From a virus: a stretch of DNA of 64,000 nt. The DNA is taken from positions 1 to 64,000 of the IMG/VR virus record IMGVR_UViG_3300046542_000168; one strand, 5' to 3'. The first letter of the stretch is position 1, and every line of letters starts with the position of its first letter. A program made the position numbers and the translations under genes. The notes beneath the pieces were generated by a model. It was not told where the DNA came from, made no database searches, and saw nothing but the letters and a program-made list of their open reading frames with translations. Positions 1 through 64,000 of this stretch are shown piece by piece.

Positions 1-747
1 GATAAAGACGGTTATTTTTATCGTGCTAAAGGGCTAAGCGGCGCGCACGACTGGCGGAAAGATAACGACCATCGCCCGACTATCGATGACGTTAAGCAGG
101 ACTTGCCCCCAGGCGGTACTATCCCCCAGGTTAAAGCCCCCCAGGAAAAGAAGGGGCAAGCGAGCAAGCCCGCTCCCCAGGGGCAAAAGCCGCAACCGAA
201 GGCAGAAGCCCCCCAGAAGGCCCCCCAGGCGAAAGAAACGCCCCAGGCTACCCAATCCCCCCAGGTTAAGCCCGACCATGCCCAGACTAAGCCCCAGGAA
301 GCGGCAAAGGCTGGCCAGGAAAGGCACAAGGGTAATAAGCCCGACCCTAGGTTGATCCACGCAACTGCAAGCGGGGTTAAACCCGTATCCCCTGGGGAGG
401 AAGTAAAAACCCTGGTACGTGAAAGCCTGGAAAGGATAGAGGAACAACGGAAAGCCCAGGGCCCTGGCCACGCCTCTAAAGTCCGTTATAAGTTGGTAGA
501 GGCCCAGGGCCGTTACGGCGTGCAATACTGGCTTTATCCTGGCTATAACCGCCCCCAGGGCTTTAAATGGGAAAGCTTGAGCGGGTTTATGTTTCTCAGT
601 CTGGCAGACGTGGAAACTTTCCTTGCTCTTAATGGAATCGCCATAACCGAGGAAGTAGAAAAAGCCGACGTAAGCCAGGGGAGCTATAACCCGAATAAGG
701 GCGTAATACCTAACGACGACCCTAACGGTCAGCGGAATCTATTGTAA
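1..747 (+). CDS. Hypothetical protein, 5'-partial, with Pro/Gln/Lys/Ala-rich linker
   Basis: Frame is open from base 1 (DKDGYFYRAKG...) into the listed 103..747 ORF; the PQ repeats are encoded by CCCCAGG. Confidence 0.75.
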   Translation, partial: DKDGYFYRAKGLSGAHDWRKDNDHRPTIDDVKQDLPPGGTIPQVKAPQEKKGQASKPAPQGQKPQPKAEAPQKAPQAKETPQATQSPQVKPDHAQTKPQEAAKAGQERHKGNKPDPRLIHATASGVKPVSPGEEVKTLVRESLERIEEQRKAQGPGHASKVRYKLVEAQGRYGVQYWLYPGYNRPQGFKWESLSGFMFLSLADVETFLALNGIAITEEVEKADVSQGSYNPNKGVIPNDDPNGQRNLL

Positions 748-795
748 TACTACGTTAGCCCCTGGGAGCATTCCCAGGGGCCAGGGGATAAAGTA

Positions 796-996
796 ATGTC
801 ATTAAAAACGATTATTCCACTACTTGAGCCTAAAACCTGGATAACTGTATATACATTATTCGGCCAGTTTTATGGAAGTGTCCGCACTTCGGAACATCCA
901 GAAACTACACTAACCCTACAGGCAAGTAAGGGCATGCTTTATATAGAACTTGATGAAATCAAGGCCCTACAGATAGAGCCCGACCGGGAATTCTAG
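796..996 (+). CDS. Hypothetical protein
   Basis: 66-aa ORF, purine-rich upstream sequence (GGGGATAAAG), terminator downstream. Confidence 0.65.
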   Translation: MSLKTIIPLLEPKTWITVYTLFGQFYGSVRTSEHPETTLTLQASKGMLYIELDEIKALQIEPDREF

Positions 997-1033
997 CCCG
1001 CCCTGGGCCCACCCCATGCTAAACCCTACCTGT

Positions 1034-1065
1034 AAGCCCCTGGGAAGCGATTCCAGGGGCTTTTT
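1034..1065 (+). terminator. Rho-independent terminator
   Basis: AGCCCCTGG/CCAGGGGCT stem followed by a T-run. Confidence 0.75.
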
Positions 1066-1579
1066 CATGCCTACCTATCCAACCCCCCAGGATAGGCGCC
1101 CCAGGTAGCTAGGCCCTCTATTAGAATGCCCCAGGTATGCGCCTGTTAGTTATCTAATAAATAACTATTAATATAGTGTCGTTAACGACACGGGTTATTC
1201 TATCCCTAGGCTATCGCCTAGCCCTATATAGTGGGGGCAGGGGCAGAAAAGCCCCCCTATTAAAAAGCTATCAATCCCACGTATTACGTGGGCTCTAGCC
1301 ATATCGTGTGGCGTTATACGCCACGTATATACATACCGCATTGCGTAGCAATGAGTTACTTAATATCCCCCTTGCATATCCCCCAGGTACTGCCCCAGGT
1401 TAGCCCCCTGGTCGGCTTACCTCTAGCCCTGGGCTAGTGTTATACCTCTATGCATAATCCCCGTATCGCAAGCGATACAGTCTATTAACTCTCTGATATA
1501 GCTATTCTCTAATGTCTGTTATTCGTGATGATGGGGTTAAGCCAACTTCCCTTGATAACAATTTAATTGTTAACTCTAG

Positions 1580-1595
1580 TGTTTCACGTGGAACA
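1580..1595. other. parS: Chromosomal-type parS site (ParB-binding palindrome)
   Basis: TGTTTCACGTGGAACA: 15/16 match to consensus TGTTTCACGTGAAACA, in AT-rich intergenic DNA. Confidence 0.8.
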
Positions 1596-1738
1596 TTAAA
1601 TTAAATAACGAATAATCGTTATTCCTGGGCCAGCCCAGGGCGATAGCCTGGGATAACCTACGGTTATAGTAGTATGGACAATGCATGCATAATGGTTATA
1701 GATTGGCTGAAAGGCCCGTATTACCTGGGCTCTAGCCC

Positions 1739-1766
1739 AGTTCGTATAATGCCCATTATGCGAACT
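1739..1766. other. dif-like tyrosine recombinase site, 11-6-11, with two XerC-type arms
   Basis: AGTTCGTATAA-TGCCCA-TTATGCGAACT; the arms are a 10/11 inverted repeat; about 430 bp upstream of the xerC-like gene. Confidence 0.75.
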
Positions 1767-1922
1767 CTGATATGTATAGCCGACCAATGGTAGCAATACA
1801 GGGGTTGACAATATTTTAAAATCATGATCCTGGGCCGGTAGAGCCAGGAGCAAGGGCGTTAAGCACCGAGCCACATATTGTTGAAAATTCAGAATTAGCC
1901 AGACCCACATATTTGCTAATTC

Positions 1923-2035
1923 CCCAGGTTCACTAGTTCTCCCAGGTAGGCTTCCCAGGTTTATAAAATTCCCAGGTAGCAGCCCCCAGGATCACGCCTG
2001 CCAGGTTTAATGGTTGCAGGTGGATATTTCCCAGG
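1923..2035 (+). repeat. Phased CCCAGG direct-repeat array
   Basis: CCCAGG at 1923, 1941, 1954, 1971, 1985 and 2030, with variants GCCAGG at 2000 and TGCAGG at 2015; spacing 13-18 bp. Confidence 0.7.
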
Positions 2036-2127
2036 CGCTACTGGTAGGGCCTCCCTGGTAGAGGCATATTTGATGTAGAAAAATGCCTATATATTTCAGC
2101 CTTAGTTGTTGGATATTCTGTTGGGGG

Positions 2128-2136
2128 TGCTATAAT
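2128..2136 (+). promoter_or_regulatory. Extended -10 promoter of the recombinase
   Basis: TGcTATAAT about 60 bp upstream of the ATG at 2198. Confidence 0.6.
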
Positions 2137-2197
2137 TACCCGTATGGAAAGAGGCACTCTGCCTCTCCCGCTTCGAAGTTCTCTGGGGAGATTTGAA

Positions 2198-3076
2198 ATG
2201 GAACTGATGAAATCGCAGGCTGAGACTTACATTGATTTTCTTCGCTTTCAGCGTTATTCCCCTGAGAATACTGTTGTTGCTAAGCAGCAGGACTTGAAGA
2301 AGGTCTATGCCCTCTGCCTGAAGAAGAAGGTGAGTTCCTGGGTAGACTTCACCCCTACCCATCTGCGTGAGTTGGTAGCAAGTGAACTTAAGGCAGGCCG
2401 TAACCCTAAGTCTGTTAACCGTCTCCTAACTACTGTGCGTACTCTGTTCAAGCATTTAAAGCGTGAGGGTTATGTGCAAGTTAACCCTGCTGATGACTTC
2501 CAGGGTCCGAAGGAAGCACAGAATATTCCAACGATCCTGGCTGTAGAAGAGTGCAGCCAGATGCTCGATGCTGAAGTGGACGGCTTCCTGGGCTACCGCG
2601 ACCAAGCGATTCTTGAGCTGTTCTACTCTGCTGCTCTGCGTCTGTCCGAGCTGGTGGGCCTGACCATGGACAAGCTCAACCTGAAGGAAGGCTATGTGCG
2701 TGTTGTGGGCAAGGGTAACAAGGAGCGCTTGGTGCCTGTTGGTGGTAAGGCTAGCGAGGCCCTGGTGCTCTGGCTGCAACACCGTAGCGGGATCAAGGCC
2801 CAGGACAACAACGTGTTCCTCTCTCACCACGGTAAGGCCCTCACTCAGCGGGCTGTACAGAAGCGTGTGAAAGCCTTCGGTCAGCAGACCCTGGGCAAGG
2901 ATCTACACCCGCATATTCTGCGACACTCTTGTGCCACACATCTGTTACAATCCACTCAGAATTTGCGGGCAGTGCAAGAGATTCTGGGTCACAAGAATAT
3001 TGCTACAACTCAGATTTATACCCACCTTGACTTGCCGTATATGCAGGGTGTTCACAAGTCTCACCCGCGTGGTTAA
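2198..3076 (+). CDS. xerC: XerC-like tyrosine recombinase
   Basis: RDQAILELFYSAALRLSEL, GKGNKERLVP, HPHILRHSCATHLL, LGHKNIATTQIYTHLD...HPR; full R-K-H-R-H-Y catalytic set; GGGGAG RBS before 2198. Confidence 0.9.
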   Translation: MELMKSQAETYIDFLRFQRYSPENTVVAKQQDLKKVYALCLKKKVSSWVDFTPTHLRELVASELKAGRNPKSVNRLLTTVRTLFKHLKREGYVQVNPADDFQGPKEAQNIPTILAVEECSQMLDAEVDGFLGYRDQAILELFYSAALRLSELVGLTMDKLNLKEGYVRVVGKGNKERLVPVGGKASEALVLWLQHRSGIKAQDNNVFLSHHGKALTQRAVQKRVKAFGQQTLGKDLHPHILRHSCATHLLQSTQNLRAVQEILGHKNIATTQIYTHLDLPYMQGVHKSHPRG

Positions 3077-3089
3077 GGGGTAAGTAATC

Positions 3090-3572
3090 ATGACTGACAC
3101 TCAGCCATCCGACTTCCTGCCATTTGATTTTGTTTATGCGGGCCAGCGTGCTTTAGAAGGTAATAAACCTGGGGCAGAGATATACAAGCTTGTTGATGGG
3201 CGGCTTGGTGATAGTTACGTCTTCGCTGCTAAGTCCCTGAAGGGTAAAGTCCTGGGTGGAATGTATCGCGGTGCGGAGTTTAGTCCCGACAAGGCTCGTG
3301 GGATTGGCTCAGCAGCTTATATTGGTCGCTGGAAAGAGATGACTGACTGTGTAATCTGGAGGGCTCGTGAAGAGGCTTTCGAGACTGCTCAGCGACTCAT
3401 TAAGTTGGAATCAGACGCTAAGAAGGTCAATGAGATTGAGGCAATCATGTTGCCCCTTAGAAAGTTGTACGCGACCTACGCACGGCAGTACGATCATGCC
3501 GGGAAAGAAGCCCTGGAGCAGGCAGTAATGCGGGCTCTACGCTCACCACCTCGTAAGAGTGAAACTGCCTAG
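3090..3572 (+). CDS. Hypothetical protein
   Basis: 160-aa ORF immediately downstream of the recombinase. Confidence 0.75.
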   Translation: MTDTQPSDFLPFDFVYAGQRALEGNKPGAEIYKLVDGRLGDSYVFAAKSLKGKVLGGMYRGAEFSPDKARGIGSAAYIGRWKEMTDCVIWRAREEAFETAQRLIKLESDAKKVNEIEAIMLPLRKLYATYARQYDHAGKEALEQAVMRALRSPPRKSETA

Positions 3573-3701
3573 GCGCCGCTCTAGTGGTATACTGTACATC
3601 AACGGGGCGTGACTGCCACATATGGGAGGCAGGGGCCAGTAACTCTGGTTTGACGCGGGTTAGACTCCCGCACGCTCCACCATATTGAAAGGGGTAAGCA
3701 G

Positions 3702-3932
3702 ATGGCGACGGGAACAGCTCAGACTGCTGTGATCGGTAAGACCTACCACGTCGGCGGTGAAGGCTGGTGGGGTGTGTCAGATACGGTGTTGATCCTTCCG
3801 ACTGACAGGGTTGTAGTGCTGGACAAAGATGAAGTGTATGTCTACGTCGATGTATTCCGTGAAGATGCACTAATTGGTTCGAAGCAGATCAACCTCTGCT
3901 TCTTCGATGAAGACTTTGAGCTAGCAGAGTAA
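3702..3932 (+). CDS. Hypothetical protein
   Basis: ORF with AAGGGG RBS. Confidence 0.65.
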   Translation: MATGTAQTAVIGKTYHVGGEGWWGVSDTVLILPTDRVVVLDKDEVYVYVDVFREDALIGSKQINLCFFDEDFELAE

Positions 3933-3993
3933 TGCTCACCCACGGGCCAAACGCAGCACTACATCTCCAGATGCGTGATATCGGAAAAGCGCC

Positions 3994-4395
3994 ATGAACT
4001 ATAAAGGGTTTCGCATTGAGAATGATCCAGCTTACATCTGGCGTACCTACTGCTGGGGTTCGCATGCTGGGCATAACCATGTAGCTTGTTGGTACGTGTT
4101 CAATGCGGAAGGTAAGCGTGTTACAGGGGGTTATACTTCGGGAAACAATACCCGTAGTGGTTCGGTTGATCTGGCACGTCGCAAAGATGCCAAGGCCTGG
4201 GTAGATGGTTATTGTGCCTACCGCGATGAGCCAGAACATCGGGAGATTTGTGCTAATGGTACTGCCGTGTATGCACCAACTTATGCCCTACACGCTCTTG
4301 ACACGGAACAACAGGCGTCTTTTGATGCTGGCTACTGGGACGCGCAAAGGCAAATCCAGCGAGCTGCTAAACGCACTGCTCAAGAGGGGCAATGA
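3994..4395 (+). CDS. Hypothetical protein
   Basis: 133-aa ORF in a co-oriented run. Confidence 0.7.
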   Translation: MNYKGFRIENDPAYIWRTYCWGSHAGHNHVACWYVFNAEGKRVTGGYTSGNNTRSGSVDLARRKDAKAWVDGYCAYRDEPEHREICANGTAVYAPTYALHALDTEQQASFDAGYWDAQRQIQRAAKRTAQEGQ

Positions 4396-4396
4396 T

Positions 4397-4621
4397 ATGA
4401 GTTATAAGTTCAAACTGGTCTACACCATCCCTGCGGATCTGGTTAACATTGAACCAGCTATGCAGGAGTTGGGGAAGTACGGCCTTCAGGGTGGTGCCCT
4501 TGTGGACTACACTCTCACTCTCTGGTTCGAACGCGAAGATGTAGGTGATGCCGTAGCTGGTGCAATGGCTAATGTATTAAAGGTTCTTCCAGAAGTAAAG
4601 TTTGTTGAGGCTCAGGGGTAG
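4397..4621 (+). CDS. Hypothetical protein
   Basis: Start reassigned to MSYKFK (after GAGGGG RBS) within the 4205..4621 ORF. Confidence 0.6.
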   Translation: MSYKFKLVYTIPADLVNIEPAMQELGKYGLQGGALVDYTLTLWFEREDVGDAVAGAMANVLKVLPEVKFVEAQG

Positions 4622-4624
4622 TGA

Positions 4625-4843
4625 ATGCGAACGTACCGAGTCACCCTGTTCCGAGCAGGAGAAGAACGTACCGGCCAGCCCCTACACTACCTGGGCGAAG
4701 TAGAGAGCCACCAACGGGGCGACGACGTGATTCATCAAGCCATGATGGCTCACCCGGATCTGGTGCCCCTCACCTGCACCCTGGTGGTTCGTGGTAAGCT
4801 CTGTGCTAGATGGCCAACCCTGGCTCAAGGCACGTTGCACTAA
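4625..4843 (+). CDS. Hypothetical protein
   Basis: Tightly packed co-oriented ORF. Confidence 0.6.
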   Translation: MRTYRVTLFRAGEERTGQPLHYLGEVESHQRGDDVIHQAMMAHPDLVPLTCTLVVRGKLCARWPTLAQGTLH

Positions 4844-4867
4844 GTAAGGCAGAGAGAGGTAATTGCA

Positions 4868-5224
4868 ATGATCGGTGGACGTGGAATGTACCTCTACATC
4901 CTCGCTGAAGATGGTAAGACCCCTGTTGCCACGGACAGCATGATCCTCTGGGGCCGCACACAGGCAGACATCGAGCGCCGTACAGTCGCCAAGAGCCGTG
5001 ATGAGGAACGGGGGATAGCTGTATCTACTGTGTTCCTGGGCATCAATCACAACTTCGGTGACGGCCCCCCTATCTTGTTTGAGACGATGATATTCGACGG
5101 TAAGAGTAGTGATCGGCAATGGCGTTACGCTACCTGGGAAGAGGCCGAGCGAGGGCACAAAGTTGCTTGCGGTATTGCTGGTATTGCCTGGAGCAACTTC
5201 GATAAGGGGAGCATGTCTGCATGA
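4868..5224 (+). CDS. Phage hypothetical protein
   Basis: VSTVFLGINHNFGDGPPILFETMIF motif recalled from small phage proteins; GAGG RBS. Confidence 0.7.
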   Translation: MIGGRGMYLYILAEDGKTPVATDSMILWGRTQADIERRTVAKSRDEERGIAVSTVFLGINHNFGDGPPILFETMIFDGKSSDRQWRYATWEEAERGHKVACGIAGIAWSNFDKGSMSA

Positions 5225-5406
5225 TCCAGAGTGACCGGGAGTACGCCATTGCCAGTACTAAGCTAGATACACTTAAAGAGGCATATGCCTTCTTCATGCC
5301 ACCAGAGAAAGATTGGCTAAGTGAGGCCCAGAAGCGAGCGATGGAGTCGATCATTACGGACCTTGAGGGAGAACTAGCAGAGTATCGGAACCGTAGTCAT
5401 GAATGA
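5221..5406 (+). CDS. Hypothetical protein
   Basis: ATGA overlap with the upstream gene. Confidence 0.6.
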   Translation: MIQSDREYAIASTKLDTLKEAYAFFMPPEKDWLSEAQKRAMESIITDLEGELAEYRNRSHE

Positions 5407-5899
5407 TAGGTGGTCTAAGTCCATAGCAGAAGTACTTCGTCCTGCCGATCTGCAAGATGACTTTACAGCCTGGATGTTGAAAGAGAACGAAGGTATTTAC
5501 ATCGGAGCTAAGAGGCTCCCCGATGGTACTTATGCTGGGGTAATGCGGCTAGCTTTCACTGAGGCTATCGCCCTGGGAGTTACGCACGAGTGCCCCGCTG
5601 AGAAGCGCTATTGCTATGATCGCGGATCGTTAGCAGATATCCTGATAGCCTTCGACAAACTTACCTCGTTCGATGACGAACCTACGGGCTGGATTGCAAG
5701 TAGACCGAAGGCCCAGGAAGAGGACTTCCAGCCCATGGAGACTGCTCCAATGGATGGCTCCACTATTAGGCTGGCCAACTTCTGGTTCGGGCACTGCCAC
5801 TGGTGCCGCTCTGCTGTATATGAGAATGGCGAGTGGATAGAAGTTGATAGCTCCAGGGAAGGCCAGCCCCTGGTAGATGCTACACACTGGAGACCATAA
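5399..5899 (+). CDS. Hypothetical protein with DUF551-like C-terminus
   Basis: QPMETAPMDGS...ATHWRP. Confidence 0.65.
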   Translation: MNDRWSKSIAEVLRPADLQDDFTAWMLKENEGIYIGAKRLPDGTYAGVMRLAFTEAIALGVTHECPAEKRYCYDRGSLADILIAFDKLTSFDDEPTGWIASRPKAQEEDFQPMETAPMDGSTIRLANFWFGHCHWCRSAVYENGEWIEVDSSREGQPLVDATHWRP

Positions 5900-5915
5900 A
5901 TTGGGAGTAAATTTC

Positions 5916-6206
5916 ATGCAAGGGATGTCACGGATTTTACTGCTCGCCAGTGCTCTTCTGCTCACTGCAAGTTGTGCCCATAAGCAGCAGTATGCGGTGA
6001 AGGCCGGGACTACTGCTGAGGATCGTGCCCAGGATGATGCCTACTGTCAGTCACAGTTAGTACAACCTGCCCCCCTACCTCGACGGGATGGCAACTGGAC
6101 TAAGCGGTCTTTTAGTGAGACTAGGGAGATTGAGATGCGGTTGCGGATAGACTACATCGCATGCCTAACTAGCATGGGTTACACGATCCACGCTGTAACT
6201 GAGTAA
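5916..6206 (+). CDS. Putative lipoprotein
   Basis: Signal peptide with lipobox LTASC; DDAYC...CLTSMGY; GGGAG RBS. Confidence 0.7.
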   Translation: MQGMSRILLLASALLLTASCAHKQQYAVKAGTTAEDRAQDDAYCQSQLVQPAPLPRRDGNWTKRSFSETREIEMRLRIDYIACLTSMGYTIHAVTE

Positions 6207-6272
6207 TGTGCTTGCATTAAGCCACTATTGTGGCACTATGCTCCTACAAGATCAGTCTTTGGAGTGTAGTGT

Positions 6273-6542
6273 ATGAAAGGACGTATTCTAGTTGCCGGTA
6301 TGATGATCGCCCTGTTGGCTGGCTGTGCAGGTCAACCTCAATATCGAGCCGATAGGCCAGGGACCACTCGTGAACAGTTCACGAGAGACGATGCAAAGTG
6401 CCAAGTGCAGTCGAGCAATATTCAGACTGCTGACTGGGAGTATCAAGGCAGTTTTATGGAAGGAGCAAACATTCAAATTAAGCGGCAGAATGTTTACAAT
6501 CTCTGTATGACTGGCGAAGGTTATACGATGTCACGGATGTAA
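6273..6542 (+). CDS. Putative lipoprotein, paralog of the upstream gene
   Basis: Lipobox LLAGC; DDAKC...CMTGEGY. Confidence 0.75.
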   Translation: MKGRILVAGMMIALLAGCAGQPQYRADRPGTTREQFTRDDAKCQVQSSNIQTADWEYQGSFMEGANIQIKRQNVYNLCMTGEGYTMSRM

Positions 6543-6552
6543 TATTGCAGGC

Positions 6553-6583
6553 AAAGAAAAGCCCCGCATTAGCGGGGCTTCTT
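6553..6583. terminator. Bidirectional terminator at convergent genes
   Basis: AAAGAAAA-GCCCCGC-loop-GCGGGGC-TTCTT. Confidence 0.8.
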
Positions 6584-6584
6584 G

Positions 6585-7289
6585 TTATGCGGATTGTACT
6601 GGTTTCTCTCTAATCCTAAAGCCTTTCTCAAGCCAGAACTTATGGCCGGCCAGCAGGTCATTAATGATGTTCTTCTTCGACTGCGTAGGGACAGTCTCCC
6701 CCTTAATATTCACGAAGCTTGCCGGGGAAACTTGCTTACCGTCTGCGGATACATCCAGGCCCATGAAGTCATAGAATTCTTTCTCTGCACCTGGGCTCTT
6801 CGCTGCACCAACGTTCTTCCTGACCTCGATGTGCTTACCGTCGTGACTGATGACGTAGAGGGGGCCAGTATCGCGGAATGGGCGCTCTCCTGCTGGACGT
6901 GGGGTCTTCTTCTGCTTCAACCCTTTCTCAGATGCCTCCAGCACGAGCAAACCCAACTCGTACACCAAGTCCTTGAACGCCGGGAAGGCCCTCAGCACGT
7001 CCTTCAGCGAGTATTCGCGGGCCATCTCGACCAGTCGGCCGTTTCGCTGGGCCTCGGCTGTCTTAACGGTCTTCAGTTGGTCTGCAAGCTGCTCGATCTG
7101 GTCAGTATCACCGGCAGCCGCTGCCGCCTGGATCTGCTTTAGAAGCTCTGCCGACTGTGGATCGTTGCGGGTGGCCAGCAGGGTTTCAACTACAGCGTTA
7201 GCGGCGCCACGGGAGACAACACTTAGGTCAGACCTCAGCACCTCTGCCTTATATTTTGCTTCGAAGCCGGTAGTGTTATCAGTGGTCAT
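6585..7289 (-). CDS. Hypothetical protein (helical N-terminus, basic linker)
   Basis: Start MTTDN at 7289 with AAGGAA RBS. Confidence 0.75.
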   Translation of the reverse strand: MTTDNTTGFEAKYKAEVLRSDLSVVSRGAANAVVETLLATRNDPQSAELLKQIQAAAAAGDTDQIEQLADQLKTVKTAEAQRNGRLVEMAREYSLKDVLRAFPAFKDLVYELGLLVLEASEKGLKQKKTPRPAGERPFRDTGPLYVISHDGKHIEVRKNVGAAKSPGAEKEFYDFMGLDVSADGKQVSPASFVNIKGETVPTQSKKNIINDLLAGHKFWLEKGFRIREKPVQSA

Positions 7290-7369
7290 GCGGGTGTTCC
7301 TTGCTCTTGGGGGAAGCGAACATACTACTGCAAACCTTGCGGGAGTGGAAGCCATATGCCACAAACAAT

Positions 7370-7395
7370 AAAGCCCCGGCATTTGCCGGGGCTCT
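7370..7395 (-). terminator. Rho-independent terminator
   Basis: AGCCCCGGCA/TGCCGGGGCT hairpin with T-rich tail on the minus strand. Confidence 0.7.
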
Positions 7396-7405
7396 AGTGT
7401 GAACA

Positions 7406-8002
7406 TTACTTAGTGGGAAAGAAGTCCCGTATATCTGCCCAGACTTCTTTACCGAAAGCCTGGAAATGTGCCCTATCAATCTCCGAATTATTGATCTGTG
7501 GAACAACGCTCTCCCCTGGTGGGATATCTGTATTGCAGAAGTGCGGTGTATCAGCGAGATTGAAGTGTATCCGGCATGCAAGTGGCCTAACTTCGTACAC
7601 ACTGCACTTGCCCTTCTTAAGAAATGGGCACGGCACACCAGAATACTTCGGGATATTCGCCAGGATATCCACTCGCTGAGTAATCTTCTTAGGCTTGCGG
7701 CCTACATACTTGCCCAGGATATCCGCTTCAGTCTCAGTCATGGTCGCTGCAATGTTGCAGCAGTAACTACACTTGTTCCTACAGGCTGTAAACGGGGTAA
7801 TAGCCTTGCAAAGCTTGTCAGCAGCCTCCCAGAACCGTTGCATCTTCGCCCGTGGGGGAATTTTCAGGCTTAGTGCGTGATTGAAGGCTGCTTCAATGCC
7901 TGGAAAGTCAAGGACCGCGTTGATCCGATCAGCATTGACCGTTGCTTGACGCATAGCCTCATCTTTCAGGGCCTCAATCTCAGCTACCGGGATCAGTTCC
8001 AC
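7406..8002 (-). CDS. YkgJ-family cysteine cluster (CxxxCxxCC) protein
   Basis: CRNKCSYCC and CPFLKKGKCSVYEVRPLACR. Confidence 0.85.
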   Translation of the reverse strand: MELIPVAEIEALKDEAMRQATVNADRINAVLDFPGIEAAFNHALSLKIPPRAKMQRFWEAADKLCKAITPFTACRNKCSYCCNIAATMTETEADILGKYVGRKPKKITQRVDILANIPKYSGVPCPFLKKGKCSVYEVRPLACRIHFNLADTPHFCNTDIPPGESVVPQINNSEIDRAHFQAFGKEVWADIRDFFPTK

Positions 8003-8006
8003 AGGA

Positions 8007-8534
8007 TTAATCCTCGTATTCTTTAATTACAGTTATAGCAGCAAGTAAAGCATGCTGTTGTCGCTGTGCATTGATCCAGTAAGTAAGGGTTTGCCGTATC
8101 CAGGCAATCATGGAACCTGACCCCTCGTCAATTGATGCTTGAGTCATTGCAGGGCGCACTTCGTCTGGAAATCGAATAACGAACTTGTCATAATGCGTGT
8201 GGGTAGCCTCACACATAACAAATTCTGGTACTACGGCCAAGACCTCGGCACTAAGTTCCTCTCCCAGGTAGGCACATAGCCCACTAAGAGTTGCTGAAGA
8301 TTGGACGCGGCCATTAATAGAGTCCATAATGGCCATATTAACTTCGGAATTCTTGCTGCGGAGCTGAAGATCGGCAAGCCGCTCTATCTCCGCAAACAGT
8401 TCTTCGTACCCACGGATAACAAACTTATCAGCTAGTCGGCTACTTTCAGTATCAGCCCCACGGGGGAGCCACCTTGCAGCCTCGACGGCCTTGGTGCGTA
8501 TTGCGTGGTCGATGTTCGTTACTACAGCGTTCAT
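8007..8534 (-). CDS. AmrZ/Arc-like ribbon-helix-helix regulator with two RHH repeats
   Basis: SSRLADKFVIR...RSKNSEV, second copy YDKFVIRFPDEVR, and tail RQQHALLAAI; compare AmrZ SSRTADKFVVR...RSMNSEI...RQQNALVALI. Confidence 0.75.
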   Translation of the reverse strand: MNAVVTNIDHAIRTKAVEAARWLPRGADTESSRLADKFVIRGYEELFAEIERLADLQLRSKNSEVNMAIMDSINGRVQSSATLSGLCAYLGEELSAEVLAVVPEFVMCEATHTHYDKFVIRFPDEVRPAMTQASIDEGSGSMIAWIRQTLTYWINAQRQQHALLAAITVIKEYED

Positions 8535-8603
8535 TCTGCCTTCCTGCCTTCCGAGATGGGCTTATTTTACAGCCCTTCCGTCACAGCGTCATCAAGTAAA
8601 TCC

Positions 8604-9341
8604 TCAGACTTCCTCAAAGTGCTCATAACATTCACAGCACATGAGCCTTAATCCAGGCCTTGCCCACACTTGTATAGGTTTCGGCTTGCACTTGCATCGA
8701 TATTTTGCCCTGGTGGGCTTAGCAGGCGCTAACTCGGCCAGGATTGGCGACAGTTTCGTCCCTTCTGCTAGGCCGAGAGTTTCAATAAGGTTCACGCCTT
8801 CGACATTACCCGTCATTGCTGCTTGCAATACCCAGTCCGCAACATGGTGTGCAGGATAACGGTCAAACCAAGTGATCTTAAATGAAGTGGCCAGCAACTT
8901 ATCCAGGGCCTGCTCAAATACACCGCCTGCAATGGCATAGTCTGCCATCTGTTCACCCGTTTCCCTGCCCCCAGGCTTGCCTGTATTACTCGGCATCAGT
9001 CCAACAGACTTCATCTTCGCTCCCCACTCTTGATTGTGGTAGCTCCGACGCCCAGGATCACCGTAGTGTGCCTGCCACTGATGCACTTGTTCATGCACCA
9101 TTGTCTGCATTACTTCTTTCAGAGGGACAATAGGGAAGTAGGCCGGGTTTAAGGCAATCTCATCTGTGAAAGTCTTATCGCCATGGCGAACGAACGATTT
9201 ATGCTTGTAGTAGCCGTATATCTTCTTGCCCCGCTGGAGGGTAATCAGACACCCAGGCAGCTCCCCGCCGAACAGTTCGTTGTTGAAGTGATCGTATGCC
9301 AGATTCATCTCGGCATAGGCTTCAGTGGTGGGGAGTGACAT
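8604..9341 (-). CDS. SprT-family zinc metalloprotease
   Basis: FNNELFGGELP, HEQVH...H, C-terminal CxC...CxxC. Confidence 0.85.
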   Translation of the reverse strand: MSLPTTEAYAEMNLAYDHFNNELFGGELPGCLITLQRGKKIYGYYKHKSFVRHGDKTFTDEIALNPAYFPIVPLKEVMQTMVHEQVHQWQAHYGDPGRRSYHNQEWGAKMKSVGLMPSNTGKPGGRETGEQMADYAIAGGVFEQALDKLLATSFKITWFDRYPAHHVADWVLQAAMTGNVEGVNLIETLGLAEGTKLSPILAELAPAKPTRAKYRCKCKPKPIQVWARPGLRLMCCECYEHFEEV

Positions 9342-9414
9342 AAAGGTGCGCCTCTGGATTGTACAATCCAATGCTAGCACACGTAGCTTTATGCCACCAA
9401 TGCTTTAAGCAGCC

Positions 9415-9852
9415 CTAGTGGGAAATTTCCTTGAAGCCCAGGGGCTCGAACAAGACAGTAATCTGCCCGTCAAGCTCATTGCTTAGGTCGCCATAGAGGC
9501 AGACGCACCCTTGATCTGGAATGTTGTCCAGTATCTCGGAGACTTTCTGTAGTAATGGAGTCGGGCCTAGCTTCATCTCGACAAAGAACAGGGCCTTCTT
9601 ATCCCCGAAAGGCAGGTTCATCAGCGATTCAAGCGCAGCCTTGCCCACAAGAGTAAGTGCTGGTCCCTCTGGAGTTGTTTCACCACCAGACCAACTTGCA
9701 TAGATAGTCTTACCCTTATATTGCAGTTCAAACACTTGAAACTGCATCTGTGTATCAGGCGGCACTTTGTCGGGGTAGTTGGCCAGTATCTCAACCATTG
9801 TCGCAGCAGATGGCTTAGTGCCGATGAGAAACTTCATCTTTATCTTGTTCAT
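9415..9852 (-). CDS. Hypothetical protein
   Basis: 145-aa ORF with ATGA overlap. Confidence 0.7.
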   Translation of the reverse strand: MNKIKMKFLIGTKPSAATMVEILANYPDKVPPDTQMQFQVFELQYKGKTIYASWSGGETTPEGPALTLVGKAALESLMNLPFGDKKALFFVEMKLGPTPLLQKVSEILDNIPDQGCVCLYGDLSNELDGQITVLFEPLGFKEISH

Positions 9853-10055
9853 GCTTCCCCGCTCTCCACAGACGCAAACGTGCGAGTCTTGCTGATACGC
9901 TTGCTCATTCTAGTAAGTTCATCTTGACAGAGTTGTAATTCTTCTTCTGTGAACTCATCAGCCCACGGTTGGAAGATCGGTTCGGCATTCTCAATCATGC
10001 TCTGAGCGAAACCCCTGGCCCGGTCAACTATCCACGCCTTGCGTTCTCGATTCAC
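9849..10055 (-). CDS. Hypothetical protein
   Basis: Co-oriented small ORF. Confidence 0.6.
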   Translation of the reverse strand: MNRERKAWIVDRARGFAQSMIENAEPIFQPWADEFTEEELQLCQDELTRMSKRISKTRTFASVESGEA

Positions 10056-10152
10056 TGGTAAGCCCTCAGAACGTTATGGTAAAATGCCATCGCAGGGTGA
10101 GCATAGCTTTGCGTTCCACAACAATTCGGGGGAAGCGTTGTGGCACCCTGCT

Positions 10153-10632
10153 CTACTTTCCAGTCAAGCCATCATTCAGACCCGCAAGATAAGCCTTTTG
10201 TCGCTCAGTCTTCATGTTCATGGTGCTGCCGAAGGGTTTCTTCTCACGAGCATCGTCCCACTTAGTAAACATCGCTAAGGCTTGTTGATCGCTAGGTACT
10301 TTTTGCCCCATCACCATATCTGCCATCGCGAATGCACGGAAACCCTTGTCATGGTCAATAGCGTGCATGATCCACTGCTTTTCAGGGTGGTGCTCAGTGC
10401 TTTCGAACTCAAACTTAATCGGTGTAGCTCTACGCTGGGAGAACTCACCCCTGTAGTTGGTGTAACCGAAGTTCCATGGCTCACCTTTAGCCCCTGAAAA
10501 GTGGCTATCACGAACTTCCAGGCACTCAGAGCAAAGACTTTCTTCGACTTGCCGTGGCGTCTCACAATAAGACTTGCAGAGATGGTGCAATTGGCACTCA
10601 GGGGGTGCTTCGGTGAACTTGGTTCTGGTCAT
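10153..10632 (-). CDS. WYL-like domain protein with Cys/His-rich N-terminus
   Basis: YTNYRGEFSQRRATP...QWIMHAID...RAFAMADM. Confidence 0.65.
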   Translation of the reverse strand: MTRTKFTEAPPECQLHHLCKSYCETPRQVEESLCSECLEVRDSHFSGAKGEPWNFGYTNYRGEFSQRRATPIKFEFESTEHHPEKQWIMHAIDHDKGFRAFAMADMVMGQKVPSDQQALAMFTKWDDAREKKPFGSTMNMKTERQKAYLAGLNDGLTGK

Positions 10633-10761
10633 TGCGCAATTCCCTGGACTGAATATTATGGGTATGACTCAACATATACTTCGGGGTAGGCAAGTCTCTC
10701 AACATTACTACTGCTACAGTACCTACCCAAAGTGCCATCATGAGGGCAAGTGTAAGAGATT

Positions 10762-11004
10762 TCAGCAATAGAGTAAACCCCGCTCTGACAGCATGTGATA
10801 AATACCCGTCCAGCGGCCTGCCCCGACGTTGAAGTCTGGGAGCCAGACGAACCAGCCACGCGGGTTGACGAGTCCTTTGCCCTTCTTCATCATCGTGGGA
10901 ACGTCTTCAACTATCGTCCATCGAATACCCTCTTCTTTCAGGATTCGAATTGGTAGGGTGAGGTCAGCATCAGGACCGTGGTAGATAACTGCTTGAAGCT
11001 TCAT
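10762..11004 (-). CDS. Hypothetical protein
   Basis: Overlapping co-oriented ORF. Confidence 0.6.
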   Translation of the reverse strand: MKLQAVIYHGPDADLTLPIRILKEEGIRWTIVEDVPTMMKKGKGLVNPRGWFVWLPDFNVGAGRWTGIYHMLSERGLLYC

Positions 11005-11207
11005 TCGATTAATACGTCTTCTGGGTTAAAGTCTTGACCCCACACGTCCAATGCTTCTTTTAAAGTTGCATAGTAGACAACTGGAGGGGAGATATAAGTT
11101 CTGACGTACTCCCGAACACTTTCATTCATCGGTAAGTCACGCCAGAAAACAAGTTGGTCCTGGGGCAAACACTCAGGACATTGTTGCGTAGGGGTAGGTA
11201 GCGTCAT
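11001..11207 (-). CDS. Hypothetical protein
   Basis: Overlapping co-oriented ORF. Confidence 0.55.
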   Translation of the reverse strand: MTLPTPTQQCPECLPQDQLVFWRDLPMNESVREYVRTYISPPVVYYATLKEALDVWGQDFNPEDVLIE

Positions 11208-11421
11208 CTTCTACAGCCTCTTTCGGGCTAACCGTCAGTTCTCCACCCTCATCTAGGTTGCGGTACATTAGCCTGGATGCGTAAACAGCAGCAGTGGCTG
11301 GTTCTTCGGGACCAAAGATGCCCATCAAGATCAACAGGTCTGCAACTTCTTGCTTCCAGTACTTACGCTCTGCTGCTTGGCGATTAACACGGGTAGTTCC
11401 GTGATTACCTAGTGCTGTCAT
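11173..11421 (-). CDS. Hypothetical protein
   Basis: Overlapping co-oriented ORF. Confidence 0.55.
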   Translation of the reverse strand: MTALGNHGTTRVNRQAAERKYWKQEVADLLILMGIFGPEEPATAAVYASRLMYRNLDEGGELTVSPKEAVEDDATYPYATMS

Positions 11422-11606
11422 TCATCTTCCTCGATCAATTCAATGGTGACTCTAACCTTCTGGTGTGGTCGCTTGCTCACATACTTAAGATACCCAACTA
11501 CATGGCTATCCCACTCTCTTCGAAACGCGGGTTCTTTTTTGCACCCTATGAAGCTCAGCCAGCCAACTTCATCAGTAACTAAGTCAGCTCGCAATATCGT
11601 ACTCAT
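11418..11606 (-). CDS. Hypothetical protein
   Basis: ATGA-coupled ORF. Confidence 0.6.
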   Translation of the reverse strand: MSTILRADLVTDEVGWLSFIGCKKEPAFRREWDSHVVGYLKYVSKRPHQKVRVTIELIEEDE

Positions 11607-11830
11607 TGCATAGCCTCAGCCAGTGTTACTGCTCCACCCTCGATTGCGGCGGACTGTCGCTGCATCTCTGCAAACTGTGGCCAGTTCTTAGTTGCATCAA
11701 CTACTAGGTCTGCCTCTTGCGTTACTAGGCCCAGGTAGTAGTTTGCCAGGAACTCTGCACGACGAAGGCGCTCTTCAATCGGCAGGCGGTTATATTCATT
11801 GCGCAACTTGATATAATTCTTGAATTTCAT
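11603..11830 (-). CDS. Hypothetical protein
   Basis: ATGA-coupled ORF with AAGGA RBS. Confidence 0.65.
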   Translation of the reverse strand: MKFKNYIKLRNEYNRLPIEERLRRAEFLANYYLGLVTQEADLVVDATKNWPQFAEMQRQSAAIEGGAVTLAEAMQ

Positions 11831-11841
11831 TACCTAGTCCT

Positions 11842-12177
11842 TTAGTTTCCGCGAAGTCGGCCCATCAGGTAGCCCACGTCTTCGTAAGGAATCCATGTGT
11901 GTAGTTCGATTCGTGTAAATTCACGGCCAGCATGAAGGTAGACCCACCTTCCCTTCCCTCCCGTGTACATATGGCTAACATCTTTAGGCCACGCCCATAT
12001 CCAGCGAGATGAGCCCTCATCGGTTTTAACCTTGGCCTGCAATCCGTTTGTATCGAGCGGTATCCCCTGAAGTTCACAGTACTTCTGGGCGTGCTTAAGG
12101 GCGTGCTCTTCATCTTCCATCACGAACAATATCCGATGATTCTTTATGTCATCGCCTAGGGAGATGATAATGCTCAT
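11842..12177 (-). CDS. Hypothetical protein
   Basis: ATGA-coupled ORF. Confidence 0.65.
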   Translation of the reverse strand: MSIIISLGDDIKNHRILFVMEDEEHALKHAQKYCELQGIPLDTNGLQAKVKTDEGSSRWIWAWPKDVSHMYTGGKGRWVYLHAGREFTRIELHTWIPYEDVGYLMGRLRGN

Positions 12178-12557
12178 TGCTCGCCACGCTCATTTTCACG
12201 GTAGTGGTTAACGATCACGGCGAAACTACGGCGGATCTGCCTGAATCCATTTCTCACGCTCTGGAGAACAATGAGTGCGAAGTTGATAAAGCCGATAATG
12301 ATGATTGCTGGCCAGCCCAGGGGCCAGAATGTTGCTGCTATGATCCCTGCTGCGTCTCCCAGGGGGTAGTTGTAGTTAAACAACACTCCACACCAGTCTT
12401 GAAACAAGCCTTTTGACGCATATCCGATGAGTGCGTATACTGCTGCGAAGAAGAGTACTACTAATGCCATTTCCATATAGCTCCTATGACGCCCTACAAG
12501 CGTCTCTGAGGCGTCCCCTAGTATGTCTGGGTGCCTTTGTCCTTTAATGCCTCTCAA
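12174..12557 (-). CDS. Membrane protein (start uncertain)
   Basis: Two hydrophobic segments with a FWPLGWP motif. Confidence 0.6.
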   Translation of the reverse strand: MRGIKGQRHPDILGDASETLVGRHRSYMEMALVVLFFAAVYALIGYASKGLFQDWCGVLFNYNYPLGDAAGIIAATFWPLGWPAIIIIGFINFALIVLQSVRNGFRQIRRSFAVIVNHYRENERGEQ

Positions 12558-12574
12558 AACGCACTACAGAGCGT

Positions 12575-12781
12575 TTAAATGGCTGCGTTACCCCACCACG
12601 GTGTGTCCGGGTGATATGGATGTTCTAAGTATCGCTTCTGGGGTAGCATGTACCGCTCCATAAGCTCTCGAATAACATCGTGCGGCTGTCCTGAATAGCT
12701 GAAGATCGTTACAGTACCGTCTTCGTGCTTGTATTCAATCGAACAGTTCTCCAGGGTAAGTTTCTGTAGCTCAGTACTCAT
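12575..12781 (-). CDS. Hypothetical protein
   Basis: ATGA-coupled ORF. Confidence 0.6.
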   Translation of the reverse strand: MSTELQKLTLENCSIEYKHEDGTVTIFSYSGQPHDVIRELMERYMLPQKRYLEHPYHPDTPWWGNAAI

Positions 12782-13326
12782 CGTCCGAACCCCACTTCCG
12801 CATAGCGCTTGATCCGCGATCTATCAGATTGATTTACTAGATTGAAGCGAGGGATTCCGTACATCTCTGCGATCTTCCACGCTGTGCGGGTTCCGCCTTC
12901 TGGAACTCCGTGAATATCAGGTATTCCCCAACAAACAAGTAGTTTGCTGTAAGTGCTTGGAGCAAGCCCTGGACCGAGTACCTGATATACGTTCCGTGCG
13001 TGAAGCTGCTGGGCACTATCGTTTAGTCGCGCCCAGCGTGGATGTACTTCTGATGCAATTCTTACAGCTTCGTCATAATCGGCATACCGTTGAGCGTTAA
13101 ATACTCCGCATCTTACGCTGTGCCGCCTGCCGTGCGCGTTCTCCTTGTGAATGAATATCTGTTTATGCTGATTCTCAGTAACACCATCTTCGAAGAAAGT
13201 GTCTGCGCCTCTAGCCCCGCCTGATCTGAGAATCCATCCATCTTTTTCCATCTTGGCAGCTAGTTGTGTCATTATGCTGCCCATCGTGGGCGGCGTCTCA
13301 CGGCTTCCAATGCCTGCGTAATACAT
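12778..13326 (-). CDS. SLOG-superfamily (DprA/YpsA-like) nucleotide-binding protein
   Basis: YAGIGSRETP, LRSGGARGADT, ARN, GGT motifs. Confidence 0.8.
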   Translation of the reverse strand: MYYAGIGSRETPPTMGSIMTQLAAKMEKDGWILRSGGARGADTFFEDGVTENQHKQIFIHKENAHGRRHSVRCGVFNAQRYADYDEAVRIASEVHPRWARLNDSAQQLHARNVYQVLGPGLAPSTYSKLLVCWGIPDIHGVPEGGTRTAWKIAEMYGIPRFNLVNQSDRSRIKRYAEVGFGR

Positions 13327-13327
13327 C

Positions 13328-13528
13328 TTAGTCTTGAACTCTTGTTGGATACTCCAGTAGGTAGCACAAGCCAACTTCTGGGTAATCACCGTAGGCGAAC
13401 CCGCCACGAGTGATATTGAAAATACGGATGTAGTCAGTTAACGCTTCAATAGTCTTGAATGTTCGTTGTGTGATTTCCTGTGGTGGCAGGATTTGTCCAA
13501 CCAGTACATCTTGCTCACTTGCTTGCAA
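13328..13528 (-). CDS. Hypothetical protein
   Basis: Fills the gap; GAGG upstream. Confidence 0.5.
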   Translation of the reverse strand: MQASEQDVLVGQILPPQEITQRTFKTIEALTDYIRIFNITRGGFAYGDYPEVGLCYLLEYPTRVQD

Positions 13529-13541
13529 CTCACTTACCTCA

Positions 13542-14213
13542 TTACTGTATCTGGACTAAAGTTATTCGCCCGCCCTTAAACCCCGATCCCGTATCTAAGT
13601 ACGTCACGTTGCCTAGGGTTGTGGGATTTTCTACAAATGAGTGGCCGACATAGACGTGATCTATGCCCCACACTTGCCGGGTAGTTCCCCGTGCGAGCCT
13701 GGACCGCGACCAGAGCGCCACAGTTGTGAAGTGCTCTTTATTGTCGTTGTACAGATTCTTGAACTCGTTCCAGTTGCAGTGTGGTACTTCCGCATGGACG
13801 ATGCCGATAAGCCCGCGATCAGTCTCGACCTCGATGCCCAGGGGCAAGTCTTCAAACGTTAGGATTGTACACTGCTGCTCTACCGTAGGCAGACCATAGA
13901 GCCACATCCCACCCTGCTGCATATGGTGGTACTTAGCATCTGGATATTCAGGGTTGAAGGCGTCAATCGCCATCTGCTCATGGTTGCCCAGGACAGAATA
14001 GAACCATCGTTCTAGTTGGAGATAATACGCTGCTTCATAACTCTCAGGGCCTCTGTCAATCAGATCCCCTGCGGCGAAGAGTCGGTCAAATGCTTTGTCG
14101 AAGCCTACGGCCTCTAGTGCTTTCTCAAGGTCAGTGAAATGACCGTGGATATCACCCGCAACAAAGTCTCTTCCGTACTTGTTCTTCTCGAAACGTTTAA
14201 TTAATTCGTGCAT
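13542..14213 (-). CDS. Ser/Thr protein phosphatase (lambda NinI/PrpA-like)
   Basis: GDIHG, GDLIDRG, GNHE, HA, GHS, DTG. Confidence 0.9.
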   Translation of the reverse strand: MHELIKRFEKNKYGRDFVAGDIHGHFTDLEKALEAVGFDKAFDRLFAAGDLIDRGPESYEAAYYLQLERWFYSVLGNHEQMAIDAFNPEYPDAKYHHMQQGGMWLYGLPTVEQQCTILTFEDLPLGIEVETDRGLIGIVHAEVPHCNWNEFKNLYNDNKEHFTTVALWSRSRLARGTTRQVWGIDHVYVGHSFVENPTTLGNVTYLDTGSGFKGGRITLVQIQ

Positions 14214-14239
14214 CTTAGGCGCTCATGCCATGGGCGGGA

Positions 14240-14269
14240 AGTGTAAGAGAAAACGATATTATTTGTCAA
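14240..14269 (-). promoter_or_regulatory. Sigma70-like promoter
   Basis: TTGACA-18-TACACT on the minus strand. Confidence 0.55.
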
Positions 14270-14281
14270 CCCCCAGAATGC

Positions 14282-14305
14282 AAAAAGCCCCGCTCCAGGC
14301 GGGGC
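14282..14305 (-). terminator. Terminator after nrdB
   Basis: GCCCCGC stem with T5 on the minus strand. Confidence 0.75.
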
Positions 14306-14432
14306 GTTTCACAGCAGTTTTATGGGTAGCGAACTTGCAATACCTTTGCAACTCTGAGTGTGTCTACACGTACTCTGGCCACCAGGGCTTCGGATGTATA
14401 AAACAGCCACTCAATCATATCCAGAGGCGTAA

Positions 14433-15449
14433 TCATGCTGCACCCGGCAGCATGTGACGATAACGGTTATAGTTGATTTCCCCAGGCAACTCTTTGTGGA
14501 CGTAATCTGTAACTTTCTTCTCGAAGAAGTTACTGTGCTTGTTAGCACCCAGCAACCATTCCATCCATGGAAGGGGGTTAACTGGAACATCCGACAACTG
14601 GCAGTAGCCCAGTTGGAACAAACGCAACTGGCACAGGTAGTCGATGTATCCTTTCATCTCTACCAGGGTCAAGCCTTCTGCCCCGCCCATCTGGAAGACT
14701 AGTTCGAGATAGCGGTACTCAGCCTCACGGAACTTATCAACAAACCGGCGTGTGATGTACTCAAGAGCCATCCGCTCAACTTCAGTTAGGTCCAGACGCA
14801 TTTCCTTAACTGTGTTGATGTTGTAGATAACGTGTTCCGACTCATCCTTGAGCGACCATTCGTTAATATCGTTGAAGCCGTTCATGATGCCGCAACGTTT
14901 CTGGTTCAACAGAGTAGCGAACGCACCGAACAGGCCAACACCTTCGCCCAGGAGGATCGTGGTCAGCTTGATAGTTGCCCGAAGTTCATCACGAGCCCCG
15001 GCTGGAACAACGTCTTCAGACATCAAGTCCAGCTTATCAACCATCTCCTTATATTCAGCGAACGCTGTCCAATCGGAGTTGCTGAAGCCGAAGGTTTCCG
15101 CTGCAAGAGCATAAGCCCGCTGGTGCGTAACTTCACGACAAGCGAAGGTCAGCATCATGTTGCGGATTTCATTGTTCTTAATGTACGGCAGAACTTCGGT
15201 GTAACCAGCGCCGACAGTTCGGTCCATCTCGGTGAAAAGACACAGAGTCTTATCAAGAATGGCCTTGTTCTGGTCGTGTGTTACAGTCGCAGTCTTCATA
15301 CCCTCTTTCGAGTAGTACTGCTGAATGTCATCTTGCAAGTTAATCTGGTGAACATCCCAGAACATCTCAATAGAGTGACGCTGGGCGGCGTCAACCGCCC
15401 AGGAGTAAGTGAATGGCCTGTAAGACAGGCTCTCTTTAAATACGCTCAC
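14433..15449 (-). CDS. nrdB: Ribonucleotide reductase beta subunit (class I)
   Basis: YRPFTYSW, REVTHQRAY, EGVGLFGAF, DESEH, NFFEKKVTDY. Confidence 0.93.
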   Translation of the reverse strand: MSVFKESLSYRPFTYSWAVDAAQRHSIEMFWDVHQINLQDDIQQYYSKEGMKTATVTHDQNKAILDKTLCLFTEMDRTVGAGYTEVLPYIKNNEIRNMMLTFACREVTHQRAYALAAETFGFSNSDWTAFAEYKEMVDKLDLMSEDVVPAGARDELRATIKLTTILLGEGVGLFGAFATLLNQKRCGIMNGFNDINEWSLKDESEHVIYNINTVKEMRLDLTEVERMALEYITRRFVDKFREAEYRYLELVFQMGGAEGLTLVEMKGYIDYLCQLRLFQLGYCQLSDVPVNPLPWMEWLLGANKHSNFFEKKVTDYVHKELPGEINYNRYRHMLPGAA

Positions 15450-15452
15450 AAT

Positions 15453-17309
15453 TTATCCTTCGCATGCGAGACAGCTAGTGTCTACATACTCAACTTTCTT
15501 CTTCACGGGCACGGCATTTAGTGGCTTATCCCCACCAGTACCGATATCAGCCTTGGCGGTGCCTTCTGCACGGCAGTAATACAACGCTTTAAGTCCCTTG
15601 TACCAAGCGGTAATAGTGATATCCATCATCCGCTCCTTGGTGATGTCGTTCGGAACCTTAATGTTGAGGCTTGTTCCCTGACAGATATATGGCGTGCGGG
15701 CTGCTGCCTGCTCGATGATCCACATAGGATCTGTCTCTTTGAAAGTCTTAAACACAGACTTCTCAAACTCGGTCAAGCAACTTAGGTTCTGTACACTACC
15801 GTCGTCGTTCTTAATGAACTCCCAGATTTCCGGGGTATCCATACCCTTCGAACGCAACAGCGCTTCCAGCCACTTGTTCTTAATCAAGAAGGCGCCTGCT
15901 CGACCATCAGCTACGAAGCAGTTATCTGCCCACGGCTCGATGGTCGGTGAAGCTCCTACCAGGCTAGAACTGGAGGCGTTCGGTGCAATGGCGAACAAGT
16001 GCGAGTTACGCATGCCGCTACCGGCACAATCTGGTGCCTCACCGCGTTCCAGGGCGAGCTGTAGGCTCGATTCAATACCCAGTTCACGTAGCCGCTTGTA
16101 GATCATATGGGTGTGCTGAATAGCACTGTTAAACCCACCACTCTCAAACGGAATCATCTTGCTCTGCAAGTAAGAGTGCCAGCCTAGTGTACCCAGGCCC
16201 AGGGCTCGCTCTTTCTTAGCGGAGTAAACTGCTTTCTTCAACTCTGGTGGTGCCAGTCGAATGAAGAACTCTAGTACGTTGTCCAGATAACGAATCAAGT
16301 CCGCAACTAGGGTCGTATCTTTCCACTCATCATACTTTTCAAGGTTAAGTGAGGACAGGCAGCATACAGCGGTACGCTTCTCCGAGGTCCACAACATAAT
16401 CTCGCTGCACAAGTTACTCTGGCCGACGTAATAGTGCGGGTTGCGAATCCAGCCCGGACGAAGACGGTTAACAGTATCGCGGAACAGGATATACGGCTCA
16501 CCAGTTTCGAAACGCATCTGATGGATGAGTTCCAGTACTTCACGAGCATTCAGGAATCGACCAGTAGGACCATGTTTCGGGTCTACCAGTTCGTAATCCT
16601 CACCCTTGATTACAGCGTGCATGAACTTGTCGGTAAGAGTTACCGCGTTGTTCAAGTTGAAGCATTTTTTGTTTGAGTCGCCACCTACTGGGTCACGCAT
16701 TCGAATGAACTGCATGATTTCCGGGTGATCGACATCAAGATAGGCCGCAATACTGCCTCGACGCGATTCCTTCTGCTTGAAAGCAAGGGTATCTGCATCA
16801 TAACCAGCGGCGTGAGCCATAACACCGGTAGACTTCTCGTCAGGCGCTCGGTTGCCGAACCATACACCAACACCACCACCCATCATTGAGAGCCATTCAG
16901 TCTCACTGCGGGTGTCTACCAGGGATTTCTTATTGTCGCTTACCTTCGTGAGGAAGCAACTAATAGGCATGCCATCTGGTTTGACGTTTCGTTCAAGCCA
17001 GTCACCAGCTTCTTTAAACTGATCTGGAGCGAAGTACGGCCAGTTAATTTCTACGGCATTCGAAAGTACTGGACTTGCGTTAGTGAACCAACCCTTAGAA
17101 GCAGCATCATAGATACGCTGTGCTAGGCCGTAATCACCGAACGAATAACAAGTTGCAGCTCGTGCGAATCCTTCCTGTGGACTGGTTTCCCAGTCCTTCT
17201 TGTAAAATCCCTTTCTGGTAAGCATTGCAAGTCCCTGTTCCGGCAGGGACGCATCACGCGAAAGGTCTACTCGCACACCCAGGTGCTGTCTAACGTAGCC
17301 TTCTAACAC
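15453..17309 (-). CDS. nrdA: Ribonucleotide reductase alpha subunit
   Basis: PISCF, SNLCSEI, VCCLSSLNL, APNASSS, C-terminal CLACEG. Confidence 0.95.
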   Translation of the reverse strand: MLEGYVRQHLGVRVDLSRDASLPEQGLAMLTRKGFYKKDWETSPQEGFARAATCYSFGDYGLAQRIYDAASKGWFTNASPVLSNAVEINWPYFAPDQFKEAGDWLERNVKPDGMPISCFLTKVSDNKKSLVDTRSETEWLSMMGGGVGVWFGNRAPDEKSTGVMAHAAGYDADTLAFKQKESRRGSIAAYLDVDHPEIMQFIRMRDPVGGDSNKKCFNLNNAVTLTDKFMHAVIKGEDYELVDPKHGPTGRFLNAREVLELIHQMRFETGEPYILFRDTVNRLRPGWIRNPHYYVGQSNLCSEIMLWTSEKRTAVCCLSSLNLEKYDEWKDTTLVADLIRYLDNVLEFFIRLAPPELKKAVYSAKKERALGLGTLGWHSYLQSKMIPFESGGFNSAIQHTHMIYKRLRELGIESSLQLALERGEAPDCAGSGMRNSHLFAIAPNASSSSLVGASPTIEPWADNCFVADGRAGAFLIKNKWLEALLRSKGMDTPEIWEFIKNDDGSVQNLSCLTEFEKSVFKTFKETDPMWIIEQAAARTPYICQGTSLNIKVPNDITKERMMDITITAWYKGLKALYYCRAEGTAKADIGTGGDKPLNAVPVKKKVEYVDTSCLACEG

Positions 17310-17311
17310 TA

Positions 17312-17713
17312 TTACTCAAAGCCTCGTTCACGCGATAGTTCGGTACTCATGCTGCGAAGTGCGAATCGCATGCTGTCATCTTTAGACGAAGCAATAACTG
17401 CACTCATACTTGCACACCCGCTACGAATCCACTCGTCATCAAGACGCTCTTGGCCTTCGAAGCGATAACCCGAAACAACCTTATTCTGTAAGTTTCGGTG
17501 CTGGATGAATACAATCTCAACCGGCTCCGCTGTATCAATCCCGTTGGGATAAAGATGATTCAGAATTGAATCATCTTTAACGAATACGTGGCGTTCACCA
17601 CACTCTTCTACAATTTCATAATGCTCAGGAAATCCGAGGATACTCGTATCAAAGTCTTTCTTGAACTCGTCAATCAACTTCAAGTCGCTGACGCTCAGGG
17701 CAAAGTCAACCAT
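17312..17713 (-). CDS. Phage hypothetical protein
   Basis: Co-oriented 133-aa ORF. Confidence 0.65.
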   Translation of the reverse strand: MVDFALSVSDLKLIDEFKKDFDTSILGFPEHYEIVEECGERHVFVKDDSILNHLYPNGIDTAEPVEIVFIQHRNLQNKVVSGYRFEGQERLDDEWIRSGCASMSAVIASSKDDSMRFALRSMSTELSRERGFE

Positions 17714-17716
17714 TGC

Positions 17717-18670
17717 TCAACCTTTTCTCACGTTATTATTAATCAGTTGGCGATGCTGAATGTAGCCACAGAAGTTACCGGACCAGTACTTACCTTCCCT
17801 ATCCGCGTGGGTAACACCCTCTTCCTCAGAGTCAAGCCATACACTCGAATCGAGATAACCCGGCCATTCGGTACGTTTCATCGGCGTTGCCTGATGTTCG
17901 AATGGACTTGCGTGTACTGGCTCACTATCTACCAACCGACCGAAGATCATTTTTGCCTTACTCAGGCTCATATCCAGGGTTCGGTAACTTACCTGGGCAC
18001 AGCAACTAGAACTTACTGCAAGCGCTTCCTCGACAGTTAGGATCTGTGTTTCGTAAACATCGTCCTCGATGTAGACCTCTGTGAGGTACATCAGACCCTC
18101 TGTGCCACGCATACGGTTAACGTAGGGTACGTGCCACTCACCAGGGTGGATAACGAACGGTGTAGACGCTTCCAGGGCCTCCCACATCTTGCGGGCCAGC
18201 TCGTGAATGGTCGGATCTGCATCATCGTGATCGCGGAGCCAGAACCAGTTGTTGCCCTCGGTGTAAGTCAGCACTACTTTCATCCACTGGTACGGCTCAG
18301 TGACGCGATTCGCTACCTGCTTGTGGGCTCCCAGTTTGGCCATGCCCTCTGAAAAGTCAGCGGCTGCCAGGGCCGCGTCACACCACAGGTCTTTAACTGC
18401 CTCCAGCTCGAAGCCGGTCAGTTCTTCAAACGCCTGCATACCTGGCTGGTTCTTACCCCAGTGCGACGGCTCCGCCATATCGCTACGGACCATATCCACC
18501 ACCTTGAGGATGGGGATAGCGCGGCTCGATGCACTATTGCGGCTAAACATCCGGTGCGTCATCAACTCCCCATGCACCATCCGTGGATACACGAGTTCGA
18601 ACGTTACAATCTCTTTGCCACTTACAGAGCACTTGCTACGCTGGATAATAGTTGCTGAAATATTAGACAT
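17717..18670 (-). CDS. thyX: FAD-dependent thymidylate synthase
   Basis: ELMTHRMFSRNSASSRAIP, HKQVANR, HASPFEHQATP. Confidence 0.88.
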   Translation of the reverse strand: MSNISATIIQRSKCSVSGKEIVTFELVYPRMVHGELMTHRMFSRNSASSRAIPILKVVDMVRSDMAEPSHWGKNQPGMQAFEELTGFELEAVKDLWCDAALAAADFSEGMAKLGAHKQVANRVTEPYQWMKVVLTYTEGNNWFWLRDHDDADPTIHELARKMWEALEASTPFVIHPGEWHVPYVNRMRGTEGLMYLTEVYIEDDVYETQILTVEEALAVSSSCCAQVSYRTLDMSLSKAKMIFGRLVDSEPVHASPFEHQATPMKRTEWPGYLDSSVWLDSEEEGVTHADREGKYWSGNFCGYIQHRQLINNNVRKG

Positions 18671-18905
18671 TCAGCAATTCCTTAACTTTCGGAACGTTGT
18701 TGCCAACTACATTTCCAACGTGCGACTCGCCACGGAAGACGATAGTTGTCGGCAGGCCGCGTACATTCATCTCGTGCAGGAACATCTCATTTTCTGGGCC
18801 GTCCGCATCTACCGATTCAAACTCAATCCCGGCTTTCTCCAGGGCCTGCTTATAAGGACCACACTGAGAGCACCAACTTGCGGAAACGACATAAACCTTA
18901 TTCAT
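18663..18905 (-). CDS. Thioredoxin/glutaredoxin-like protein
   Basis: WCSQC and VRGLPT. Confidence 0.85.
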   Translation of the reverse strand: MNKVYVVSASWCSQCGPYKQALEKAGIEFESVDADGPENEMFLHEMNVRGLPTTIVFRGESHVGNVVGNNVPKVKELLNV

Positions 18906-19263
18906 CAGCTTTATCCGCCCGTTCCTGAGCAGCTTTATCGCTGTACTTCATGCCTTTATAACGCTCTTCAAGCTTATAAATGTTCTGGCGAAGGATAAAG
19001 TTCCGAGGGATACAGAGTTCATCCCGCATGCCTTCCATGTAGAACTCAAGGTCGCCAAGTTCTTCAACGATGTTCTTCAGGTCCGGCGCCTTGTTATAGA
19101 TAACGTACTTCTTGATTGCGTCTAGCAACTCACCGGCTTCACCGGCAATACCGATTGCCATATGGAGCAAGTGTGCTTTCTCTGGTGTCAGCGAGGCGAC
19201 GATATCCGCCCCTGGCTTAGCCAGGGCACGCACCATATCGGAGAATTCAGTATCAAGATTCAT
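18898..19263 (-). CDS. MazG-like nucleotide pyrophosphohydrolase
   Basis: GIAGEAGELLDAIKK, EELGDLEFY, KLEERY. Confidence 0.88.
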   Translation of the reverse strand: MNLDTEFSDMVRALAKPGADIVASLTPEKAHLLHMAIGIAGEAGELLDAIKKYVIYNKAPDLKNIVEELGDLEFYMEGMRDELCIPRNFILRQNIYKLEERYKGMKYSDKAAQERADKADE

Positions 19264-19820
19264 TGTGCTTCCCCCTGGCGGGCGAAGCGCTTTTCCAGCT
19301 TATCAACGCTGTACTCGATCTTCTTCTTTTCGTAACTCACGGTGTTACCAGCTTTACCGGCACCGTTGAATGCACCCCACAAGCGAATCAAACTCTTGAA
19401 AGCGTTACCTGCGTCAAAGTCACTATTGAATGTTACTTCAATCAGCTCTTCGGTTTTAATGTAGGTACGGCCTTCTCGGTAGCGGTCAAATACTCGTGAG
19501 ATAAGCCAATCTGGTAGCTCGATGTCGTAATAAGTACTGGAACCGCCGTCTGATTTAATCGCCCCACCAACTTCAGTCGGAACAGGAGAATCATCATTGC
19601 TAGAAGGTTGGACAGTTTCTTCACAGGCATTGCACTCCGTCTCGGTGCTATCGTCTTGAATAACCCACAGGCCGGTCTGGAAAAACAGTTGAATCGCCTC
19701 GTCACCGAACTTAACTGGCGGGAGGTCATCTTTCAGTGAATATACGTTGCCGTTGCTTAGGAAAAACAAGGTGTCGCCAGTAACTTCTGGCATTTTAAAG
19801 AAGATATTGTGGTAAAGCAT
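19260..19820 (-). CDS. Phage protein, possibly DUF3310-like
   Basis: SDGGSSTYY...GNAFKSLIRL. Confidence 0.55.
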   Translation of the reverse strand: MLYHNIFFKMPEVTGDTLFFLSNGNVYSLKDDLPPVKFGDEAIQLFFQTGLWVIQDDSTETECNACEETVQPSSNDDSPVPTEVGGAIKSDGGSSTYYDIELPDWLISRVFDRYREGRTYIKTEELIEVTFNSDFDAGNAFKSLIRLWGAFNGAGKAGNTVSYEKKKIEYSVDKLEKRFARQGEAQ

Positions 19821-19830
19821 ACTTACTCTC

Positions 19831-20628
19831 TTACTTGCTTACGGAATTACTTTTGTTTTTGCCGTAACGCTCGCTCAGATACTGGAGCGATAGTGGCATT
19901 GGTAGGGCGAAACCATCTTGTGCTTCATTGAGAACAATGATGCCTCGGAAGTGGTTGTTACCCTGGAATCCTTTGTACCCTTCATCGTGCGGATAGGCAG
20001 CACCGTTGATAACAGCGAACTGCATTTTGTCATCAATGGTTGGGCGAATAGCGATGTCGAGAACTTGTTTGTGGCCAACAACGAAACTACGACCTACAGT
20101 CTTCAACTGATTAAGTGCAGTGCCGCCATATGGCTTGCCAGTCATGGGGTTTGCGAGATAGTGAACGAAGAAGATGCCTTCAATCTCAACCGGCTTCAGG
20201 AAAGAGTAAACTTCGAAGCCCCACTTGTCTAGCGAAAGTGTTTCAGTACCAACAAATCCATCCAGCTCTGGCATATTCTCAGCCAGTCGGTCGAACCGCT
20301 CTTCGTGGTTGCCGTGGGTGAATACTAGTCGAGGACTATAAACCTTCTTCTTAGCTGCCTTCTGACGCTCTTGTAGAGCAACAATCGGAGCGAAGAACAC
20401 TTCCATTGCTTCATTACCGGCCTCGATGTCTGCCTTCAGGCGGCGACCCTCGAAACTCTTCTTGCCTTTGTCATATGAGGACAGGGATTCGAAGTCCCAC
20501 CAATCACCGATGATAACAACTACATCCGGTTGCTTATCGGCAATGTATTCACCCATATGTTGGATATGCGATAGGTCTTGCCCAGGCTTAACTTGCACAT
20601 CGCCAATTACAACAATTTTCTTACTCAT
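19831..20628 (-). CDS. Metallophosphoesterase
   Basis: IGDVQ, IGDWWD, HGNHE, VGH. Confidence 0.85.
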   Translation of the reverse strand: MSKKIVVIGDVQVKPGQDLSHIQHMGEYIADKQPDVVVIIGDWWDFESLSSYDKGKKSFEGRRLKADIEAGNEAMEVFFAPIVALQERQKAAKKKVYSPRLVFTHGNHEERFDRLAENMPELDGFVGTETLSLDKWGFEVYSFLKPVEIEGIFFVHYLANPMTGKPYGGTALNQLKTVGRSFVVGHKQVLDIAIRPTIDDKMQFAVINGAAYPHDEGYKGFQGNNHFRGIIVLNEAQDGFALPMPLSLQYLSERYGKNKSNSVSK

Positions 20629-20935
20629 CGGCATATCCCAGGAACTTACGAATCGCATACCAGATATCTGTGTCGTATCCGTGAGAGTTATCCAGATGCA
20701 CTAGTACGTCTTCAAGAAGTTGTCGGGCCTCTGCGGCACGAATATCCTCGACGGCGGTAATCTCGACAATTTCATATACGTCCTGCTCATCGAAGGTAAA
20801 GCCACCCCGGTAAGCATGGGCATTAGTAAATGCAGACTTAGCGTGCCCTGGAGTCTTCCAGGCGCCTTTCTTGCCCTTAGATGTGAACAGTTGCTGATGT
20901 GTTTCTTTGTGGCGAATAATGTATAGCGAGGCCAT
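20621..20935 (-). CDS. Hypothetical protein
   Basis: Coupled co-oriented ORF. Confidence 0.6.
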   Translation of the reverse strand: MASLYIIRHKETHQQLFTSKGKKGAWKTPGHAKSAFTNAHAYRGGFTFDEQDVYEIVEITAVEDIRAAEARQLLEDVLVHLDNSHGYDTDIWYAIRKFLGYADE

Positions 20936-21261
20936 TAAGTTCCCTTGGGTTTCCATAGTTTCGCGAAGGTAAGTAAAGGTGGTACTTCATGTGGGGTCAT
21001 AGGCTGGACCGCCAAGCATGAAGGCTCGCCTCCGCAAATAGTGTTTTCGTGTCCTTTCCAACACTGAAGTCGATCTGCAATCTTGTCGAACTCTTTACGG
21101 CCAACACGCACAACTACTTTCTTGAAGGAGTTCATCAGCCAGTCGTCGTACTCGTGGCAGCCCTCAAAGTACCTGTGTGCGTTAATGGCCGTGTGAGCGA
21201 CTAACGTTGGCACCATGTAATCTGGAGCATCGTCCAGTACGGCGAAGTACATCTTTCTCAT
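20935..21261 (-). CDS. Pth2-like peptidyl-tRNA hydrolase
   Basis: KMYFAV...VAH...W...KKVVVRV...CLAVQP...KLW layout typical of the PTH2 fold. Confidence 0.6.
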   Translation of the reverse strand: MRKMYFAVLDDAPDYMVPTLVAHTAINAHRYFEGCHEYDDWLMNSFKKVVVRVGRKEFDKIADRLQCWKGHENTICGGEPSCLAVQPMTPHEVPPLLTFAKLWKPKGT

Positions 21262-21392
21262 TCTACTAACTCAGCCTTGAATATTACGAACCCTGGAAGC
21301 CTCAAGAATTCCTTTTGTGCAAGAGCCTCTTCGTAGGTATCGAACTTTAAGACGGTGTAGAATGCCGAGCTGCATAATAGGTAGTAGGTCAT
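21258..21392 (-). CDS. Small hypothetical protein (44 aa; not in the ORF track)
   Basis: MTYYLLCSSAFYTVLKFDTYEEAL...; ATGA-coupled on both sides. Confidence 0.55.
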   Translation of the reverse strand: MTYYLLCSSAFYTVLKFDTYEEALAQKEFLRLPGFVIFKAELVE

Positions 21393-21913
21393 TTCTCTTC
21401 CTTTAGAACTGATTCAACTTGCTTCCTACGTCCCGCTGCATTCGATACAGGCTTAATTCCCCGATCCGTGAGGAACTGCTTATCTTGTTTGTTCTTACAG
21501 ATAAGGATGGCTTGCTTAATAGCTGCTGCCTCATTGAAACTAATTCCCATGCGATCAGCGTAGGACTTAATCCGGTGGGCTTCCTTGTCCACGTACTGCA
21601 TGTTCTCTTTACTTGCACATAAGTGCAGGATGAAAGGCAGAACGTCTTCCCACTCTTGCAGCGATACATGCCCATGGATATGGTCAACTTCAGCAGCGGA
21701 CTTCCCTACCCAGACCCCCGTTAGAGCACAGTAGCTGCCAGTCTTGGCCCTGCCGGTGTACCCTGGAGGTGGAGGCTTACACAGAGCGTTCTTAAACTCG
21801 AACTTCAGTGGCCACTTCTCCCAGACAGCCCTTCGCAGGGCTCCCCGTAGGAAGAGGAAGAACGCTGCCTTGGTCTTCCAGATATGAGGCGCCTCAATCC
21901 ATGGCTCACTCAT
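21389..21913 (-). CDS. HNH-like endonuclease
   Basis: CALTG...EVDHIHG...NMQYVDKEAHRIKS. Confidence 0.7.
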   Translation of the reverse strand: MSEPWIEAPHIWKTKAAFFLFLRGALRRAVWEKWPLKFEFKNALCKPPPPGYTGRAKTGSYCALTGVWVGKSAAEVDHIHGHVSLQEWEDVLPFILHLCASKENMQYVDKEAHRIKSYADRMGISFNEAAAIKQAILICKNKQDKQFLTDRGIKPVSNAAGRRKQVESVLKEEK

Positions 21914-22850
21914 TCCAGGCACTACCGAAGTACGTCGCCGCGTCCCACTTATCCGTATCGCTTCGCAGCAGATACAAGTAGAAGGCATTGTCGTCTAGTC
22001 GCTCACGCCATTCCGTTGGGTGAGCTGTCCTGTACGCTTCTACTACTCGGGCCGCCAAGTCCTCTTCGGTCTTGCAATCAGCCAATAGCTTCTTTGCTGT
22101 GGCTGGCCCTACCCCACTAACGCGGATGTTAAACTTACGCTTAAAGTCTTCATCCAGAAACTCGATACCGGGAATCTCATCAGCATTATCGCCGGTAAGA
22201 CACTGAGTAGCGAAGTTGTAACTCTGAGTGAAGCCATCATTCCAGAAGATTCCTTCTTCTAGTTTGAAGTAGTTCAACATCCAACCTCGACCGTTCGCTG
22301 GGATGTCCTTATCACAGTAAGCAATCACGTAGTTTGCTTCGTCCTTATCCTTGTACTTGAAACTACGGTTGTAGCTTGCCCAAGATCGCATAACAACTTC
22401 GTCATCGGTTTCCCGATCAACAGCCATTAGGAGATTGTGGCGGTACTTAGAGCGAACAAACTCTTTACACTGGTGAAACAGCAAGGGCTTCTCTGGTCGA
22501 GAGCCTTTGTATTTGACAAACTTCGATTCGCGATCCATGCGAAAATTGCCAGGGCCTTCCATAATAATCAGGAAGTCATCACACTTGCCAGCGGTGATAA
22601 TGTTAGATAACTTCTGGTCAATTGTTCTGAAAGCATGGCTGGCTTCACCAGTTACCTCAGATTTAACCTTGAACTCGAAGTCATCCTTAGTCCAGCGGTC
22701 CTGTCCTTTGAGCCACGTATTGAACTCCGTCTTAGAGTCCCACAACTTTTCCCGGCCACTTTCCTTGTGGGTAGCGAGACAGCGATTAGTCTGTTGTTGT
22801 GCGGCAGAAGAGTAGAGAACCGTATCGAAGTCGATAACTAGTGTTCTCAT
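21906..22850 (-). CDS. 5'-3' exonuclease (T7 gp6/RNase H-like)
   Basis: LVIDFD, NFR, YKGSR, ETDD, DKD, GDNADEIPG, GVGPATA. Confidence 0.85.
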   Translation of the reverse strand: MRTLVIDFDTVLYSSAAQQQTNRCLATHKESGREKLWDSKTEFNTWLKGQDRWTKDDFEFKVKSEVTGEASHAFRTIDQKLSNIITAGKCDDFLIIMEGPGNFRMDRESKFVKYKGSRPEKPLLFHQCKEFVRSKYRHNLLMAVDRETDDEVVMRSWASYNRSFKYKDKDEANYVIAYCDKDIPANGRGWMLNYFKLEEGIFWNDGFTQSYNFATQCLTGDNADEIPGIEFLDEDFKRKFNIRVSGVGPATAKKLLADCKTEEDLAARVVEAYRTAHPTEWRERLDDNAFYLYLLRSDTDKWDAATYFGSAWNE

Positions 22851-22857
22851 ACTATTC

Positions 22858-23121
22858 TCAGTCGTTGTAGCCTGGAGCCAGTTCTTCGTACTTGTCGAAT
22901 ACAGCCTTGGCAGCACTGCATTGTTCTTCGTACACGTTGCGTGCATGAATCGTAGCGGCCTTACTTACAAGGGCGACAACTTCAGGCGGAAGTCCATCAA
23001 GATTGGTCTTCTTGTTGAACTTGAAATCTTTCTTGAGCTGCTTGATATCGTCGCCAGTGACAAGCTTTTCACCCTCCAGGGTGACGAGGCGATCAAACAA
23101 ATCCTGTTCTGTGTATTTCAT
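22858..23121 (-). CDS. GapR/DUF2312- or T4 DsbA-like dsDNA-binding protein
   Basis: DRLVTLEGEKLVTGDDIKQLKKDFK resembles ERLEEEKKxxxDDIKE. Confidence 0.5.
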   Translation of the reverse strand: MKYTEQDLFDRLVTLEGEKLVTGDDIKQLKKDFKFNKKTNLDGLPPEVVALVSKAATIHARNVYEEQCSAAKAVFDKYEELAPGYND

Positions 23122-23131
23122 ATCGGTCCTC

Positions 23132-23446
23132 TCAGCAGATAGCCGTGTGAATTGGCGATGTCGCAGGAACTGCGTAATCACTCAGGGACGGCGAACCGAG
23201 AGTCGTGATGCCACGGTACGGGGTAACTTTGTTGAATACAGTCTTCAGGTGATCGGTGATCGACTTCCATTGAACTTCATTAGGCATGGAGCCATTGAGT
23301 TCAACGAAGCCCTGGAGCCAGTAAGTAAATTGATCTGGGGTCATGCTTTCGATTCCATTCGAGTTGTTAACGCTACTGATTACTCTAGTTGTTAGAGTAG
23401 AGAGTGCCGAGGTAGAGGCTTGCGCATTTGAGGATTGCAAGGTCAT
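23132..23446 (-). CDS. Phage hypothetical protein
   Basis: MTPDQFTYWLQGFVEL motif; AAGGA RBS. Confidence 0.65.
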   Translation of the reverse strand: MTLQSSNAQASTSALSTLTTRVISSVNNSNGIESMTPDQFTYWLQGFVELNGSMPNEVQWKSITDHLKTVFNKVTPYRGITTLGSPSLSDYAVPATSPIHTAIC

Positions 23447-23491
23447 ATCTAATCCTTTAGAAGTGGGGCGGTGTTACCCGCCCCTAGCTAC

Positions 23492-24520
23492 TTACCAGGG
23501 AACGTCACCTTCAGCGACTTCTTGTTCCTTTTCTTTAGCTGGCTTAGCTGCTGGCTTACGGCCTGCAACTTTAGGCGCCTGCTTTACTTCTTCCTGCTCT
23601 TCTTCACGATCAGAGTCAGTATCACCGTCGTCTGCCTGTGCCTCTTTACGCTTACGCAGAGTGTTAATCTGCTTCTCGATCACAGAGCCCTTGTAGTTCT
23701 CAGCACCCTTAATGGTATTGATAACGTGTTGACGCAACTCGGTGATTGCGGCGTCTGGGTTCTCTTCATCGAATTGAACGATGTAAGGGGAAGTGGACAG
23801 CTCAGGAACTGTTTGTCCACGGCCCAGGGCAGATGCAAAGCGCAGGTACTCGGTGAAGTACTCTTTCTGACCAGACTGCTTGAAGTAGACCTGGGCGTCA
23901 AACTGGAACGCTTTACCCAGCAGTTCGTCAATGCGATCCGGCAGGAATGTTTCGTCTGCCTTAATCAACTTCGCAGCAACAGCCATCTTGTGCAGCATGT
24001 TATTCTGAGCCAGGGACCAGCGCTTAGTCTTGCGGGTCTTGTCCAGGTTAACAACACGTAGAGGTGTTGGGCGAGCTACAACCATACCCTGGGTAGGAAT
24101 GTAGAACTGATTACCGGTGTAGAGACGCAACGGTTTCGGATCTGACGGTTCGCCGTAAGCCGAAGCCATATCAACAACGATATCGTCAATGTCGATTGCC
24201 AGGACAACACACTGTACAGGCTTTTGTGGCCAGCACTTCAGGCGAACTTCTTTCTTAGTGTCTTGATCTACACCATCTTTGAAATAAGTATCAGGGTATT
24301 GCGCCATGATAGCTTCTTCATCTTCCTCGGAACCGACGAAGACTGTTTCCGCGTCTGGTTGCTTCTGTACGCCGAGGTCGATAACTGCTGCTACGCGACC
24401 ACCGAGAGTTTCACGATCTTGGAGGCCAGCCGCTTCTACACGGTACTTATTGATTGCTTCAAAGTCAACGGTAGACTCTGAATTGCCCCCAGCAGGGGCT
24501 CCTACTGTTTTAAATGCCAT
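23492..24520 (-). CDS. Putative single-stranded DNA-binding protein
   Basis: IDLGVQ N-terminal motif, acidic tail ending GDVPW, replication-module context. Confidence 0.65.
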   Translation of the reverse strand: MAFKTVGAPAGGNSESTVDFEAINKYRVEAAGLQDRETLGGRVAAVIDLGVQKQPDAETVFVGSEEDEEAIMAQYPDTYFKDGVDQDTKKEVRLKCWPQKPVQCVVLAIDIDDIVVDMASAYGEPSDPKPLRLYTGNQFYIPTQGMVVARPTPLRVVNLDKTRKTKRWSLAQNNMLHKMAVAAKLIKADETFLPDRIDELLGKAFQFDAQVYFKQSGQKEYFTEYLRFASALGRGQTVPELSTSPYIVQFDEENPDAAITELRQHVINTIKGAENYKGSVIEKQINTLRKRKEAQADDGDTDSDREEEQEEVKQAPKVAGRKPAAKPAKEKEQEVAEGDVPW

Positions 24521-24577
24521 CTTACTTAATTTCTCTATTACGTTCTTACAAGGTTTCTATTTAAGGTTATTACTGTC

Positions 24578-24742
24578 TTACTTCTTTACAGTGAATTCTT
24601 TGCCACTAACTGTGCATCGAACCACTACTTGGCCATCGGGGGCCTTCTTTGAGGTCGGGTTAGCTGCGCGCATGCCCGGACCATAAAGTTCGTCTTGAGT
24701 CTTGCTTACTGCGGAGGGGTTATAAACGATGTAACCGGCCAT
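24578..24742 (-). CDS. Small hypothetical protein (54 aa; not in the ORF track)
   Basis: MAGYIVYNPSAVSKTQDELYGPGMR...RCTVSGKE; AAGGA RBS. Confidence 0.6.
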   Translation of the reverse strand: MAGYIVYNPSAVSKTQDELYGPGMRAANPTSKKAPDGQVVVRCTVSGKEFTVKK

Positions 24743-25107
24743 TAGCGGATTTCCTTATCTGCTTGAAGGGTGAAGATAGTTACACCCTGTTGTTTACCAC
24801 CTAGCTTCGCCTTGATGCTACGTGCTTTATCTCGGTCTGTAACTGTGCTGTGCAACTTACCTTCCTTAGTAAGGATACCATAGGCCAGAACTTTACCGGG
24901 AGACTTGCGACGTTCGACTACCAGTTCCATTTCCTGCGATTCTGCCATCCAGCCACGCTGAGACGGAAAATCAACAATCATATCGGAGTCTTTCGTATCA
25001 ATAGTGCGTACTGTACCAACATCACCAGGGCTAACTTGCCCCCAGTCGAATGCGGGCTCACCTACACTAGCCTTAACTCTTACTTTATCACCAACTTTAA
25101 ACGTCAT
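24742..25107 (-). CDS. Hypothetical protein with SH3/KOW-like N-terminus
   Basis: FKVGDKVRVK...WG...GDVGTV. Confidence 0.65.
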   Translation of the reverse strand: MTFKVGDKVRVKASVGEPAFDWGQVSPGDVGTVRTIDTKDSDMIVDFPSQRGWMAESQEMELVVERRKSPGKVLAYGILTKEGKLHSTVTDRDKARSIKAKLGGKQQGVTIFTLQADKEIR

Positions 25108-25397
25108 TCCTTGACTTTCCACTCTAGTCTTTTAACTTCTACTTGAACTACTTCATATGCATCTTCGCCGTATTCATATTCATAGTCGGACCAGTACGAC
25201 CCAGACTTCGAACATGATTGTAGGAAGAACTTACCGTCATCTCGACTGTAAATGCGATCCCAGAGGACATACTTGCGTTCATTGATTTCATCTGTCTCTT
25301 CATACAGGGCGTATGAATGACCATCTAGCTCAAGCGTTTCGCCGTCGTACAGCTCGCTTAGCTCTGCGACCAGCGCACTTCCTAGTGATGTGGGCAC
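25104..25397 (-). CDS. Hypothetical protein
   Basis: GGAGG RBS; first gene after a promoter. Confidence 0.65.
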   Translation of the reverse strand: MPTSLGSALVAELSELYDGETLELDGHSYALYEETDEINERKYVLWDRIYSRDDGKFFLQSCSKSGSYWSDYEYEYGEDAYEVVQVEVKRLEWKVKE

Positions 25398-25431
25398 AGT
25401 TTTACCTCCCCTCTCTGGGGTGGTGAGCGCA

Positions 25432-25459
25432 ATTCTACAGCGTTTCCGTGCTGTGTCAA
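25432..25459 (-). promoter_or_regulatory. Sigma70-like promoter
   Basis: TTGACA-16-TAGAAT. Confidence 0.6.
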
Positions 25460-25506
25460 GCGCTTACCACCTATTTTTTATAAAATGGTTGAAGCCAACG
25501 GGTGAC

Positions 25507-28152
25507 TCAGTGGCAATCCTTCCAGCTCCGGCCCAGGACGTACCCGGCATCGAGCGGAACGTTGAGGTCGAAGTCTCTGTTGACCAGGGCTACAGCCTCG
25601 GAGATGAGTTCTCCCTGGCGGCAATAGGCCACGAACCACGCCTTTTCTGTGTGCTGTACATCGCTCCAGACACCCTCTTGAGCGGCCTTAAAGTCGCTGG
25701 CCACCTTCTCGCATCGGGCATCCTCGGCAGCCTGGAGCTTTTTACGCTCAGCCTTGTCTGGGTGCTCGATCTTCTGCCAGCCCAGGGCCTCTTTAGTGAA
25801 GACCTTGAACTTGACCGACTCACGGTTGACTTCGCCCTGAGCTTCATCATGCATTGCGATCATTTGTTGCCACCAGCTAGTAACTTCGTCCAGAGACTGT
25901 TTGAAGAAGTCCACAATCATTCCTTCAGCGGCTGCTAGTCGGTCGTGGTAAACCATAACTTTCTTCGCACATACAACACCGCCACCCTGGAACAGGCTGT
26001 TGAGGATTGCGTGAGCTGAACGAGTCGGAATAAGACGGCCATCAATACCAATGATGCGTTTCTTCTGGAACTGCTTTTCCCACTCTTTCTTCAGAGCATC
26101 TTTCAACTTAGCTAGTGGCTCAGCGGCTTCCCAGAAGGCGTCATAGATCATCTGACCAATCTCCAGGGAGCAACCGATGGTCTTAGCAATCTTCGCAGCC
26201 TGGGCACCATACGTGGCGCCATATTTAACGTTCTTCGCGGGGCTACGGCCAAAGTCACTGGCGATAATTGCACTAATGCGTTGAGCCATCATTGTGTGAA
26301 CGTCAAACGGCTTCTCCTGAATAAGCGAGTTGCAATATGCCTTCAGGTCATCGGCCTCGTGAATCCAGCAGTAGTGCCCTTCAATGCGTGCTTCCAGGGA
26401 ACTAAAGTCATAGCCTAGTTGCCATGCGACATTGCTGTCTGCCATGAACAGAGCGCGCATATTCTCACCGTACAGGCTGGTTGAGCGCGGAACGTTAACT
26501 ACAAGACGGTGCCTCATCCTTGAGGTAGCGGCATCACAAGTACCAGCAGGGGTTGGGATACGCCCGTCTTCACGGATGTTCGCCAGATACCCCTTAGAGG
26601 TCTGTTCGTCTGTATCGTCTTCGAAGTCTTCGAAGGTCTGGCCACCACCCAGGATGGAGTTGCGACGGTGACGATAGGTCAAGTATTCAGTGATGTCTGT
26701 AATGCAAGCCAGCTCTTCGGAACTTTCAGCAATCTCTTTCAGGTTCGGGCAAATCTCCTTCTCCTGACCAACTGTAAAACTAGGGTTGGTTTGAACCTTA
26801 AGTCCACCACCCCGTTGTTTACGCTTGAGGAAGAAACCTTCCAGGCGCATACGGTTGGTTCGTTCATTGCCGAGCGGCGAGAGTTCAAGGAACTCCATCC
26901 GGTCTTTACGGAACTCGACGTTAAGAGTTTGCTCGATATAACGATTGATTGCTGCATCAAGTTTCTCAGGCGACAACTTGTTCTTCTTCGCGTCAACCGT
27001 CAGGTCTTTCTCTTTGTACTCTAACGGCCTCCATCCGAGAGATACCAGCCACTCTTTAATGTGGGTCGTATCGTTGATAGTCGCCGTCATGGTAGTACGA
27101 AGAGGTACATCAGCAGGCAGGGGTAGCTGGTATGTTTTTCCTTCCCATACCAGTTCGTAGCCTGTTTCTGTTTCCGCGATTTCCCCGCCGATCTTCTCGA
27201 CAAACTTCCGCATATTGGCCGATGGCTCGCCCGTAGACTTCTTGAACTGAAGTTTCGGTGGAGTAAAGTCGGCCATGTAGCCTTTCGTTGCTGGCCGTGG
27301 CGGAATAATCGCCTCGATCTTCACTCGGCGCTCTTCCATCATGGCGTCAAGTTCGGTCAAGCACTCTTCAGCCAGGGCCTTGTCGAACGCAAACCCACGG
27401 TGCTCCTGTCGAGTGATTAGCTCGACAGTCTGCTTCTCCAGCTTAATCGCCGGGTGCCACTTATCACCCCAGTCCCACAGCGTCATCTCGGCATCGAGTT
27501 TCTTCGCTACAAGCTTGTTCGCTTTAACGTCGAGGATGTTGTAATAGACCATATCTGCACCGGACAACAGAAACTTGAAGTCCCGTGGTACGTGTGGCCT
27601 GAAATCCATCTTCTCATCGCTAGAGCCTACAGCCAGGTTTTCCAGGCTGTGGCCCCCGAACCGATCCGGGTTGAGCGTCTTAGAGCGCACCATCGTGTCG
27701 TCAAACACAACGGGCTTGCCACCCCACGTATCATCCCCCAGCGGCGTATCCATGCCGATTTCAACCTTATAATCAACGCCGAAGTACAGCTTGATTACTA
27801 ACAAGTCGAAGTTAATCTGGTTGTGAGCGATGATCCGACTTCCTTCTGGAATCCATTCCAGAAACTTAATGTAGTCTTTCAGGGGGCGATGGACATAATC
27901 TAGCGGCTCATAGCCTTCGAAGGTGTATGTATAAGCATCATTGATGATGCCGAAGTCTACAACATAAGGGCGACCATCGAATACATACTTGGGTCCATCG
28001 TGGAACGCGACTACCTTGTCATCGAATTCAACAACAATACAGTGGATCGCGAAGTCTTCTTTCAACTTATAGGGAACACTGGAGTAGTCGATAGAACTGC
28101 TATTCAGCAGCCCCGTCGATTCCAGATCCCAGGTAATATCCTTGGGTAGCAC
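25507..28152 (-). CDS. DNA polymerase, family A, with 3'-5' exonuclease domain
   Basis: WDLESTG, HNQINFD, YNILD; DFSSLEAR, AKNVKYGATYG, MHDE, SWKDCH. Confidence 0.95.
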   Translation of the reverse strand: MLPKDITWDLESTGLLNSSSIDYSSVPYKLKEDFAIHCIVVEFDDKVVAFHDGPKYVFDGRPYVVDFGIINDAYTYTFEGYEPLDYVHRPLKDYIKFLEWIPEGSRIIAHNQINFDLLVIKLYFGVDYKVEIGMDTPLGDDTWGGKPVVFDDTMVRSKTLNPDRFGGHSLENLAVGSSDEKMDFRPHVPRDFKFLLSGADMVYYNILDVKANKLVAKKLDAEMTLWDWGDKWHPAIKLEKQTVELITRQEHRGFAFDKALAEECLTELDAMMEERRVKIEAIIPPRPATKGYMADFTPPKLQFKKSTGEPSANMRKFVEKIGGEIAETETGYELVWEGKTYQLPLPADVPLRTTMTATINDTTHIKEWLVSLGWRPLEYKEKDLTVDAKKNKLSPEKLDAAINRYIEQTLNVEFRKDRMEFLELSPLGNERTNRMRLEGFFLKRKQRGGGLKVQTNPSFTVGQEKEICPNLKEIAESSEELACITDITEYLTYRHRRNSILGGGQTFEDFEDDTDEQTSKGYLANIREDGRIPTPAGTCDAATSRMRHRLVVNVPRSTSLYGENMRALFMADSNVAWQLGYDFSSLEARIEGHYCWIHEADDLKAYCNSLIQEKPFDVHTMMAQRISAIIASDFGRSPAKNVKYGATYGAQAAKIAKTIGCSLEIGQMIYDAFWEAAEPLAKLKDALKKEWEKQFQKKRIIGIDGRLIPTRSAHAILNSLFQGGGVVCAKKVMVYHDRLAAAEGMIVDFFKQSLDEVTSWWQQMIAMHDEAQGEVNRESVKFKVFTKEALGWQKIEHPDKAERKKLQAAEDARCEKVASDFKAAQEGVWSDVQHTEKAWFVAYCRQGELISEAVALVNRDFDLNVPLDAGYVLGRSWKDCH

Positions 28153-28161
28153 CTTACTTCC

Positions 28162-28527
28162 TTACTGTTTACTTACGATATTGCCAGAGTAGGTTTTAAC
28201 ACTACCCTCGATAAAACGACTTGAAACGTTGCCAGAATATGTACTGACACTCTCAACAATCCCTCCGCAACGGACATCGCCCGAAGAGGTATTGATTGAC
28301 TGACAATTGCCACTTACCCTAACGGAGCCTGAATGCGTCTCCAGTCGAGTCACGTCACCTTCAACGGTTACGATAACTCTGCGGTCAGGGATATTGCTTC
28401 CTTGCAACACCCCATCAACAAACACATCGTCGTGAATTATATTGATCTTTTGCCCGGTGTACTTTACGCCGTTAATGTTGACAGTGCCTACACCCTTAAA
28501 CATCGCATCGAACAACTCACCGATCAC
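28162..28527 (-). CDS. Hypothetical beta-repeat protein
   Basis: Repeated TxSGxV units. Confidence 0.7.
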   Translation of the reverse strand: MIGELFDAMFKGVGTVNINGVKYTGQKINIIHDDVFVDGVLQGSNIPDRRVIVTVEGDVTRLETHSGSVRVSGNCQSINTSSGDVRCGGIVESVSTYSGNVSSRFIEGSVKTYSGNIVSKQ

Positions 28528-30335
28528 TGTTCATCCTCCAGTAGTGCCGCCAGATGCGGATTCGCGTCCATGTAATTATCGAAGTCGTGCAGGCGAGCGG
28601 TTGGAATGTCATAGAACATGCCGCCTGCTGGGCCCGTCTCCGAAAAGTCGCGGTTCTTCAAGATGTTTACAGAAGTCTTGTTCCGCAAGATCGGATTAGC
28701 ATTCTGCTTGTCACGCTCCAGGGAGAGTGTCAAACCAGAAGCTTTAACAAGGAACGAACTACCTTGTGCGTCATCTTCCGTCAGCGGAGAGTCTTTGCCG
28801 CCATTAGTTGTCTTACGAACGTGCGAAACGATAATCAGTGTAATGCCGTACTCCTTGATGATCTTCTTGAACCAAGTTGCAACTTCCTCTTGATCGCTAA
28901 CACTCATACCAGACAACAAGTCGGAGTAAGGGTCAACGATCAGAAGCGTGATGCCCTGGCCGATAATCATCTCAAGGATCTTCTCCTTGATTTGTTCCCA
29001 GGAAGCACCCCGGTCATCGCAAACATAGAACGTTGGTGAGCCATCAGGGCGGGCATACAACTTGTCGATTTGAGCATCATGCGCAGTCAAGTAAGCTTGC
29101 CGCTCTTCCTTGTCCATTCTGTGCAAGGCTTTGCCGAGGTAGTACGACAACAAGTTCAATGAGAACTTACCGTGAGCCTGCTCTAGCGACAGAACACCAA
29201 CACGCTCTGTTGGTTCGCAAAGTGCCATATGCTCAGTAAGAGCACTCATCGCAGTAGTCTTACCGATACTGGTTTTAGCCAGTAGTAGGAAGATTTCCTG
29301 CTTTACAATACCACCACCACTCTTAGCCGATACTCCAGCGAAACACTCTGGAAGAGTAATGATCGGTAGGTCTGCCTGATCCATCGCGGCCTGTTTAAGT
29401 GCCGTTGATGCATGGATACCTGCTGGTGTATAAGGCTGGGCACCCCAGAAGTCGTTGATAAAGTCTTGTTCCGCACGCACAGCTCTTCCAGACGCATTGT
29501 CGTGGATATAGGCGTTCGGATCTTTCTTCCGCATCTTCATTACAAAGACTTTACTGCGGGGAAGTACTTTAACGACCTTCTCTAGCGCCTTCTGTCCGGC
29601 ATCGTCCTGATCCATGCAAATAACGATCTTCTTGAACTTATTGAAGAACTCGTACTGTGCCTGGACTTGCTTATGTAAAGAACTTTCCCCAATGGTGCTG
29701 GATACAACTGCAACTGGATCGAATGCCTTGTTCTTCTGGGCATCACTGAGCATCTGATATGCGGCTAGAGCGTCATGCTCGCCACCAGTAATAAGCACTG
29801 TGCCGTTGAACGTTTTAAACCACATCTGGCCAAAGAGGTCGCAACTCATGCCAGTCTCACCGAACGGATTCGAGAACTCTTTCGGATGTTTGCGGATCTT
29901 GTAACCGCTGAGCTTGTAGTTCTTAGTACACGGGTAGTAAATCTCGTCTACTGTACCGTCTGTCTCATTATATCGGTAACGCACCATGAACTTCTGTGAA
30001 GTCTCATCGCGAATTCCGCGATAACCCTTCGTCTTGCTTCCAGTCTCTGCCTTGAGTTGGTTGTGAATCTCTTCGTTAAACGGCTTGCCCACTACTGATA
30101 TCTCTTGCTCTCTTTCTTCATAACCGCCATTCGCTTCCATCCATTCAATGCTTGGATAACTCCATTCACACGAGAAACAGCGACAGCCCTTGTGTCTGCC
30201 TGAAGAGTCCAGCCCGTAAACAACTAGGTTATCCCCAGAGTTATCATGGCCTGTCTTCCGGCAAACGGGACACGCAATGTGCCCAGCTTGCGACAAATCT
30301 AATACTTGCCCATACTTTTTAATTTCGTGACTCAC
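28524..30335 (-). CDS. T7-like primase-helicase
   Basis: Zn finger CPVC/CFSC, TOPRIM GGEHDA/DQDDAG, Walker A AKTSIGKT, LIVD, KNR. Confidence 0.93.
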   Translation of the reverse strand: MSHEIKKYGQVLDLSQAGHIACPVCRKTGHDNSGDNLVVYGLDSSGRHKGCRCFSCEWSYPSIEWMEANGGYEEREQEISVVGKPFNEEIHNQLKAETGSKTKGYRGIRDETSQKFMVRYRYNETDGTVDEIYYPCTKNYKLSGYKIRKHPKEFSNPFGETGMSCDLFGQMWFKTFNGTVLITGGEHDALAAYQMLSDAQKNKAFDPVAVVSSTIGESSLHKQVQAQYEFFNKFKKIVICMDQDDAGQKALEKVVKVLPRSKVFVMKMRKKDPNAYIHDNASGRAVRAEQDFINDFWGAQPYTPAGIHASTALKQAAMDQADLPIITLPECFAGVSAKSGGGIVKQEIFLLLAKTSIGKTTAMSALTEHMALCEPTERVGVLSLEQAHGKFSLNLLSYYLGKALHRMDKEERQAYLTAHDAQIDKLYARPDGSPTFYVCDDRGASWEQIKEKILEMIIGQGITLLIVDPYSDLLSGMSVSDQEEVATWFKKIIKEYGITLIIVSHVRKTTNGGKDSPLTEDDAQGSSFLVKASGLTLSLERDKQNANPILRNKTSVNILKNRDFSETGPAGGMFYDIPTARLHDFDNYMDANPHLAALLEDEQ

Positions 30336-30344
30336 GCGGCCCTC

Positions 30345-30584
30345 TTATGCCAACAGTGGGGCCGGTGGTAACTCGCCGCCAAGGAACTTCCAGAGTTCAT
30401 TGCTCACCTCTTTCGAGATGATAAAGCTAGCGTTTACAGTCCCGTCCCAGTTTTTAGTGATATGGAACTGGTTCCAGTCCAGCTGTCGGGCTGCTTTCGT
30501 CGCAAGGGCGTAGCTGATGTCTGCGATATAGGCACGGGTAGCGTGAATCTCCAGCTTCTTACCGAACGTTTTAAATACTTCCAT
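30345..30584 (-). CDS. Hypothetical protein
   Basis: Co-oriented ORF with RBS. Confidence 0.6.
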   Translation of the reverse strand: MEVFKTFGKKLEIHATRAYIADISYALATKAARQLDWNQFHITKNWDGTVNASFIISKEVSNELWKFLGGELPPAPLLA

Positions 30585-30600
30585 GTACAGCTATTCCTTC

Positions 30601-30837
30601 CTACAGCTCTTTAAAGTAATCGGATGACTGCCAAGCCATCTCAGGGAATCGCTTGTTGGACGGCATATCAAACCAGTTGGGATTCCCGTCATCCTCAATA
30701 ATGAAGCCATCGGGACCGTGAATGTTCTCGAACGTAAACCGATACGTTTTACCGAGAGTTAGTTGTCCCGGTGTTGCCTTAATACAGAGCAGATACGCAA
30801 CCTTCCCATCATTGAAGTCCGGCCAATACGCTCCCAT
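30601..30837 (-). CDS. Hypothetical protein
   Basis: TAATG-coupled ORF. Confidence 0.6.
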   Translation of the reverse strand: MGAYWPDFNDGKVAYLLCIKATPGQLTLGKTYRFTFENIHGPDGFIIEDDGNPNWFDMPSNKRFPEMAWQSSDYFKEL

Positions 30838-32522
30838 TACGCTCGGCCCTCCAGGCGAAGACGAATCTGCTCCAGGGTGGTAGTACGGACGAAGCGACCA
30901 TCCTTGAACACAAGCTTCAGCAAGTTATCTTCAGCAGCTTCTTCGGATGGAGTTACATCGTCATCCAAGAAGTAACCGGCTTCTGAATTGCGGCCTACAA
31001 ACAGCAAGCCTCGTGCAGATTTCTTCTTGCTGTCGGTCTTCGGATCTTTATAGATGCTGATACCTTTGCCATTAACTTCAGTGTAAGTAGCCTTTACCGC
31101 AAACCCGAAAGTATCTCTGGAATTCATCTGATAAGTATATGATCCGATGCCCATCGTTACGTTTCCAGAGGCAAAGCCCTTCGCCTCCAGGCGCTCCAGA
31201 ATCTCCAGGCAACGCTTGGTGGTAATCGAGTCGCCGTAGATAAGGCCAATATGCTCATCGAGCAGCTTATAGCCCTTCGAAGTTACGGTGCCGCCGAAGA
31301 TTTCCCAGAGGACTTCAATAGCGCCTTTAACTTCGTGCAACGGTACTTCTTCACCAAGTTCAAGTTCCCAGTCGGGACCACAGCACTCACATGCGCAAAC
31401 GTCTACAACTTCGAACCGGAAATACTTGCCATCCTGCTCGACAACATCGTATTCGTTCATCATATCCGTAACGTACATATCTTCTGGCGCGACAGTCATG
31501 CCGCAAACCACTTGTACTGGATCACCAGAGTCTGGACGAATCACTAACTTGCCGGGAGTAATACCATTGCTCTCACGAGCCATGATTACATCTTTCAAGT
31601 CCGGCAGGATTTCTGTCAGTACTGCCCAGAAGTCGAACGAGTCTGCAACATACGAGACGATACCTTTCGGGAACTTTCGGGTAATCAAGTCTTGCAGAAA
31701 CATCCGCTCAGCAATAAGGCGCAAATCTTCGCCGCATGGATTGACGTTAATGTCTTGCTCGATCTTCAAGATGTTGCTTGTTGCTACAGCGTGCTCAGTG
31801 GCCGGTACAGAGGCCGCAACGAAGTCCTTAGCCCCGTAGTACTCCATGGCGTACAACACGCTACCCAGGGTATCCGTACCCAGGAAGTGAGCGATATGAC
31901 CGAAGCCGCTACGTGCCGCGTCTTCTGGGCCGGACATACCACGGGCCGAGAAGTCATGAGCCTGGAACGCCACGCCTTCTACAGGGCTTCCTGTACGCTT
32001 AGCGAAGTCCAACAACATCGCCTTGTACTCACCAGCGATAGTCGCGTTGGTCATGCTCTTCCACGTCAGGTCGCTGAGCGTAGTTTCGAGGAAGTTCACG
32101 AGCCAGTAAGCGTGCGGCACAGTGTTGCGGATCGTCAGGACCGGGATACCCATCGGGACTTTGCGGCCCTCTTCGATGGTCTTAATCTCCAGCGGGAGAT
32201 AACCCAGGTCGTGAAGTTTCGACAAGCCGTCAGTACTTACAGAATCTGAGCCCAGGTAGAAGTCGCAGAGCAACTTGAATCGGGCAATTGCCAGGCCCTT
32301 ATCCATATCGAAGAACTTTTGCCAGTTCTCGACAATCTCCATAATGGCGCCCTGCATACCGATAACAACAAGTTTGCCGTCGTAGTAGCGGGTTGCCTTC
32401 TGGCGATAGATGCGATCAGAGCGGGGAGTTAGGTTGCTGTAGACAGTTTCAGTGCCATCAGCGTACATCGCAGCATGGCCAAGTTTATAGCCGTCGCTGT
32501 TGAAGGGTGCAAAGATATTCAA
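30837..32522 (-). CDS. Nicotinamide phosphoribosyltransferase-like enzyme (NARP1 Namat candidate)
   Basis: SDGYKLGH, HDFSARG, PATEHAV, IRPDSGDP, YGDSIT, KKSARG. Confidence 0.9.
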   Translation of the reverse strand: MNIFAPFNSDGYKLGHAAMYADGTETVYSNLTPRSDRIYRQKATRYYDGKLVVIGMQGAIMEIVENWQKFFDMDKGLAIARFKLLCDFYLGSDSVSTDGLSKLHDLGYLPLEIKTIEEGRKVPMGIPVLTIRNTVPHAYWLVNFLETTLSDLTWKSMTNATIAGEYKAMLLDFAKRTGSPVEGVAFQAHDFSARGMSGPEDAARSGFGHIAHFLGTDTLGSVLYAMEYYGAKDFVAASVPATEHAVATSNILKIEQDINVNPCGEDLRLIAERMFLQDLITRKFPKGIVSYVADSFDFWAVLTEILPDLKDVIMARESNGITPGKLVIRPDSGDPVQVVCGMTVAPEDMYVTDMMNEYDVVEQDGKYFRFEVVDVCACECCGPDWELELGEEVPLHEVKGAIEVLWEIFGGTVTSKGYKLLDEHIGLIYGDSITTKRCLEILERLEAKGFASGNVTMGIGSYTYQMNSRDTFGFAVKATYTEVNGKGISIYKDPKTDSKKKSARGLLFVGRNSEAGYFLDDDVTPSEEAAEDNLLKLVFKDGRFVRTTTLEQIRLRLEGRA

Positions 32523-32557
32523 TTGTGTCTTCCTGACTTACGAACTTACTGACTTAC

Positions 32558-33412
32558 TTAAACAACATAGATCCACTCAACCTTTTCGTTGACGACACCG
32601 AGATGGTCAACATTGCCCTTAGCTGTGCCGTGGTATGAGTTGGTGGTATAAATTTTATCGTACATGCCGGGAGCGGTTAGTAGTTCAAGGCCCTTAGTGA
32701 AGAGGCCGTGTGTAACTACAAGCTTCAAGGCTGCACACTTCTGGCTACGCAGTACAGTCGCCAGTTCTGTAAATGTCTTACCGCCGTCGCAAATGTCATC
32801 GGCTACTAGGAGGTTAAGACCTTTTACATCAGCTAGGACTTGGACGCCTTCAATTCTTCCTGTTGCTACATCCCGTACTTTGTTCGCACAGATAACACCT
32901 TTAGCGCCAATAGTTGTTGCCAGATTGTGGGCCTTTTTATATGCCCCTGCGTCCGGTGCAACTATATAGTAGTCATTAAAGTTGTCAACGATATTATTGA
33001 ATATCTTTGATTGTGGCATGTTTTCGCAATTCTTAATAACAGCGGACGCCACGTCACTATGAGCATCAAGAAGAACTACAGTGTTGAATCCACAAGAATT
33101 AATCAAAGATCCCATAACCGCAACACTAAGAGCTTCGCCATTTACGCACGGGCGGTCCTGGCGAGCATATGGCATGTACGGCATCCACAAATCCATTTCA
33201 GCTCGTGGATAGTGACGGCGAAGTGCATCTACCGTGAGCAGTAGAGCAATAATGTCGTCGCTAGTTTGAAGTGAAGCGTCAATACGCAGCCAGTCTACTT
33301 TGTTAGATGGGCTTTCGCTACCTACATTGATATCTACTTTAACCTCCCCACCTGGGAACTTACTTACAGATACAGCAGTAGTGTTAAAGCCGAAACGGTA
33401 CTTAATCATCAA
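32558..33412 (-). CDS. Ribose-phosphate pyrophosphokinase-like enzyme (NARP1 Adps candidate)
   Basis: FPGGE, PYMPYARQDR, DAHS, APDAGA, DDICDGGKT, THGLF. Confidence 0.9.
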   Translation of the reverse strand: MMIKYRFGFNTTAVSVSKFPGGEVKVDINVGSESPSNKVDWLRIDASLQTSDDIIALLLTVDALRRHYPRAEMDLWMPYMPYARQDRPCVNGEALSVAVMGSLINSCGFNTVVLLDAHSDVASAVIKNCENMPQSKIFNNIVDNFNDYYIVAPDAGAYKKAHNLATTIGAKGVICANKVRDVATGRIEGVQVLADVKGLNLLVADDICDGGKTFTELATVLRSQKCAALKLVVTHGLFTKGLELLTAPGMYDKIYTTNSYHGTAKGNVDHLGVVNEKVEWIYVV

Positions 33413-33740
33413 GAATATCCCAGTTTGAAGAATCGCTAAATGCGTGATCGTGGTCCGACCGTGAAGAGTTTTTGCGAGTCGTAACTACGTCTGCAATATC
33501 TTCAACTGCGGATAAAATCTCATCGAGTACGTCACTTCTCCGTTCATCGCGGGAAGTTGAGCGAGCAAGTCGCCCCTGACTGTACGGAATAGATTGCCGT
33601 GCCGGTGCTGGTGGTCGTACTGGAGGCATCGCCGGACGCTTCACAGTTACAGGCTCAGGCTTCTTCCTGAGTTTAAGTAGGGTGGATAGGGACCAGACAA
33701 CAAGTACCACACCGATGATTACTAACGAACATTCGATCAT
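33402..33740 (-). CDS. Membrane-anchored hypothetical protein
   Basis: N-terminal TM segment and Pro-rich linker. Confidence 0.6.
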   Translation of the reverse strand: MIECSLVIIGVVLVVWSLSTLLKLRKKPEPVTVKRPAMPPVRPPAPARQSIPYSQGRLARSTSRDERRSDVLDEILSAVEDIADVVTTRKNSSRSDHDHAFSDSSNWDILDD

Positions 33741-34171
33741 ACGACTTCCACTATTGTGCAGATTCCTTCTTTACCATCTTTGATGCGTTGCTCAAGTACT
33801 GACAACTTCTTCTCGGTTTTACTATCCAACATTTTGCGAATTTTTGAGCTGTACTTTGTGAAGAGCACACCTCCGACTACGACAAGTAGCCACACCCAGC
33901 CGACAAGACAAGGGACGATAGCGCTCTTCAGTATGGTGAAGCCGAAGATTGCTGCAATCGGTACGTGGAGCATGCAGAAAGCGAAGTAGATGGCGAATAC
34001 AAGTACAAGCAATCCCAGGGCGATGTATAACAGTGTCTGGATTACGCTACGCAGTGTAGTGCGGATGTAGGTGCAAGTTGTGAACTTACGGCCTCGTGCT
34101 CGATCACGGAACGAGCTGCCCTGAAGTTGCGAGTTGAATCGGTAATGCCAGGAACGTTTGGAGATTTGCAT
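33737..34171 (-). CDS. Membrane protein
   Basis: SWHY...C motif and two TM segments. Confidence 0.7.
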   Translation of the reverse strand: MQISKRSWHYRFNSQLQGSSFRDRARGRKFTTCTYIRTTLRSVIQTLLYIALGLLVLVFAIYFAFCMLHVPIAAIFGFTILKSAIVPCLVGWVWLLVVVGGVLFTKYSSKIRKMLDSKTEKKLSVLEQRIKDGKEGICTIVEVV

Positions 34172-34653
34172 GTTTCACCTTCTCGGTCGTATACATGGAC
34201 TTGAAAGCCACGGGTAATAAGTTGACGCTCAATCATCGGCAGTACTTCGTCTTGCCAGGAAGCCCCGCCCAGTCCGCAACCCAGTCGCGGGAGGCAAATA
34301 GCTAGGCCGAGTTCACCGCCCAGGAAGAAGTGGCGAGCGAATGCAGACATTGCTGTTTCTAGTTCAGCAGGGAGTGTGTACTTTCTCCCGTCCCGTCCAT
34401 ATGTGTATTGCCCATACAGGTTAACTATGTACCCATATAACTTGTCGATCCCGACGTAGCTATATGTACCCAGCTTGTCTGGATCACCCTTCTGTGTCTT
34501 GCAGTCTACTGCGTATGCTTCGGGGAATTCCTCTCGGATGGCTTTCGCCACCCCAGAGTTCATCGTGTTGAAACAGTTTGCTTGGTGCAGCAGGGCGAAG
34601 TATTGGCCAGTCTTAAATGCTTCAACTACACAGCCGGTGCGGTACTCAATCAT
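34042..34653 (-). CDS. Macrodomain (ADP-ribose binding/hydrolase) protein
   Basis: HQANCFNTMNSGVAKAI, NLYGQ, PRLGCGLGG. Confidence 0.88.
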   Translation of the reverse strand: MIEYRTGCVVEAFKTGQYFALLHQANCFNTMNSGVAKAIREEFPEAYAVDCKTQKGDPDKLGTYSYVGIDKLYGYIVNLYGQYTYGRDGRKYTLPAELETAMSAFARHFFLGGELGLAICLPRLGCGLGGASWQDEVLPMIERQLITRGFQVHVYDREGETCKSPNVPGITDSTRNFRAARSVIEHEAVSSQLAPTSALHCVA

Positions 34654-35734
34654 CCTGCTCAACCCCGATCAGTTTCCACACGTTACCGTCTTTCTCGAAG
34701 TTCCAGTACTGCTTGATGCGAATAGCACCAGTACCATCGTCCAACTTAGCCTCAAACAATACGGAACCACGCAACTTGCCTTGTTCTACTACAACGTCGA
34801 TTGTTCGGTGCTCAAACATCAAGACCTTCGACGGAGCGGACAAACACTCTTCTACCGGCAAGTACTTGGTGTTAGCTTCTACCCAGGTAGCGTCATCGCT
34901 GTGCTTCTGGAATTCGTAGAAGATTGCCATCGCTCTTGAATCGAGGTCATCAAACTCTGATGGACCTTTAGGCGACAGGTCGAACTTTTCCTTGATCTTC
35001 CCTTCTACTCGGTCACGTACTTCTTTTTTACGACCAAGAGTTACCAACTTGTAAATCCCATAACCGATTGCACCAACAACGCTCAAGAAGAAAGCCAGCT
35101 TGATGACGAACCACAGGGCACCCCACAGAGCGCCGAAGAACGAGAATCCCGATTCCTGAGGTTGCTGTTGCTGCACGATCACTACTGGCTGTTGCTGCTG
35201 TTGCGATTGTGGCTGGTAGTATTGCTGTGGTGCCGCCTGGGGAGCCTGCTGTACGGGTGCTGCTACCGGTTGGCCCTGCTGGTTGAAGTACTGCCCAGGG
35301 TATTGCGGGTGGGTAAACATGCCAGCATGACCGGGGCTGCTAATCAGTGCGGTAATTGCACTTGCGGCCAAGATCCCGCCACCAACGCCTGCGGCAGTTA
35401 CACCGATGTCCCGCATGGTGGAGCTTTGGCGCGGCTGGTTGTACGAGTTGCTACGGTAGTTGTTATCGCTGTAACCGCTGTTGTAGTTGCTCTTGTAGCC
35501 ACTGTTGTTACTGCTGCCAGAGCTGTAGCTTGAGCTTGAGCTACTAGACGAGTACGAAGGCGTCTTGTAAGTGGTAGCCGGTTTACTATACGAAGTAGTA
35601 GCTGGCCGACTGTAAGAGCGGGAAACACCGCTAGAACCACGCGAACCACCAAACGCCGCAAAAGTGACATCAGTAAAAACGACCATACCCATCGCAAGCA
35701 GCGGTACAAACAACTTCCTCATTTTCATATCCAT
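34646..35734 (-). CDS. Tim44-like domain membrane protein
   Basis: Signal peptide, Gly/Ser-rich then Gln-rich linkers, TM segment, C-terminal QYWNFEK...WKLIGVEQ. Confidence 0.65.
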   Translation of the reverse strand: MDMKMRKLFVPLLAMGMVVFTDVTFAAFGGSRGSSGVSRSYSRPATTSYSKPATTYKTPSYSSSSSSSSYSSGSSNNSGYKSNYNSGYSDNNYRSNSYNQPRQSSTMRDIGVTAAGVGGGILAASAITALISSPGHAGMFTHPQYPGQYFNQQGQPVAAPVQQAPQAAPQQYYQPQSQQQQQPVVIVQQQQPQESGFSFFGALWGALWFVIKLAFFLSVVGAIGYGIYKLVTLGRKKEVRDRVEGKIKEKFDLSPKGPSEFDDLDSRAMAIFYEFQKHSDDATWVEANTKYLPVEECLSAPSKVLMFEHRTIDVVVEQGKLRGSVLFEAKLDDGTGAIRIKQYWNFEKDGNVWKLIGVEQDD

Positions 35735-36279
35735 TAGTGATGCGTGATAATTTCTTTAGTATCGAGAAGAGCTTTAATCTCATCCCAGTTCCAGGGAGAC
35801 ATATCCGCTTCAGGGCGGTTGTCGATCCCCACGTTCAAGCTACGGCCCCGGACATTTCCGTAAGTGGCATGTACATGCCCGAACAAATGGAAGGCGCCTC
35901 GATGACACTGGTTCCACTCGTGAATCGGATAATGGAACATGCAAACCCGCTGAGTTCCGATCTTGATTTCCTTGTAATCCTGGCGAGAGTTGAAGTACTG
36001 GGCAAACTTAGCCGCTCTCAGTGCTTCGTCGTGATTGCCATAGATCAGATGGATATCGCCTTTCAGTCGTTTCAGTAGTTGCTCAGTCTGTTCAATGCTG
36101 CCGAACGATACGTCTCCAAGGTGATAGATCCGGTCCCCTGGGCGAACACACTGATTCCAGTTGTAAATCATCAGTTCGTTGTGTTCTTCCAGGGAAACCT
36201 GGGGCCTTGTATCGGGACAGAACTGCTGTACTCGGTTGTGGTGCCAATGTGTGTCAGATGTGAACCAGATGTTCGTCAT
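35734..36279 (-). CDS. Metallophosphoesterase
   Basis: SDTH, HLGD, GNHD, HYP, GHVH, NVGID. Confidence 0.88.
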   Translation of the reverse strand: MTNIWFTSDTHWHHNRVQQFCPDTRPQVSLEEHNELMIYNWNQCVRPGDRIYHLGDVSFGSIEQTEQLLKRLKGDIHLIYGNHDEALRAAKFAQYFNSRQDYKEIKIGTQRVCMFHYPIHEWNQCHRGAFHLFGHVHATYGNVRGRSLNVGIDNRPEADMSPWNWDEIKALLDTKEIITHH

Positions 36280-36542
36280 TCAAGCCACACATAGCCCTCA
36301 GCGAACAGCTCAGGCACAGCAGCCTCGAAGGCTAGTTCAACTTCACGCTCAAATTCACGGGCCTCATCAGCGGTTGTGAATTCATCCTCTAGTACAGTAG
36401 CGAGGATCATTGTGATTACCTCATCTTCCACCATGTCGATATCGCGAATGAAAGCTTTAACTGCCTCCTTGGGATCAGTGGCACGCTCGATGGCATTATT
36501 CAGGCTACGGGTGGTTTCAATTGCAAGTGCAACAACGGTCAT
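36276..36542 (-). CDS. Hypothetical acidic protein
   Basis: ATGA-coupled ORF. Confidence 0.6.
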   Translation of the reverse strand: MTVVALAIETTRSLNNAIERATDPKEAVKAFIRDIDMVEDEVITMILATVLEDEFTTADEAREFEREVELAFEAAVPELFAEGYVWLE

Positions 36543-37132
36543 GGTGTATCCCTATAAAATTTATGTTTGCCGACTGTGGCGACGTATTGCATCTTGTTCG
36601 TCCACTTCGGCCTAACTTTTAAAGTGTGGTAGTGGTCAGACTTCCCGATGGGATTCTCAACCTCTCCGTGAAGTACCTGATAACTCGTGATGTACGCTCG
36701 TTCCCAGTCCTCTGGCTTAGGCTTAACCTTCTGCCGTTTCGTGACATATGAGAACTGAGCCTTCTGGTTAACAACCCCTCTAACTGTCTTTGGCCAGCGA
36801 GCAGGGTTCTTAGTACGTTCAACAATGACGTAGCCGACAGCTACAGCCCCCATCATGGATTCGCCTCTGGCTTCATATACCAGGGCCTCAGCCATCTTTG
36901 AGCATTCACTACTCCGCTTACAACGTTGCTGCCGATCTGTATCAGTTAACTCTCTGGGGTACTGCTTTTTAGCAACAGCGGCGTAGTTCAAACTCACCGG
37001 GACAACTTCTTTTCGGCTGTACTGCTCAGCCCAGGAAGCGAATGTCTGATCCACTGCCCAGTCACAAGTGTGCAACACAATCGCAAGACACAAGGCCATT
37101 GCGTAGAACTGGAAATCAGCCCGGTGAAACAT
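36539..37132 (-). CDS. SleB-like cell wall hydrolase
   Basis: YEARGES, WPKTVRGVVNQKAQFS, HYH...PKW...VGKHKFY. Confidence 0.88.
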   Translation of the reverse strand: MFHRADFQFYAMALCLAIVLHTCDWAVDQTFASWAEQYSRKEVVPVSLNYAAVAKKQYPRELTDTDRQQRCKRSSECSKMAEALVYEARGESMMGAVAVGYVIVERTKNPARWPKTVRGVVNQKAQFSYVTKRQKVKPKPEDWERAYITSYQVLHGEVENPIGKSDHYHTLKVRPKWTNKMQYVATVGKHKFYRDTP

Positions 37133-37142
37133 GCCCTACTCC

Positions 37143-37493
37143 TTACAACAGCGCGACCTTGTGTTGCCGAACGGTCACGTTTCTACGGAGATTACGACCA
37201 GCGAGCCATACTTTCTTAATAAAGCCCTGCCCTTTAAGGGGCTCTCCCATCGCCGCCATGGTGTTGTTGTAAAGTGCAACCATGTTATCCAAGGTCATGA
37301 CACGGCTTGCAGGATTGTCGATCACAAATAGCCCTTGCTGGACCTGATAACCCTGGAAGTTCGCAAACTTCTCCAGGCACATCAATTGCAACTGGCTGGT
37401 GTCGTAAATCTGCGTGTTATCCTCGGGGAGCGACTTCAGGTTCTCCATGATCGTAAAAATGTATTTATCTAGGTGATGCTCGATACGCTGCAT
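37143..37493 (-). CDS. Hypothetical protein
   Basis: Coupled ORF. Confidence 0.6.
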   Translation of the reverse strand: MQRIEHHLDKYIFTIMENLKSLPEDNTQIYDTSQLQLMCLEKFANFQGYQVQQGLFVIDNPASRVMTLDNMVALYNNTMAAMGEPLKGQGFIKKVWLAGRNLRRNVTVRQHKVALL

Positions 37494-37960
37494 TAATTGT
37501 CCATTTGCGTAATAAAGTTTAAATCGTCCATGCTCAACTCTGTGTACTCGTCCCCGTGTTGTAGCAGAACTCGCACACCGGCATTCAGGAAGTGGGCCAG
37601 CCCTTCTGTTGTTCGGTAGAACTCCTTAAAGACAAACTCCTTAATCCCCGCGTCCACAATATCTACCGCACACAGATAACAACTCGAATGCGTACAGAAC
37701 ATCGTGGCACCAACGGCGCTCTCAGAAGACCTTACAAGACCCATAAGAGCGTTCTTCTCGCTATGCCGTACCTCTGGCTTAGTTTTGTCGTTGCTGTCCT
37801 CCAGCGGCCCGTGTAGGTGCTCAGGAAGAGCGTTATACCCACACGAGATGATACGGTTGCCTTTAACAATCACCGTACCTACTTTCAGACGTTCTCCAAC
37901 ACTGCAACCAGCGAAAGCGTGAGCACATGACATATAAGCGTGCATGTGTTTGAGCTTCAT
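37493..37960 (-). CDS. dCMP deaminase
   Basis: KVGTVIV, GYN, HSEKNA, CYLC. Confidence 0.85.
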   Translation of the reverse strand: MKLKHMHAYMSCAHAFAGCSVGERLKVGTVIVKGNRIISCGYNALPEHLHGPLEDSNDKTKPEVRHSEKNALMGLVRSSESAVGATMFCTHSSCYLCAVDIVDAGIKEFVFKEFYRTTEGLAHFLNAGVRVLLQHGDEYTELSMDDLNFITQMDN

Positions 37961-38187
37961 GGGTAAATGATGAACACCTTATGCACCTGCTGACTCTCTT
38001 CGTTTACATCAACCTCTAACAACGTGTCGTAAGTGGTCTGAAGATCCTCTGTAATAAAACAGAAGTCAGTGCCTCGGGCGTAGTCATAACTGTTGCCCTC
38101 ACTGTCACCCTGGACAACGATAGGGTTATCACCAAACCTTTCGATATCAAGCTTAAGCTGTCGAACCAGTTCACTCGCTAGTAGCAC
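37957..38187 (-). CDS. Hypothetical protein
   Basis: GTG start after GGAG. Confidence 0.55.
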   Translation of the reverse strand: MLLASELVRQLKLDIERFGDNPIVVQGDSEGNSYDYARGTDFCFITEDLQTTYDTLLEVDVNEESQQVHKVFIIYP

Positions 38188-38548
38188 AAGCCAACTCCGA
38201 TTCAATTTGCAGATACGCTCGCATCGCACCAACACGGAAATCCACCAAGTTCTTATTCATGCGGAACTCTGCCGGGTAGAACTGCCGTTCAAGTTGCTCT
38301 GGTGATACGGTAATGTAGTTGCCGAAGTCCGTGAGAATGCAATACCAAGTGAAGGGGACTTCTTCAATTGTTTCCTCAATTACCTCGACAACGATCCCGT
38401 TGCCAGTGCGGCGACCATCTCTGGTCGATAGCTGAGCATACAGTTCCACTTCGCCGTGCAAGTTCTTGTCGGCCCAGTGCGGTAAGCGGTATTCGTACTT
38501 CAGCCCAGGGTGTGGCCCACGAGTCGTACCAGTTTCAATTGCACTCAT
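38171..38548 (-). CDS. Hypothetical protein
   Basis: TRDGRRTGNG motif; coupled. Confidence 0.65.
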   Translation of the reverse strand: MSAIETGTTRGPHPGLKYEYRLPHWADKNLHGEVELYAQLSTRDGRRTGNGIVVEVIEETIEEVPFTWYCILTDFGNYITVSPEQLERQFYPAEFRMNKNLVDFRVGAMRAYLQIESELACATSE

Positions 38549-38817
38549 TACACATCCTTCGGCAGTCCGGCGTTAACCATGCCGAGTACTGCGGTTTTAA
38601 TCAGACTGAAGAAGTTTTTCACAATCCGGCATGGCAGCAGGATAGGACCAATGAACGCTTCGCCCAGGACTTCATAGAAGTCAGATTCAGTTACACGGCG
38701 ACCTTGAGCTTGACGCTCGAAGCGGAGTGCGAACAAGGCGTAGATCACATACACGGCGTAGATAACGCCGTAAGCAATTGCAATGGCCAACCACTTGGCC
38801 AGGATAAAATCAATCAT
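38548..38817 (-). CDS. Membrane protein
   Basis: Hydrophobic N-terminus; coupled. Confidence 0.6.
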   Translation of the reverse strand: MIDFILAKWLAIAIAYGVIYAVYVIYALFALRFERQAQGRRVTESDFYEVLGEAFIGPILLPCRIVKNFFSLIKTAVLGMVNAGLPKDV

Positions 38818-39005
38818 TTAATTCTCTCGAAGTATTCGTCAAACAGGATCACTTCCCCAATGGACTCGATATCTACAAAGAAGAGGTCTTCGTCCTCATC
38901 TAGGTCAACGATCAGACCTTCTAGTCCTAGTAGTTGGTGTTTGCCGTTTTTGTTTCCCCAGCTAAATTCTTTAACTATTCGAACTTTGTCGTTGATCTGA
39001 AACAT
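38814..39005 (-). CDS. Hypothetical protein
   Basis: FQINDKVRI KOW-like start. Confidence 0.55.
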   Translation of the reverse strand: MFQINDKVRIVKEFSWGNKNGKHQLLGLEGLIVDLDEDEDLFFVDIESIGEVILFDEYFERIK

Positions 39006-39153
39006 CTCGTCCCTCTAGTTTCCGCCAAGCGGCATCAGTTTCTTTCAGAAGTGTGTCCAGCTCTTTCCACTTCTTCTCCTTGTAAAGCTCCAGGGCTTTA
39101 CTACCAGGGGCAAGGTAATGCCCTGGCCTGTATTCAACGGCATCGCGGTACAT
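38971..39153 (-). CDS. Hypothetical protein
   Basis: Small co-oriented ORF. Confidence 0.55.
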   Translation of the reverse strand: MYRDAVEYRPGHYLAPGSKALELYKEKKWKELDTLLKETDAAWRKLEGRDVSDQRQSSNS

Positions 39154-39198
39154 ATTGAGCCTTCGGAGATTGGCGCCCGCATAACAGGCGCCATATAA

Positions 39199-39867
39199 TT
39201 ACTCGTCGTCTTGTGCTTCGAAGTACTGCTTCATCTCGGCCATCTCTTGCTCTTCTTTCTCTGCCCGGTACGCAGCGTACTTAGGCAAGCGATCACGCAA
39301 ATCATCTGCGTGGAAGTACAAGTCCCGGCCATAGTCGAGAATCTGCACGAACTCTTCATCTGTGAGGAAGCCAGCGTATGTACGCTCTACCCACTCACGG
39401 TTGATTCGCTCCGTATAGGCGACGCTCAATCGAACATCCGACTCTTTGCCGTAGCCTGGAGAGTAGGAGCAGGCATGAATCATCATGGTGCTGCTGTCGT
39501 AAACGACCCACTCATCAGCGTGCAAAGCAATCGCGGAACATGCACTAGCACAGGTCAAGCCAATTTCAGCAATGATCTTCGCACGGCATTCATCCATTCG
39601 ACGGCAGAGGTAGTCACAAGTCTCCATACTTCCGCCTGGGGAAGAGAGTTGGAAATAAACCTCGTCGTCTTCAGTGGCGTGAGCAAGAATCTCTACTTCC
39701 TCACCGAACTCATCAATCTCGCCAATCGGTACAGTGATCGGAATTACAAACTCCGTGAACACTTTCTGACGGGCAATGATGTTCTTCGGTCGCTGGCCAG
39801 AGATAGGCATCAATGCCATACCATCTGGGTAAACACCGTCATTCACCTTCTTGTTCTTATCAGTCAT
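39199..39867 (-). CDS. ClpP-like protease
   Basis: LSSPGGS, CASACS, MMIH. Confidence 0.8.
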   Translation of the reverse strand: MTDKNKKVNDGVYPDGMALMPISGQRPKNIIARQKVFTEFVIPITVPIGEIDEFGEEVEILAHATEDDEVYFQLSSPGGSMETCDYLCRRMDECRAKIIAEIGLTCASACSAIALHADEWVVYDSSTMMIHACSYSPGYGKESDVRLSVAYTERINREWVERTYAGFLTDEEFVQILDYGRDLYFHADDLRDRLPKYAAYRAEKEEQEMAEMKQYFEAQDDE

Positions 39868-40655
39868 CACCATGCCCCCTGACTTTCGAAGATGCTGGCC
39901 AAGTGGCCAGAGATTCCCGAACGGCAGTTGTGCTCAGGTGAAAACTTGATAACTACAGCGTCCTCGTGCGGGTGAGCTGCCAGAGCCTCTTCCAACTTCT
40001 TCAAACCGTTTTCAGCAGGCTTGAGGGCCGACTGAGTGATGTCCCCTGCACAGATGAGTTGGCAACCCTCTTCCATGCGTGTAACCAGGGCCTTGATTTG
40101 AGCCGGGTAAGCGTTCTGAAGCTCGTCTGCAAGGATGATCGTGCGAGGGCCGAACGACAGCCCCTGAATCTTCTCGATAGGCACGATCTGGATGCCGGAT
40201 GCTTCTTGAAAGAGCCCTTCCTGTACTTCATACCGGAAGTTGTTCTGCAAGATGCCGATGCCCAGGTACTTCTTAAACTTGGTCAACATGCTCATACAGA
40301 ACGGCAAGAGCTTCTGAGTGTCGTTGCCCGTTACAGCGCCGTAGTCATTCCCCAGGGACTGGTGCGGACGGCAGATTACGATGTTGTCAATCTTACCTTC
40401 CAGCCACAACTTACTGGCCCACCAAGCCATCAGTTCTGTTTTACCAGTACCAGCAGAGCCCGACAGAACAATCATCTGCTTCTCAACGAATGCAGCGAGA
40501 GCCAACTTCTGGGGGGCACTTTTAGCGGAGAGCGCTACAACACGGGCCGCTCGTTCTTCCTGAAAGCTCTCCTTCTTCGGAGGGCGTCCACCTTGCTCTT
40601 GCTTATTAACTTCACGGGCTTGTTTTACAGCCTGTTGCGTTCTCTTACTTCCCAA
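39867..40655 (-). CDS. phoH: PhoH-family ATPase
   Basis: GSAGTGKT, QGLSF, ADELQN, TRM, GDITQS. Confidence 0.9.
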   Translation of the reverse strand: MGSKRTQQAVKQAREVNKQEQGGRPPKKESFQEERAARVVALSAKSAPQKLALAAFVEKQMIVLSGSAGTGKTELMAWWASKLWLEGKIDNIVICRPHQSLGNDYGAVTGNDTQKLLPFCMSMLTKFKKYLGIGILQNNFRYEVQEGLFQEASGIQIVPIEKIQGLSFGPRTIILADELQNAYPAQIKALVTRMEEGCQLICAGDITQSALKPAENGLKKLEEALAAHPHEDAVVIKFSPEHNCRSGISGHLASIFESQGAW

Positions 40656-40744
40656 TCTACAGCTCCATCTGTTTCTTGAATAACGAGCATCATTTCTCGC
40701 CTGTATCTTCGCCGGACATCTTCACTAATGAACGGCGATGAATC

Positions 40745-41134
40745 TCACTTCTTAAGCGGAACTCCTTTCACCTTAGATACACGCTTGTGCATACGGATCA
40801 ATGCAGTAGATGCAGTGCCCATATCCAGTGGATACTTAGGGTTCTCGAAAATGCTCTTGAAGTTGTTTGCCATGCGACTGATAGCCATGACGTTACCAGG
40901 GACGTAGCCCTTGGTATTGTCGATGCGGTCGATGGTGATGTCTGTGGGCCTCGGTGTGCTCAGGCTGGGCTTAGTCATAAGCACTCCTGTGTAAGGGCAC
41001 ACCGTGCAACGCATCATGTTTCGGAAGCTAACTAGGCTGATTGCCCAGTTAATGTTTCGCTCGCTAGCGGAGCGGGACTTGCCTATGTAGTATTCAGCGA
41101 CAAAGCGCTCAAACTCGGCGGAAATGAATTTCAT
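40745..41134 (-). CDS. Putative His-Me-finger-like endonuclease
   Basis: CPYTG...TIDRIDNTKGYVPGNV. Confidence 0.65.
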   Translation of the reverse strand: MKFISAEFERFVAEYYIGKSRSASERNINWAISLVSFRNMMRCTVCPYTGVLMTKPSLSTPRPTDITIDRIDNTKGYVPGNVMAISRMANNFKSIFENPKYPLDMGTASTALIRMHKRVSKVKGVPLKK

Positions 41135-41168
41135 GGTCTTACTGACTTCCTGACTTACTTACTTACAG

Positions 41169-41447
41169 TTAACGAGTGAATCGGCCTGTCTCAGAGTCAC
41201 GCTGACGCACACCAACTAACCCGAATGGGGTGTCTTGCCATACTTCAGCTACAAGCTTGTGGACGTACCGAGTCTTACCACCCAGGCATACGCGGTGATA
41301 CCGAAGCTCAGGTTTGTCCGGTTGCGGAGTGATGCTGGAGGCAGTGAGGAACCGTCCGGTCCTCGTGCTCCACACCCGGCCATCCTCAGTCACATAGTGG
41401 TGAGGGAAGCCCTTGCATTTCCGTACCTCTACATCCGGCAAGATCAT
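41169..41447 (-). CDS. NUMOD4/HNH-endonuclease-derived protein lacking the HNH core
   Basis: YVTEDGRVWS...YVHKLVAE, then an unrelated tail. Confidence 0.6.
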   Translation of the reverse strand: MILPDVEVRKCKGFPHHYVTEDGRVWSTRTGRFLTASSITPQPDKPELRYHRVCLGGKTRYVHKLVAEVWQDTPFGLVGVRQRDSETGRFTR

Positions 41448-41749
41448 CGCTGTTGGCCCCGTCGTGTGTGGGTTCCAGTGCAGGTTGGGGTCTTCCGGCT
41501 CTTCGAAATCTCCGAGCTGTTGACCGTATAGCGACCCTTGCCGAATAGCTCGTCACACGCCTCCTGAGCCTTCGCCCTGGCACGAGTGTGGTAGTAGTAG
41601 TACTGACCCATGGCAGACCGTGTAAAGAAGGTTGCCGGGGCTTCGAATTCGTAGTCTGCGAACTGCTCAAACTCTACGACGCTGTACTGTACACCGGCAG
41701 AAACCTGCTCGGCAGGGGTGAAATCGTTTTCTTGCGCACTTACGTTCAT
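41444..41749 (-). CDS. Phage hypothetical protein, first gene of the leftward arm
   Basis: AAGGA RBS, downstream of a promoter. Confidence 0.7.
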   Translation of the reverse strand: MNVSAQENDFTPAEQVSAGVQYSVVEFEQFADYEFEAPATFFTRSAMGQYYYYHTRARAKAQEACDELFGKGRYTVNSSEISKSRKTPTCTGTHTRRGQQR

Positions 41750-41785
41750 TACTGTCTTACTTCCTTACCATGTTGCTAGGCCGCC

Positions 41786-41813
41786 ATCGTAGCAGCAGGA
41801 AAACAGCCGTCAA
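41786..41813 (-). promoter_or_regulatory. Leftward sigma70-like promoter
   Basis: TTGACG-16-TACGAT. Confidence 0.55.
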
Positions 41814-41939
41814 CAGGGCAAAAACAAAAAAGTGGCACACTAACCATTTAACATGAGTATTTTTACGAAACAGCGAAATGGTGGCACCGTGACCACTTGA
41901 CAGGTAGGAATTTCATGTTAAGGTCGCCAGACCTTGTAT

Positions 41940-42092
41940 AATACTTCTTAACTCTATTAAGGATTCTATTACTTCTCTACTCTATTACTTATCTACTTTA
42001 AGTATTAACTCTAAGATATATAACTCTATTATATATTCTATTCTTTTACTCTATTATGTACTCTATTAAGAATTCTATTAAGAGTTCTATAA
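41940..42092. repeat. AT-rich TCTATTA repeat tract, candidate replication origin
   Basis: Seven TCTATTA copies plus variants in about 150 bp at the strand switch. Confidence 0.6.
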
Positions 42093-42180
42093 GTCAGAGC
42101 AGGCGCCGGTCCTCGGCCCCCATCTATAGAGTCCTCCCTGGCTGCTTAGCCACCCCACCCCCTTACCCCTGGAGTCCACT

Positions 42181-42381
42181 ATGGAAGCCTCCCCACCCGT
42201 GTGTCCTGTCCACGGCCTCACAGACGTAATGCCCACCAGTGGCCGCTGCCGCGTCTGTATCGAAGAAAGCAACAATGAAGCCCGCCCCTACCTCGAAACC
42301 GCCCATACCGTGGCGGAATTGTGTCGAACTGTTAACAGATACTTGCGAGACAACCAGAAATCTGATACATCTATCGCGTAG
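42181..42381 (+). CDS. Small Zn-finger-like protein
   Basis: CPVH...CRVC; GGAG RBS. Confidence 0.5.
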   Translation: MEASPPVCPVHGLTDVMPTSGRCRVCIEESNNEARPYLETAHTVAELCRTVNRYLRDNQKSDTSIA

Positions 42382-42501
42382 CATCGGTCCAATAGACTGC
42401 CTCTATTTGTGAAAAGTCCCACACTTCGGTACACTCGTCTCCAGCACTTAATGACGCGGTGGTATGCTGGCCGCTTAGTTAGTGAAACTTGATTAACGAG
42501 G

Positions 42502-42957
42502 TTGACGACCATGACGAACACAGCACATAACATCATAGCAAAGCCCCTAATTAGAATGGCAAGTAAGAAACTCGGACTTAGGATATGTTATCTGTCGAGT
42601 CGCGCAGTAAGTACTATTCAGAAAATGCCCGATGGTAAGTATGTTGTTGTAAACGTCTACGAAAAGAAGATTTCCGAATACACTAAATATTCACAGGCTA
42701 GAAAAGCAGCGGAAAGAGCCTCCATGGTCCCCTTCCGTCGCAAGAGCCCGAAGGAGGTTCCAGATACAGTGCTTCAGGTCTGCCACAAGGCGGGTAGAGC
42801 CATTAGCACAATCCAGAAGATGCCAGATGGAAAGTGGATGGTTGTGAAGCTGTATGAAGAGCGCGTCAATGAGTACGACGAATACTCAGTGGCAGAAGAA
42901 GTCGCAACAAGAGCTGCAATGCAACACGCACCTCGCACCACTAAGGACGCCGCGTAA
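42502..42957 (+). CDS. Hypothetical protein with a duplicated ~45-aa domain (start uncertain)
   Basis: RAVSTIQKMPDGKYVVV and RAISTIQKMPDGKWMVV. Confidence 0.65.
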   Translation: MTTMTNTAHNIIAKPLIRMASKKLGLRICYLSSRAVSTIQKMPDGKYVVVNVYEKKISEYTKYSQARKAAERASMVPFRRKSPKEVPDTVLQVCHKAGRAISTIQKMPDGKWMVVKLYEERVNEYDEYSVAEEVATRAAMQHAPRTTKDAA

Positions 42958-43082
42958 TAAAGGAAGTCTGTAAGGACGTGCCGAGCATCGAACAACAGTG
43001 AAGTGGTTTGGGGAGATGTATGCCGTCGGCACAACATAGAGAGGCAGTAAGGGATTTCTCTACAGCGAACAAAGATACCAGA

Positions 43083-43319
43083 ATGGATATCGGCGGTCAG
43101 GTAGCAGAACGGAGAGAAGCACTAGGGCTCACCTCAACGCAACTGGCAGAAGACGCACAGATCACGGAGATGAGCTTGCACATGCTAGAGCGTGGGGGTG
43201 GATTTGATGGAGGGCATACTGTGGCTTGTGCCGTCCTTAAAGCGCTAGCTAGGCTTGAAAGCGCGAACGAGGGACGGCCTGACTTCCAGTTGGCCCGGAT
43301 CAGATTCATGAGAAATTAG
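43083..43319 (+). CDS. XRE-family HTH regulator
   Basis: RREALGLTSTQLAEDAQITEMSLHMLERG. Confidence 0.75.
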   Translation: MDIGGQVAERREALGLTSTQLAEDAQITEMSLHMLERGGGFDGGHTVACAVLKALARLESANEGRPDFQLARIRFMRN

Positions 43320-43329
43320 CTGAAACAGC

Positions 43330-43358
43330 TTGACAAATCGGAGAAGCCATGGTATAAA
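43330..43358 (+). promoter_or_regulatory. Strong sigma70-like promoter
   Basis: TTGACA-17-TATAAA. Confidence 0.75.
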
Positions 43359-43428
43359 CCCCGACTTCTTCGATTTGTTTTCTCTTACACTAAGCCGATT
43401 TTCTTCCACACTTTCTCAACTTTCCCTG

Positions 43429-43456
43429 TTGACAGGAGTTGAAAGTCGTGTAGTAT
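43429..43456 (+). promoter_or_regulatory. Second sigma70-like promoter
   Basis: TTGACA-16-TAGTAT. Confidence 0.55.
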
Positions 43457-43537
43457 GGCGTCTCCAGTTTGCTCAAGGGCAGACTGACGTAAGAACAGAA
43501 TTTATTTCAGTAAGTCAGTAAGACAGGAAGAACTAAA

Positions 43538-44152
43538 GTGACCCAGATTTCCGTAACTCGTGCTCTCGCCCAGGTTAAGAGCCTGAATGACCGCATTCAA
43601 CGTGGCACCGTAGCACAGTTCATCGCAATTGCCGTAGGTGGTAAGGTTTCCGGTAAGTCCTCTGTTCAAGAGGCAGAGCAAACCGTTACTAGCAACCTAC
43701 AGTCCGTCCAGGGCCTAATTGCCCAGCGGAACACCCTCAAATCAGCCATCGTCAAGAGCAACGCGACCACTACGGTGTCGATCGCCGGTAAAGTCATGAC
43801 TGTGGCTGAGGCCATCGAGCGTAAGTCCTCGATCATCCTCGAACACAACCTACTCCAGCAGATCCGTGGCCAGCAGAATCAAGCCATTGCTGCTGTAGAT
43901 CGCCACAACGTCGATGTACGTCAACGCTGTGACAATCTCCTGGCCCAGGCTTATGGCCGTGACGTGAAGATCAGCGAGGCCGACAGTCAGGCTATCACCG
44001 GCCCATACGAAGAGAAGCACAAAGCTGCTCTGGTAGATGCGAACAAGCTGGACACTGTTATCGAAAAGATGCAGGCCGAGTTGGACGCTTTTACCCTGGA
44101 AGTAGACTTCGCCCTGAGTGAAGTAAACGCTAAGACTCTGATCGAAGCGTAA
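43538..44152 (+). CDS. Coiled-coil helical-hairpin protein (possibly DIP1984-like)
   Basis: ISVTRAL...LNDRI, MTVAEAIERK, VDFALSEVNAKT; all-helical; family resemblance is from recall only. Confidence 0.8.
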   Translation: MTQISVTRALAQVKSLNDRIQRGTVAQFIAIAVGGKVSGKSSVQEAEQTVTSNLQSVQGLIAQRNTLKSAIVKSNATTTVSIAGKVMTVAEAIERKSSIILEHNLLQQIRGQQNQAIAAVDRHNVDVRQRCDNLLAQAYGRDVKISEADSQAITGPYEEKHKAALVDANKLDTVIEKMQAELDAFTLEVDFALSEVNAKTLIEA

Positions 44153-44166
44153 CACAGTTCAAACAA

Positions 44167-44477
44167 GTTTTCTCTTGTGACAGCGAGTTGTCTTAACTTA
44201 GCTGGGCTTCTAGGGGTGAGCCTATCACCTCTAACAATTACTGGCATGTAATCATAAACGACCAGTCCCGCCATTTCTGGGACATATCCTTCGTAGGGAT
44301 TTTAAGCAGTGACTAAGTTCATCGCTCAACGTTTAACCAGTAAAGATGCAACGCTCAACGAAGAAACTTTTAAACAGGTAACTTCTAAAGGCCAAAGCTT
44401 CTAAAATCCCAGAACAAGGTTGAGTAGTGGTTAGCTATCGACTCTGACGACGCCCTGGGCTGCTGTTCACAAGAAAC
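44167..44477 (+). ncRNA. Candidate structured ncRNA with a 7-nt periodic AA tract
   Basis: 5' TCTTGTGACAGC pairs with 3' GCTGTTCACAAGA; internal hairpins; about 13 heptad units. Confidence 0.65.
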
Positions 44478-44484
44478 CCATTAT

Positions 44485-44560
44485 AGAGGATTGGCGAAGT
44501 GGGAACGCTACGGGCTTTGATCCCGTCATTGACTAGGTTCGATCCCTAGATCCTCTTCCA
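44485..44560 (+). tRNA. tRNA-Gln(TTG)
   Basis: ACGGG-CTTTGAT-CCCGT arm, GTTCGAT, CCA end. Confidence 0.85.
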
Positions 44561-44722
44561 CATTCGAAGTATCGTTGAAAACTACGGTTGTCTACGCGCA
44601 AACGCCGGACTTCGAACTCTACATACCTGGGAACTCAAGCGCCTTGGTTTGTACAATCCACTCGACCAACCGGATGGATTCAGACGCATGGGATCGTCTC
44701 TAACTTATCCCTACCTATTTCT

Positions 44723-44798
44723 ACCCAGGTAGCTCAACTGGCAGAGCAGCGGCCTCCAAAGCCGTTGGTTGTAGGTTCGACTCCTACCCTCGGTGCCA
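44723..44798 (+). tRNA. tRNA-Trp(CCA)
   Basis: GCGGC-CTCCAAA-GCCGT arm, CCA end. Confidence 0.9.
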
Positions 44799-44802
44799 CT
44801 TC

Positions 44803-44878
44803 GCAGATATAGATTAAACGGATAAATCACGCGGCTTTCAACCGCACGTTCCGAGTTCGATGCTCGGTATCTGCACCA
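44803..44878 (+). tRNA. tRNA-Glu(TTC)
   Basis: GCGG-CTTTCAA-CCGC arm, CCA end. Confidence 0.85.
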
Positions 44879-44900
44879 TTATTCAAGTTAAGGAAGACTC

Positions 44901-45044
44901 ATGGCTCAGAAGCCTTACGATGCAACTAAAGAACACACCCCGTTCGACCGTACCCGTAAAACAGATGGGAAAGGTCGTCACCCTAATAAGGGGTTGAGTT
45001 CGAAGCACCCGGTGTCGGGCAAGAAGAACCGATACTTCGAATGA
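44901..45044 (+). CDS. Small basic protein (47 aa; not in the ORF track)
   Basis: AAGGAAG RBS; MAQKPYDATKEHTPFDRTRK... Confidence 0.5.
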   Translation: MAQKPYDATKEHTPFDRTRKTDGKGRHPNKGLSSKHPVSGKKNRYFE

Positions 45045-45180
45045 TTCCACCAGGGAGGCTATAGGGGTCTTATGACCGCTCCCCGCTGCTGAGGCTACTC
45101 AGTTGTCCCGATGACAGGCAACAGCGTCCTACCCGCTCCCTGGAGCGCTGAGGCACTAGAGAATAGTGCCGTTTATATTC

Positions 45181-45256
45181 GCATTCTAAGCTAACCCGGT
45201 GAAAGCGACGGATTGAAAATCCGTAGAGACTGGTTCGACTCCAGTAGATTGCACCA
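45181..45256 (+). tRNA. tRNA-Phe(GAA)
   Basis: ACGGA-TTGAAAA-TCCGT arm. Confidence 0.88.
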
Positions 45257-45398
45257 TAACAATGAGAACCAGGGTACTGGTTGAGTAGCAGCCCATGGAG
45301 CCGCCAAAGGCGCTGGGCCCGGTTCATTGTTGTACTGTACGCACTGGCCAGCGTACTTCGCGTTTACGGTAGAGGTCGCAAACCGCTTTATTTTCCCT

Positions 45399-45475
45399 AC
45401 TGGTATAGTTCAACTGGAAAGAGCATCCGCCTTCTAAGTGGTTAGTTGGGGGTTCGAATCCCTCTACCAGTGCCA
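45399..45475 (+). tRNA. tRNA-Arg(TCT)
   Basis: CCGC-CTTCTAA-GTGG arm. Confidence 0.88.
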
Positions 45476-45610
45476 GATATGCAAGAAAGTTGTAGAAAGT
45501 TCGAACTATTTTCATATTGCCTATTGACAAAATAGAAAAGTGTGAGAATATTCACGGACTCGAAGTTACCTTCGACTGAATTACCCCTCTTGTATGTAGT
45601 TCCCCTCTTA

Positions 45611-45686
45611 GCCTAATGATTCCTCTGGGAAGGAAGACGCACTGTCGATGCGTTCGCTGCGGTTTCGAATACCGTATTAGGCGCCA
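45611..45686 (+). tRNA. tRNA-Asp(GTC)
   Basis: ACGCA-CTGTCGA-TGCGT arm. Confidence 0.82.
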
Positions 45687-45691
45687 TATTT

Positions 45692-45769
45692 GCCCTTGTA
45701 GCTCTTAACTGGCAGAGCAGCCGCCTTGTAAGCGGACGGTTGGGAGTTCGAATCTCTCCTGGGGCACCA
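45692..45769 (+). tRNA. tRNA-Thr(TGT)
   Basis: CCGC-CTTGTAA-GCGG arm. Confidence 0.88.
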
Positions 45770-45776
45770 TATTCTT

Positions 45777-45852
45777 TCCGGTATAGCTCAGTTGGTAGAG
45801 CAGCGGCCCGATAAGCCGTTTGTCACTAGTTCAAGTCTAGTTACCGGGACCA
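45777..45852 (+). tRNA. tRNA-Ile(GAT)
   Basis: GCGGC-CCGATAA-GCCGT arm (C at position 33). Confidence 0.85.
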
Positions 45853-45857
45853 TCTAT

Positions 45858-45931
45858 GGGCTGTAAGAATTACGACAGTTCGCCTGCCTTGCACGCAGGA
45901 AGCCAGGGTTTGACTCCCTGACGGTCCACCA
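45858..45931 (+). tRNA. tRNA-Ala(TGC)
   Basis: CCTGC-CTTGCAC-GCAGG arm; G3:U70 pair. Confidence 0.85.
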
Positions 45932-45999
45932 TTACAAATGCAGAGACTTACGGCTTATGTCGTTACAAGTCAAACCGGGGATATGCACCCCTTTACAAT

Positions 46000-46081
46000 A
46001 GCGAGAGAGTTAAGACTGTCTGGTGATGTCGCCCGGCTCATAACCGGCTGCTTTGTGGTTCGATTCCACCTCTCGCCACCA
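46000..46081 (+). tRNA. tRNA-Met(CAT), initiator-like, atypical D region
   Basis: CCGG-CTCATAA-CCGG arm; 1:72 mismatch; CCA end. Confidence 0.7.
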
Positions 46082-46085
46082 TATT

Positions 46086-46174
46086 TGAAGAGAGAACCTG
46101 GGTTCAAGTCCCTTGTCTCGGAAGGCCCGCCTGTATAACAGGGCTGATAGCTTAGTGGATTAAAGCGCTCTTCA
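46086..46174 (+). ncRNA. Circularly permuted tRNA-like element (T arm before D arm)
   Basis: TGAAGAG...GGGTTCAAGTCCC...GGGCTGA-TA-GCTTAGTGGATTAAAGC-G-CTCTTCA. Confidence 0.6.
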
Positions 46175-46245
46175 TCTCACACACTGGGTTGCTCCCCATG
46201 TGAACACTCGCCACAGAGTGTATAAATAAGTGTGGCACGATCAAT

Positions 46246-46322
46246 TGGACATAAGCTAACTAGGCGGAAGCGGGTGGCTGTTAACCACCAGATGCTAGGT
46301 TCGAATCCTAGATGTCCAGCCA
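46246..46322 (+). tRNA. tRNA-Asn(GTT)
   Basis: GGTGG-CTGTTAA-CCACC arm. Confidence 0.9.
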
Positions 46323-46438
46323 ACTTTGCGACGTGAGGTTTTATGCCCACGATCCTTCCAGGGCTTACCTGGGAGAGATGAGAGTCGCGCATTAAGCTGT
46401 CTGCTAGGCCCGGACGTTAAATGGGCGACAAGATCAAT

Positions 46439-46514
46439 ACCCCGATGGCTGATCGTCTTAGGCAATCGCCTGCAAAGCGATATCAGGCTGGTTAGATTCC
46501 AGCTCGGGGTTCCA
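46439..46514 (+). tRNA. tRNA-Cys(GCA)
   Basis: ATCGC-CTGCAAA-GCGAT arm; U73. Confidence 0.85.
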
Positions 46515-46522
46515 GTTATAAA

Positions 46523-46608
46523 GGTCGTTGTAGAGTCAGATGGCTACTGACAGGGCGCTGTAAACGCCCCGCTTCTGCTAGAGGTTCAATTCCATCCTTC
46601 GACCACCA
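46523..46608 (+). tRNA. tRNA-Tyr(GTA), imperfect stems
   Basis: GGGCG-CTGTAAA-CGCCC arm, CCA end. Confidence 0.72.
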
Positions 46609-46694
46609 ATTTGCCGTATAGGTGCCATACCCGAAAGCATTCGTGCAGTGAGGGCAGGTTATCGTCCCCTTCCCAGGGCGGCAGACGCGAGAAT

Positions 46695-46771
46695 GAGACG
46701 TTGGCCGACCGGCGCTAGGCAACAGGCTTTTAACCTGTATTAATCTGGTTCGATTCCAGAGCGTTTCACCA
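46695..46771 (+). tRNA. tRNA-Lys(TTT)
   Basis: ACAGG-CTTTTAA-CCTGT arm. Confidence 0.88.
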
Positions 46772-46776
46772 ACAAT

Positions 46777-46843
46777 GGAGGGTCCGCTGGGACGGGACTA
46801 CTGAAGAAGTAGAGAGTGTGGTTAGAATCCACTACCCTTCGCC
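46777..46843 (+). pseudogene. Degenerate or minimal tRNA
   Basis: GGAGGGT/ACCCTTC acceptor stem, GTGG-TTAGAAT-CCAC T arm, shrunken D arm, no CCA. Confidence 0.5.
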
Positions 46844-46849
46844 TTATAT

Positions 46850-46937
46850 AGTAGATTGACCGAGAGGCCGATGGTAGGGGATTGCTAATCCCTACGGTGT
46901 AACAGCCGCACAGGTTCGAATCCTGTATCTACTGCCA
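46850..46937 (+). tRNA. tRNA-Ser(GCT)
   Basis: GGGA-TTGCTAA-TCCC arm, long variable arm. Confidence 0.9.
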
Positions 46938-47042
46938 TATTCCAGGCAAACAAAAGCCGCCTTAGTAGGGCGGCTCTTGACAACGAACTCTACCGTTCAT
47001 TGTAGGTGGGATGCACTGGCGTACTCCGAGGGGAATCCTATC

Positions 47043-47348
47043 ATGTGGACGAATGGCCGACAAGGCACCGGGTACGCGAAACTAACGCTCCTAGCCACCT
47101 CCAGGCTCGACTGTCACGTTTTACGATATATGCCTGGGGATAGCATTCCATCTCACACAGATAAGCTTGTGGACGGCAGGAAGCACTTCAGGATGAACAT
47201 CCGGCTAGCCGGTGAAGACACTTTCAAGTGCTGCAAGGTATTGTTTAGATTCTGGCGGGTTACGATCTTCCGACCGGACCTCTATGAGCACTCAGTACCG
47301 GCAGTAAAGAGAAAACGATACATGCTCAGCATCGGCTGGGTAATATGA
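47043..47348 (+). CDS. 2OG-Fe(II) oxygenase-like protein
   Basis: LRY...HTD...FRPDLYEHSV...KRY. Confidence 0.75.
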   Translation: MWTNGRQGTGYAKLTLLATSRLDCHVLRYMPGDSIPSHTDKLVDGRKHFRMNIRLAGEDTFKCCKVLFRFWRVTIFRPDLYEHSVPAVKRKRYMLSIGWVI

Positions 47349-47353
47349 TACAA

Positions 47354-47438
<85 letters not shown>

Positions 47439-47490
47439 TTTACAACGATTGAAGGTTGAGCCTATCGCTCCCTCTCGTTACAACGAATAC

Positions 47491-47578
47491 GGCGTGTAGG
47501 CTCCATGGGGAGATGCGGTCTTGAAAACCGTCCCATTGCAGAGATGTGGTGAGGGTTCGATTCCTTTATGCGCCTCCA
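47491..47578 (+). tRNA. tRNA-Ser(TGA), atypical
   Basis: GCGGT-CTTGAAA-ACCGT arm, long variable arm, CCA end. Confidence 0.72.
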
Positions 47579-47680
47579 ACTTAACGCACGAGACTGGAGG
47601 CTGAAATGCCCGTGCGATCCGGCCGATACGGCTCCCAGCCTTGAGCGGGTATGAAAGGATAATGCCTGTAACGCACAAAC

Positions 47681-47703
47681 AAAAACACCGCCTTTCGGCG
47701 GTG
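47681..47703 (-). terminator. Terminator for mvaT
   Basis: CACCGCC/GGCGGTG hairpin with T-run on the minus strand. Confidence 0.7.
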
Positions 47704-47723
47704 CTCAGGAACGCAAGTGAAGA

Positions 47724-48113
47724 TCAGCCCAGGATAGTTACCCAGCTCTCTACGGACTCATTACCCCACTTCGCTTTCCACTCTTTCAGAGTCTTGTGGT
47801 TGCCACCTTTCGTCTCGATGACTTCGCCGTTGTGCGGGTTTTTGTACTGCTTAACGTGACGCTGACGACGAGTAACGGAAGAGGATTTATCAGAAGCCTG
47901 CTTCGAAGACTTACCGCCGTGGCGACCGTCTGGGTCCATAATACCCAGGATGTCTTTCAACGACTTGCTATATTCGCCCATCAAGCTACGCAGCTTACCT
48001 TCGAATTCCAGTTCTTCTTGCAATTTACCGTCCGACTGGAGGGTAGCCATGCGGGCCTGGAGTTCTTTAATTGCGGCTTCTGTAGCGCGGTATTCAGCAA
48101 TAACTGACGACAT
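47724..48113 (-). CDS. mvaT: MvaT/TurA-family H-NS-like xenogeneic silencer
   Basis: EYRATEAAIKELQ...ELEFEGKLR...VKQYKNPHNGEVIETKGGNHKTLKEWKAKWG. Confidence 0.95.
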   Translation of the reverse strand: MSSVIAEYRATEAAIKELQARMATLQSDGKLQEELEFEGKLRSLMGEYSKSLKDILGIMDPDGRHGGKSSKQASDKSSSVTRRQRHVKQYKNPHNGEVIETKGGNHKTLKEWKAKWGNESVESWVTILG

Positions 48114-48207
48114 ATTTGCGTTCCCCATGGGATGTCTGTGTGATGTGTCAGAGGATATACACGGCTTATTATTATGTAAAGCCCTTAGTGTAAAAGTTTT
48201 TTAAAAT

Positions 48208-48284
48208 CTCGCTGTAGCTCAGATCGGTAGAGCGCCTGCTTTGGGAGCAGGAGGCCGGGGGTTCGATGCCCTCCAGCGTGACCA
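48208..48284 (+). tRNA. tRNA-Pro(TGG)
   Basis: CCTGC-TTTGGGA-GCAGG arm. Confidence 0.9.
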
Positions 48285-48299
48285 TATTAAGATGTAGTC

Positions 48300-48374
48300 G
48301 TGGGGCCGTGCTGCCTGGATGTAGCCATCAGGTTGTGACCCTGTTGTCGGAGTTCGAATCTCCACCTCACCCCA
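48300..48374 (+). tRNA. tRNA-His(GTG), atypical
   Basis: CAGG-TTGTGAC-CCTG arm; C73-CCA. Confidence 0.7.
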
Positions 48375-48379
48375 ATTTA

Positions 48380-48456
48380 GCGTGCTTCGTATAGCCAGGT
48401 TATTACCTCCGGCTTCCACCCGGATGACAACAGTTCGAATCTGTTAGCCCGCACCA
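48380..48456 (+). tRNA. tRNA-Gly(TCC)
   Basis: TCCGG-CTTCCAC-CCGGA arm. Confidence 0.88.
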
Positions 48457-48460
48457 ATTC

Positions 48461-48534
48461 GCTCGATTAGCTCAATGGGAGAGCAGAGCCCTTACAAGGC
48501 TTTTACGGTGGTTCGATTCCATCATTGAGCACCA
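48461..48534 (+). tRNA. tRNA-Val(TAC)
   Basis: AGCC-CTTACAA-GGCT arm. Confidence 0.88.
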
Positions 48535-48594
48535 TATTACGGATGAATGAGGTACATGCCCTCAGCCCTTACGGGTGCCGTAACCCCACCTCTG

Positions 48595-48620
48595 AAACCC
48601 AGCCCTCTGCTGGGTTTTTT
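48595..48620 (+). terminator. Terminator ending the tRNA cluster
   Basis: AAACCCAGC-loop-GCTGGGTTTTTT. Confidence 0.8.
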
Positions 48621-48637
48621 CGTTCCTGAGAAAAGAT

Positions 48638-49048
48638 ATGGCCGGAAACCCGAACCTACAAAAAGGTGGTGCCTCGCTGAATCCAGCAGGACGCCCGAAA
48701 GAAACCCCCGAACAGAAAGCCGCGAAGCTGAAGCAAAGTAAGCTGCGGAAGACTGAGAAAGCCCTACTTAACCTCAATGCGGCTGCCCTGGAGAACATCC
48801 GGCGAAGTGTAGAGGGTGAAGACATCGATAAAGAAGTGGTTAACACCAGTAAGTGGGTTGTAACGACAACTGTAACCGTTTCTAAGGCCGCAATGACCGA
48901 AGAGATGGAGTTGAACGGCCTGAAGGACAAAGCGGGCAGAGAGGCCCTAACAGAGGCCCAGGCAGATGAAGATGACGCCAGTGATGCTATCGCTGAGTTC
49001 TCGCTTCACATGCTCCCTACCCCAGCCCAGTTGAAAGGCGTTAAGTAA
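48638..49048 (+). CDS. Putative terminase small subunit
   Basis: GNPNL...NPAGRPK motif; upstream of the large subunit. Confidence 0.55.
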   Translation: MAGNPNLQKGGASLNPAGRPKETPEQKAAKLKQSKLRKTEKALLNLNAAALENIRRSVEGEDIDKEVVNTSKWVVTTTVTVSKAAMTEEMELNGLKDKAGREALTEAQADEDDASDAIAEFSLHMLPTPAQLKGVK

Positions 49049-49338
49049 TGCCAGCAGGTTTACAAACCTGGGATGAATACGGACGCCTCCGATTAGATAC
49101 CAGTGTGCGTATGGCAAACATCGTTGGCCTAGTTTATACAAACGGGACAAACGGTAGTATTGCTACTGACACATCTAAGGGCACACCGTTCTTCTATGTA
49201 ACCCTTCCCTTCGACCCCTCCATTAGTACGCTTCTCCCGACTGTATATTTCAGTGGTAACACACTTATCTGGCAGTACATAGGCGGTACTGGGTATACCG
49301 CCCCAGTCGGTGTCTACATAACATATGGATTCTTTTAA
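49048..49338 (+). CDS. Tail-tip-associated small protein
   Basis: MPAGLQTWDEYGRLRLD...YGFF pattern. Confidence 0.6.
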   Translation: MPAGLQTWDEYGRLRLDTSVRMANIVGLVYTNGTNGSIATDTSKGTPFFYVTLPFDPSISTLLPTVYFSGNTLIWQYIGGTGYTAPVGVYITYGFF

Positions 49339-49340
49339 CC

Positions 49341-50018
49341 ATGCCAGCAGGGTTTCAATCTATCAACGATAGCGGTACGGTCCAGATTGATGAAAACTAC
49401 TCGACTCTGACCCTTATCGCTGCACCGACGATCACAATCAATGGTGCAGGCCCAGGGTCAGCGTATCCTGGCACAATGTGGGCAAGTTACACGGTTAACA
49501 GCCCCAACCCCCAACTTTTTATCGGCAACACCTCCGGCGTATATGTAGCGGTTGTTAGCCGAACAAACCCCAGTGCTGGAGTCTGGACCTACACGTTCGC
49601 AGCAGGCGCTGCGGTTTCTGTACGGTTATTTATTTATTCACAAGCAGTAATGACTGCCGGTAACTGCGGAATGCAGGTATTTAATTCCGGTGGTGGACTC
49701 GTCTTCGATAGTTCTGCTCCATTCCTCCGTATGTCTGCGGTATATCAGATTGGTGGTGCAGCGGGCAGTAGCTCCTTCGGTATTCCGCAAGACGGTCGGG
49801 CCTACGCTGCCGCTCTCTCATATAGTCGGTGCTCGATCACTGGCCCAGGTGCTGGTTATTACTACTGGATGGCTGAGTGGATTAACGTCAGCGGGACCAC
49901 GATTACAACATCTACTCAGGGACCAATCTACCGGTTTCCTGCAAACAACCCGTATGCCTATCCCCCTCTTGCTAACGCACCCCCGCAAGTGTTGATGGTC
50001 GATGTGACATATATTTAA
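49341..50018 (+). CDS. Tail-tip-associated protein (possible receptor-binding protein)
   Basis: MPAGFQSINDSGTVQID, GMQVFNSGGGLVFDS, LMVDVT. Confidence 0.6.
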   Translation: MPAGFQSINDSGTVQIDENYSTLTLIAAPTITINGAGPGSAYPGTMWASYTVNSPNPQLFIGNTSGVYVAVVSRTNPSAGVWTYTFAAGAAVSVRLFIYSQAVMTAGNCGMQVFNSGGGLVFDSSAPFLRMSAVYQIGGAAGSSSFGIPQDGRAYAAALSYSRCSITGPGAGYYYWMAEWINVSGTTITTSTQGPIYRFPANNPYAYPPLANAPPQVLMVDVTYI

Positions 50019-50025
50019 AGGATTA

Positions 50026-50460
50026 ATGATGACCGAACAAGCAATCGCTGAAGTGGTGACTACCTCTGTAGTCAAGCCAACTAAAGCCACAAAGAAAGTA
50101 AAACTAGTCAAGCAGAAGATTACATTGTTCTCTGCTGACCCGATGACCCTTATCGCTAAGCTTGAGGAATACATCCTCGCAGGCGCTAAGGTAGACCCAA
50201 CGGAATTCTCCTACCTCAAGACACTGCCGATGCGAATTGGCCTGTACGTCGAAGGTCCGGCAGATAAAGACGACTGGTTGTGGAAGAGCGATGCCCACCT
50301 TAATTGCTTCGGCATTGATGTAGCAGAGTTCACATATGATGCAAAGGCTCTTGATGCCCTGGAGTGGAACGACTTCCGTAAAGTCTGTGCTGCTGTGGAC
50401 GTTAAAGGCCGGGACCGCGCCAAGATGACTAAAGAGTATCTGGCCGCGATTGCTGAATAA
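50026..50460 (+). CDS. Hypothetical protein
   Basis: AAGGGA RBS; co-oriented. Confidence 0.7.
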   Translation: MMTEQAIAEVVTTSVVKPTKATKKVKLVKQKITLFSADPMTLIAKLEEYILAGAKVDPTEFSYLKTLPMRIGLYVEGPADKDDWLWKSDAHLNCFGIDVAEFTYDAKALDALEWNDFRKVCAAVDVKGRDRAKMTKEYLAAIAE

Positions 50461-50469
50461 GGTTGACCT

Positions 50470-51975
50470 ATGGCCAATCCTCCATTTCAGCAGAAGAAGG
50501 AGCTGATTGGCCCCGCCTCAGCAAAGCAAGTAATGATGTTACAAGCCGCTGCATCTACCGCCGTTATCGGTGGAGCTGCTGGCTCTGGTAAAAGTCACAT
50601 TGCCCTTCTATTCCCTCTCAAGTACAAAGATGACCCCTACTTCCGTGGCGTTATCTTCCGTAAGACTACAGGCGAACTTCAAGACCTGTGGGACCGTGCT
50701 TGCGAGATGTATCCGAAGCTCTACCCGAAAGATGATCGCGGTAGAAGCCCCGTCAAGATCCACCAGCAGAAGATGCGTATTACCTTCCCTTCTGGTGCGA
50801 CTGTTTTATTCTCTTACCTCGATCACGAGAAAGATAAATACAAGCATCAGGGTAAGGAATACACCTTCATTCTTTTCGATGAAGCAACGCACTTCTCGCA
50901 AACTCAAATTGAATACCTACGTGGTCGTCTGCGTAGTTCCCGCTCTGAAAATCCAATTCAGATGATCCTCACGGCAAACCCGGACCCCGACTCAATTTTA
51001 TTTAACTGGGTTGAATGGTACTTGCACGAAGACGGGCTGCCTAATCTTGATAAAGATGGCGTTGTTCGTTACTACGTGATGGAAGGCGGTGAATACATCT
51101 GGGCAGACACTCGTGAGGAACTAGAGGCCATTCACGGCACCGGTCATGAAAGTGGTATCCAGTCGTTCACGTTCATCTCTGCAACGTGTTATGACAATCC
51201 CGTGTTGCTCTCCAACGACCCTTCATATCCGAGTCGGCTTAAAGCGAACAACGAAGTGGACGTGCAGCGGTTGCTATATGGTAACTGGAAAGTACGCCCT
51301 TCTGCTGCCGGGATTATGAAGCGTGAATGGTTCCACGAACTAGAGCAAGAGCCCGCCTGGACAGAGATTATCAAGTCGGTACGTGCGTTTGATTTCGCAG
51401 GTACGTTAAAGAGTGATTCAAACCCCAGCCCCGATTACACCGCTTGCGTGAAGATGTCACGACTCAAGAGCAGTACTTACCACATTCATGAAGTTCGCCG
51501 TACACGTATTCGTTACGGAGACTGGGTGAAGTGGATTCTACACTGCTGTGTCGATGATGGCCCGAAAGTCGATGTAATTATCCCTATCGACCCTAACCCT
51601 GCTGCCGCTGCTGCATCAATGATGCTGGCACGAACTCTCAGCGAACATGGGTTGTATGTTCGAAGGTTTAAAGCCTCCGGCAAAAAGATTGATCGTGCAA
51701 GGCCATTCGCCTCGATGCTGCTTAATGGTGGCGTCAGTATCTCTAAAGACTGTGCAGTCGATGAAGAGAACAAAATCAATTACGACAACACTTTCTATTT
51801 CAAAGAGTGCGAAGCATTCGATGGTGAAAAGAGGAAAGGCGAGAACGGTCACGACGATATGGTCGATGCCACTTCCGATGCCTTTATGGCCCTCGCTCAG
51901 AAAGCTGTTATCCCCAACGTTTCTCACGGATTGAAGCAATTCAATACCTCTTTCAGTAACCCATTCTCACGATAG
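50470..51975 (+). CDS. Terminase large subunit
   Basis: GGAAGSGKS, FDEATHF, TANP, HDDMVDA. Confidence 0.93.
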   Translation: MANPPFQQKKELIGPASAKQVMMLQAAASTAVIGGAAGSGKSHIALLFPLKYKDDPYFRGVIFRKTTGELQDLWDRACEMYPKLYPKDDRGRSPVKIHQQKMRITFPSGATVLFSYLDHEKDKYKHQGKEYTFILFDEATHFSQTQIEYLRGRLRSSRSENPIQMILTANPDPDSILFNWVEWYLHEDGLPNLDKDGVVRYYVMEGGEYIWADTREELEAIHGTGHESGIQSFTFISATCYDNPVLLSNDPSYPSRLKANNEVDVQRLLYGNWKVRPSAAGIMKREWFHELEQEPAWTEIIKSVRAFDFAGTLKSDSNPSPDYTACVKMSRLKSSTYHIHEVRRTRIRYGDWVKWILHCCVDDGPKVDVIIPIDPNPAAAAASMMLARTLSEHGLYVRRFKASGKKIDRARPFASMLLNGGVSISKDCAVDEENKINYDNTFYFKECEAFDGEKRKGENGHDDMVDATSDAFMALAQKAVIPNVSHGLKQFNTSFSNPFSR

Positions 51976-51987
51976 TAGGGAACATGA

Positions 51988-53484
51988 ATGGACGAAGATA
52001 ATATCTCCCTGGAAACTGGGAGTAACGATACTCCTACGCTTACTATGGGTGAGATTGGCCGTTCTGGCTTGATCGTACTAGGTGGGAACATCTTCGAAGA
52101 GTGTCAGGATGAACTTCGGTGGCCACAAGCCGCTGAAACATATAAAGAGATGTCTAAAGACGCCTCTATTGCTGCCGCTCTCGATTATGTAGATAACAAA
52201 GTAGCCACAGCCGAGTGGGAAGTAAAGATCCCAGAAGGCTATGACGAAAAGCTCAAGACTCATGCAATCTTCCTGAAGCAATGCATGAACGATATGGAAC
52301 ACACATGGACCGACTTCATTAAGCAAGCTGCTTCTTTCGGTCGATATGGCTTCGCTCCTATCGAGAAGGTTTACCGCTACAGAGACAAGACAAAGGGAAG
52401 CAAGTACGGCGATATGCTGATTGCCCCCCGTAAGCTCGTTCTACGCTCCCAGGACTCTATTGATAGATGGAGATGGGGCACAAGCGGCAAAGACCTTCAG
52501 GGGTTCTACCAGAACGTCTGGAGCATGACATCCAACCCGATCAACAGTGAAGGTTGGGGCTACATTGATGGCCCACGCGAATTAGCACAGAAGTTTATCC
52601 CGCGTAAAAAGTTTCTCCTGTTCCGCCATAACCCACAGAAGGATAGCCCTACCGGCACATCCCCTCTGGCAAGTGTATGGCAAGCCTGGAAAATGAAGCA
52701 GGCATATCAAGAGGCTGAGGCCCTAGGTGCTGCTCAAGACGCAAACGCATTTAAGATCCTCTTCCTTCCGCCAGAGTATCTGGTATCGGACGCGGATGAA
52801 GATAAGAAAGAAGCCCTTAAGATTTTCCAGAAGGCTCTTTCAAACTCTCACAGAGCCCTGGAATCAGGAATCATCCTGCCTTACGTCACTGACGAACAAG
52901 GCAAGAAGATGTTCGACTTTGAAATTAAGAACATCGCCGGTACTTCCCGATATGACACTGACACCATTATTAATCGCTACAACCAAGAGATTCTTGTCGG
53001 CCTATTTGCCGACGTACTTGCTCTAGGAAGTGGTGGCGGTGGCGGTAGTTATTCACTCTCTGAATCGAAACTATCAGTTATCGACCTCGCTGTCCGGGCC
53101 CGCCTGGACGAGATTCGTAATCAGATCAACCACGACCTAGTTCGACAAATCTTCGAACTTAACGGATGGGACACTGAGGTAATGCCGTACTTCGAATACA
53201 GGCTACCAGAAGCAGTCAACTTAGAAGAACTAGGTAAGTTCATCCAGCGTGTTAAAGCGGTTGGTATGTTGCCTATTACTCCGAAAGTTGTGAACTGGGT
53301 ACTTAAGCTCGCTGAGATTCCTTATCAAGTTGATGAAGACGCCACTACAGAAGAACTTCTGAAGATGATGGGCGCCGATGAATCAGCATCTGGTGAGGGA
53401 ATGAAGGAAGGGTTGAGTTCGGGAACTGGCAAATCGTCGGGAGGAAGCGGTGACGCCTCTACCGGCAATAAAGAAAATGCCTAG
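51988..53484 (+). CDS. Portal protein
   Basis: Position after terminase, 498 aa, PTGTSPL and GSYSLS motifs. Confidence 0.85.
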   Translation: MDEDNISLETGSNDTPTLTMGEIGRSGLIVLGGNIFEECQDELRWPQAAETYKEMSKDASIAAALDYVDNKVATAEWEVKIPEGYDEKLKTHAIFLKQCMNDMEHTWTDFIKQAASFGRYGFAPIEKVYRYRDKTKGSKYGDMLIAPRKLVLRSQDSIDRWRWGTSGKDLQGFYQNVWSMTSNPINSEGWGYIDGPRELAQKFIPRKKFLLFRHNPQKDSPTGTSPLASVWQAWKMKQAYQEAEALGAAQDANAFKILFLPPEYLVSDADEDKKEALKIFQKALSNSHRALESGIILPYVTDEQGKKMFDFEIKNIAGTSRYDTDTIINRYNQEILVGLFADVLALGSGGGGGSYSLSESKLSVIDLAVRARLDEIRNQINHDLVRQIFELNGWDTEVMPYFEYRLPEAVNLEELGKFIQRVKAVGMLPITPKVVNWVLKLAEIPYQVDEDATTEELLKMMGADESASGEGMKEGLSSGTGKSSGGSGDASTGNKENA

Positions 53485-53492
53485 GAGTAGAG

Positions 53493-54887
53493 ATGGCTCA
53501 CACCCTTATTAGACTCAGGGAGAAGTATTACAACACTCCCCTGTTGGTAGACACAGAGACATTTAACTCTGTGATGTCCTACCTAGATACACGCAACGAC
53601 GGCAATGTAGAAATTAACGCTCGAAGCGGAGAGGACGAAAGCGGGCATTCCCGCATCCTCTACAACGAAGATACACAGACCGCTGTTATGCACATTGAAG
53701 GTCCACTGACATATCGTCCAGTTACTTTCATGGGCTTCGACTGCGGCGGAACTAACTACACCGATCTAAAGCAAGATGTTGAAACGGCCATTGATATGGG
53801 CGCCAAGACAATTGCCTGGATGGTAGATAGTGGTGGTGGTGAAGCACATCAGATGTCGGACTCTGCGAAGTACATTCGCAAGCTACTTGATGAAAGTGGT
53901 GTTCGACTCCTGGCGTATGTAGATGGCCGGTCGGCCTCTGCTGCTTACGGCCTTACAGCTATCGCTGATGAAATCATTGCCTCACGAGATTCCGAACTAG
54001 GAAGCATCGGGGTACTTGTTCAACTCATCAACGATTCCCAGGCCATGAAGAAAGAAGGCTATGAACGCACGTTCATTACTGCCGGTGACGACAAGATCCC
54101 GTTTGCCGAAGATGGAAGTTGGCGTGAAGGATTCTTAGCTGATCTTCAGAAAAAAGTAGACATCACCTACAAAGACTTTACCGAGCATGTTGCTGACCAC
54201 AGAGGCATCTCAGTAGAAACAGTTAAGTCCACTCAAGCACGAATGTTCTTTGCAACAGATGCTATCGGGTTGGGCCTCGCTGACAAAGTAATGACTCCTG
54301 AAGAGTTCTATACATATCTGGCTGATGAAGCCCAATCAAACATGAGTGGAAACGCTGTGTTCAAACCACGCATTTTTAAATCTATGTCCGCACAGGATGA
54401 CCCTATGAAACTAGCTGAACTGGAAGCTCAACTTACCGAGCTGACAACTAAACTAGCCGACGCCGAAGCAACTATCGCTGCAAGCGTAGAAGCTAACACA
54501 TCAGCCGCTCAGGCTGTTGTCGAGGCTCTGGCAACTAATGAAACTCTGGCTTCGCAACTACTGGCTGCTCAAGACGAACTAACTTCGCTTAAAGCAGAGA
54601 AAGCAGAAGCTGCTCTAGCCTCTCGTAAAGCTTCCCTACTTGCTGCTGCTGTTCCGGCTGATCGTGTTGAAGGAATGATGACAAGTCTGTCGTCGCTTGA
54701 TGACGCAACCTTCCAGACTGTAGTTGATGGCTTCGCTGCCACTAAAGCAACTGTAGAACAATCTGCACTTATGACCGAACTAGGTCAAGACGCAGAAGTT
54801 GAAGCTCCTGCAAAAGCAACTGCTGATGCTGACGCAGCAGACGCTGCAACTCGTGCCGCTATCGCTCGTCGCGCTAACCGCAAGTAA
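53493..54887 (+). CDS. S49-family head maturation protease with scaffold C-terminus
   Basis: DSGGG, SASAAY, GSIGV; Ala-rich coiled tail. Confidence 0.88.
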   Translation: MAHTLIRLREKYYNTPLLVDTETFNSVMSYLDTRNDGNVEINARSGEDESGHSRILYNEDTQTAVMHIEGPLTYRPVTFMGFDCGGTNYTDLKQDVETAIDMGAKTIAWMVDSGGGEAHQMSDSAKYIRKLLDESGVRLLAYVDGRSASAAYGLTAIADEIIASRDSELGSIGVLVQLINDSQAMKKEGYERTFITAGDDKIPFAEDGSWREGFLADLQKKVDITYKDFTEHVADHRGISVETVKSTQARMFFATDAIGLGLADKVMTPEEFYTYLADEAQSNMSGNAVFKPRIFKSMSAQDDPMKLAELEAQLTELTTKLADAEATIAASVEANTSAAQAVVEALATNETLASQLLAAQDELTSLKAEKAEAALASRKASLLAAAVPADRVEGMMTSLSSLDDATFQTVVDGFAATKATVEQSALMTELGQDAEVEAPAKATADADAADAATRAAIARRANRK

Positions 54888-54914
54888 TTACCCCCCGAAC
54901 TTTAAGGAATAAAA

Positions 54915-55367
54915 ATGCCATTCCAAGCTATGCCTGTGCGTGAAAAACGCCTATCTGACCTAGTTGTTTTCGAAGGTTTCGAACCAACAGTTGGTTATAA
55001 CCGTCGTGACATTAACGTCACCCCTCCTGCCGCTAGTGCTCCAGTAAAACTAGGGACCATCGTGTTCCGTGCTAAATCGACTGACGAAGCTGCTCCATTC
55101 GCAGTAGTTGCGGCTGTTGGTGACATTGCTCTGACTAACGAGTACGCAGTCGTTATTGGCGACCACTACGGCTACAAGCCTTCATTTGTTCCTGCCGCTA
55201 TTGCTGCTGGCAAGTTCAACTCGATTGGTTACACAAGTGGTCCGATGAAAATCAAAGACTACCTGCCTAAACAAATCCACTCCGCCCTCAACCCTACTCA
55301 GTTTGCTGCCCTGGCACAAGCACTAGAGAAGCAGGGCATCGTCGTAGTTGACCACGTAATCGTTTGA
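54915..55367 (+). CDS. Head decoration protein
   Basis: Between protease and capsid genes; ends LEKQGIVV. Confidence 0.7.
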   Translation: MPFQAMPVREKRLSDLVVFEGFEPTVGYNRRDINVTPPAASAPVKLGTIVFRAKSTDEAAPFAVVAAVGDIALTNEYAVVIGDHYGYKPSFVPAAIAAGKFNSIGYTSGPMKIKDYLPKQIHSALNPTQFAALAQALEKQGIVVVDHVIV

Positions 55368-55417
55368 TTACGTGTTTCACCACAACTAACTAATATCATA
55401 GGACATAGAGACTTATT

Positions 55418-56503
55418 ATGGGTATCACTCTTAACCGTAACAACCTTGGTAAGGTTGTTGACCGTACCGACGTACTGGTAGATGTACCGTACACAGCGGA
55501 CATCACCGAAGCACTGGGTCTGTTTACTGACCACTACAGCACACAGAAGACTGTTGAAATTGTTCGTAAGAGCAGCAACCAACAAATTCTGACCGACAGC
55601 AACTGGGATAGTGGCCGTGGGCAAACACTGACTGTAGAACCAACTCGTGAATTCGTTCACGCTAGCATCCCGCACATCAGTGCATCGGACGCTATCTACC
55701 CGCACGACCTAGACGGCGTAGTGCAGATCGACGACAGCGTTGAAATCATGAATCTCGCTCAGGTAGCGGACATTCGTGCAGAGAAGATGCTGACTCTGAA
55801 AGATGCTCACAACCTGACTCAGGTTGCAGCTCGTTTCCAACTTCTGCGTGACGGTACTGTTTACGCACCGAACAAAACCCTGCGTACAAGCTACGGCGAC
55901 ACCATCAACTTCTACACAGAGTTCGGTGTTACACGTCAGTCTATCGCAATGGACTTCGGCAACACAGTAGACCCGCGTGCTCAGTCCCGCGAAGTACTGG
56001 CCAACCTGCGTAAAGACCTGCGTGGAACAACTGGCGCCCTTCGTGGTGTAGTTGCACTAGTAGGTAGCGAGTTCTTCACCAAGGTGATTATGAACCCGTA
56101 TGTAACAGAAATGCTTAAGAGCCTGCCGACTTCCCAGTCCCTGGCAACTCTTCTGGGTGTTAATGCTGATGACCCGCGCTTCGCTGGTCTGAATGAGCGT
56201 TTCCCTAGCATCAGCCTGTTCGGTATCACCTATGTAGACGTAGGTGTTTCGGGTTACGACGTAGGGAACTCTTTCGTTCCGTTCGTTGCTGATGACGAAG
56301 GTATTCTGCTGCCAGTAGGTCTGACCAACTTGGCGAAGACTTACTACGCTCCAGCTAACCGCTTCAGCTCGGTTAACAAGAAGTCGCAAGGTAGCTACTG
56401 GTTCGAATCCGCTTCTGACCAGAAGATCACCATCGACACAGAACAGAACTTCATGAACGCCCTGCTATGGCCAGCGGCTGTGAAGACTCTGACCCTGGCG
56501 TAA
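55418..56503 (+). CDS. Major capsid protein (lambda gpE-like)
   Basis: 361 aa; FYTEFGVT, YYAPA motifs; synteny. Confidence 0.85.
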   Translation: MGITLNRNNLGKVVDRTDVLVDVPYTADITEALGLFTDHYSTQKTVEIVRKSSNQQILTDSNWDSGRGQTLTVEPTREFVHASIPHISASDAIYPHDLDGVVQIDDSVEIMNLAQVADIRAEKMLTLKDAHNLTQVAARFQLLRDGTVYAPNKTLRTSYGDTINFYTEFGVTRQSIAMDFGNTVDPRAQSREVLANLRKDLRGTTGALRGVVALVGSEFFTKVIMNPYVTEMLKSLPTSQSLATLLGVNADDPRFAGLNERFPSISLFGITYVDVGVSGYDVGNSFVPFVADDEGILLPVGLTNLAKTYYAPANRFSSVNKKSQGSYWFESASDQKITIDTEQNFMNALLWPAAVKTLTLA

Positions 56504-56509
56504 TTGAAC

Positions 56510-56536
56510 TGGGGCGGTCTTGTGCCGCCCCATTCT
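56510..56536 (+). terminator. Terminator after the capsid gene
   Basis: TGGGGCGG/CCGCCCCA hairpin. Confidence 0.6.
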
Positions 56537-56554
56537 GCCTTCTAGGAGAAGTAT

Positions 56555-56761
56555 ATGAAACTTGATGACTTGTTCATCCAGGCTGGCTGGATTGCTACTT
56601 GCCGCCAACTTGCCGCTACGCTGCCGAATAAGGCTGGTATTACCGCTCTTACTCCAGTGTCAGTTGCAAACGCTACAGACGCTACAACTGCTGCAACCCT
56701 GGCTAACGCTAATAAGGTTGCTATCAACGCAATCATTGCTGCACTAAAGAACGTGGCGTAA
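56555..56761 (+). CDS. Small virion (head fibre-like) protein
   Basis: ATDATTAATLANANKVAINAIIAALK; AGGAG RBS. Confidence 0.6.
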   Translation: MKLDDLFIQAGWIATCRQLAATLPNKAGITALTPVSVANATDATTAATLANANKVAINAIIAALKNVA

Positions 56762-56767
56762 ATAAAG

Positions 56768-57406
56768 ATGGCGTATCAACTCCCTAACGGATCTACTTTT
56801 GAATTTGCTAGCGGGTATACGCCGTTTTTAACAATCACGGCGATTTCTCGTGCTGCAAACGCTGTATGTACCGTATCAAGTCACACCCTAACAATCAACC
56901 AGATCGTAATGATTAAGTCTGGCTGGTGGGACATTGACGGACGCGCATTTAGAGTTTCAGCAGTTACGGCTACAACATTCACGTTGGCCGGTGCTGATAC
57001 TACAGATACAAAGAGGAACGTTGGAACTAACTACGGCACAGCCCGTGGAGTTACCGCATGGGTACAAGTACCCCAGATCCTCAATCTCACTCTCTCCGGT
57101 GGAGAGCAGCAATACACAACATTTAGCCCCTCACGTTCCGGCAAGGAAGTCAGTCGCCCCACTATAAAGAGTGCAGCGGTCATGACACTTGAGGTAGCTG
57201 ATGACAAATCCCTCCCCCTGTTTTCCACAATTGAACTTGCATCGGAAACAGAAGAGATTCAGGTGCAACGCCTGACACTTATTAACTCCGATTACATCTT
57301 GTACGCAAGCTTAGCCTCGATGACTAAGACGCCTAAGATGCAACGCGATCAGTTAATGACAAGAACAATTTCCCTGGCTCTCCAGGGAGACAACACCCGA
57401 TATTAA
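56768..57406 (+). CDS. Tail tube protein paralog
   Basis: MAYQLPNGSTF, SGGEQQ; homologous to 59085..59726. Confidence 0.75.
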   Translation: MAYQLPNGSTFEFASGYTPFLTITAISRAANAVCTVSSHTLTINQIVMIKSGWWDIDGRAFRVSAVTATTFTLAGADTTDTKRNVGTNYGTARGVTAWVQVPQILNLTLSGGEQQYTTFSPSRSGKEVSRPTIKSAAVMTLEVADDKSLPLFSTIELASETEEIQVQRLTLINSDYILYASLASMTKTPKMQRDQLMTRTISLALQGDNTRY

Positions 57407-57415
57407 GGAAGCAAG

Positions 57416-57850
57416 ATGGCTGCAACAACTGAAGAAAAGATTGCTTTTATCAAGCTCCGTATCGGTGATGTAACTAGTAACCCTATCTTCCCTATGTTTA
57501 CCGATGAAGAGTACACAGTTGTACTTGATGGGAACAGTGGGAACATTGAACGAACTACCCGCATGATGGCTATCAGTGCCACGATGATTGTTGGCTCTGT
57601 TAGCACTAGGGAAATGGTTGGTGACATCGAAGTACAGAACGTCTTCGCTACGAACTACCTGAAAGCCCTGGACTACCTGATTAACGATCCGATGACCCGC
57701 ATTCCAGCGAACCTAATGCCGTGGGTAGCAGGTATGGATAGCCAACCAACTAAGTTGGAACAGGCTTCCGACCTATCTTGTGGATGCCGCAACGGCCTAA
57801 CATTCGGCGGATATCAGTCAAGTTATCACCTCTGCACTTGCGGAGGTTGA
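57416..57850 (+). CDS. Head-tail adaptor
   Basis: IKLRIGD...FTDEE; synteny. Confidence 0.65.
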   Translation: MAATTEEKIAFIKLRIGDVTSNPIFPMFTDEEYTVVLDGNSGNIERTTRMMAISATMIVGSVSTREMVGDIEVQNVFATNYLKALDYLINDPMTRIPANLMPWVAGMDSQPTKLEQASDLSCGCRNGLTFGGYQSSYHLCTCGG

Positions 57851-57851
57851 T

Positions 57852-58241
57852 ATGGCCGATCTATTCGACCGACTGAGGAAGACAGTTGTTAAGCAACTGG
57901 CTCCCCGCTCTGTTGGTGGTAAGGGTATGGCTGGACTCCTTATTCGTAAGGAACGCACTTACAACCCCGATACTGACATGAACGAAGTGGTTGATACCAC
58001 TTACGACATCTCCGGCCTCAAGGCTACTTACAAGCTCCACTACGTCGATGGCTCGCTTATCCGTATGAGCGATGTGAAGTTCGATCTTAGTCCGTCGCTG
58101 TTAGATGGCACCGTATGCCCTACCCCAACTACTTCCGATCAGATTCAACTTGATGGAAAGGTTTACACCGTCGTCACAGTTGCTAACTGGAATGGTGCTG
58201 GTGATGACCTGGGCTGGGTCTTGCAACTGAGGACAGCCTAA
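57852..58241 (+). CDS. Head closure protein
   Basis: YNPDT, VDGSLI, LQLR; synteny. Confidence 0.65.
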   Translation: MADLFDRLRKTVVKQLAPRSVGGKGMAGLLIRKERTYNPDTDMNEVVDTTYDISGLKATYKLHYVDGSLIRMSDVKFDLSPSLLDGTVCPTPTTSDQIQLDGKVYTVVTVANWNGAGDDLGWVLQLRTA

Positions 58242-58660
58242 TGGCTAATGGATTCGACTCTTTCACAAAAGACCTCGAAGGCTTTGTTAAGCGTACAGAG
58301 AAGGCTCTGACAGATTCATTCAGAGAGTTGGTAGTAGAGATTGGTGCAACAGTAATCAAGTTCTCTCCAGTCCTTACAGGCCGCTTTAAAGGCAACTGGC
58401 AGATGACTGTCGGTTCACCTTCGACCCACAGTGTACCTAACTACGATCCTGAAGGGGCAGCAACACTCGCTCAACTCAAGATCATGGCTTCAACACTTAC
58501 TCCAGGCGAGATTGCTTACATCGTCAATAACCTCTCCTACGCCTATAAGGTCGAAGTTGAAGGTTGGAAAGTTACACCCGCCTATCAGCCAGTGCTACGC
58601 ACATACGCAGAGTTTGATGCTCTTGCGAATGAGGCAGTACTAAGGAACAGGGTGGGCTAA
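58241..58660 (+). CDS. Neck protein (HK97 gp10-like)
   Basis: SPVLTGRFKGNW, NNLSYA. Confidence 0.75.
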   Translation: MANGFDSFTKDLEGFVKRTEKALTDSFRELVVEIGATVIKFSPVLTGRFKGNWQMTVGSPSTHSVPNYDPEGAATLAQLKIMASTLTPGEIAYIVNNLSYAYKVEVEGWKVTPAYQPVLRTYAEFDALANEAVLRNRVG

Positions 58661-59070
58661 TGAGCGATAGTAAAATTCGCAAAGCTTTTAACGACATCGT
58701 TCGAGGATATGGAACTTCGAAAGGTTGGGTAGTTGTTATTGAGAACTCAGTAGCCACGCCGCCGCCTAATCAACCATATCTGAAAACAACACTTGGCCCA
58801 TCTACACCTAGGGCCAGTACTTTAGCAGGTGATGGCAAGACTTACCGTGGAGCATTCCAGGTGATGGTTGTTGTTCCTGCTGGAGAAGGAACAGGACGTG
58901 TCACGACCATCATTGATGAGTTGCAGGAACTCTTCCCGCTCTATGGGCGAGTAAGTTACGGCACTAATGAAGCCGTGATTATGACGCCGATTCAAACATT
59001 AATGGGCATTACAGATGGTGGAAATTACTCCACCCCAGTCTCTTTTACCTACCGCTCTGATACAAACTAA
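58660..59070 (+). CDS. Tail terminator protein
   Basis: GAFQV...PAGEG...PVSFTYR; synteny. Confidence 0.75.
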   Translation: MSDSKIRKAFNDIVRGYGTSKGWVVVIENSVATPPPNQPYLKTTLGPSTPRASTLAGDGKTYRGAFQVMVVVPAGEGTGRVTTIIDELQELFPLYGRVSYGTNEAVIMTPIQTLMGITDGGNYSTPVSFTYRSDTN

Positions 59071-59084
59071 CGAGGAAACTCAAT

Positions 59085-59726
59085 ATGGCATATGCATTGC
59101 CGAACGGCAGCACCTTCGACGTGGCAAGTGTCCTTGCTGCTGCGAAACCAATTACAACCATCACTAACGCTACTACCCCGCTAGTTACATCGACAGCTCA
59201 CGGTCTTCTGACTGGTGATTATGTTGTCGTTACATCGGGCTGGTCGAAGCTAAACAACCGCGTTTTCCGTATCACAATCGGTACTGCAAACGACTTCACA
59301 CTTCAGGGTGTAGATACTACTTCTACTGCCAACTTCCCTGCTGGCCAGGGTGTAGGTACATACCAGAAAGTGACTACCTGGGTAAACATCCCACAGATCA
59401 CTGAAGTATCGTTCTCTGGTGGTGAGCAACAATTCATTAACTTCGCCTTCCTTGAAGATGTTGATGAGAAGCAGATGCCAACAAGTAAGTCGGCTATCTC
59501 GATGTCACTGACTGTAGCGGATGACCCATCCCTTCCATACGTGACTATTGTTGAAGCTGCGGACGTTGACCTGAAACCTCGCCCAGTTCGCCTTAACCTA
59601 GTCTCTGGCTCGGTAATGGCTTACAACGCGATTGTCAGCATCACTGCAACTCCGACTGTTACCCGCGATGAACTGATGACCCGTGTTATCACCCTCTCGC
59701 TGCAAGCACGTCCAACACGTCTGTAA
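59085..59726 (+). CDS. Major tail tube protein
   Basis: MAYALPNGSTF, SGGEQQF; directly upstream of the chaperones. Confidence 0.85.
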   Translation: MAYALPNGSTFDVASVLAAAKPITTITNATTPLVTSTAHGLLTGDYVVVTSGWSKLNNRVFRITIGTANDFTLQGVDTTSTANFPAGQGVGTYQKVTTWVNIPQITEVSFSGGEQQFINFAFLEDVDEKQMPTSKSAISMSLTVADDPSLPYVTIVEAADVDLKPRPVRLNLVSGSVMAYNAIVSITATPTVTRDELMTRVITLSLQARPTRL

Positions 59727-59733
59727 GGACATA

Positions 59734-59756
59734 GCCGCCCTTCGGGGCGGCATTTT
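59734..59756 (+). terminator. Terminator
   Basis: GCCGCCC-TTCG-GGGCGGC-ATTTT. Confidence 0.7.
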
Positions 59757-59776
59757 ATAACAAGGAAAAAGTTATA

Positions 59777-60154
59777 ATGGCTAAATTTAAGATTGCCCAG
59801 AATCCAACATTCACTACTACCGTATCTATTCCACGGGTTGGTGGTGATCCGATTGATGTACCGTTCACATTTCGCAACCTAGGCCGTACCCAGCTCGCTG
59901 CTGTTTACGACAAGTGGAGCGATGCAGCTAGCCAATTCTCGCTAGATGACGATGACATTACATTTACATCGCTGGCTGATGCCGACAAGACCGTCCAGGC
60001 ACAGCAAATTAAAGATATCGTGCTGAGCTGGGGATTCGAAGATGACTTCAATGAAGAAAACATCCTCGCCCTTTGCGACACATGCACCCTTGCTGCACAG
60101 GCTATTGTTGAAGCGTACCGTAAAGAGTATGCCGAGGCCCGCCTAAAAAACTAA
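59777..60154 (+). CDS. Tail assembly chaperone (gpG-like)
   Basis: MAKFKIAQNPTF...ARLKN. Confidence 0.85.
   Translation: MAKFKIAQNPTFTTTVSIPRVGGDPIDVPFTFRNLGRTQLAAVYDKWSDAASQFSLDDDDITFTSLADADKTVQAQQIKDIVLSWGFEDDFNEENILALCDTCTLAAQAIVEAYRKEYAEARLKN
60145..60151 (+). other. -1 programmed frameshift slippery site (G/GT)
   Basis: A AAA AAC just before TAA; the -1 frame is open (LRSAARALYD...) into 60202..60471. Confidence 0.75.
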
Positions 60155-60201
60155 GAAGCGCCGCCCGTGCGCTATACGACAGAGCCCCAGACGCTAACAA
60201 G

Positions 60202-60471
60202 ATGGCGGCCTGGGGCTTTTCTATGGGCGACTTGCTAGAAGAAGAGATTGAACTATGGCCAGACTGTTGGCCTGCATTCCTTATCTTCGAAGCAATGTCC
60301 ACTCAATGGAGAGTCGGTATGGGCGGTGCTATCGGTCTTGACTATCAGGCCCTTCCCGTCGTTGTGAAGTACCTCGAAGTCGATGAACAAGATATGCCCC
60401 TGGCGTTTAATGACATTCGCGTAATGGAAGCGGAAGCTCTGAAGAAGATGGCCGAGGGGAGAGATAAGTAA
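60202..60471 (+). CDS. Tail assembly chaperone gpT part (DUF1799-like)
   Basis: WPDCWPA...TQWRVGMGG.IGLDY. Confidence 0.8.
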   Translation: MAAWGFSMGDLLEEEIELWPDCWPAFLIFEAMSTQWRVGMGGAIGLDYQALPVVVKYLEVDEQDMPLAFNDIRVMEAEALKKMAEGRDK

Positions 60472-60485
60472 GACTTGGAGACACA

Positions 60486-63400
60486 ATGACATATATTGCT
60501 AATTTGCAAATCAAGGTTGACTCCACGGAAGTTGAATCAGCCACAGATAAACTTCATGAACTGATCCAGGCTTCTAAGGGCCTGGGCAACAGTCCTCTCT
60601 CGAAACCACTTCCCCCTGTTAAGCCGCCTCCACAGCCGAAGCAACCTAAGAGTAGTCCAGATGATAAGTCTGCTGATAAGCTCCTGGCTCAGATTGATAA
60701 ACAGACCGGTAGCCTACAGAAACTGACTAAGCAGCAGTCCATGCTTAATCAGGCCCGTGATGCTGGTACTGTATCTGATGATAGCTTTGCTAAATACAAT
60801 CAGATTATCGAGACAAACAAGAAGGCAGTACTCGACCGGGGTAATGTTGTAGAGCAAGCCAGCAAGAAGGAAATCGCTGCTGAGCAAGCCCGCCTCGATG
60901 CGTGGTACAAAAGTGCTGATGGACGTAAAACGGTTGACTCAGAGTATCTAGACTCACTTGCAAAAGGCTCCCAGGCTCGCCAGAAGAGAGTTGCGGAAGA
61001 AGATGCCAGCGAGCGTCAGCGCCTTGATAGCTGGTTCGCTAACGCGGACAAACAAAAGAAGGCCGAAGCTAAGGATATTGAAGACCGGCATTCAGCTCTT
61101 GCAACAGCTTCGAAAGATCGAATTAAACAAGAAGCGGCTGCTCAAAAAGCCCGTGATGCTATTGACAAAGCGAAAAAGGATAGTACACTTGCGGCATCTA
61201 AAGCAGATGATGATGCAGCCGCAAAAGCTGAACTAGCCTCGAAGAAACGTCAGAAGGCGTTGGACGATGAGGCTAAAGGTTTACAGAACCTTCTAGCAGC
61301 AATTGACCCTGTTACAAAAGAGCGTCAACGCCTCGCTAAGCTAGAAGCTGAGTTAGAGAAAAATTACAGTAGCGGTAAAATCACTGAGCAACAACGCGGC
61401 CAATACCAGTCGGTAATTGACGAAGCTCGGCAGAAGACTGACCGCTATAAAAACTCCCTAGGCCGAACTGCCCTGACTGCTAAGCAGCTTCAGATGGCAC
61501 AAGCTGGCCTCCCCGCTCAGTTTACTGACATTGCTGTTTCCCTTCAGGGTGGACAAGCGCCGCTAACTGTCTTCCTGCAACAGGGCGGGCAGATTAAGGA
61601 CATGTTCGGTGGAACAGTCCCTGCAATTAAGGGTGTTACATCGGCATTTGTCGGTCTGATTAATCCTATTACTATCCTCGGCGCCACGGTCCTAGCACTT
61701 GGCGGTATCTGGTATGACGCTGAGCGCCGGATGTCTGCTCTCAATGCGGCCATCTATAAAGGCAATGAATTGGTCGGAACTTCTAAGTTCGGGCTTGAGG
61801 TAATTGCTGAAGGTGCAACTGTTGCTGGCAACTCTGTTGCTGAAGCTCAAGAGGCCATCACGGCCCTGGCTGCAACTGGTGAAGTATCCTCTAGCCGTCT
61901 CGCTAACTTCGGTAAGGCCGCTCAGGCTATCGCTGTAACGTCTGGTAAAGACATTAGTGCAGTAGCTGAAGAGATGGCAACCCTGGGCGACACGGCCACA
62001 GAGAAGGCTGAGAAGCTTAGTGAGAAGTACGCGATTGTAACTGCTGAACAGTATGAAACAATCCGTGCCCTGGAGAAGAAAGGCGAAACTGAAGAGGCAA
62101 TGGACGTACTTAGTTCAAGCCTCGCAGGAAACGCTCAGGAACGCTTGCAGCGCTACCGTGACTCCCTCTCCGACCTCGAAAGAGATTGGATGGATGTTAA
62201 GACCGCGATCAGCAATGCCTATGGCGCAGTTCGTGCGGAACTCTTCCCCGACCTCAACGATGAGATTACCCAACTTCAGCGTATTATCAAGACGCGGAAA
62301 GAAGGTGGTGTAACTGGCACTATCTCTAGCTTCCTCGGCTTCGGTGATAATTCAGACGAAGCTCTGAGCCAGCAACTACAGTCGCTAATTAATCGCAGAG
62401 ACTTTAAGAACAAGTATGATGCGGAAGTTGCTCGCCGCAATCAGGCCAACAAAGAAGTAGTTGAGTCTGAGAAAAAGCTATTCAAGGATCTTGAGAAAGC
62501 TGGCAAGACCGTCAAGAAGAACGAATACCTTGAAGACCTCAATAAGGAATTCGATTCTCTTGTTGAGAATGCTAAGACTCTTAAAACTATCCCTAAACTG
62601 CTGGAAGGCGTCACATGGACGACAGAAGGTGGATACAAGGGTGGTGCCTACGATACCCTGAAAGCTGAAGCTGAGCGTAAGTTTAAAGAGAAACAGCCTA
62701 AAACTCCTAAGTCCGCTATCCTAGATAACACTGACGCTAACGAGTTCCAGAATCAAGTTAACGAAGTTAAAGCCCGCTATAAGTCGATGAATGAGGACAT
62801 CATTCAGGCACAGAACGCTGGCACAATTTCAATGGCTGCTGGTGTAACTAAGCGTAAAGCTCTACTGGAGCAAGAAGCTACCCAGGTTAAAGATGCCTAT
62901 GAGAAGCAGATTGCTTCCCTTGAGGCATTGAAGGGCAGTAAGAACATCTCTGCCAATCAGGTTATCTCGATTGATCGTCAGATTGCTGATGCTCGCTCGA
63001 AGATGGTTGTTGCCCAGGAAGAGTCTGAGAAGCAACTGAAGAAGCTTGCCGGTGATGAAGAGACTCGCCTTAAAAAGCAGAGTCAAGCAATCTCCGCATA
63101 CGCTGAAAACCTCAATCAGATGGTGAAGAACCTCGAAGTTGCTGGCCAGCGTCAACGTGCTGCTCTATCAATGAGCAGTGGGCAGGCCGGACTTCAGGAC
63201 CAACTTAGCTCGGAAGATGACCGTTACAACGAAGAGCAACGTACTCTTACCCTGCAACTGGGTGAGGCTGGACGCGACCAGACTGAAGTAATTGCTAACT
63301 TGCGGGCTTCTGCTGCCGCTCACACTGCTATGAAAAAGCAGATCGTTACCAACTACGAAGAGATGAAAGCCGCCCAGGCTGATTGGGGAGCCGGTGTTAG

Positions 63401-64000
63401 TAGCGCCTTCCACCAATATATCGAAGACGGTCAGAACTACGCTCAGATGACGAATCAGGCGTTCACAAGTGCCTTTACAGGTATGGAAGACGCACTGGTT
63501 AACTTCGTTACAACTGGCAAGCTCTCCTTCGCTGACCTAACTAAATCCATCCTCGCTGATATGGCACGTATTGCTGTCCGCATTGCTGCGTCTAGAGCGC
63601 TTATGGCGATCTTCCAGGTATGGGGTGGACCTAAGACTGCTGATACGGCTTCGATGAACAGTGCTACAGCTTATGGCGACGGCATCGCAGCGGCGAAAGG
63701 TGCGGCCTTCGACGGCGGTACTCAGTACTTCGCTAAAGGCGGATCGTTCACCAACTCAATCGTAAGTAAGCCTACATCGTTCGCTACCAACAAGAGCAAC
63801 AACAATGTAATGGGTGAAGCTGGGCCAGAGGCGATTATGCCGCTGACTCGCTCTGCCGATGGTTCGTTGGGTGTTCGTGCTTCGGTCGATGTATCTGGCC
63901 TACAGCAAGGTGGAGGAAGTGGTGTACAGGTTTACATCACTGTTGACGGTCAAGGGAATACGAAAAGCTCAGCTACTGATTCTGGCTACTCGTCGTTCGG
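60486..64000 (+). CDS. Tape measure protein, 3'-partial (not in the ORF track)
   Basis: GGAG RBS, ATG at 60486; LPAQFTDIAVSLQGGQAPLTVFLQQGGQIKD and MGEAGPEAIMPL; reading frame continues to the window end. Confidence 0.9.
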   Translation, partial: MTYIANLQIKVDSTEVESATDKLHELIQASKGLGNSPLSKPLPPVKPPPQPKQPKSSPDDKSADKLLAQIDKQTGSLQKLTKQQSMLNQARDAGTVSDDSFAKYNQIIETNKKAVLDRGNVVEQASKKEIAAEQARLDAWYKSADGRKTVDSEYLDSLAKGSQARQKRVAEEDASERQRLDSWFANADKQKKAEAKDIEDRHSALATASKDRIKQEAAAQKARDAIDKAKKDSTLAASKADDDAAAKAELASKKRQKALDDEAKGLQNLLAAIDPVTKERQRLAKLEAELEKNYSSGKITEQQRGQYQSVIDEARQKTDRYKNSLGRTALTAKQLQMAQAGLPAQFTDIAVSLQGGQAPLTVFLQQGGQIKDMFGGTVPAIKGVTSAFVGLINPITILGATVLALGGIWYDAERRMSALNAAIYKGNELVGTSKFGLEVIAEGATVAGNSVAEAQEAITALAATGEVSSSRLANFGKAAQAIAVTSGKDISAVAEEMATLGDTATEKAEKLSEKYAIVTAEQYETIRALEKKGETEEAMDVLSSSLAGNAQERLQRYRDSLSDLERDWMDVKTAISNAYGAVRAELFPDLNDEITQLQRIIKTRKEGGVTGTISSFLGFGDNSDEALSQQLQSLINRRDFKNKYDAEVARRNQANKEVVESEKKLFKDLEKAGKTVKKNEYLEDLNKEFDSLVENAKTLKTIPKLLEGVTWTTEGGYKGGAYDTLKAEAERKFKEKQPKTPKSAILDNTDANEFQNQVNEVKARYKSMNEDIIQAQNAGTISMAAGVTKRKALLEQEATQVKDAYEKQIASLEALKGSKNISANQVISIDRQIADARSKMVVAQEESEKQLKKLAGDEETRLKKQSQAISAYAENLNQMVKNLEVAGQRQRAALSMSSGQAGLQDQLSSEDDRYNEEQRTLTLQLGEAGRDQTEVIANLRASAAAHTAMKKQIVTNYEEMKAAQADWGAGVSSAFHQYIEDGQNYAQMTNQAFTSAFTGMEDALVNFVTTGKLSFADLTKSILADMARIAVRIAASRALMAIFQVWGGPKTADTASMNSATAYGDGIAAAKGAAFDGGTQYFAKGGSFTNSIVSKPTSFATNKSNNNVMGEAGPEAIMPLTRSADGSLGVRASVDVSGLQQGGGSGVQVYITVDGQGNTKSSATDSGYSSF

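Follow-up and report, generated by a model that had tools for sequence, protein, structure and literature searches.

The region around the xerC-like gene contains an array of short palindromes, a parS site of the host chromosomal type, a 28-bp Xer-type core site and a gene for a tyrosine recombinase (Table 1). It lies near one end of the window, the stretch of 64,000 nucleotides that was analysed, which sits within a longer contig of the source run. The genes for a RepL-like protein, ParA and a small partner of ParA are located outside the window, about 18 kb from the xerC-site module, together with repeat arrays.

Table 1. Features of the Xer module and of the replication and partition genes
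Feature	Coordinates	Strand	Remarks
Array of short palindromes/hairpins, non-coding	1176-1478		upstream of parS; conserved
KOPS-type motif GGGCAGGG	1235-1242	+	last plus-strand KOPS before the Xer site; points at the site
parS, host chromosomal type	1580-1595		TGTTTCACGTGGAACA; single copy; putative ParB site
parS-to-core spacer	1596-1738		143 bp; 155 bp in G002, 176 bp in G007
Xer-type core site, 28 bp, 11-6-11	1739-1766		both arms of XerC type; spacer TGCCCA
Conserved non-coding block	1805-1875	+	upstream of xerC; from the alignment of three phage lineages
xerC-like tyrosine recombinase	2198-3076	+	292 aa; upstream alternative start 2144 gives 310 aa
First KOPS right of the Xer site	2353-2360	-	points back at the site
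RepL-like gene	89178-89675	+	RepL PF05732 at 5e-10
Small ORF, partner of ParA	89779-90372	-	RHH-like C-terminus, from sequence pattern only
ParA	90763-91542	-	ParA families; PHROG ParA-like

The phage genome (G000) is 107 kb in size, comes from a soil/rhizosphere metagenome with Pseudomonas-type bacteria as hosts, and is distantly related to phiPMW and vB_PpS_SYP. The two ends of the assembly overlap by 127 bp and close it into a circle, as expected of the circular element in the original prediction. TerL and MCP are present and mark a phage gene set. Pol A, primase-helicase and RNR, all named in that prediction, are confirmed; the 21 tRNAs given there are reduced to 18 by ARAGORN. The presence of a full virulent-style replication set counts against a plasmid-prophage reading. 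The GC-skew profile of the genome tracks the direction of transcription and is uninformative alone.

Relatives were reached via TerL and DNA patterns. A search of viral contigs for related loci with the XerC protein alone gave no match, a megablast search of GenBank phages with the start of the window found none, and a PLSDB search by TerL returned no relative. The comparison is based on three lineages, G000, G002 and G007, and one near-duplicate (L197, a near-identical copy of G002). The XerC homologues of this clade, on about 10 Logan contigs, all lie on contigs of 101-107.6 kb, none longer. Sequencing runs with small shares (X2-X4) contain contigs with diverged relatives of the non-coding region and xerC; no RNA run is listed among the sequencing runs carrying the sequence. 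Screening of the loci surrounding parS in 80 parS-bearing IMG/VR stretches found none related to the 107-kb phage.

The recombinase ORF extends from 2144 to 3076, with 2198 the likely true start. As predicted, the gene is intact, with the complete catalytic set R, K, H-x-x-R, H and Y, and the protein aligns over its full length to E. coli XerD (1a0p). All six catalytic residues are also conserved in the alignment to Pseudomonas XerC. Pfam identifies the SAM-like N-terminal domain (PF02899, 9e-9) and the catalytic C-terminal domain (Phage_integrase PF00589, 2e-44) of the Xer two-domain architecture. The protein scores 279.7 bits with the NCBIfam XerC equivalog model TIGR02224 (cut-off 335.15) and 254 with the XerD model (cut-off 329.6); by the equivalog score, it is a diverged paralogue rather than an orthologue of XerC. 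PHROGs groups it with integrases. The homologues in G002 and G007 are 76% and 45% identical, respectively. Proteins of the phage clade aside, the nearest cellular homologues are the chromosomal XerC proteins of Pseudomonas spp. (46-51% identity).

The inverted repeat proposed at the core site, AGTTCGTATAA-TGCCCA-TTATGCGAACT, has the 11-6-11 architecture with an XerC-type arm that is typical of dif. It is the sole match (0 expected), and the half-site has no second occurrence as a pair in the 107-kb genome. Its arm agrees with the XerC arm of P. aeruginosa dif (sequence from PMC2731167) at 9/11 positions and over the inner 9 bp (TTCGCATAA / TTCGTATAA) at 9/9. A second XerC-type arm takes the place of the conserved XerD arm in G000 and G002, and the XerD arm TTATGTTAAAT is absent from the entire G000 genome. 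The arms of the G002 site are identical to those of G000; only the spacer differs (TCGACA). In G007, the corresponding position has, instead of the symmetric site, a dif of the host XerC/XerD type whose XerD arm is perfect, TGTTCCCATAT-TAGGTA-TTATGTTAAAT. All three spacers differ from the dif spacer TGTATA. A search of 185,579 species genomes for the symmetric site found 33 matches, all archaeal, Firmicute or other MAGs, and none in Pseudomonas.

The near-consensus parS had been read correctly, with TGTTTCACGTGGAACA matching the palindrome TGTTCCACGTGGAACA at 15/16 positions. It is the sole match in the window at up to two mismatches (0.01 expected) and in the entire genome at up to three, a significant and conserved instance of the 16-bp palindrome tGTTNCACGTGAAACa. 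Half-sites are not enriched in the genome. Its syntenic counterparts read CGTTCCACGTGGAACA in G002 and AGTTCCACGTGGAACA in G007, and the inner 14 bp of both are perfect. The T at half-site position 5 of the G000 site is absent from P. aeruginosa chromosomal half-sites; the same variant recurs in SYP, XD2, Kassivere and 254, alongside perfect sites. No ParB_N gene was found in the five phage genomes checked, this one included.

Host-type parS is strongly over-represented in viral contigs. Five virulent relatives, which lack XerC, ParA and RepL, carry two to six such sites each, 18 further sites in all against 0 for the reversed control. The idea that parS is a specific device for plasmid maintenance is not supported by this finding, which suggests instead a lineage trait of host-ParB docking. 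As all of these phages lack a ParB gene, the role of parS is likely to be the docking of host ParB, the only known reader. The linkage of parS to the core site could be merely inherited synteny, given the sites in virulent relatives. Within the partial coverage of our literature search, there was no account of host-type parS in Pseudomonas phages, and none of these features was described for phiPMW, SYP or the P. putida phage collection.

The three elements that had been proposed to work together, parS, the core site and xerC, are syntenic in G002 (and L197) and in G007, the G007 site being of the XerC/XerD dif type. In the three lineages, 143-176 bp separate parS from the core, and in G007 parS is on the XerC-arm side. 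The spacer, a candidate accessory region beside the XerC arm, may correspond to the accessory layout of cer and psi. In an alignment of the three phage lineages, the stems of the array upstream of parS (1176-1191, 1276-1292, 1308-1324, 1339-1353 and 1463-1478) are kept by symmetric compensatory changes, for example, GTATCGCAAGCGATAC / GTATGGCTGGCCATAC / GTATTGCTTGCAATAC. An Rfam search of 700-2300 gave no match. The block upstream of xerC starts with a TTGACA-like hexamer (1805-1810), followed by 34 nearly invariant nucleotides (1842-1875); a consensus promoter scan found no convincing xerC promoter and did not call this block.

No parA, parB or plasmid rep gene had been recognised originally. 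This is correct for the window and incorrect for the genome, where ParA, its partner ORF and the RepL-like gene are located further on; a ParB was not found. All three genes are conserved in G002 and G007. Homologues of RepL, judged from annotations only, are found on small RepL plasmids and in Sodalis phiSG1. The AlphaFold model of the partner protein has a pLDDT of 50 and is unusable. The only good SOS box of the genome and an MvaT-like gene adjoin the ParA module. Complete phage genes are thus combined with plasmid replication and partition genes, which is the hallmark of a phage-plasmid. Its own ParA, partner, RepL and repeat arrays give the element this appearance without a need to borrow host ParAB, and that part of the prediction is not supported.

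The KOPS motif GGGNAGGG was mapped in the three genomes. The motifs diverge at RepL/ParA and converge on the Xer site, with 59/64 consistent in orientation (19/19, 26/30 and 14/15 per genome). The pooled Fisher p value is 7e-8, the top of 42 control motifs with the runner-up at 4e-3; the genomes are related, so that the three patterns are not fully independent, and part of the strand bias tracks background GC skew. All 17 minus-strand KOPS of G000 are found from 2353-2360 to 84987, and the two arcs differ greatly in length (about 20 and 87 kb). The GGGCAGGG motif at 1235-1242 is invariant across the three lineages. Two virulent relatives have few KOPS and show no polarity. As a pattern in sequence, the polarity supports FtsK-guided multimer resolution on a replicon that is present at cell division. 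FtsK acts through XerD. As the sites of G000 and G002 have no XerD arm, dependence on FtsK would need a precedent of the XerS/XerH type.

Persistence as a circular episome is very probable for this phage, whose own XerC is predicted to resolve multimers at the 28-bp site. Here the original prediction holds, with support from ParA, its partner, RepL, the SOS box, co-conservation and KOPS polarity. We regard the stretch itself, somewhat more probably than otherwise, as a terminus-like module for the maintenance of a plasmid prophage. As a prophage, the phage DNA would replicate as a low-copy circle, from which dimers would arise by homologous recombination. At division, host FtsK would read the KOPS polarity and bring the two Xer sites together. 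A homotetramer of the phage XerC, comparable to those of XerS, XerH, XerA or Cre, would then bind both XerC-type arms and resolve the dimer; in the G007 lineage, XerC may instead act with host XerD on the asymmetric site. The parS, which lies 143-176 bp away on the XerC side, would dock ParB, presumably that of the host because no phage ParB exists. It would be an auxiliary element, used for positioning, as a second centromere, for local silencing or in an architectural role at the site, and partition would depend mainly on the ParA system that the phage itself encodes.

The architectural role can be framed by analogy. Host ParB at parS might be an accessory factor of the resolution site, like ArgR/PepA at cer; in a dimer, ParB molecules on the two parS copies would bridge to each other, bring the Xer sites into synapsis and favour resolution. 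We consider this idea doubtful. If it is true, a phage-plasmid makes use of a direct mechanistic connection between Xer recombination and the protein that partitions the chromosome.

Segregation of the episome could instead depend mainly on host ParAB (with SMC) acting on the single parS, with 1500-3100 as a stabilising centromere and resolution site. The parS is of the high-affinity type and is retained in all three clade lineages, the phage has no ParB, and a plasmid with parS plus parAB is stabilised in P. aeruginosa (PMC4368675). Set against this are the conserved ParA, partner protein and repeat arrays of the clade, as well as the host-type parS sites, in more copies, of virulent relatives without plasmid genes; we judge the explanation unlikely.

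The same low probability is assigned to an integration module, in which the XerC-like enzyme would be an integrase and the 28-bp site attP, with insertion at or near host dif as in IMEX-like elements but with an enzyme of its own. The adjacency of a tyrosine recombinase to a single dif-like site, the PHROGs grouping and the perfect host XerD arm in G007 are all in keeping with this, and diverging KOPS would also be tolerable in an insert at dif. However, ParA and RepL are conserved, the symmetric site is matched in no Pseudomonas among the species genomes searched, the clade homologues are on no contig above about 107.6 kb, and none of the spacers is that of dif. The IMEX class itself, whose members lack a recombinase and rely on host XerCD acting at a dif-like attP, was considered and rejected, as the element has its own Xer-type recombinase and no matching attB is found in Pseudomonas among the species genomes searched.

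A role confined to the lytic cycle, with no plasmid state, is likewise improbable. The recombinase would circularise terminally redundant infecting DNA or monomerise replication products, a task that Cre-lox can perform in P1, and ParA and RepL would be used in lytic replication or positioning. RepL is the lytic replicon in P1, and the gene set of the phage is virulent in style. KOPS polarity, by contrast, implies FtsK, a division-septum protein, and is lacking in virulent relatives; in addition, the SOS box and the MvaT-like gene adjoin the ParA module. That parS is a chance match or the operator of some phage regulator, as its single copy, its unusual T and the lack of half-site enrichment might suggest, is very improbable in view of the 0.01 matches expected, the perfect inner 14 bp of the syntenic sites of G002 and G007, the 18 sites in relatives against 0 in the control and the recurrence of the T variant beside perfect sites.

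The genomes define a clade of phage-plasmids of about 105 kb and Pseudomonas type, so far from metagenomes only. The clade sits among relatives described as virulent and is set apart by RepL, ParA and its partner, the XerC paralogue together with the site beside it, and a KOPS polarity that extends over the whole genome. A phage lineage of the virulent type can thus be compared cleanly with one of plasmid prophages. From sequence alone, KOPS polarity might mark an episomal prophage lifestyle. A captured and re-targeted XerC on a symmetric site would be a natural experiment in the change from heterodimeric XerCD to single-recombinase systems. With the recurrence of host-type parS in virulent Pseudomonas phages, the phi29 precedent now covers Gram-negative hosts that do not sporulate, and the question arises of what a phage gains from ParB docking.

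Host-type parS has been described in Bacillus phage phi29, with Spo0J-dependent spore entrapment (Meijer et al. 2005, as summarised in PMC2731898). According to that summary, phi29 likewise has a chromosomal-type parS and no ParB and exploits the host partition protein; the phage here has a Gram-negative, non-sporulating host and a single parS fixed beside an Xer site, as well as its own ParA system. SGI1 carries the parS of the IncC plasmid ParABS and is likewise a mobile element that borrows the ParB of another replicon via its centromere, although from a helper plasmid rather than the chromosome (PMC10954446).

The closest parallels to the recombinase and its site are XerS/difSL of streptococci, XerH/difH of Helicobacter and Campylobacter, and XerA/dif of archaea, in which one Xer enzyme is likewise linked to its own site of the 28-bp class with two similar arms, and each replicon has a single such site. 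XerS and XerH are reported to depend on FtsK, which matches the KOPS convergence in the phage, and the exact pattern of the symmetric site also occurs in archaeal and Firmicute genomes. Unlike these enzymes, the phage protein is a diverged Pseudomonas-type XerC (47-51% identity) outside the XerS, XerH and XerA families by score; it is phage-borne, and its host is expected to retain XerC, XerD and dif. Cre/loxP of P1 also belongs to a phage-plasmid with its own tyrosine recombinase and one site with symmetric arms, serving multimer resolution and, potentially, circularisation. P1 differs in the recombinase lineage, in the 13-8-13 organisation of loxP, in having its own ParB/parS with no known host parS beside loxP, and in having no known FtsK/KOPS logic. 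The sites cer (ColE1), psi (pSC101) and chromosomal dif share the 11-6-11 core with an XerC-type arm, and the G007 site has the full XerC/XerD-type core; KOPS converge on the phage site as they do at dif in the XerCD/FtsK system. In cer and psi, about 180 bp of accessory sequence on the XerC side of the core bind architectural proteins; the 140-180 bp with a candidate protein-binding site on the XerC side in the phage may be comparable, and the accessory protein would by analogy be ParB rather than ArgR/PepA or ArcA. Unlike cer, psi and dif, the phage module has its own recombinase gene and, in G000 and G002, a site without the XerD arm.

The IMG/VR record is 107,407 bp long, with the window as its first 64 kb; through a 127-bp overlap of its two ends, the assembly of the whole genome (G000) closes on itself. 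The probable source run is from a rhizosphere metagenome, and in it the window starts midway along a 67.6-kb contig; the start of the record is therefore arbitrary. It cuts an ORF whose remaining C-terminal part is Pro/Gln/Lys-rich with repeated PQ(A/G)K-like units and has no Pfam or PHROG match. The large terminase (TerL) and the major capsid protein share ~40% identity with their counterparts in the Pseudomonas phage phiPMW, termed non-temperate in its own paper, and in vB_PpS_SYP (SYP), called virulent since it lacks an integrase. The window encodes the expected family-A polymerase, primase-helicase and both RNR subunits, but 18 tRNAs rather than 21. The premise of the original prediction that parA and rep genes are absent is valid for the window only, since a RepL-family protein and a ParA ATPase are encoded beyond it. 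Homologues of this RepL occur both in small RepL plasmids and in phages, Sodalis phiSG1 among them. Dense short-period repeat arrays flank parA on both sides; the two larger ones are in inverted orientation, each terminating in GGATGTATATACAA, and from their sequence the arrays are candidate centromere or iteron arrays. The stretch that separates the ParA module from an MvaT-like gene contains an SOS box.

Features of G000, of the related genomes G002 and G007, of published relatives and of unrelated viral contigs (L004 positions, in brackets, are locus coordinates)
Feature	Position	Sequence or remark
Truncated ORF	window 1-747	
Hairpin array	window 1176-1478	five short palindromes/hairpins
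parS, G000	1580-1595	TGTTTCACGTGGAACA; 1 base off palindrome TGTTCCACGTGGAACA
Xer core, G000	1739-1766	AGTTCGTATAA-TGCCCA-TTATGCGAACT, symmetric; 143 bp from parS
Region upstream of xerC	window 1805-1875	TTGACA-like hexamer, then 34-nt block 1842-1875
xerC-like ORF	2144-3076	likely start 2198, giving 292 aa
RepL-family protein	genome 89178-89675	PF05732, 5e-10
ParA ATPase	genome 90763-91542	minus strand
ParA partner	directly downstream of ParA	197 aa; basic N-terminus, Pro/Gln-rich linker, RHH-like C-terminus (sequence pattern only)
Repeat DNA around parA	genome 90380-90760 and 91560-92400 (L004:6380-6760, 7560-8400)	non-coding; degenerate ATGGATCAATGG-type units
SOS (LexA) box	genome 92923-92942 (L004:8923-8942)	TACTGTATATAATTACAGCG; sole good one in genome
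parS, G002		CGTTCCACGTGGAACA
Xer core, G002		arms identical to G000, spacer TCGACA; 155 bp from parS
parS, G007		AGTTCCACGTGGAACA
Xer core, G007		TGTTCCCATAT-TAGGTA-TTATGTTAAAT; 176 bp from parS
KOPS, G000	plus: 100817 and 1235; minus: 17/17 between 2353 and 84987	RepL-to-site arc 2 plus / 0 minus; other arc 0 plus / 17 minus
KOPS, G002		RepL-to-site arc 7 plus / 0 minus; other arc 4 plus / 19 minus
KOPS, G007		RepL-to-site arc 1 plus / 1 minus; other arc 0 plus / 13 minus
parS, SYP	OQ183418.1: 294, 963, 4266, 6222, 7655, 107116	6, three being perfect palindromes
parS, XD2	PQ288046.1: 17313, 28552, 54779, 55391	4
parS, Kassivere	PP496416.1: 60345, 62377, 66408	3
parS, phiPMW	KU862660.1: 15422, 20515, 20735	3
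parS, vB_PseuGesM_254		2
Symmetric Xer palindrome, unrelated viral contigs	L019:10117-10144, L021:11126-11153, L022:1299-1326, L020:1778-1805, L017:4704-4731	

The parS, the 28-bp Xer site and the recombinase are all present as first described. parS is the sole match at up to two mismatches in the window (0.01 expected) and at up to three in the whole genome. The Xer core is unique (0 expected), with no second Xer site or paired half-site elsewhere in G000. The dif site of P. aeruginosa is GATTCGCATAATGTATATTATGTTAAAT (Carnoy and Roten 2009, PMC2731167); in each of its two arms, the phage site agrees with the XerC arm of this dif at the inner nine positions, and no XerD arm is found in the whole G000 genome. 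Among genome contigs, 33 carry the exact symmetric pattern; they come from archaeal, Firmicute or other MAGs, with no Pseudomonas among them. Five viral contigs besides G000 have it too. This distribution places the site in the general class of single-recombinase Xer systems. Three viral contigs share one version of the site, and in two of them the palindrome lies between antirepressor and small terminase genes; in another viral contig it is near the large terminase gene. In the viral contig G001, a gene for a tyrosine recombinase of 223 aa, adjoining a Cro/CI-type gene, has its start overlapped by the palindrome.

The recombinase comprises a SAM-like N domain and an integrase catalytic domain; its alignment with E. 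coli XerD covers the whole length, with all six catalytic residues kept. Its best score is with XerC (279.7 bits; the NCBI equivalog cut-off of 335 is not reached). About ten phage-clade proteins aside (53–86% identical, on contigs of up to 101–107.6 kb), the nearest relatives are the chromosomal XerC proteins of Pseudomonas species (46–51% identity), which suggests that the host is a Pseudomonas and that the phage acquired the host gene long ago.

Published relatives were searched for parS as matches to TGTTNCACGTGNAACA with at most one mismatch. SYP, XD2, Kassivere, phiPMW and vB_PseuGesM_254 all carry it, and all five are devoid of XerC, ParA and RepL; relatives among Limnohabitans, P. syringae, Shigella and Erwinia phages have none. 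The reversed-pattern control gave no match in any of these phage genomes. In SYP, XD2, Kassivere and phiPMW the sites are mostly intergenic, several right after terminator-like hairpins, and the literature searched makes no mention of host-type parS in these four. They have no ParB gene, and no gene for a ParB N-terminal domain was found in G000, G002, G007, phiPMW or SYP; the search beyond the window thus yielded ParA but not ParB. As the sites occur in relatives lacking the rest of the module and no phage ParB is at hand, parS is best read as a docking site for host ParB inherited from the lineage. In P. aeruginosa, the high-affinity ParB sites are the perfect and one-mismatch sites, and a plasmid is made more stable by parS plus parAB (Jecz et al. 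2015, PMC4368675). For borrowing of host ParB by a phage, phi29 is described as a precedent, with five parS sites and Spo0J as reader (PMC2731898). Segregation chiefly through host ParAB, the mechanism originally proposed, is nevertheless weakened, because the phage owns a ParA system and virulent relatives carry parS too.

Co-conservation was followed in two further lineages of the clade from IMG/VR (all genomes are metagenome assemblies). G002 (105,402 bp; a near copy was found as a JGI contig) is 96% identical to G000 in TerL, 76% in XerC, 41% in ParA and 57% in RepL; for G007 (106,866 bp, with an end repeat) the values are 80%, 45%, 35% and 60%. Both have parS, an Xer-type site and xerC. 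All three lineages carry a single parS with a perfect inner 14 bp, at the same position within ~900 bp of conserved non-coding DNA; particular to the clade is that parS is cut to one copy and fixed beside the Xer site. At the homologous position, G007 has a host-type dif, with an XerD arm identical to the Pseudomonas dif arm and a degenerate XerC arm, and five or six small genes separate it from xerC. Conserved arms, a free spacer and the swap of Xer-site type at the same spot are as expected from selection on a recombination site. Such a module might serve integration, especially in G007, but three findings weaken this reading: ParA and RepL are present, no matching target was found in Pseudomonas genomes, and contigs of the clade are never longer than the genome.

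Conserved non-coding DNA also holds a hairpin array, whose stems are kept across the three lineages by symmetric, compensatory changes. It has no Rfam match; candidate roles are those of a structured RNA, of ssDNA signals or of an origin/pac-type region. Upstream of xerC, the 34-nt block is nearly invariant in the three lineages; in G007 the corresponding block sits upstream of the inserted small genes. Short motifs recur throughout G000, for example in window 100-2050: the genome has 143 copies of CCCAGG and 114 of CCTGGG (~26 expected), and 34 of CCCCAGG (6.6 expected). Many copies are within intergenic hairpins, such as GCCCCTGGG...CCCAGGGGC.

KOPS were mapped as GGGNAGGG, and polarity was tested as ori-to-site. 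Orientation is consistent for all 19 in G000, 26 of 30 in G002 and 14 of 15 in G007 (pooled Fisher p = 7e-8, for three related genomes whose patterns are not fully independent). KOPS outranks all 42 composition-matched control motifs, the best of which reaches 4e-3; the control signals reflect weak background GC skew. The 17 minus-strand KOPS of G000 cross gene blocks of both transcription directions. In G002, the divergence point is within 39.2–45.6 kb, the interval holding RepL and ParA, and an invariant GGGCAGGG lies ~500 bp left of the Xer site in all three genomes. phiPMW has 2 KOPS and SYP has 5, no more than expected, and neither shows polarity. KOPS are read by FtsK, that of Pseudomonas included, which acts at the closing septum. 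Convergence on the site argues, at the level of sequence, for a working dif analogue and for DNA present as a plasmid prophage, a replicon in dividing cells. A purely lytic role in circularisation or monomerisation is hard to reconcile with this FtsK-type polarity and with the SOS box. That parS is a chance or non-ParB palindrome is very unlikely. In IMG/VR, the perfect parS palindrome is found in at least 120 stretches, compared with 3 for its reversed, composition-matched control, and 45 of 47 such records tested have no ParB_N gene, with host flanks possible in some.

The observation is confirmed and its interpretation partly supported; the carrier state gains from the plasmid-type genes and KOPS polarity, but not its reliance on host ParAB. 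The mechanism we propose builds on what the analysis shows: a set of parts that are unique, co-conserved and syntenic, an enzyme of traced origin, KOPS polarity and the plasmid-type gene set. The element would be a circle that replicates from the RepL region and is partitioned by its own ParA system. Multimers would be resolved at the 28-bp site by phage XerC acting on both arms, after FtsK has brought the copies of the site into contact; that FtsK is needed where no XerD arm exists is assumed by analogy, XerS and XerH being FtsK-dependent single-recombinase precedents. For G007, host XerD may be the partner of the enzyme. ParB at parS might act as a back-up centromere or a positioning device, or might locally silence the region of the xerC promoter. 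It could also be an architectural factor for synapsis of the Xer sites, in parallel to cer and psi, which have accessory sequences on the XerC side. Phage-plasmid multimer resolution, single-recombinase Xer systems and phi29-type host parS are kinds already known; what is new is an XerC that has been captured and re-targeted, KOPS polarity across the whole genome and an Xer site to which parS is coupled at a fixed place.

Follow-up and report, generated by a model that had tools for sequence, protein, structure and literature searches.

A conserved pseudoknotted RNA with a heptamer array is paired with one small protein gene in phages and bacteria

The DNA of a Pseudomonas-type phage encodes, at positions 44173-44474, a real, conserved and pseudoknotted non-coding RNA of 302 nt, placed behind the gene of a 204-aa protein. 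We consider that gene and RNA constitute one conserved two-part module, in which the upstream protein is most likely the functional partner of the RNA, a reading to which we give an even chance. The window, i.e. the whole stretch of DNA analysed, comprises 64,000 nucleotides of the IMG/VR record IMGVR_UViG_3300046542_000168; the complete genome of the phage measures 107 kb.

The protein gene (43538-44152, + strand) starts with GTG, 7 nt behind a Shine-Dalgarno-like AGGAAG read from the sequence at 43525-43530 on the same strand. Its product matches full-length the profile phrog_1491, the family of phage T5 gene T5.085 (E 2.2e-65, residues 1-203 on profile positions 2-208 of 211). Homologues occur in 745 phage records, 720 of which cover at least 80% of the protein, and both in this phage and in T5 the gene is located in the early or tRNA region. 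Two strong promoters had been assigned to it in an earlier note: on the + strand, the site at 43429-43456 (TTGACA-16 nt-TAGTAT) passes a consensus scan with 10/12 matches, whereas the promoter-like site read from the sequence at 43330-43358 (TTGACA-17 nt-TATAAA) fails the scan's rule that the sixth base of the -10 hexamer be T. The RNA begins 20 nt 3' of the stop codon, and the consensus scan finds neither a promoter-like nor a terminator-like site in between; the RNA is thus a 3' extension of the protein's own transcript.

The RNA is present in a single copy in the 107-kb genome and is matched by the nhmmer profile at 44167-44479 (E 3e-62). Its core consists of six helices, two of them pseudoknotted, which present a loop of about 95 nt. 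The closing stem P1 pairs TCTTGTGACAGC at 44173-44184 with GCTGTTCACAAGA at 44462-44474, exactly where the earlier note had placed it, over 12 bp with one bulged U; 11/12 pairs show compensatory changes and 93.5% of cells are paired. An invariant GA at 44185-86 (alignment columns G18, A19) joins it to P2, formed by GUUGUC at 44187-44192 and its partner at 44446-44451, with compensatory changes in 5/6 pairs. P3 starts from 44199-44203 and finds its partner at 44433-44437, inside the loop of P6, which makes it a pseudoknot (compensatory changes in 5/6 family pairs). The P4 hairpin, AGGGGUGA / UCACCUCU, spans 44212-44232; all 8 pairs between its strands AGGGGTGA and TCACCTCT, at 44212-19 and 44225-32, have compensatory changes. 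A poorly aligned variable slot follows at 44240-44302, occupied by three small hairpins in this phage, and then, at 44311-44405, an array of 13 degenerate heptamers (N-U-Y-A-A-A-G), delimited by its periodicity, unit parsing and logo and predicted to be single-stranded. P5 is made of CCCAG at 44408-44412, within a conserved AAAUCC anchor, and of 44455-44459; it crosses P2 and P3 as a pseudoknot, with 97.3% of cells paired and compensatory changes in 3/5 pairs. The P6 hairpin (44418-44443; GGUUG at 44418-22, CGACU at 44439-43), whose loop gives the 3' strand of P3, varies little, with 93% of cells paired over 4 aligned pairs. The 3' strands of P2 (44446-51), P5 (44455-59) and P1 (44462-74) close the molecule at 44446-44474. 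All these elements lie on the + strand.

All the hairpins named in the earlier note can be located, namely AGGGGTGA/TCACCTCT, GTCCC/GGGAC, ATCCTT/AGGGAT and CCCAG/CTGGG (44408-12/44455-59). The note did not mention the pseudoknots, the variable slot with its tRNA-like contents in relatives or how widely the pair is distributed. The element had further been described as free of ORFs. A 31-aa GTG ORF at 44309-44404 does overlap the tract, but it is unconserved: a NUG start-like triplet is kept, yet the frame ends after 6-21 codons in relatives (6 in L011). The small ORFs annotated over the RNA are spurious, and we correct them here.

The case for a genuine structured RNA is carried by comparison. 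In an alignment of 15 relatives, 34/42 base pairs show compensatory changes and 89.4% of cells are paired, versus 36-48% in slid controls; the covariation score of 0.616, versus 0.11-0.14 in controls, is reached by 0/500 shuffles. The MFE z-score of the RNA alone is modest (-2.37), which makes this comparative evidence decisive. Judged by the pairing pattern, it is the + strand on which the RNA acts: many pairs are G-U, e.g. columns 47/436, 349/412 and 52/422, and read from the opposite strand they become A-C mismatches.

The periodicity of about 7 nt claimed for the tract is likewise real, and it is the strongest periodic signal of the 64 kb. The A-autocorrelation has a z of 4.2 at lag 7 and of 4.8 at lag 15; the spectral power of 15.2 at period 7.5 is the highest among all 91-nt windows and four bases in the 64 kb, where the 99.9th percentile is 10.1 and the runner-up, within a CDS, 13.0. 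A second periodic signal (T, period 7.25, at 56931-57021) lies inside a 212-aa CDS and is unrelated. The heptamers have a mean spacing of 7.3 nt, and the array stays unpaired in the consensus fold.

A tRNA-Gln(UUG), identified by ARAGORN and Rfam at 44485-44560 on the + strand as the first of an 18-tRNA array, begins 10 nt past the closing stem. Maturation of the tRNA 5' end would leave a tail of 10 nt on the RNA, so that here the 3' end would be defined by the tRNA, as had been proposed; in most relatives, a Rho-independent terminator hairpin follows the RNA instead. Assembled contigs from RNA libraries of T5-like phages span gene and RNA. One of them, X11, stops at 4005 of L068, 7 nt beyond P1, and in library X9 the summed contig depth drops about 100-fold past 3973. 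This is a weak hint of the 3' end, since 2/4 contigs (X2, X6) continue beyond its predicted position and since contig depth cannot rank parts of a transcript.

The RNA is tied to its upstream gene throughout the family. It follows the gene in about 79/80 viral loci: nhmmer detects it just downstream and on the same strand in most of the 80, and 10 of the 11 loci without a match still have the array and the anchor, the profile detecting only the array and the 3' domain in distant members. The downstream regions of homologues contain the same periodic tract and stems in nearly every relative. The pair recurs in hundreds of phages; it is found in T5 and six other named phages, with Escherichia, Pseudomonas, Vibrio, Klebsiella, Erwinia, Bacillus and Lactococcus hosts, and in Felix-O1-like, SPO1-like, phi92-like and jumbo phages. 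Bacteria carry it as well, in Bacillus, Lysinibacillus and Brevibacillus chromosomes and in cyanobacterial tRNA arrays; there, the RNA follows the gene in 72/80 loci, either alone among housekeeping genes or within tRNA arrays. In Bacillales the flanking housekeeping genes are unrelated, which leaves the protein as the sole constant companion of the RNA, and a protein-blind scan for three consecutive heptamers retrieved no full-length RNA without the gene. Across relatives, the RNA starts 10-100 nt past the stop codon, and the array is kept as an array, with 11-15 units at a mean spacing of 7.3 nt in hosts from Pseudomonas to Bacillus.

Transfer RNAs flank the module in many loci, and tRNA-like parts recur inside the variable slot. 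A T-arm is found there in 7/70 elements versus 0.02 expected; no T-arm-like hairpin was found in the window's own RNA. In Erwinia phage RAY, the slot gives a match to YrlA in its tRNA-like part (RF02553, 44.5 bits, E 1.8e-7), at a score below the gathering score of 69 and limited to model positions 23-87. Entire tRNAs sit within the slot of L038, L246, L252, L258 and L272, with cyanobacterial copies among the carriers, which implies that in some lineages the RNA is cut from the mRNA by tRNA processing. The 5' motif of YrlA is GNCGAAN0-1G (PMC4201824); the GACGAAAG of T5-like and RAY copies fits it, the exact motif occurs in 7/57 elements, mostly T5-like, and the window has AGCGAGUUG at this place. 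Under translational stress, long tRNA arrays are regulated together with rtcB (PMC8421152). The phage tRNA-Gln loop CUUUGAU and the family consensus AUCAAAG are exact complements. The heptamers were considered as complements of anticodon loops; 0/13 window units match any of the 18 phage tRNA loops perfectly, the best fit having one mismatch (Phe, Asn), and the idea was dropped for that reason.

The 204-aa protein has no match in Pfam, NCBIfam or PADLOC, the latter giving neither a defence nor a toxin family, and no solved relative. Described earlier as all-helical, it is mostly so in its AF2 model (pLDDT 87.8), which contains four short β-strands in addition. Its pI of 6.84 (family median 6.4) is near neutral, not basic, and Pfam, Foldseek and VIA give no recognisable RNA-binding domain. 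Foldseek found nothing below E 0.07 in the PDB; the best match of a wide VIA search, a syntaxin at Z 9.1, is inside the range expected of any helical bundle; BFVD returned uncharacterised phage proteins only, and the ESM Atlas unnamed clusters only. Matches to the DIP1984 family (NF038048; PDB 3kdq) are at noise level, with E 0.036 for the window protein against a 70-bit cutoff, E 0.2 for a profile comparison with 3kdq, a Foldseek probability of 0.44, and E below 0.01 in 1/37 members only. The database label 'tail fiber protein' is unsupported: there is no Pfam domain behind it and no fibre among the Foldseek or VIA matches, and homologous genes also reside in bacterial chromosomes outside a prophage context. 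We regard it as a probable misannotation, and a widespread one.

The sole structural result is a predicted symmetric homodimer, neither ring nor filament. It scores 0.70, while the best of 3 controls scores 0.00; the runs agree in 100% of contacts and the partner has a pLDDT of at least 90. The mark for this score is reached by 20/30 proteins solved as one-chain pairs and by 1/23 solved as single chains, counts that are only approximate here because the prediction used a self-built alignment. The most conserved motif of the protein, residues 87-96, falls within the predicted interface and not on the free surface.

From these elements we infer a protein-RNA particle with the heptamers as binding sites. 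The protein, as a dimer, would be made beside its RNA and then bind it; the heptamers would offer a multivalent landing pad, either for several dimers per RNA or for dimers bridging several RNAs. The company of tRNA arrays and a slot that accepts tRNAs or tRNA-like parts would place the action of the module in tRNA or translation-related RNA metabolism: in phages, it may take part in the conflict with the host over tRNAs, and in bacteria, in translational stress. Several observations count against the proposal. The near-neutral pI, the missing RNA-binding domain and the location of motif 87-96 within the predicted interface all speak against protein-RNA binding, and a two-fold symmetric dimer is not naturally suited to tandem direct repeats on one strand. 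The linkage of gene and RNA could instead stem from cis regulation, and two of the four contigs overrun the predicted 3' end.

Evenly spaced single-stranded repeats read by identical subunits of an oligomer are known from TRAP on the trp leader and HutP on the hut mRNA. In both, triplets, (G/U)AG or UAG, are separated by short spacers in 5' leaders, where they serve attenuation, and the proteins are β-rich rings. The RNA described here shares the run of short, evenly spaced, single-stranded repeats; it differs in its heptameric unit NUYAAAG and in the position of the array, which occupies a closed loop of a self-contained RNA downstream of the gene, while its protein is a helical predicted dimer with four short strands rather than a β-rich ring.

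The 13 heptamers could alternatively act as a sponge or decoy that titrates a conserved host RNA-binding protein or nuclease, e.g. an endoribonuclease, PNPase, an S1-type domain or a tRNA-targeting defence nuclease, the adjacent protein being an accessory or unrelated to the binding. We find this fairly unlikely, although the multivalent single-stranded array does recall protein-titrating RNAs such as CsrB/RsmZ and CrcZ, the protein lacks RNA-binding features and the module occupies an early-gene position with strong promoters. Moreover, the unit junction A-G|N-U-Y, with its best-conserved U two bases past the junction, resembles the preference of RNase E, RN|WUU. The unit consensus is however common to phages with Gram-negative and with Gram-positive hosts and to bacterial chromosomes, so that the target would have to be universal, which RNase E and Hfq are not; bacteria would then sponge their own factor, and a dedicated, always adjacent protein gene would be unneeded. 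CsrB/RsmZ, CrcZ and the type III antitoxin ToxI similarly carry many copies of a short motif per RNA, there binding many copies of a protein. Their motifs are different (GGA displayed by hairpin loops, AANAANAA, or 36-nt repeats that the toxin cleaves), and they are not known to have a partner gene fixed upstream in this manner within one transcript. In type III toxin-antitoxin systems (ToxIN-like), tandem repeats of about 36 nt stand upstream of an endoribonuclease toxin gene; here, 7-nt repeats stand downstream of a gene without a PADLOC family.

We judge it improbable that the RNA is a tether like Y RNA, whose stems would bind the partner protein while its slot and loop recruit tRNA enzymes or an exoribonuclease, in the manner of Ro60-Y RNA-PNPase in RNA quality control. 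There are shared traits with Ro60 (Rsr)/Y RNA and YrlA (RF02553; PMC4201824): both RNAs have a closing stem that pairs their ends and a modular architecture, both are encoded next to a partner protein on the same strand, and both occur in phages and in tRNA or RNA-repair neighbourhoods. The tRNA-like module of some members, at 44.5 bits in RAY, the T-arms, the tRNAs nested in cyanobacterial copies, the fit of the T5-like and RAY copies to the YrlA 5' motif and the rtcB co-regulation of long tRNA arrays point in the same direction. Against it, the complete 107-kb genome contains no TROVE/Ro60 gene (PF05731), the partner here being a small helical predicted dimer of an unnamed family; the window RNA has neither T-arm nor tRNA-like module and no RF02553 match even at E 10; and the exact YrlA motif is restricted to a minority of elements. 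The RNA is also three times longer, pseudoknotted and dominated by the heptamer array, which is its most conserved feature, is without counterpart in Y RNAs and would be left unexplained.

A purely cis-acting 3' UTR, stabilising the mRNA against 3' exonucleases or serving as an autoregulatory operator with no function in trans, seems to us slightly less probable still. It would account for the contigs that link RNA and gene and for the RNA always lying in the 3' UTR of this one gene. Yet stabilisation needs far less than some 300 nt with two pseudoknots and an array of 13 units, most relatives already have a terminator hairpin past the RNA, and the nested tRNAs imply its release from the mRNA in some lineages. 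Finally, a DNA-level role, in which the heptamers would be iterons or be bound by a protein at an origin, a packaging site or a partition site, is scarcely credible: short direct repeats in an AT-richer spacer would suit such an element, but G-U pairs and compensatory changes across six helices make the conservation specific to one strand, phages and chromosomes both keep the element on the sense strand, always downstream of one and the same gene, and a period of 7.3 differs from the DNA helical repeat.

The RNA fits no family in Rfam 15, in line with the earlier note: its models give no match on the + strand at 44150-44484 even at E 10, and in the RNA region of relatives nothing besides the YrlA-like piece of RAY. 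RAGATH-27 (RF03100), a motif of 86 positions, is not found in the RNA element at E up to 10, its best match in this genome lying elsewhere (E 4.1, 12.3 bits), nor at the RNA in about 60 related loci, nor in 141 Lachnospiraceae genomes; the main text of the 2017 survey makes no mention of RAGATH-27. No tmRNA was detected by ARAGORN in the window and genome or by Rfam, and with the small ORF unconserved there is no kept tag frame. GOLLD and ROOL (bioRxiv 10.1101/2024.12.08.627333) are likewise large, intricate phage RNAs whose function is not known, often near tRNA genes; the present RNA has no Rfam match to either, and they are larger, RNA-only cages with neither a dedicated protein gene nor a heptamer array. 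In full-text literature searches, which did not extend to the individual motifs among the 10,000 viral structured RNAs catalogued in PMC10690425, no account of the RNA or of T5.085 was found.

Returning to the preferred reading of a module in which RNA and protein work together, one may extend it further. A dimer, with a valence of two, and an RNA with a dozen sites would assemble into a higher-order particle or network, an unrecognised class of ribonucleoprotein as widespread as Ro60-Y RNA, which would be carried along by large lytic phages and by tRNA arrays that spread horizontally, and would capture, protect or process tRNAs or their nucleases in phage-host conflict and translational stress; we consider this a long shot.

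Phage T5 has been studied for seventy years, and the 360-nt gap behind T5.085 in its genome holds an unannotated RNA conserved like many ribozymes. The constant pairing of one unnamed protein with an RNA that has two pseudoknots and about 12 protein-sized repeats, arrayed in a fixed format, points to an uncharacterised ribonucleoprotein machine. The tRNA arrays, nested tRNAs and tRNA mimics place the module in an active field, where phage defence and counter-defence centre on tRNAs, and in that of bacterial responses to translational stress; it can be tested directly in T5 and E. coli.

Immediately downstream of the gene for the 204-aa protein (43538-44152) lies a non-coding element of ~300 nt. 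Its two ends, at 44173-44184 and 44462-44474, pair exactly as the earlier note had described and form the closing stem P1; the hairpins and the CCCAG/CTGGG pair named there are also all found in the sequence. The tract with a period of about 7 nt is genuine: the autocorrelation of A has z scores of 4.2 and 4.8 at lags 7 and 15, and a spectral power of 15.2 at period 7.5 is the highest among all 91-nt windows of the whole 64 kb, for any base (99.9th percentile: 10.1). The second-ranked signal (T, period 7.25, power 13.0, at 56931-57021) falls inside the CDS of a 212-aa protein of the structural region (56768-57406) and is taken to be coincidental. The proposed adjacency to tRNA-Gln also holds, the gene starting 10 nt past P1. 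Taken by itself, the folding energy of the element is modest (z -2.37), so that the case for an RNA rests on comparison with its relatives.

For this comparison, we retrieved 80 viral loci, each coding for a relative of the 204-aa protein. When the DNA behind these homologues was checked, as the earlier note had suggested, a period of ~7.25 appeared at the same offset behind the gene, with blocks and stems common to the compared sequences. Fifteen elements were aligned; the proteins encoded beside them share 42-74% identity with that of the window. The consensus fold of these elements shows compensatory changes in 31 of 37 pairs. A fuller, hand-written model adds two helices that cross others, P5 and P6, and its pairs were then counted. 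Over the same 15 elements, 89.4% of cells are paired, and both sides change in 34 of 42 pairs. Sliding the partners by 1-3 columns lowers the share of paired cells to 36-48% and the covariation score from 0.616 to 0.11-0.14. On none of these measures (paired cells, covariation score, both-side changes) did any of 500 shuffles match the model.

Frequent G-U pairs place the RNA on the + strand. From 5' to 3', it consists of P1, an invariant GA, P2, P3, the hairpin P4, a variable slot, an array of heptamers and a 3' domain. Because P5 and P6 of the 3' domain enclose the 3' strands of P3 and P2, two pseudoknots arise; the heptamer array is unpaired in the model. Judged by sequence comparison, the element is a conserved, pseudoknotted structured RNA displaying a heptamer array of fixed format. 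The claim that it belongs to no known family withstood a search of Rfam 15, without a match even at E 10 with the element alone; searches for a link to the RAGATH-27 motif likewise came back negative. Identity with tmRNA was ruled out for the RNA in the window.

An iterated weight matrix divides the array into units with the consensus N-U(0.80)-Y-A(0.83)-A(0.84)-A(0.68)-G(0.53). Each element carries 11-15 of them at a mean spacing of 7.3 nt, with 13 in the window (44311-44405, + strand). The array of Bacillus phage Deep Blue switches between strong units (UCAAAG) and weak ones; together with the higher score of lag 15 than of lag 7 in the window, this hints at a two-unit super-repeat. A reading of the heptamers as complements of tRNA anticodon loops fails in the window.

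A profile of the RNA finds a match just 3' of the gene, on the same strand, in most of the 80 viral loci; of the 11 without one, 10 still have the array and the conserved AAAUCC anchor. In phage T5, the RNA sits in an unannotated 363-nt gap after T5.085. It also occurs in Vibrio phage Chester, Klebsiella phage Iguana, Erwinia jumbo phage RAY, Bacillus phage Deep Blue, Lactococcus phage AM5 and Pseudomonas phage Y1-MI, in whose records this place is either left blank over 360-560 nt or filled by a spurious small ORF. A scan blind to the protein, with three consecutive heptamers as query, returned 87 loci: the gene is present at 14, in 13 of which it is followed by the array at a distance of 110-220 nt, and the remaining loci are short repeat-only matches, none extending into the 3' domain. 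Among 80 bacterial loci (Bacillus, Lysinibacillus, Brevibacillus, Paenibacillus, cyanobacteria and others), the RNA was found in 72 by profile and in 70 by periodicity. The pair stands alone among housekeeping genes in Bacillales (permease, methyltransferase, protease, two-component regulator) and within long tRNA arrays in cyanobacteria. Across these genomes, the RNA and one protein gene run in the same direction and are genetically inseparable.

Annotation of the region varies. The T5 record (L083, NC_005859) leaves the gap with the heptamer RNA, 43142-43504, without annotation, and lists separately a 719-nt 'RNAX, stable RNA with unknown functions' (40848-41566) directly 5' of tRNA-Arg. Small 'hypothetical protein' CDSs annotated over the RNA in Klebsiella phage Iguana (L202:1692-1841) and in several T5-like records are probably spurious gene calls.

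The 204-aa protein is a member of phrog_1491 (E 2e-65), with no Pfam, NCBIfam or PADLOC family; its 'tail fiber' label is unsupported. The AlphaFold model (pLDDT 87.8) has long helices and four short strands. Foldseek gave no solved relative, a wide structural search with the model gave generic helical bundles only, and among viral models it matches uncharacterised phage proteins only. Scores against the DIP1984 family stayed at noise level. The protein is predicted to pair with itself as a symmetric, strand-swapped dimer, with a score of 0.70 against 0.00 for the best of 3 controls, 100% contact agreement between runs and a partner pLDDT of at least 90. Of proteins solved as one-chain pairs, 20 of 30 reach the mark used for dimers, as does 1 of 23 among those solved as single chains; these counts hold only roughly, as the alignment was our own. 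The invariant MTVAEAIERK motif falls in the predicted interface. With a pI of 6.84, the protein is not basic.

The source genome is complete (107,407 bp, direct terminal repeats, 50% G+C; the window is its first 64 kb), and the closest named relatives by identity of the 204-aa protein are Pseudomonas phages of ~93-100 kb (e.g. vB_PF_Y1-MI and the phiPsa374 group). Upstream of the module, a 151-aa protein gene (42502-42957, + strand), just 5' of a small HTH protein gene (43008-43319) and of the module's promoters, encodes two copies of a ~65-aa unit (…ISTIQKMPDGK[YW].VV..YE…EY..YS…) with no significant family match. Downstream, 18 tRNA genes form a single array at 44485-48534. Between 44561 and 48207 it holds many ORF-free spacers of 130-630 nt (e.g. 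44879-45180, 45932-46245, 46938-47353 and 47579-48207), which could house more RNAs or decayed tRNAs; one contains a weak tRNA-Sec-like match (46003-46076; 28.7 bits, E 0.016), not called by ARAGORN.

In many phages, the module has tRNA genes next to it; where the window has tRNA-Gln, most relatives have a Rho-independent terminator. The slot just 5' of the array, which in the window (44240-44302) holds three small hairpins, varies in content by lineage. A perfect T-arm occurs there in 7 of 70 distinct elements (0.02 expected), and a whole tRNA in locus L038 and several cyanobacterial copies. In Erwinia phage RAY (L201:1647-1710), the slot contains a permuted tRNA-like module, made of a T-arm, an acceptor stem closed by a loop and a D-arm, that scores 44.5 bits (E 1.8e-7) against the model of the Y RNA family YrlA, under the gathering score. 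No Ro60 gene, the partner of YrlA elsewhere, is in view in that region of RAY, and none was found in the complete genome of our phage. Skipping-rope RNA (RF02924, over the gathering score), a tRNA mimic according to a 2026 preprint, adjoins the module in viral contig L036 (2651-2738) and Paenibacillus locus L218 (3519-3647); a twister-P5 ribozyme lies at L223:87-144. Long cyanobacterial tRNA arrays are known to spread horizontally and to be induced along with rtcB by translational stress; induction by such stress is also reported for the hypothetical gene all4315 of Anabaena, whose homologues elsewhere among cyanobacteria are associated with tRNA arrays (PMC8421152).

We infer that gene and RNA are co-transcribed; RNA-seq contigs of T5-like phages give a weak hint of an RNA 3' end just past P1. 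The main points against a partnership of the two products are the lack of an RNA-binding signature in the protein and the symmetry of the predicted dimer. The strongest argument for it is that the protein is the sole constant neighbour of the RNA, in phages of distant hosts and in stand-alone bacterial copies. The dimeric protein would then bind the downstream RNA, with the heptamers as its putative binding sites, and the module may act in tRNA or translation-related RNA metabolism.
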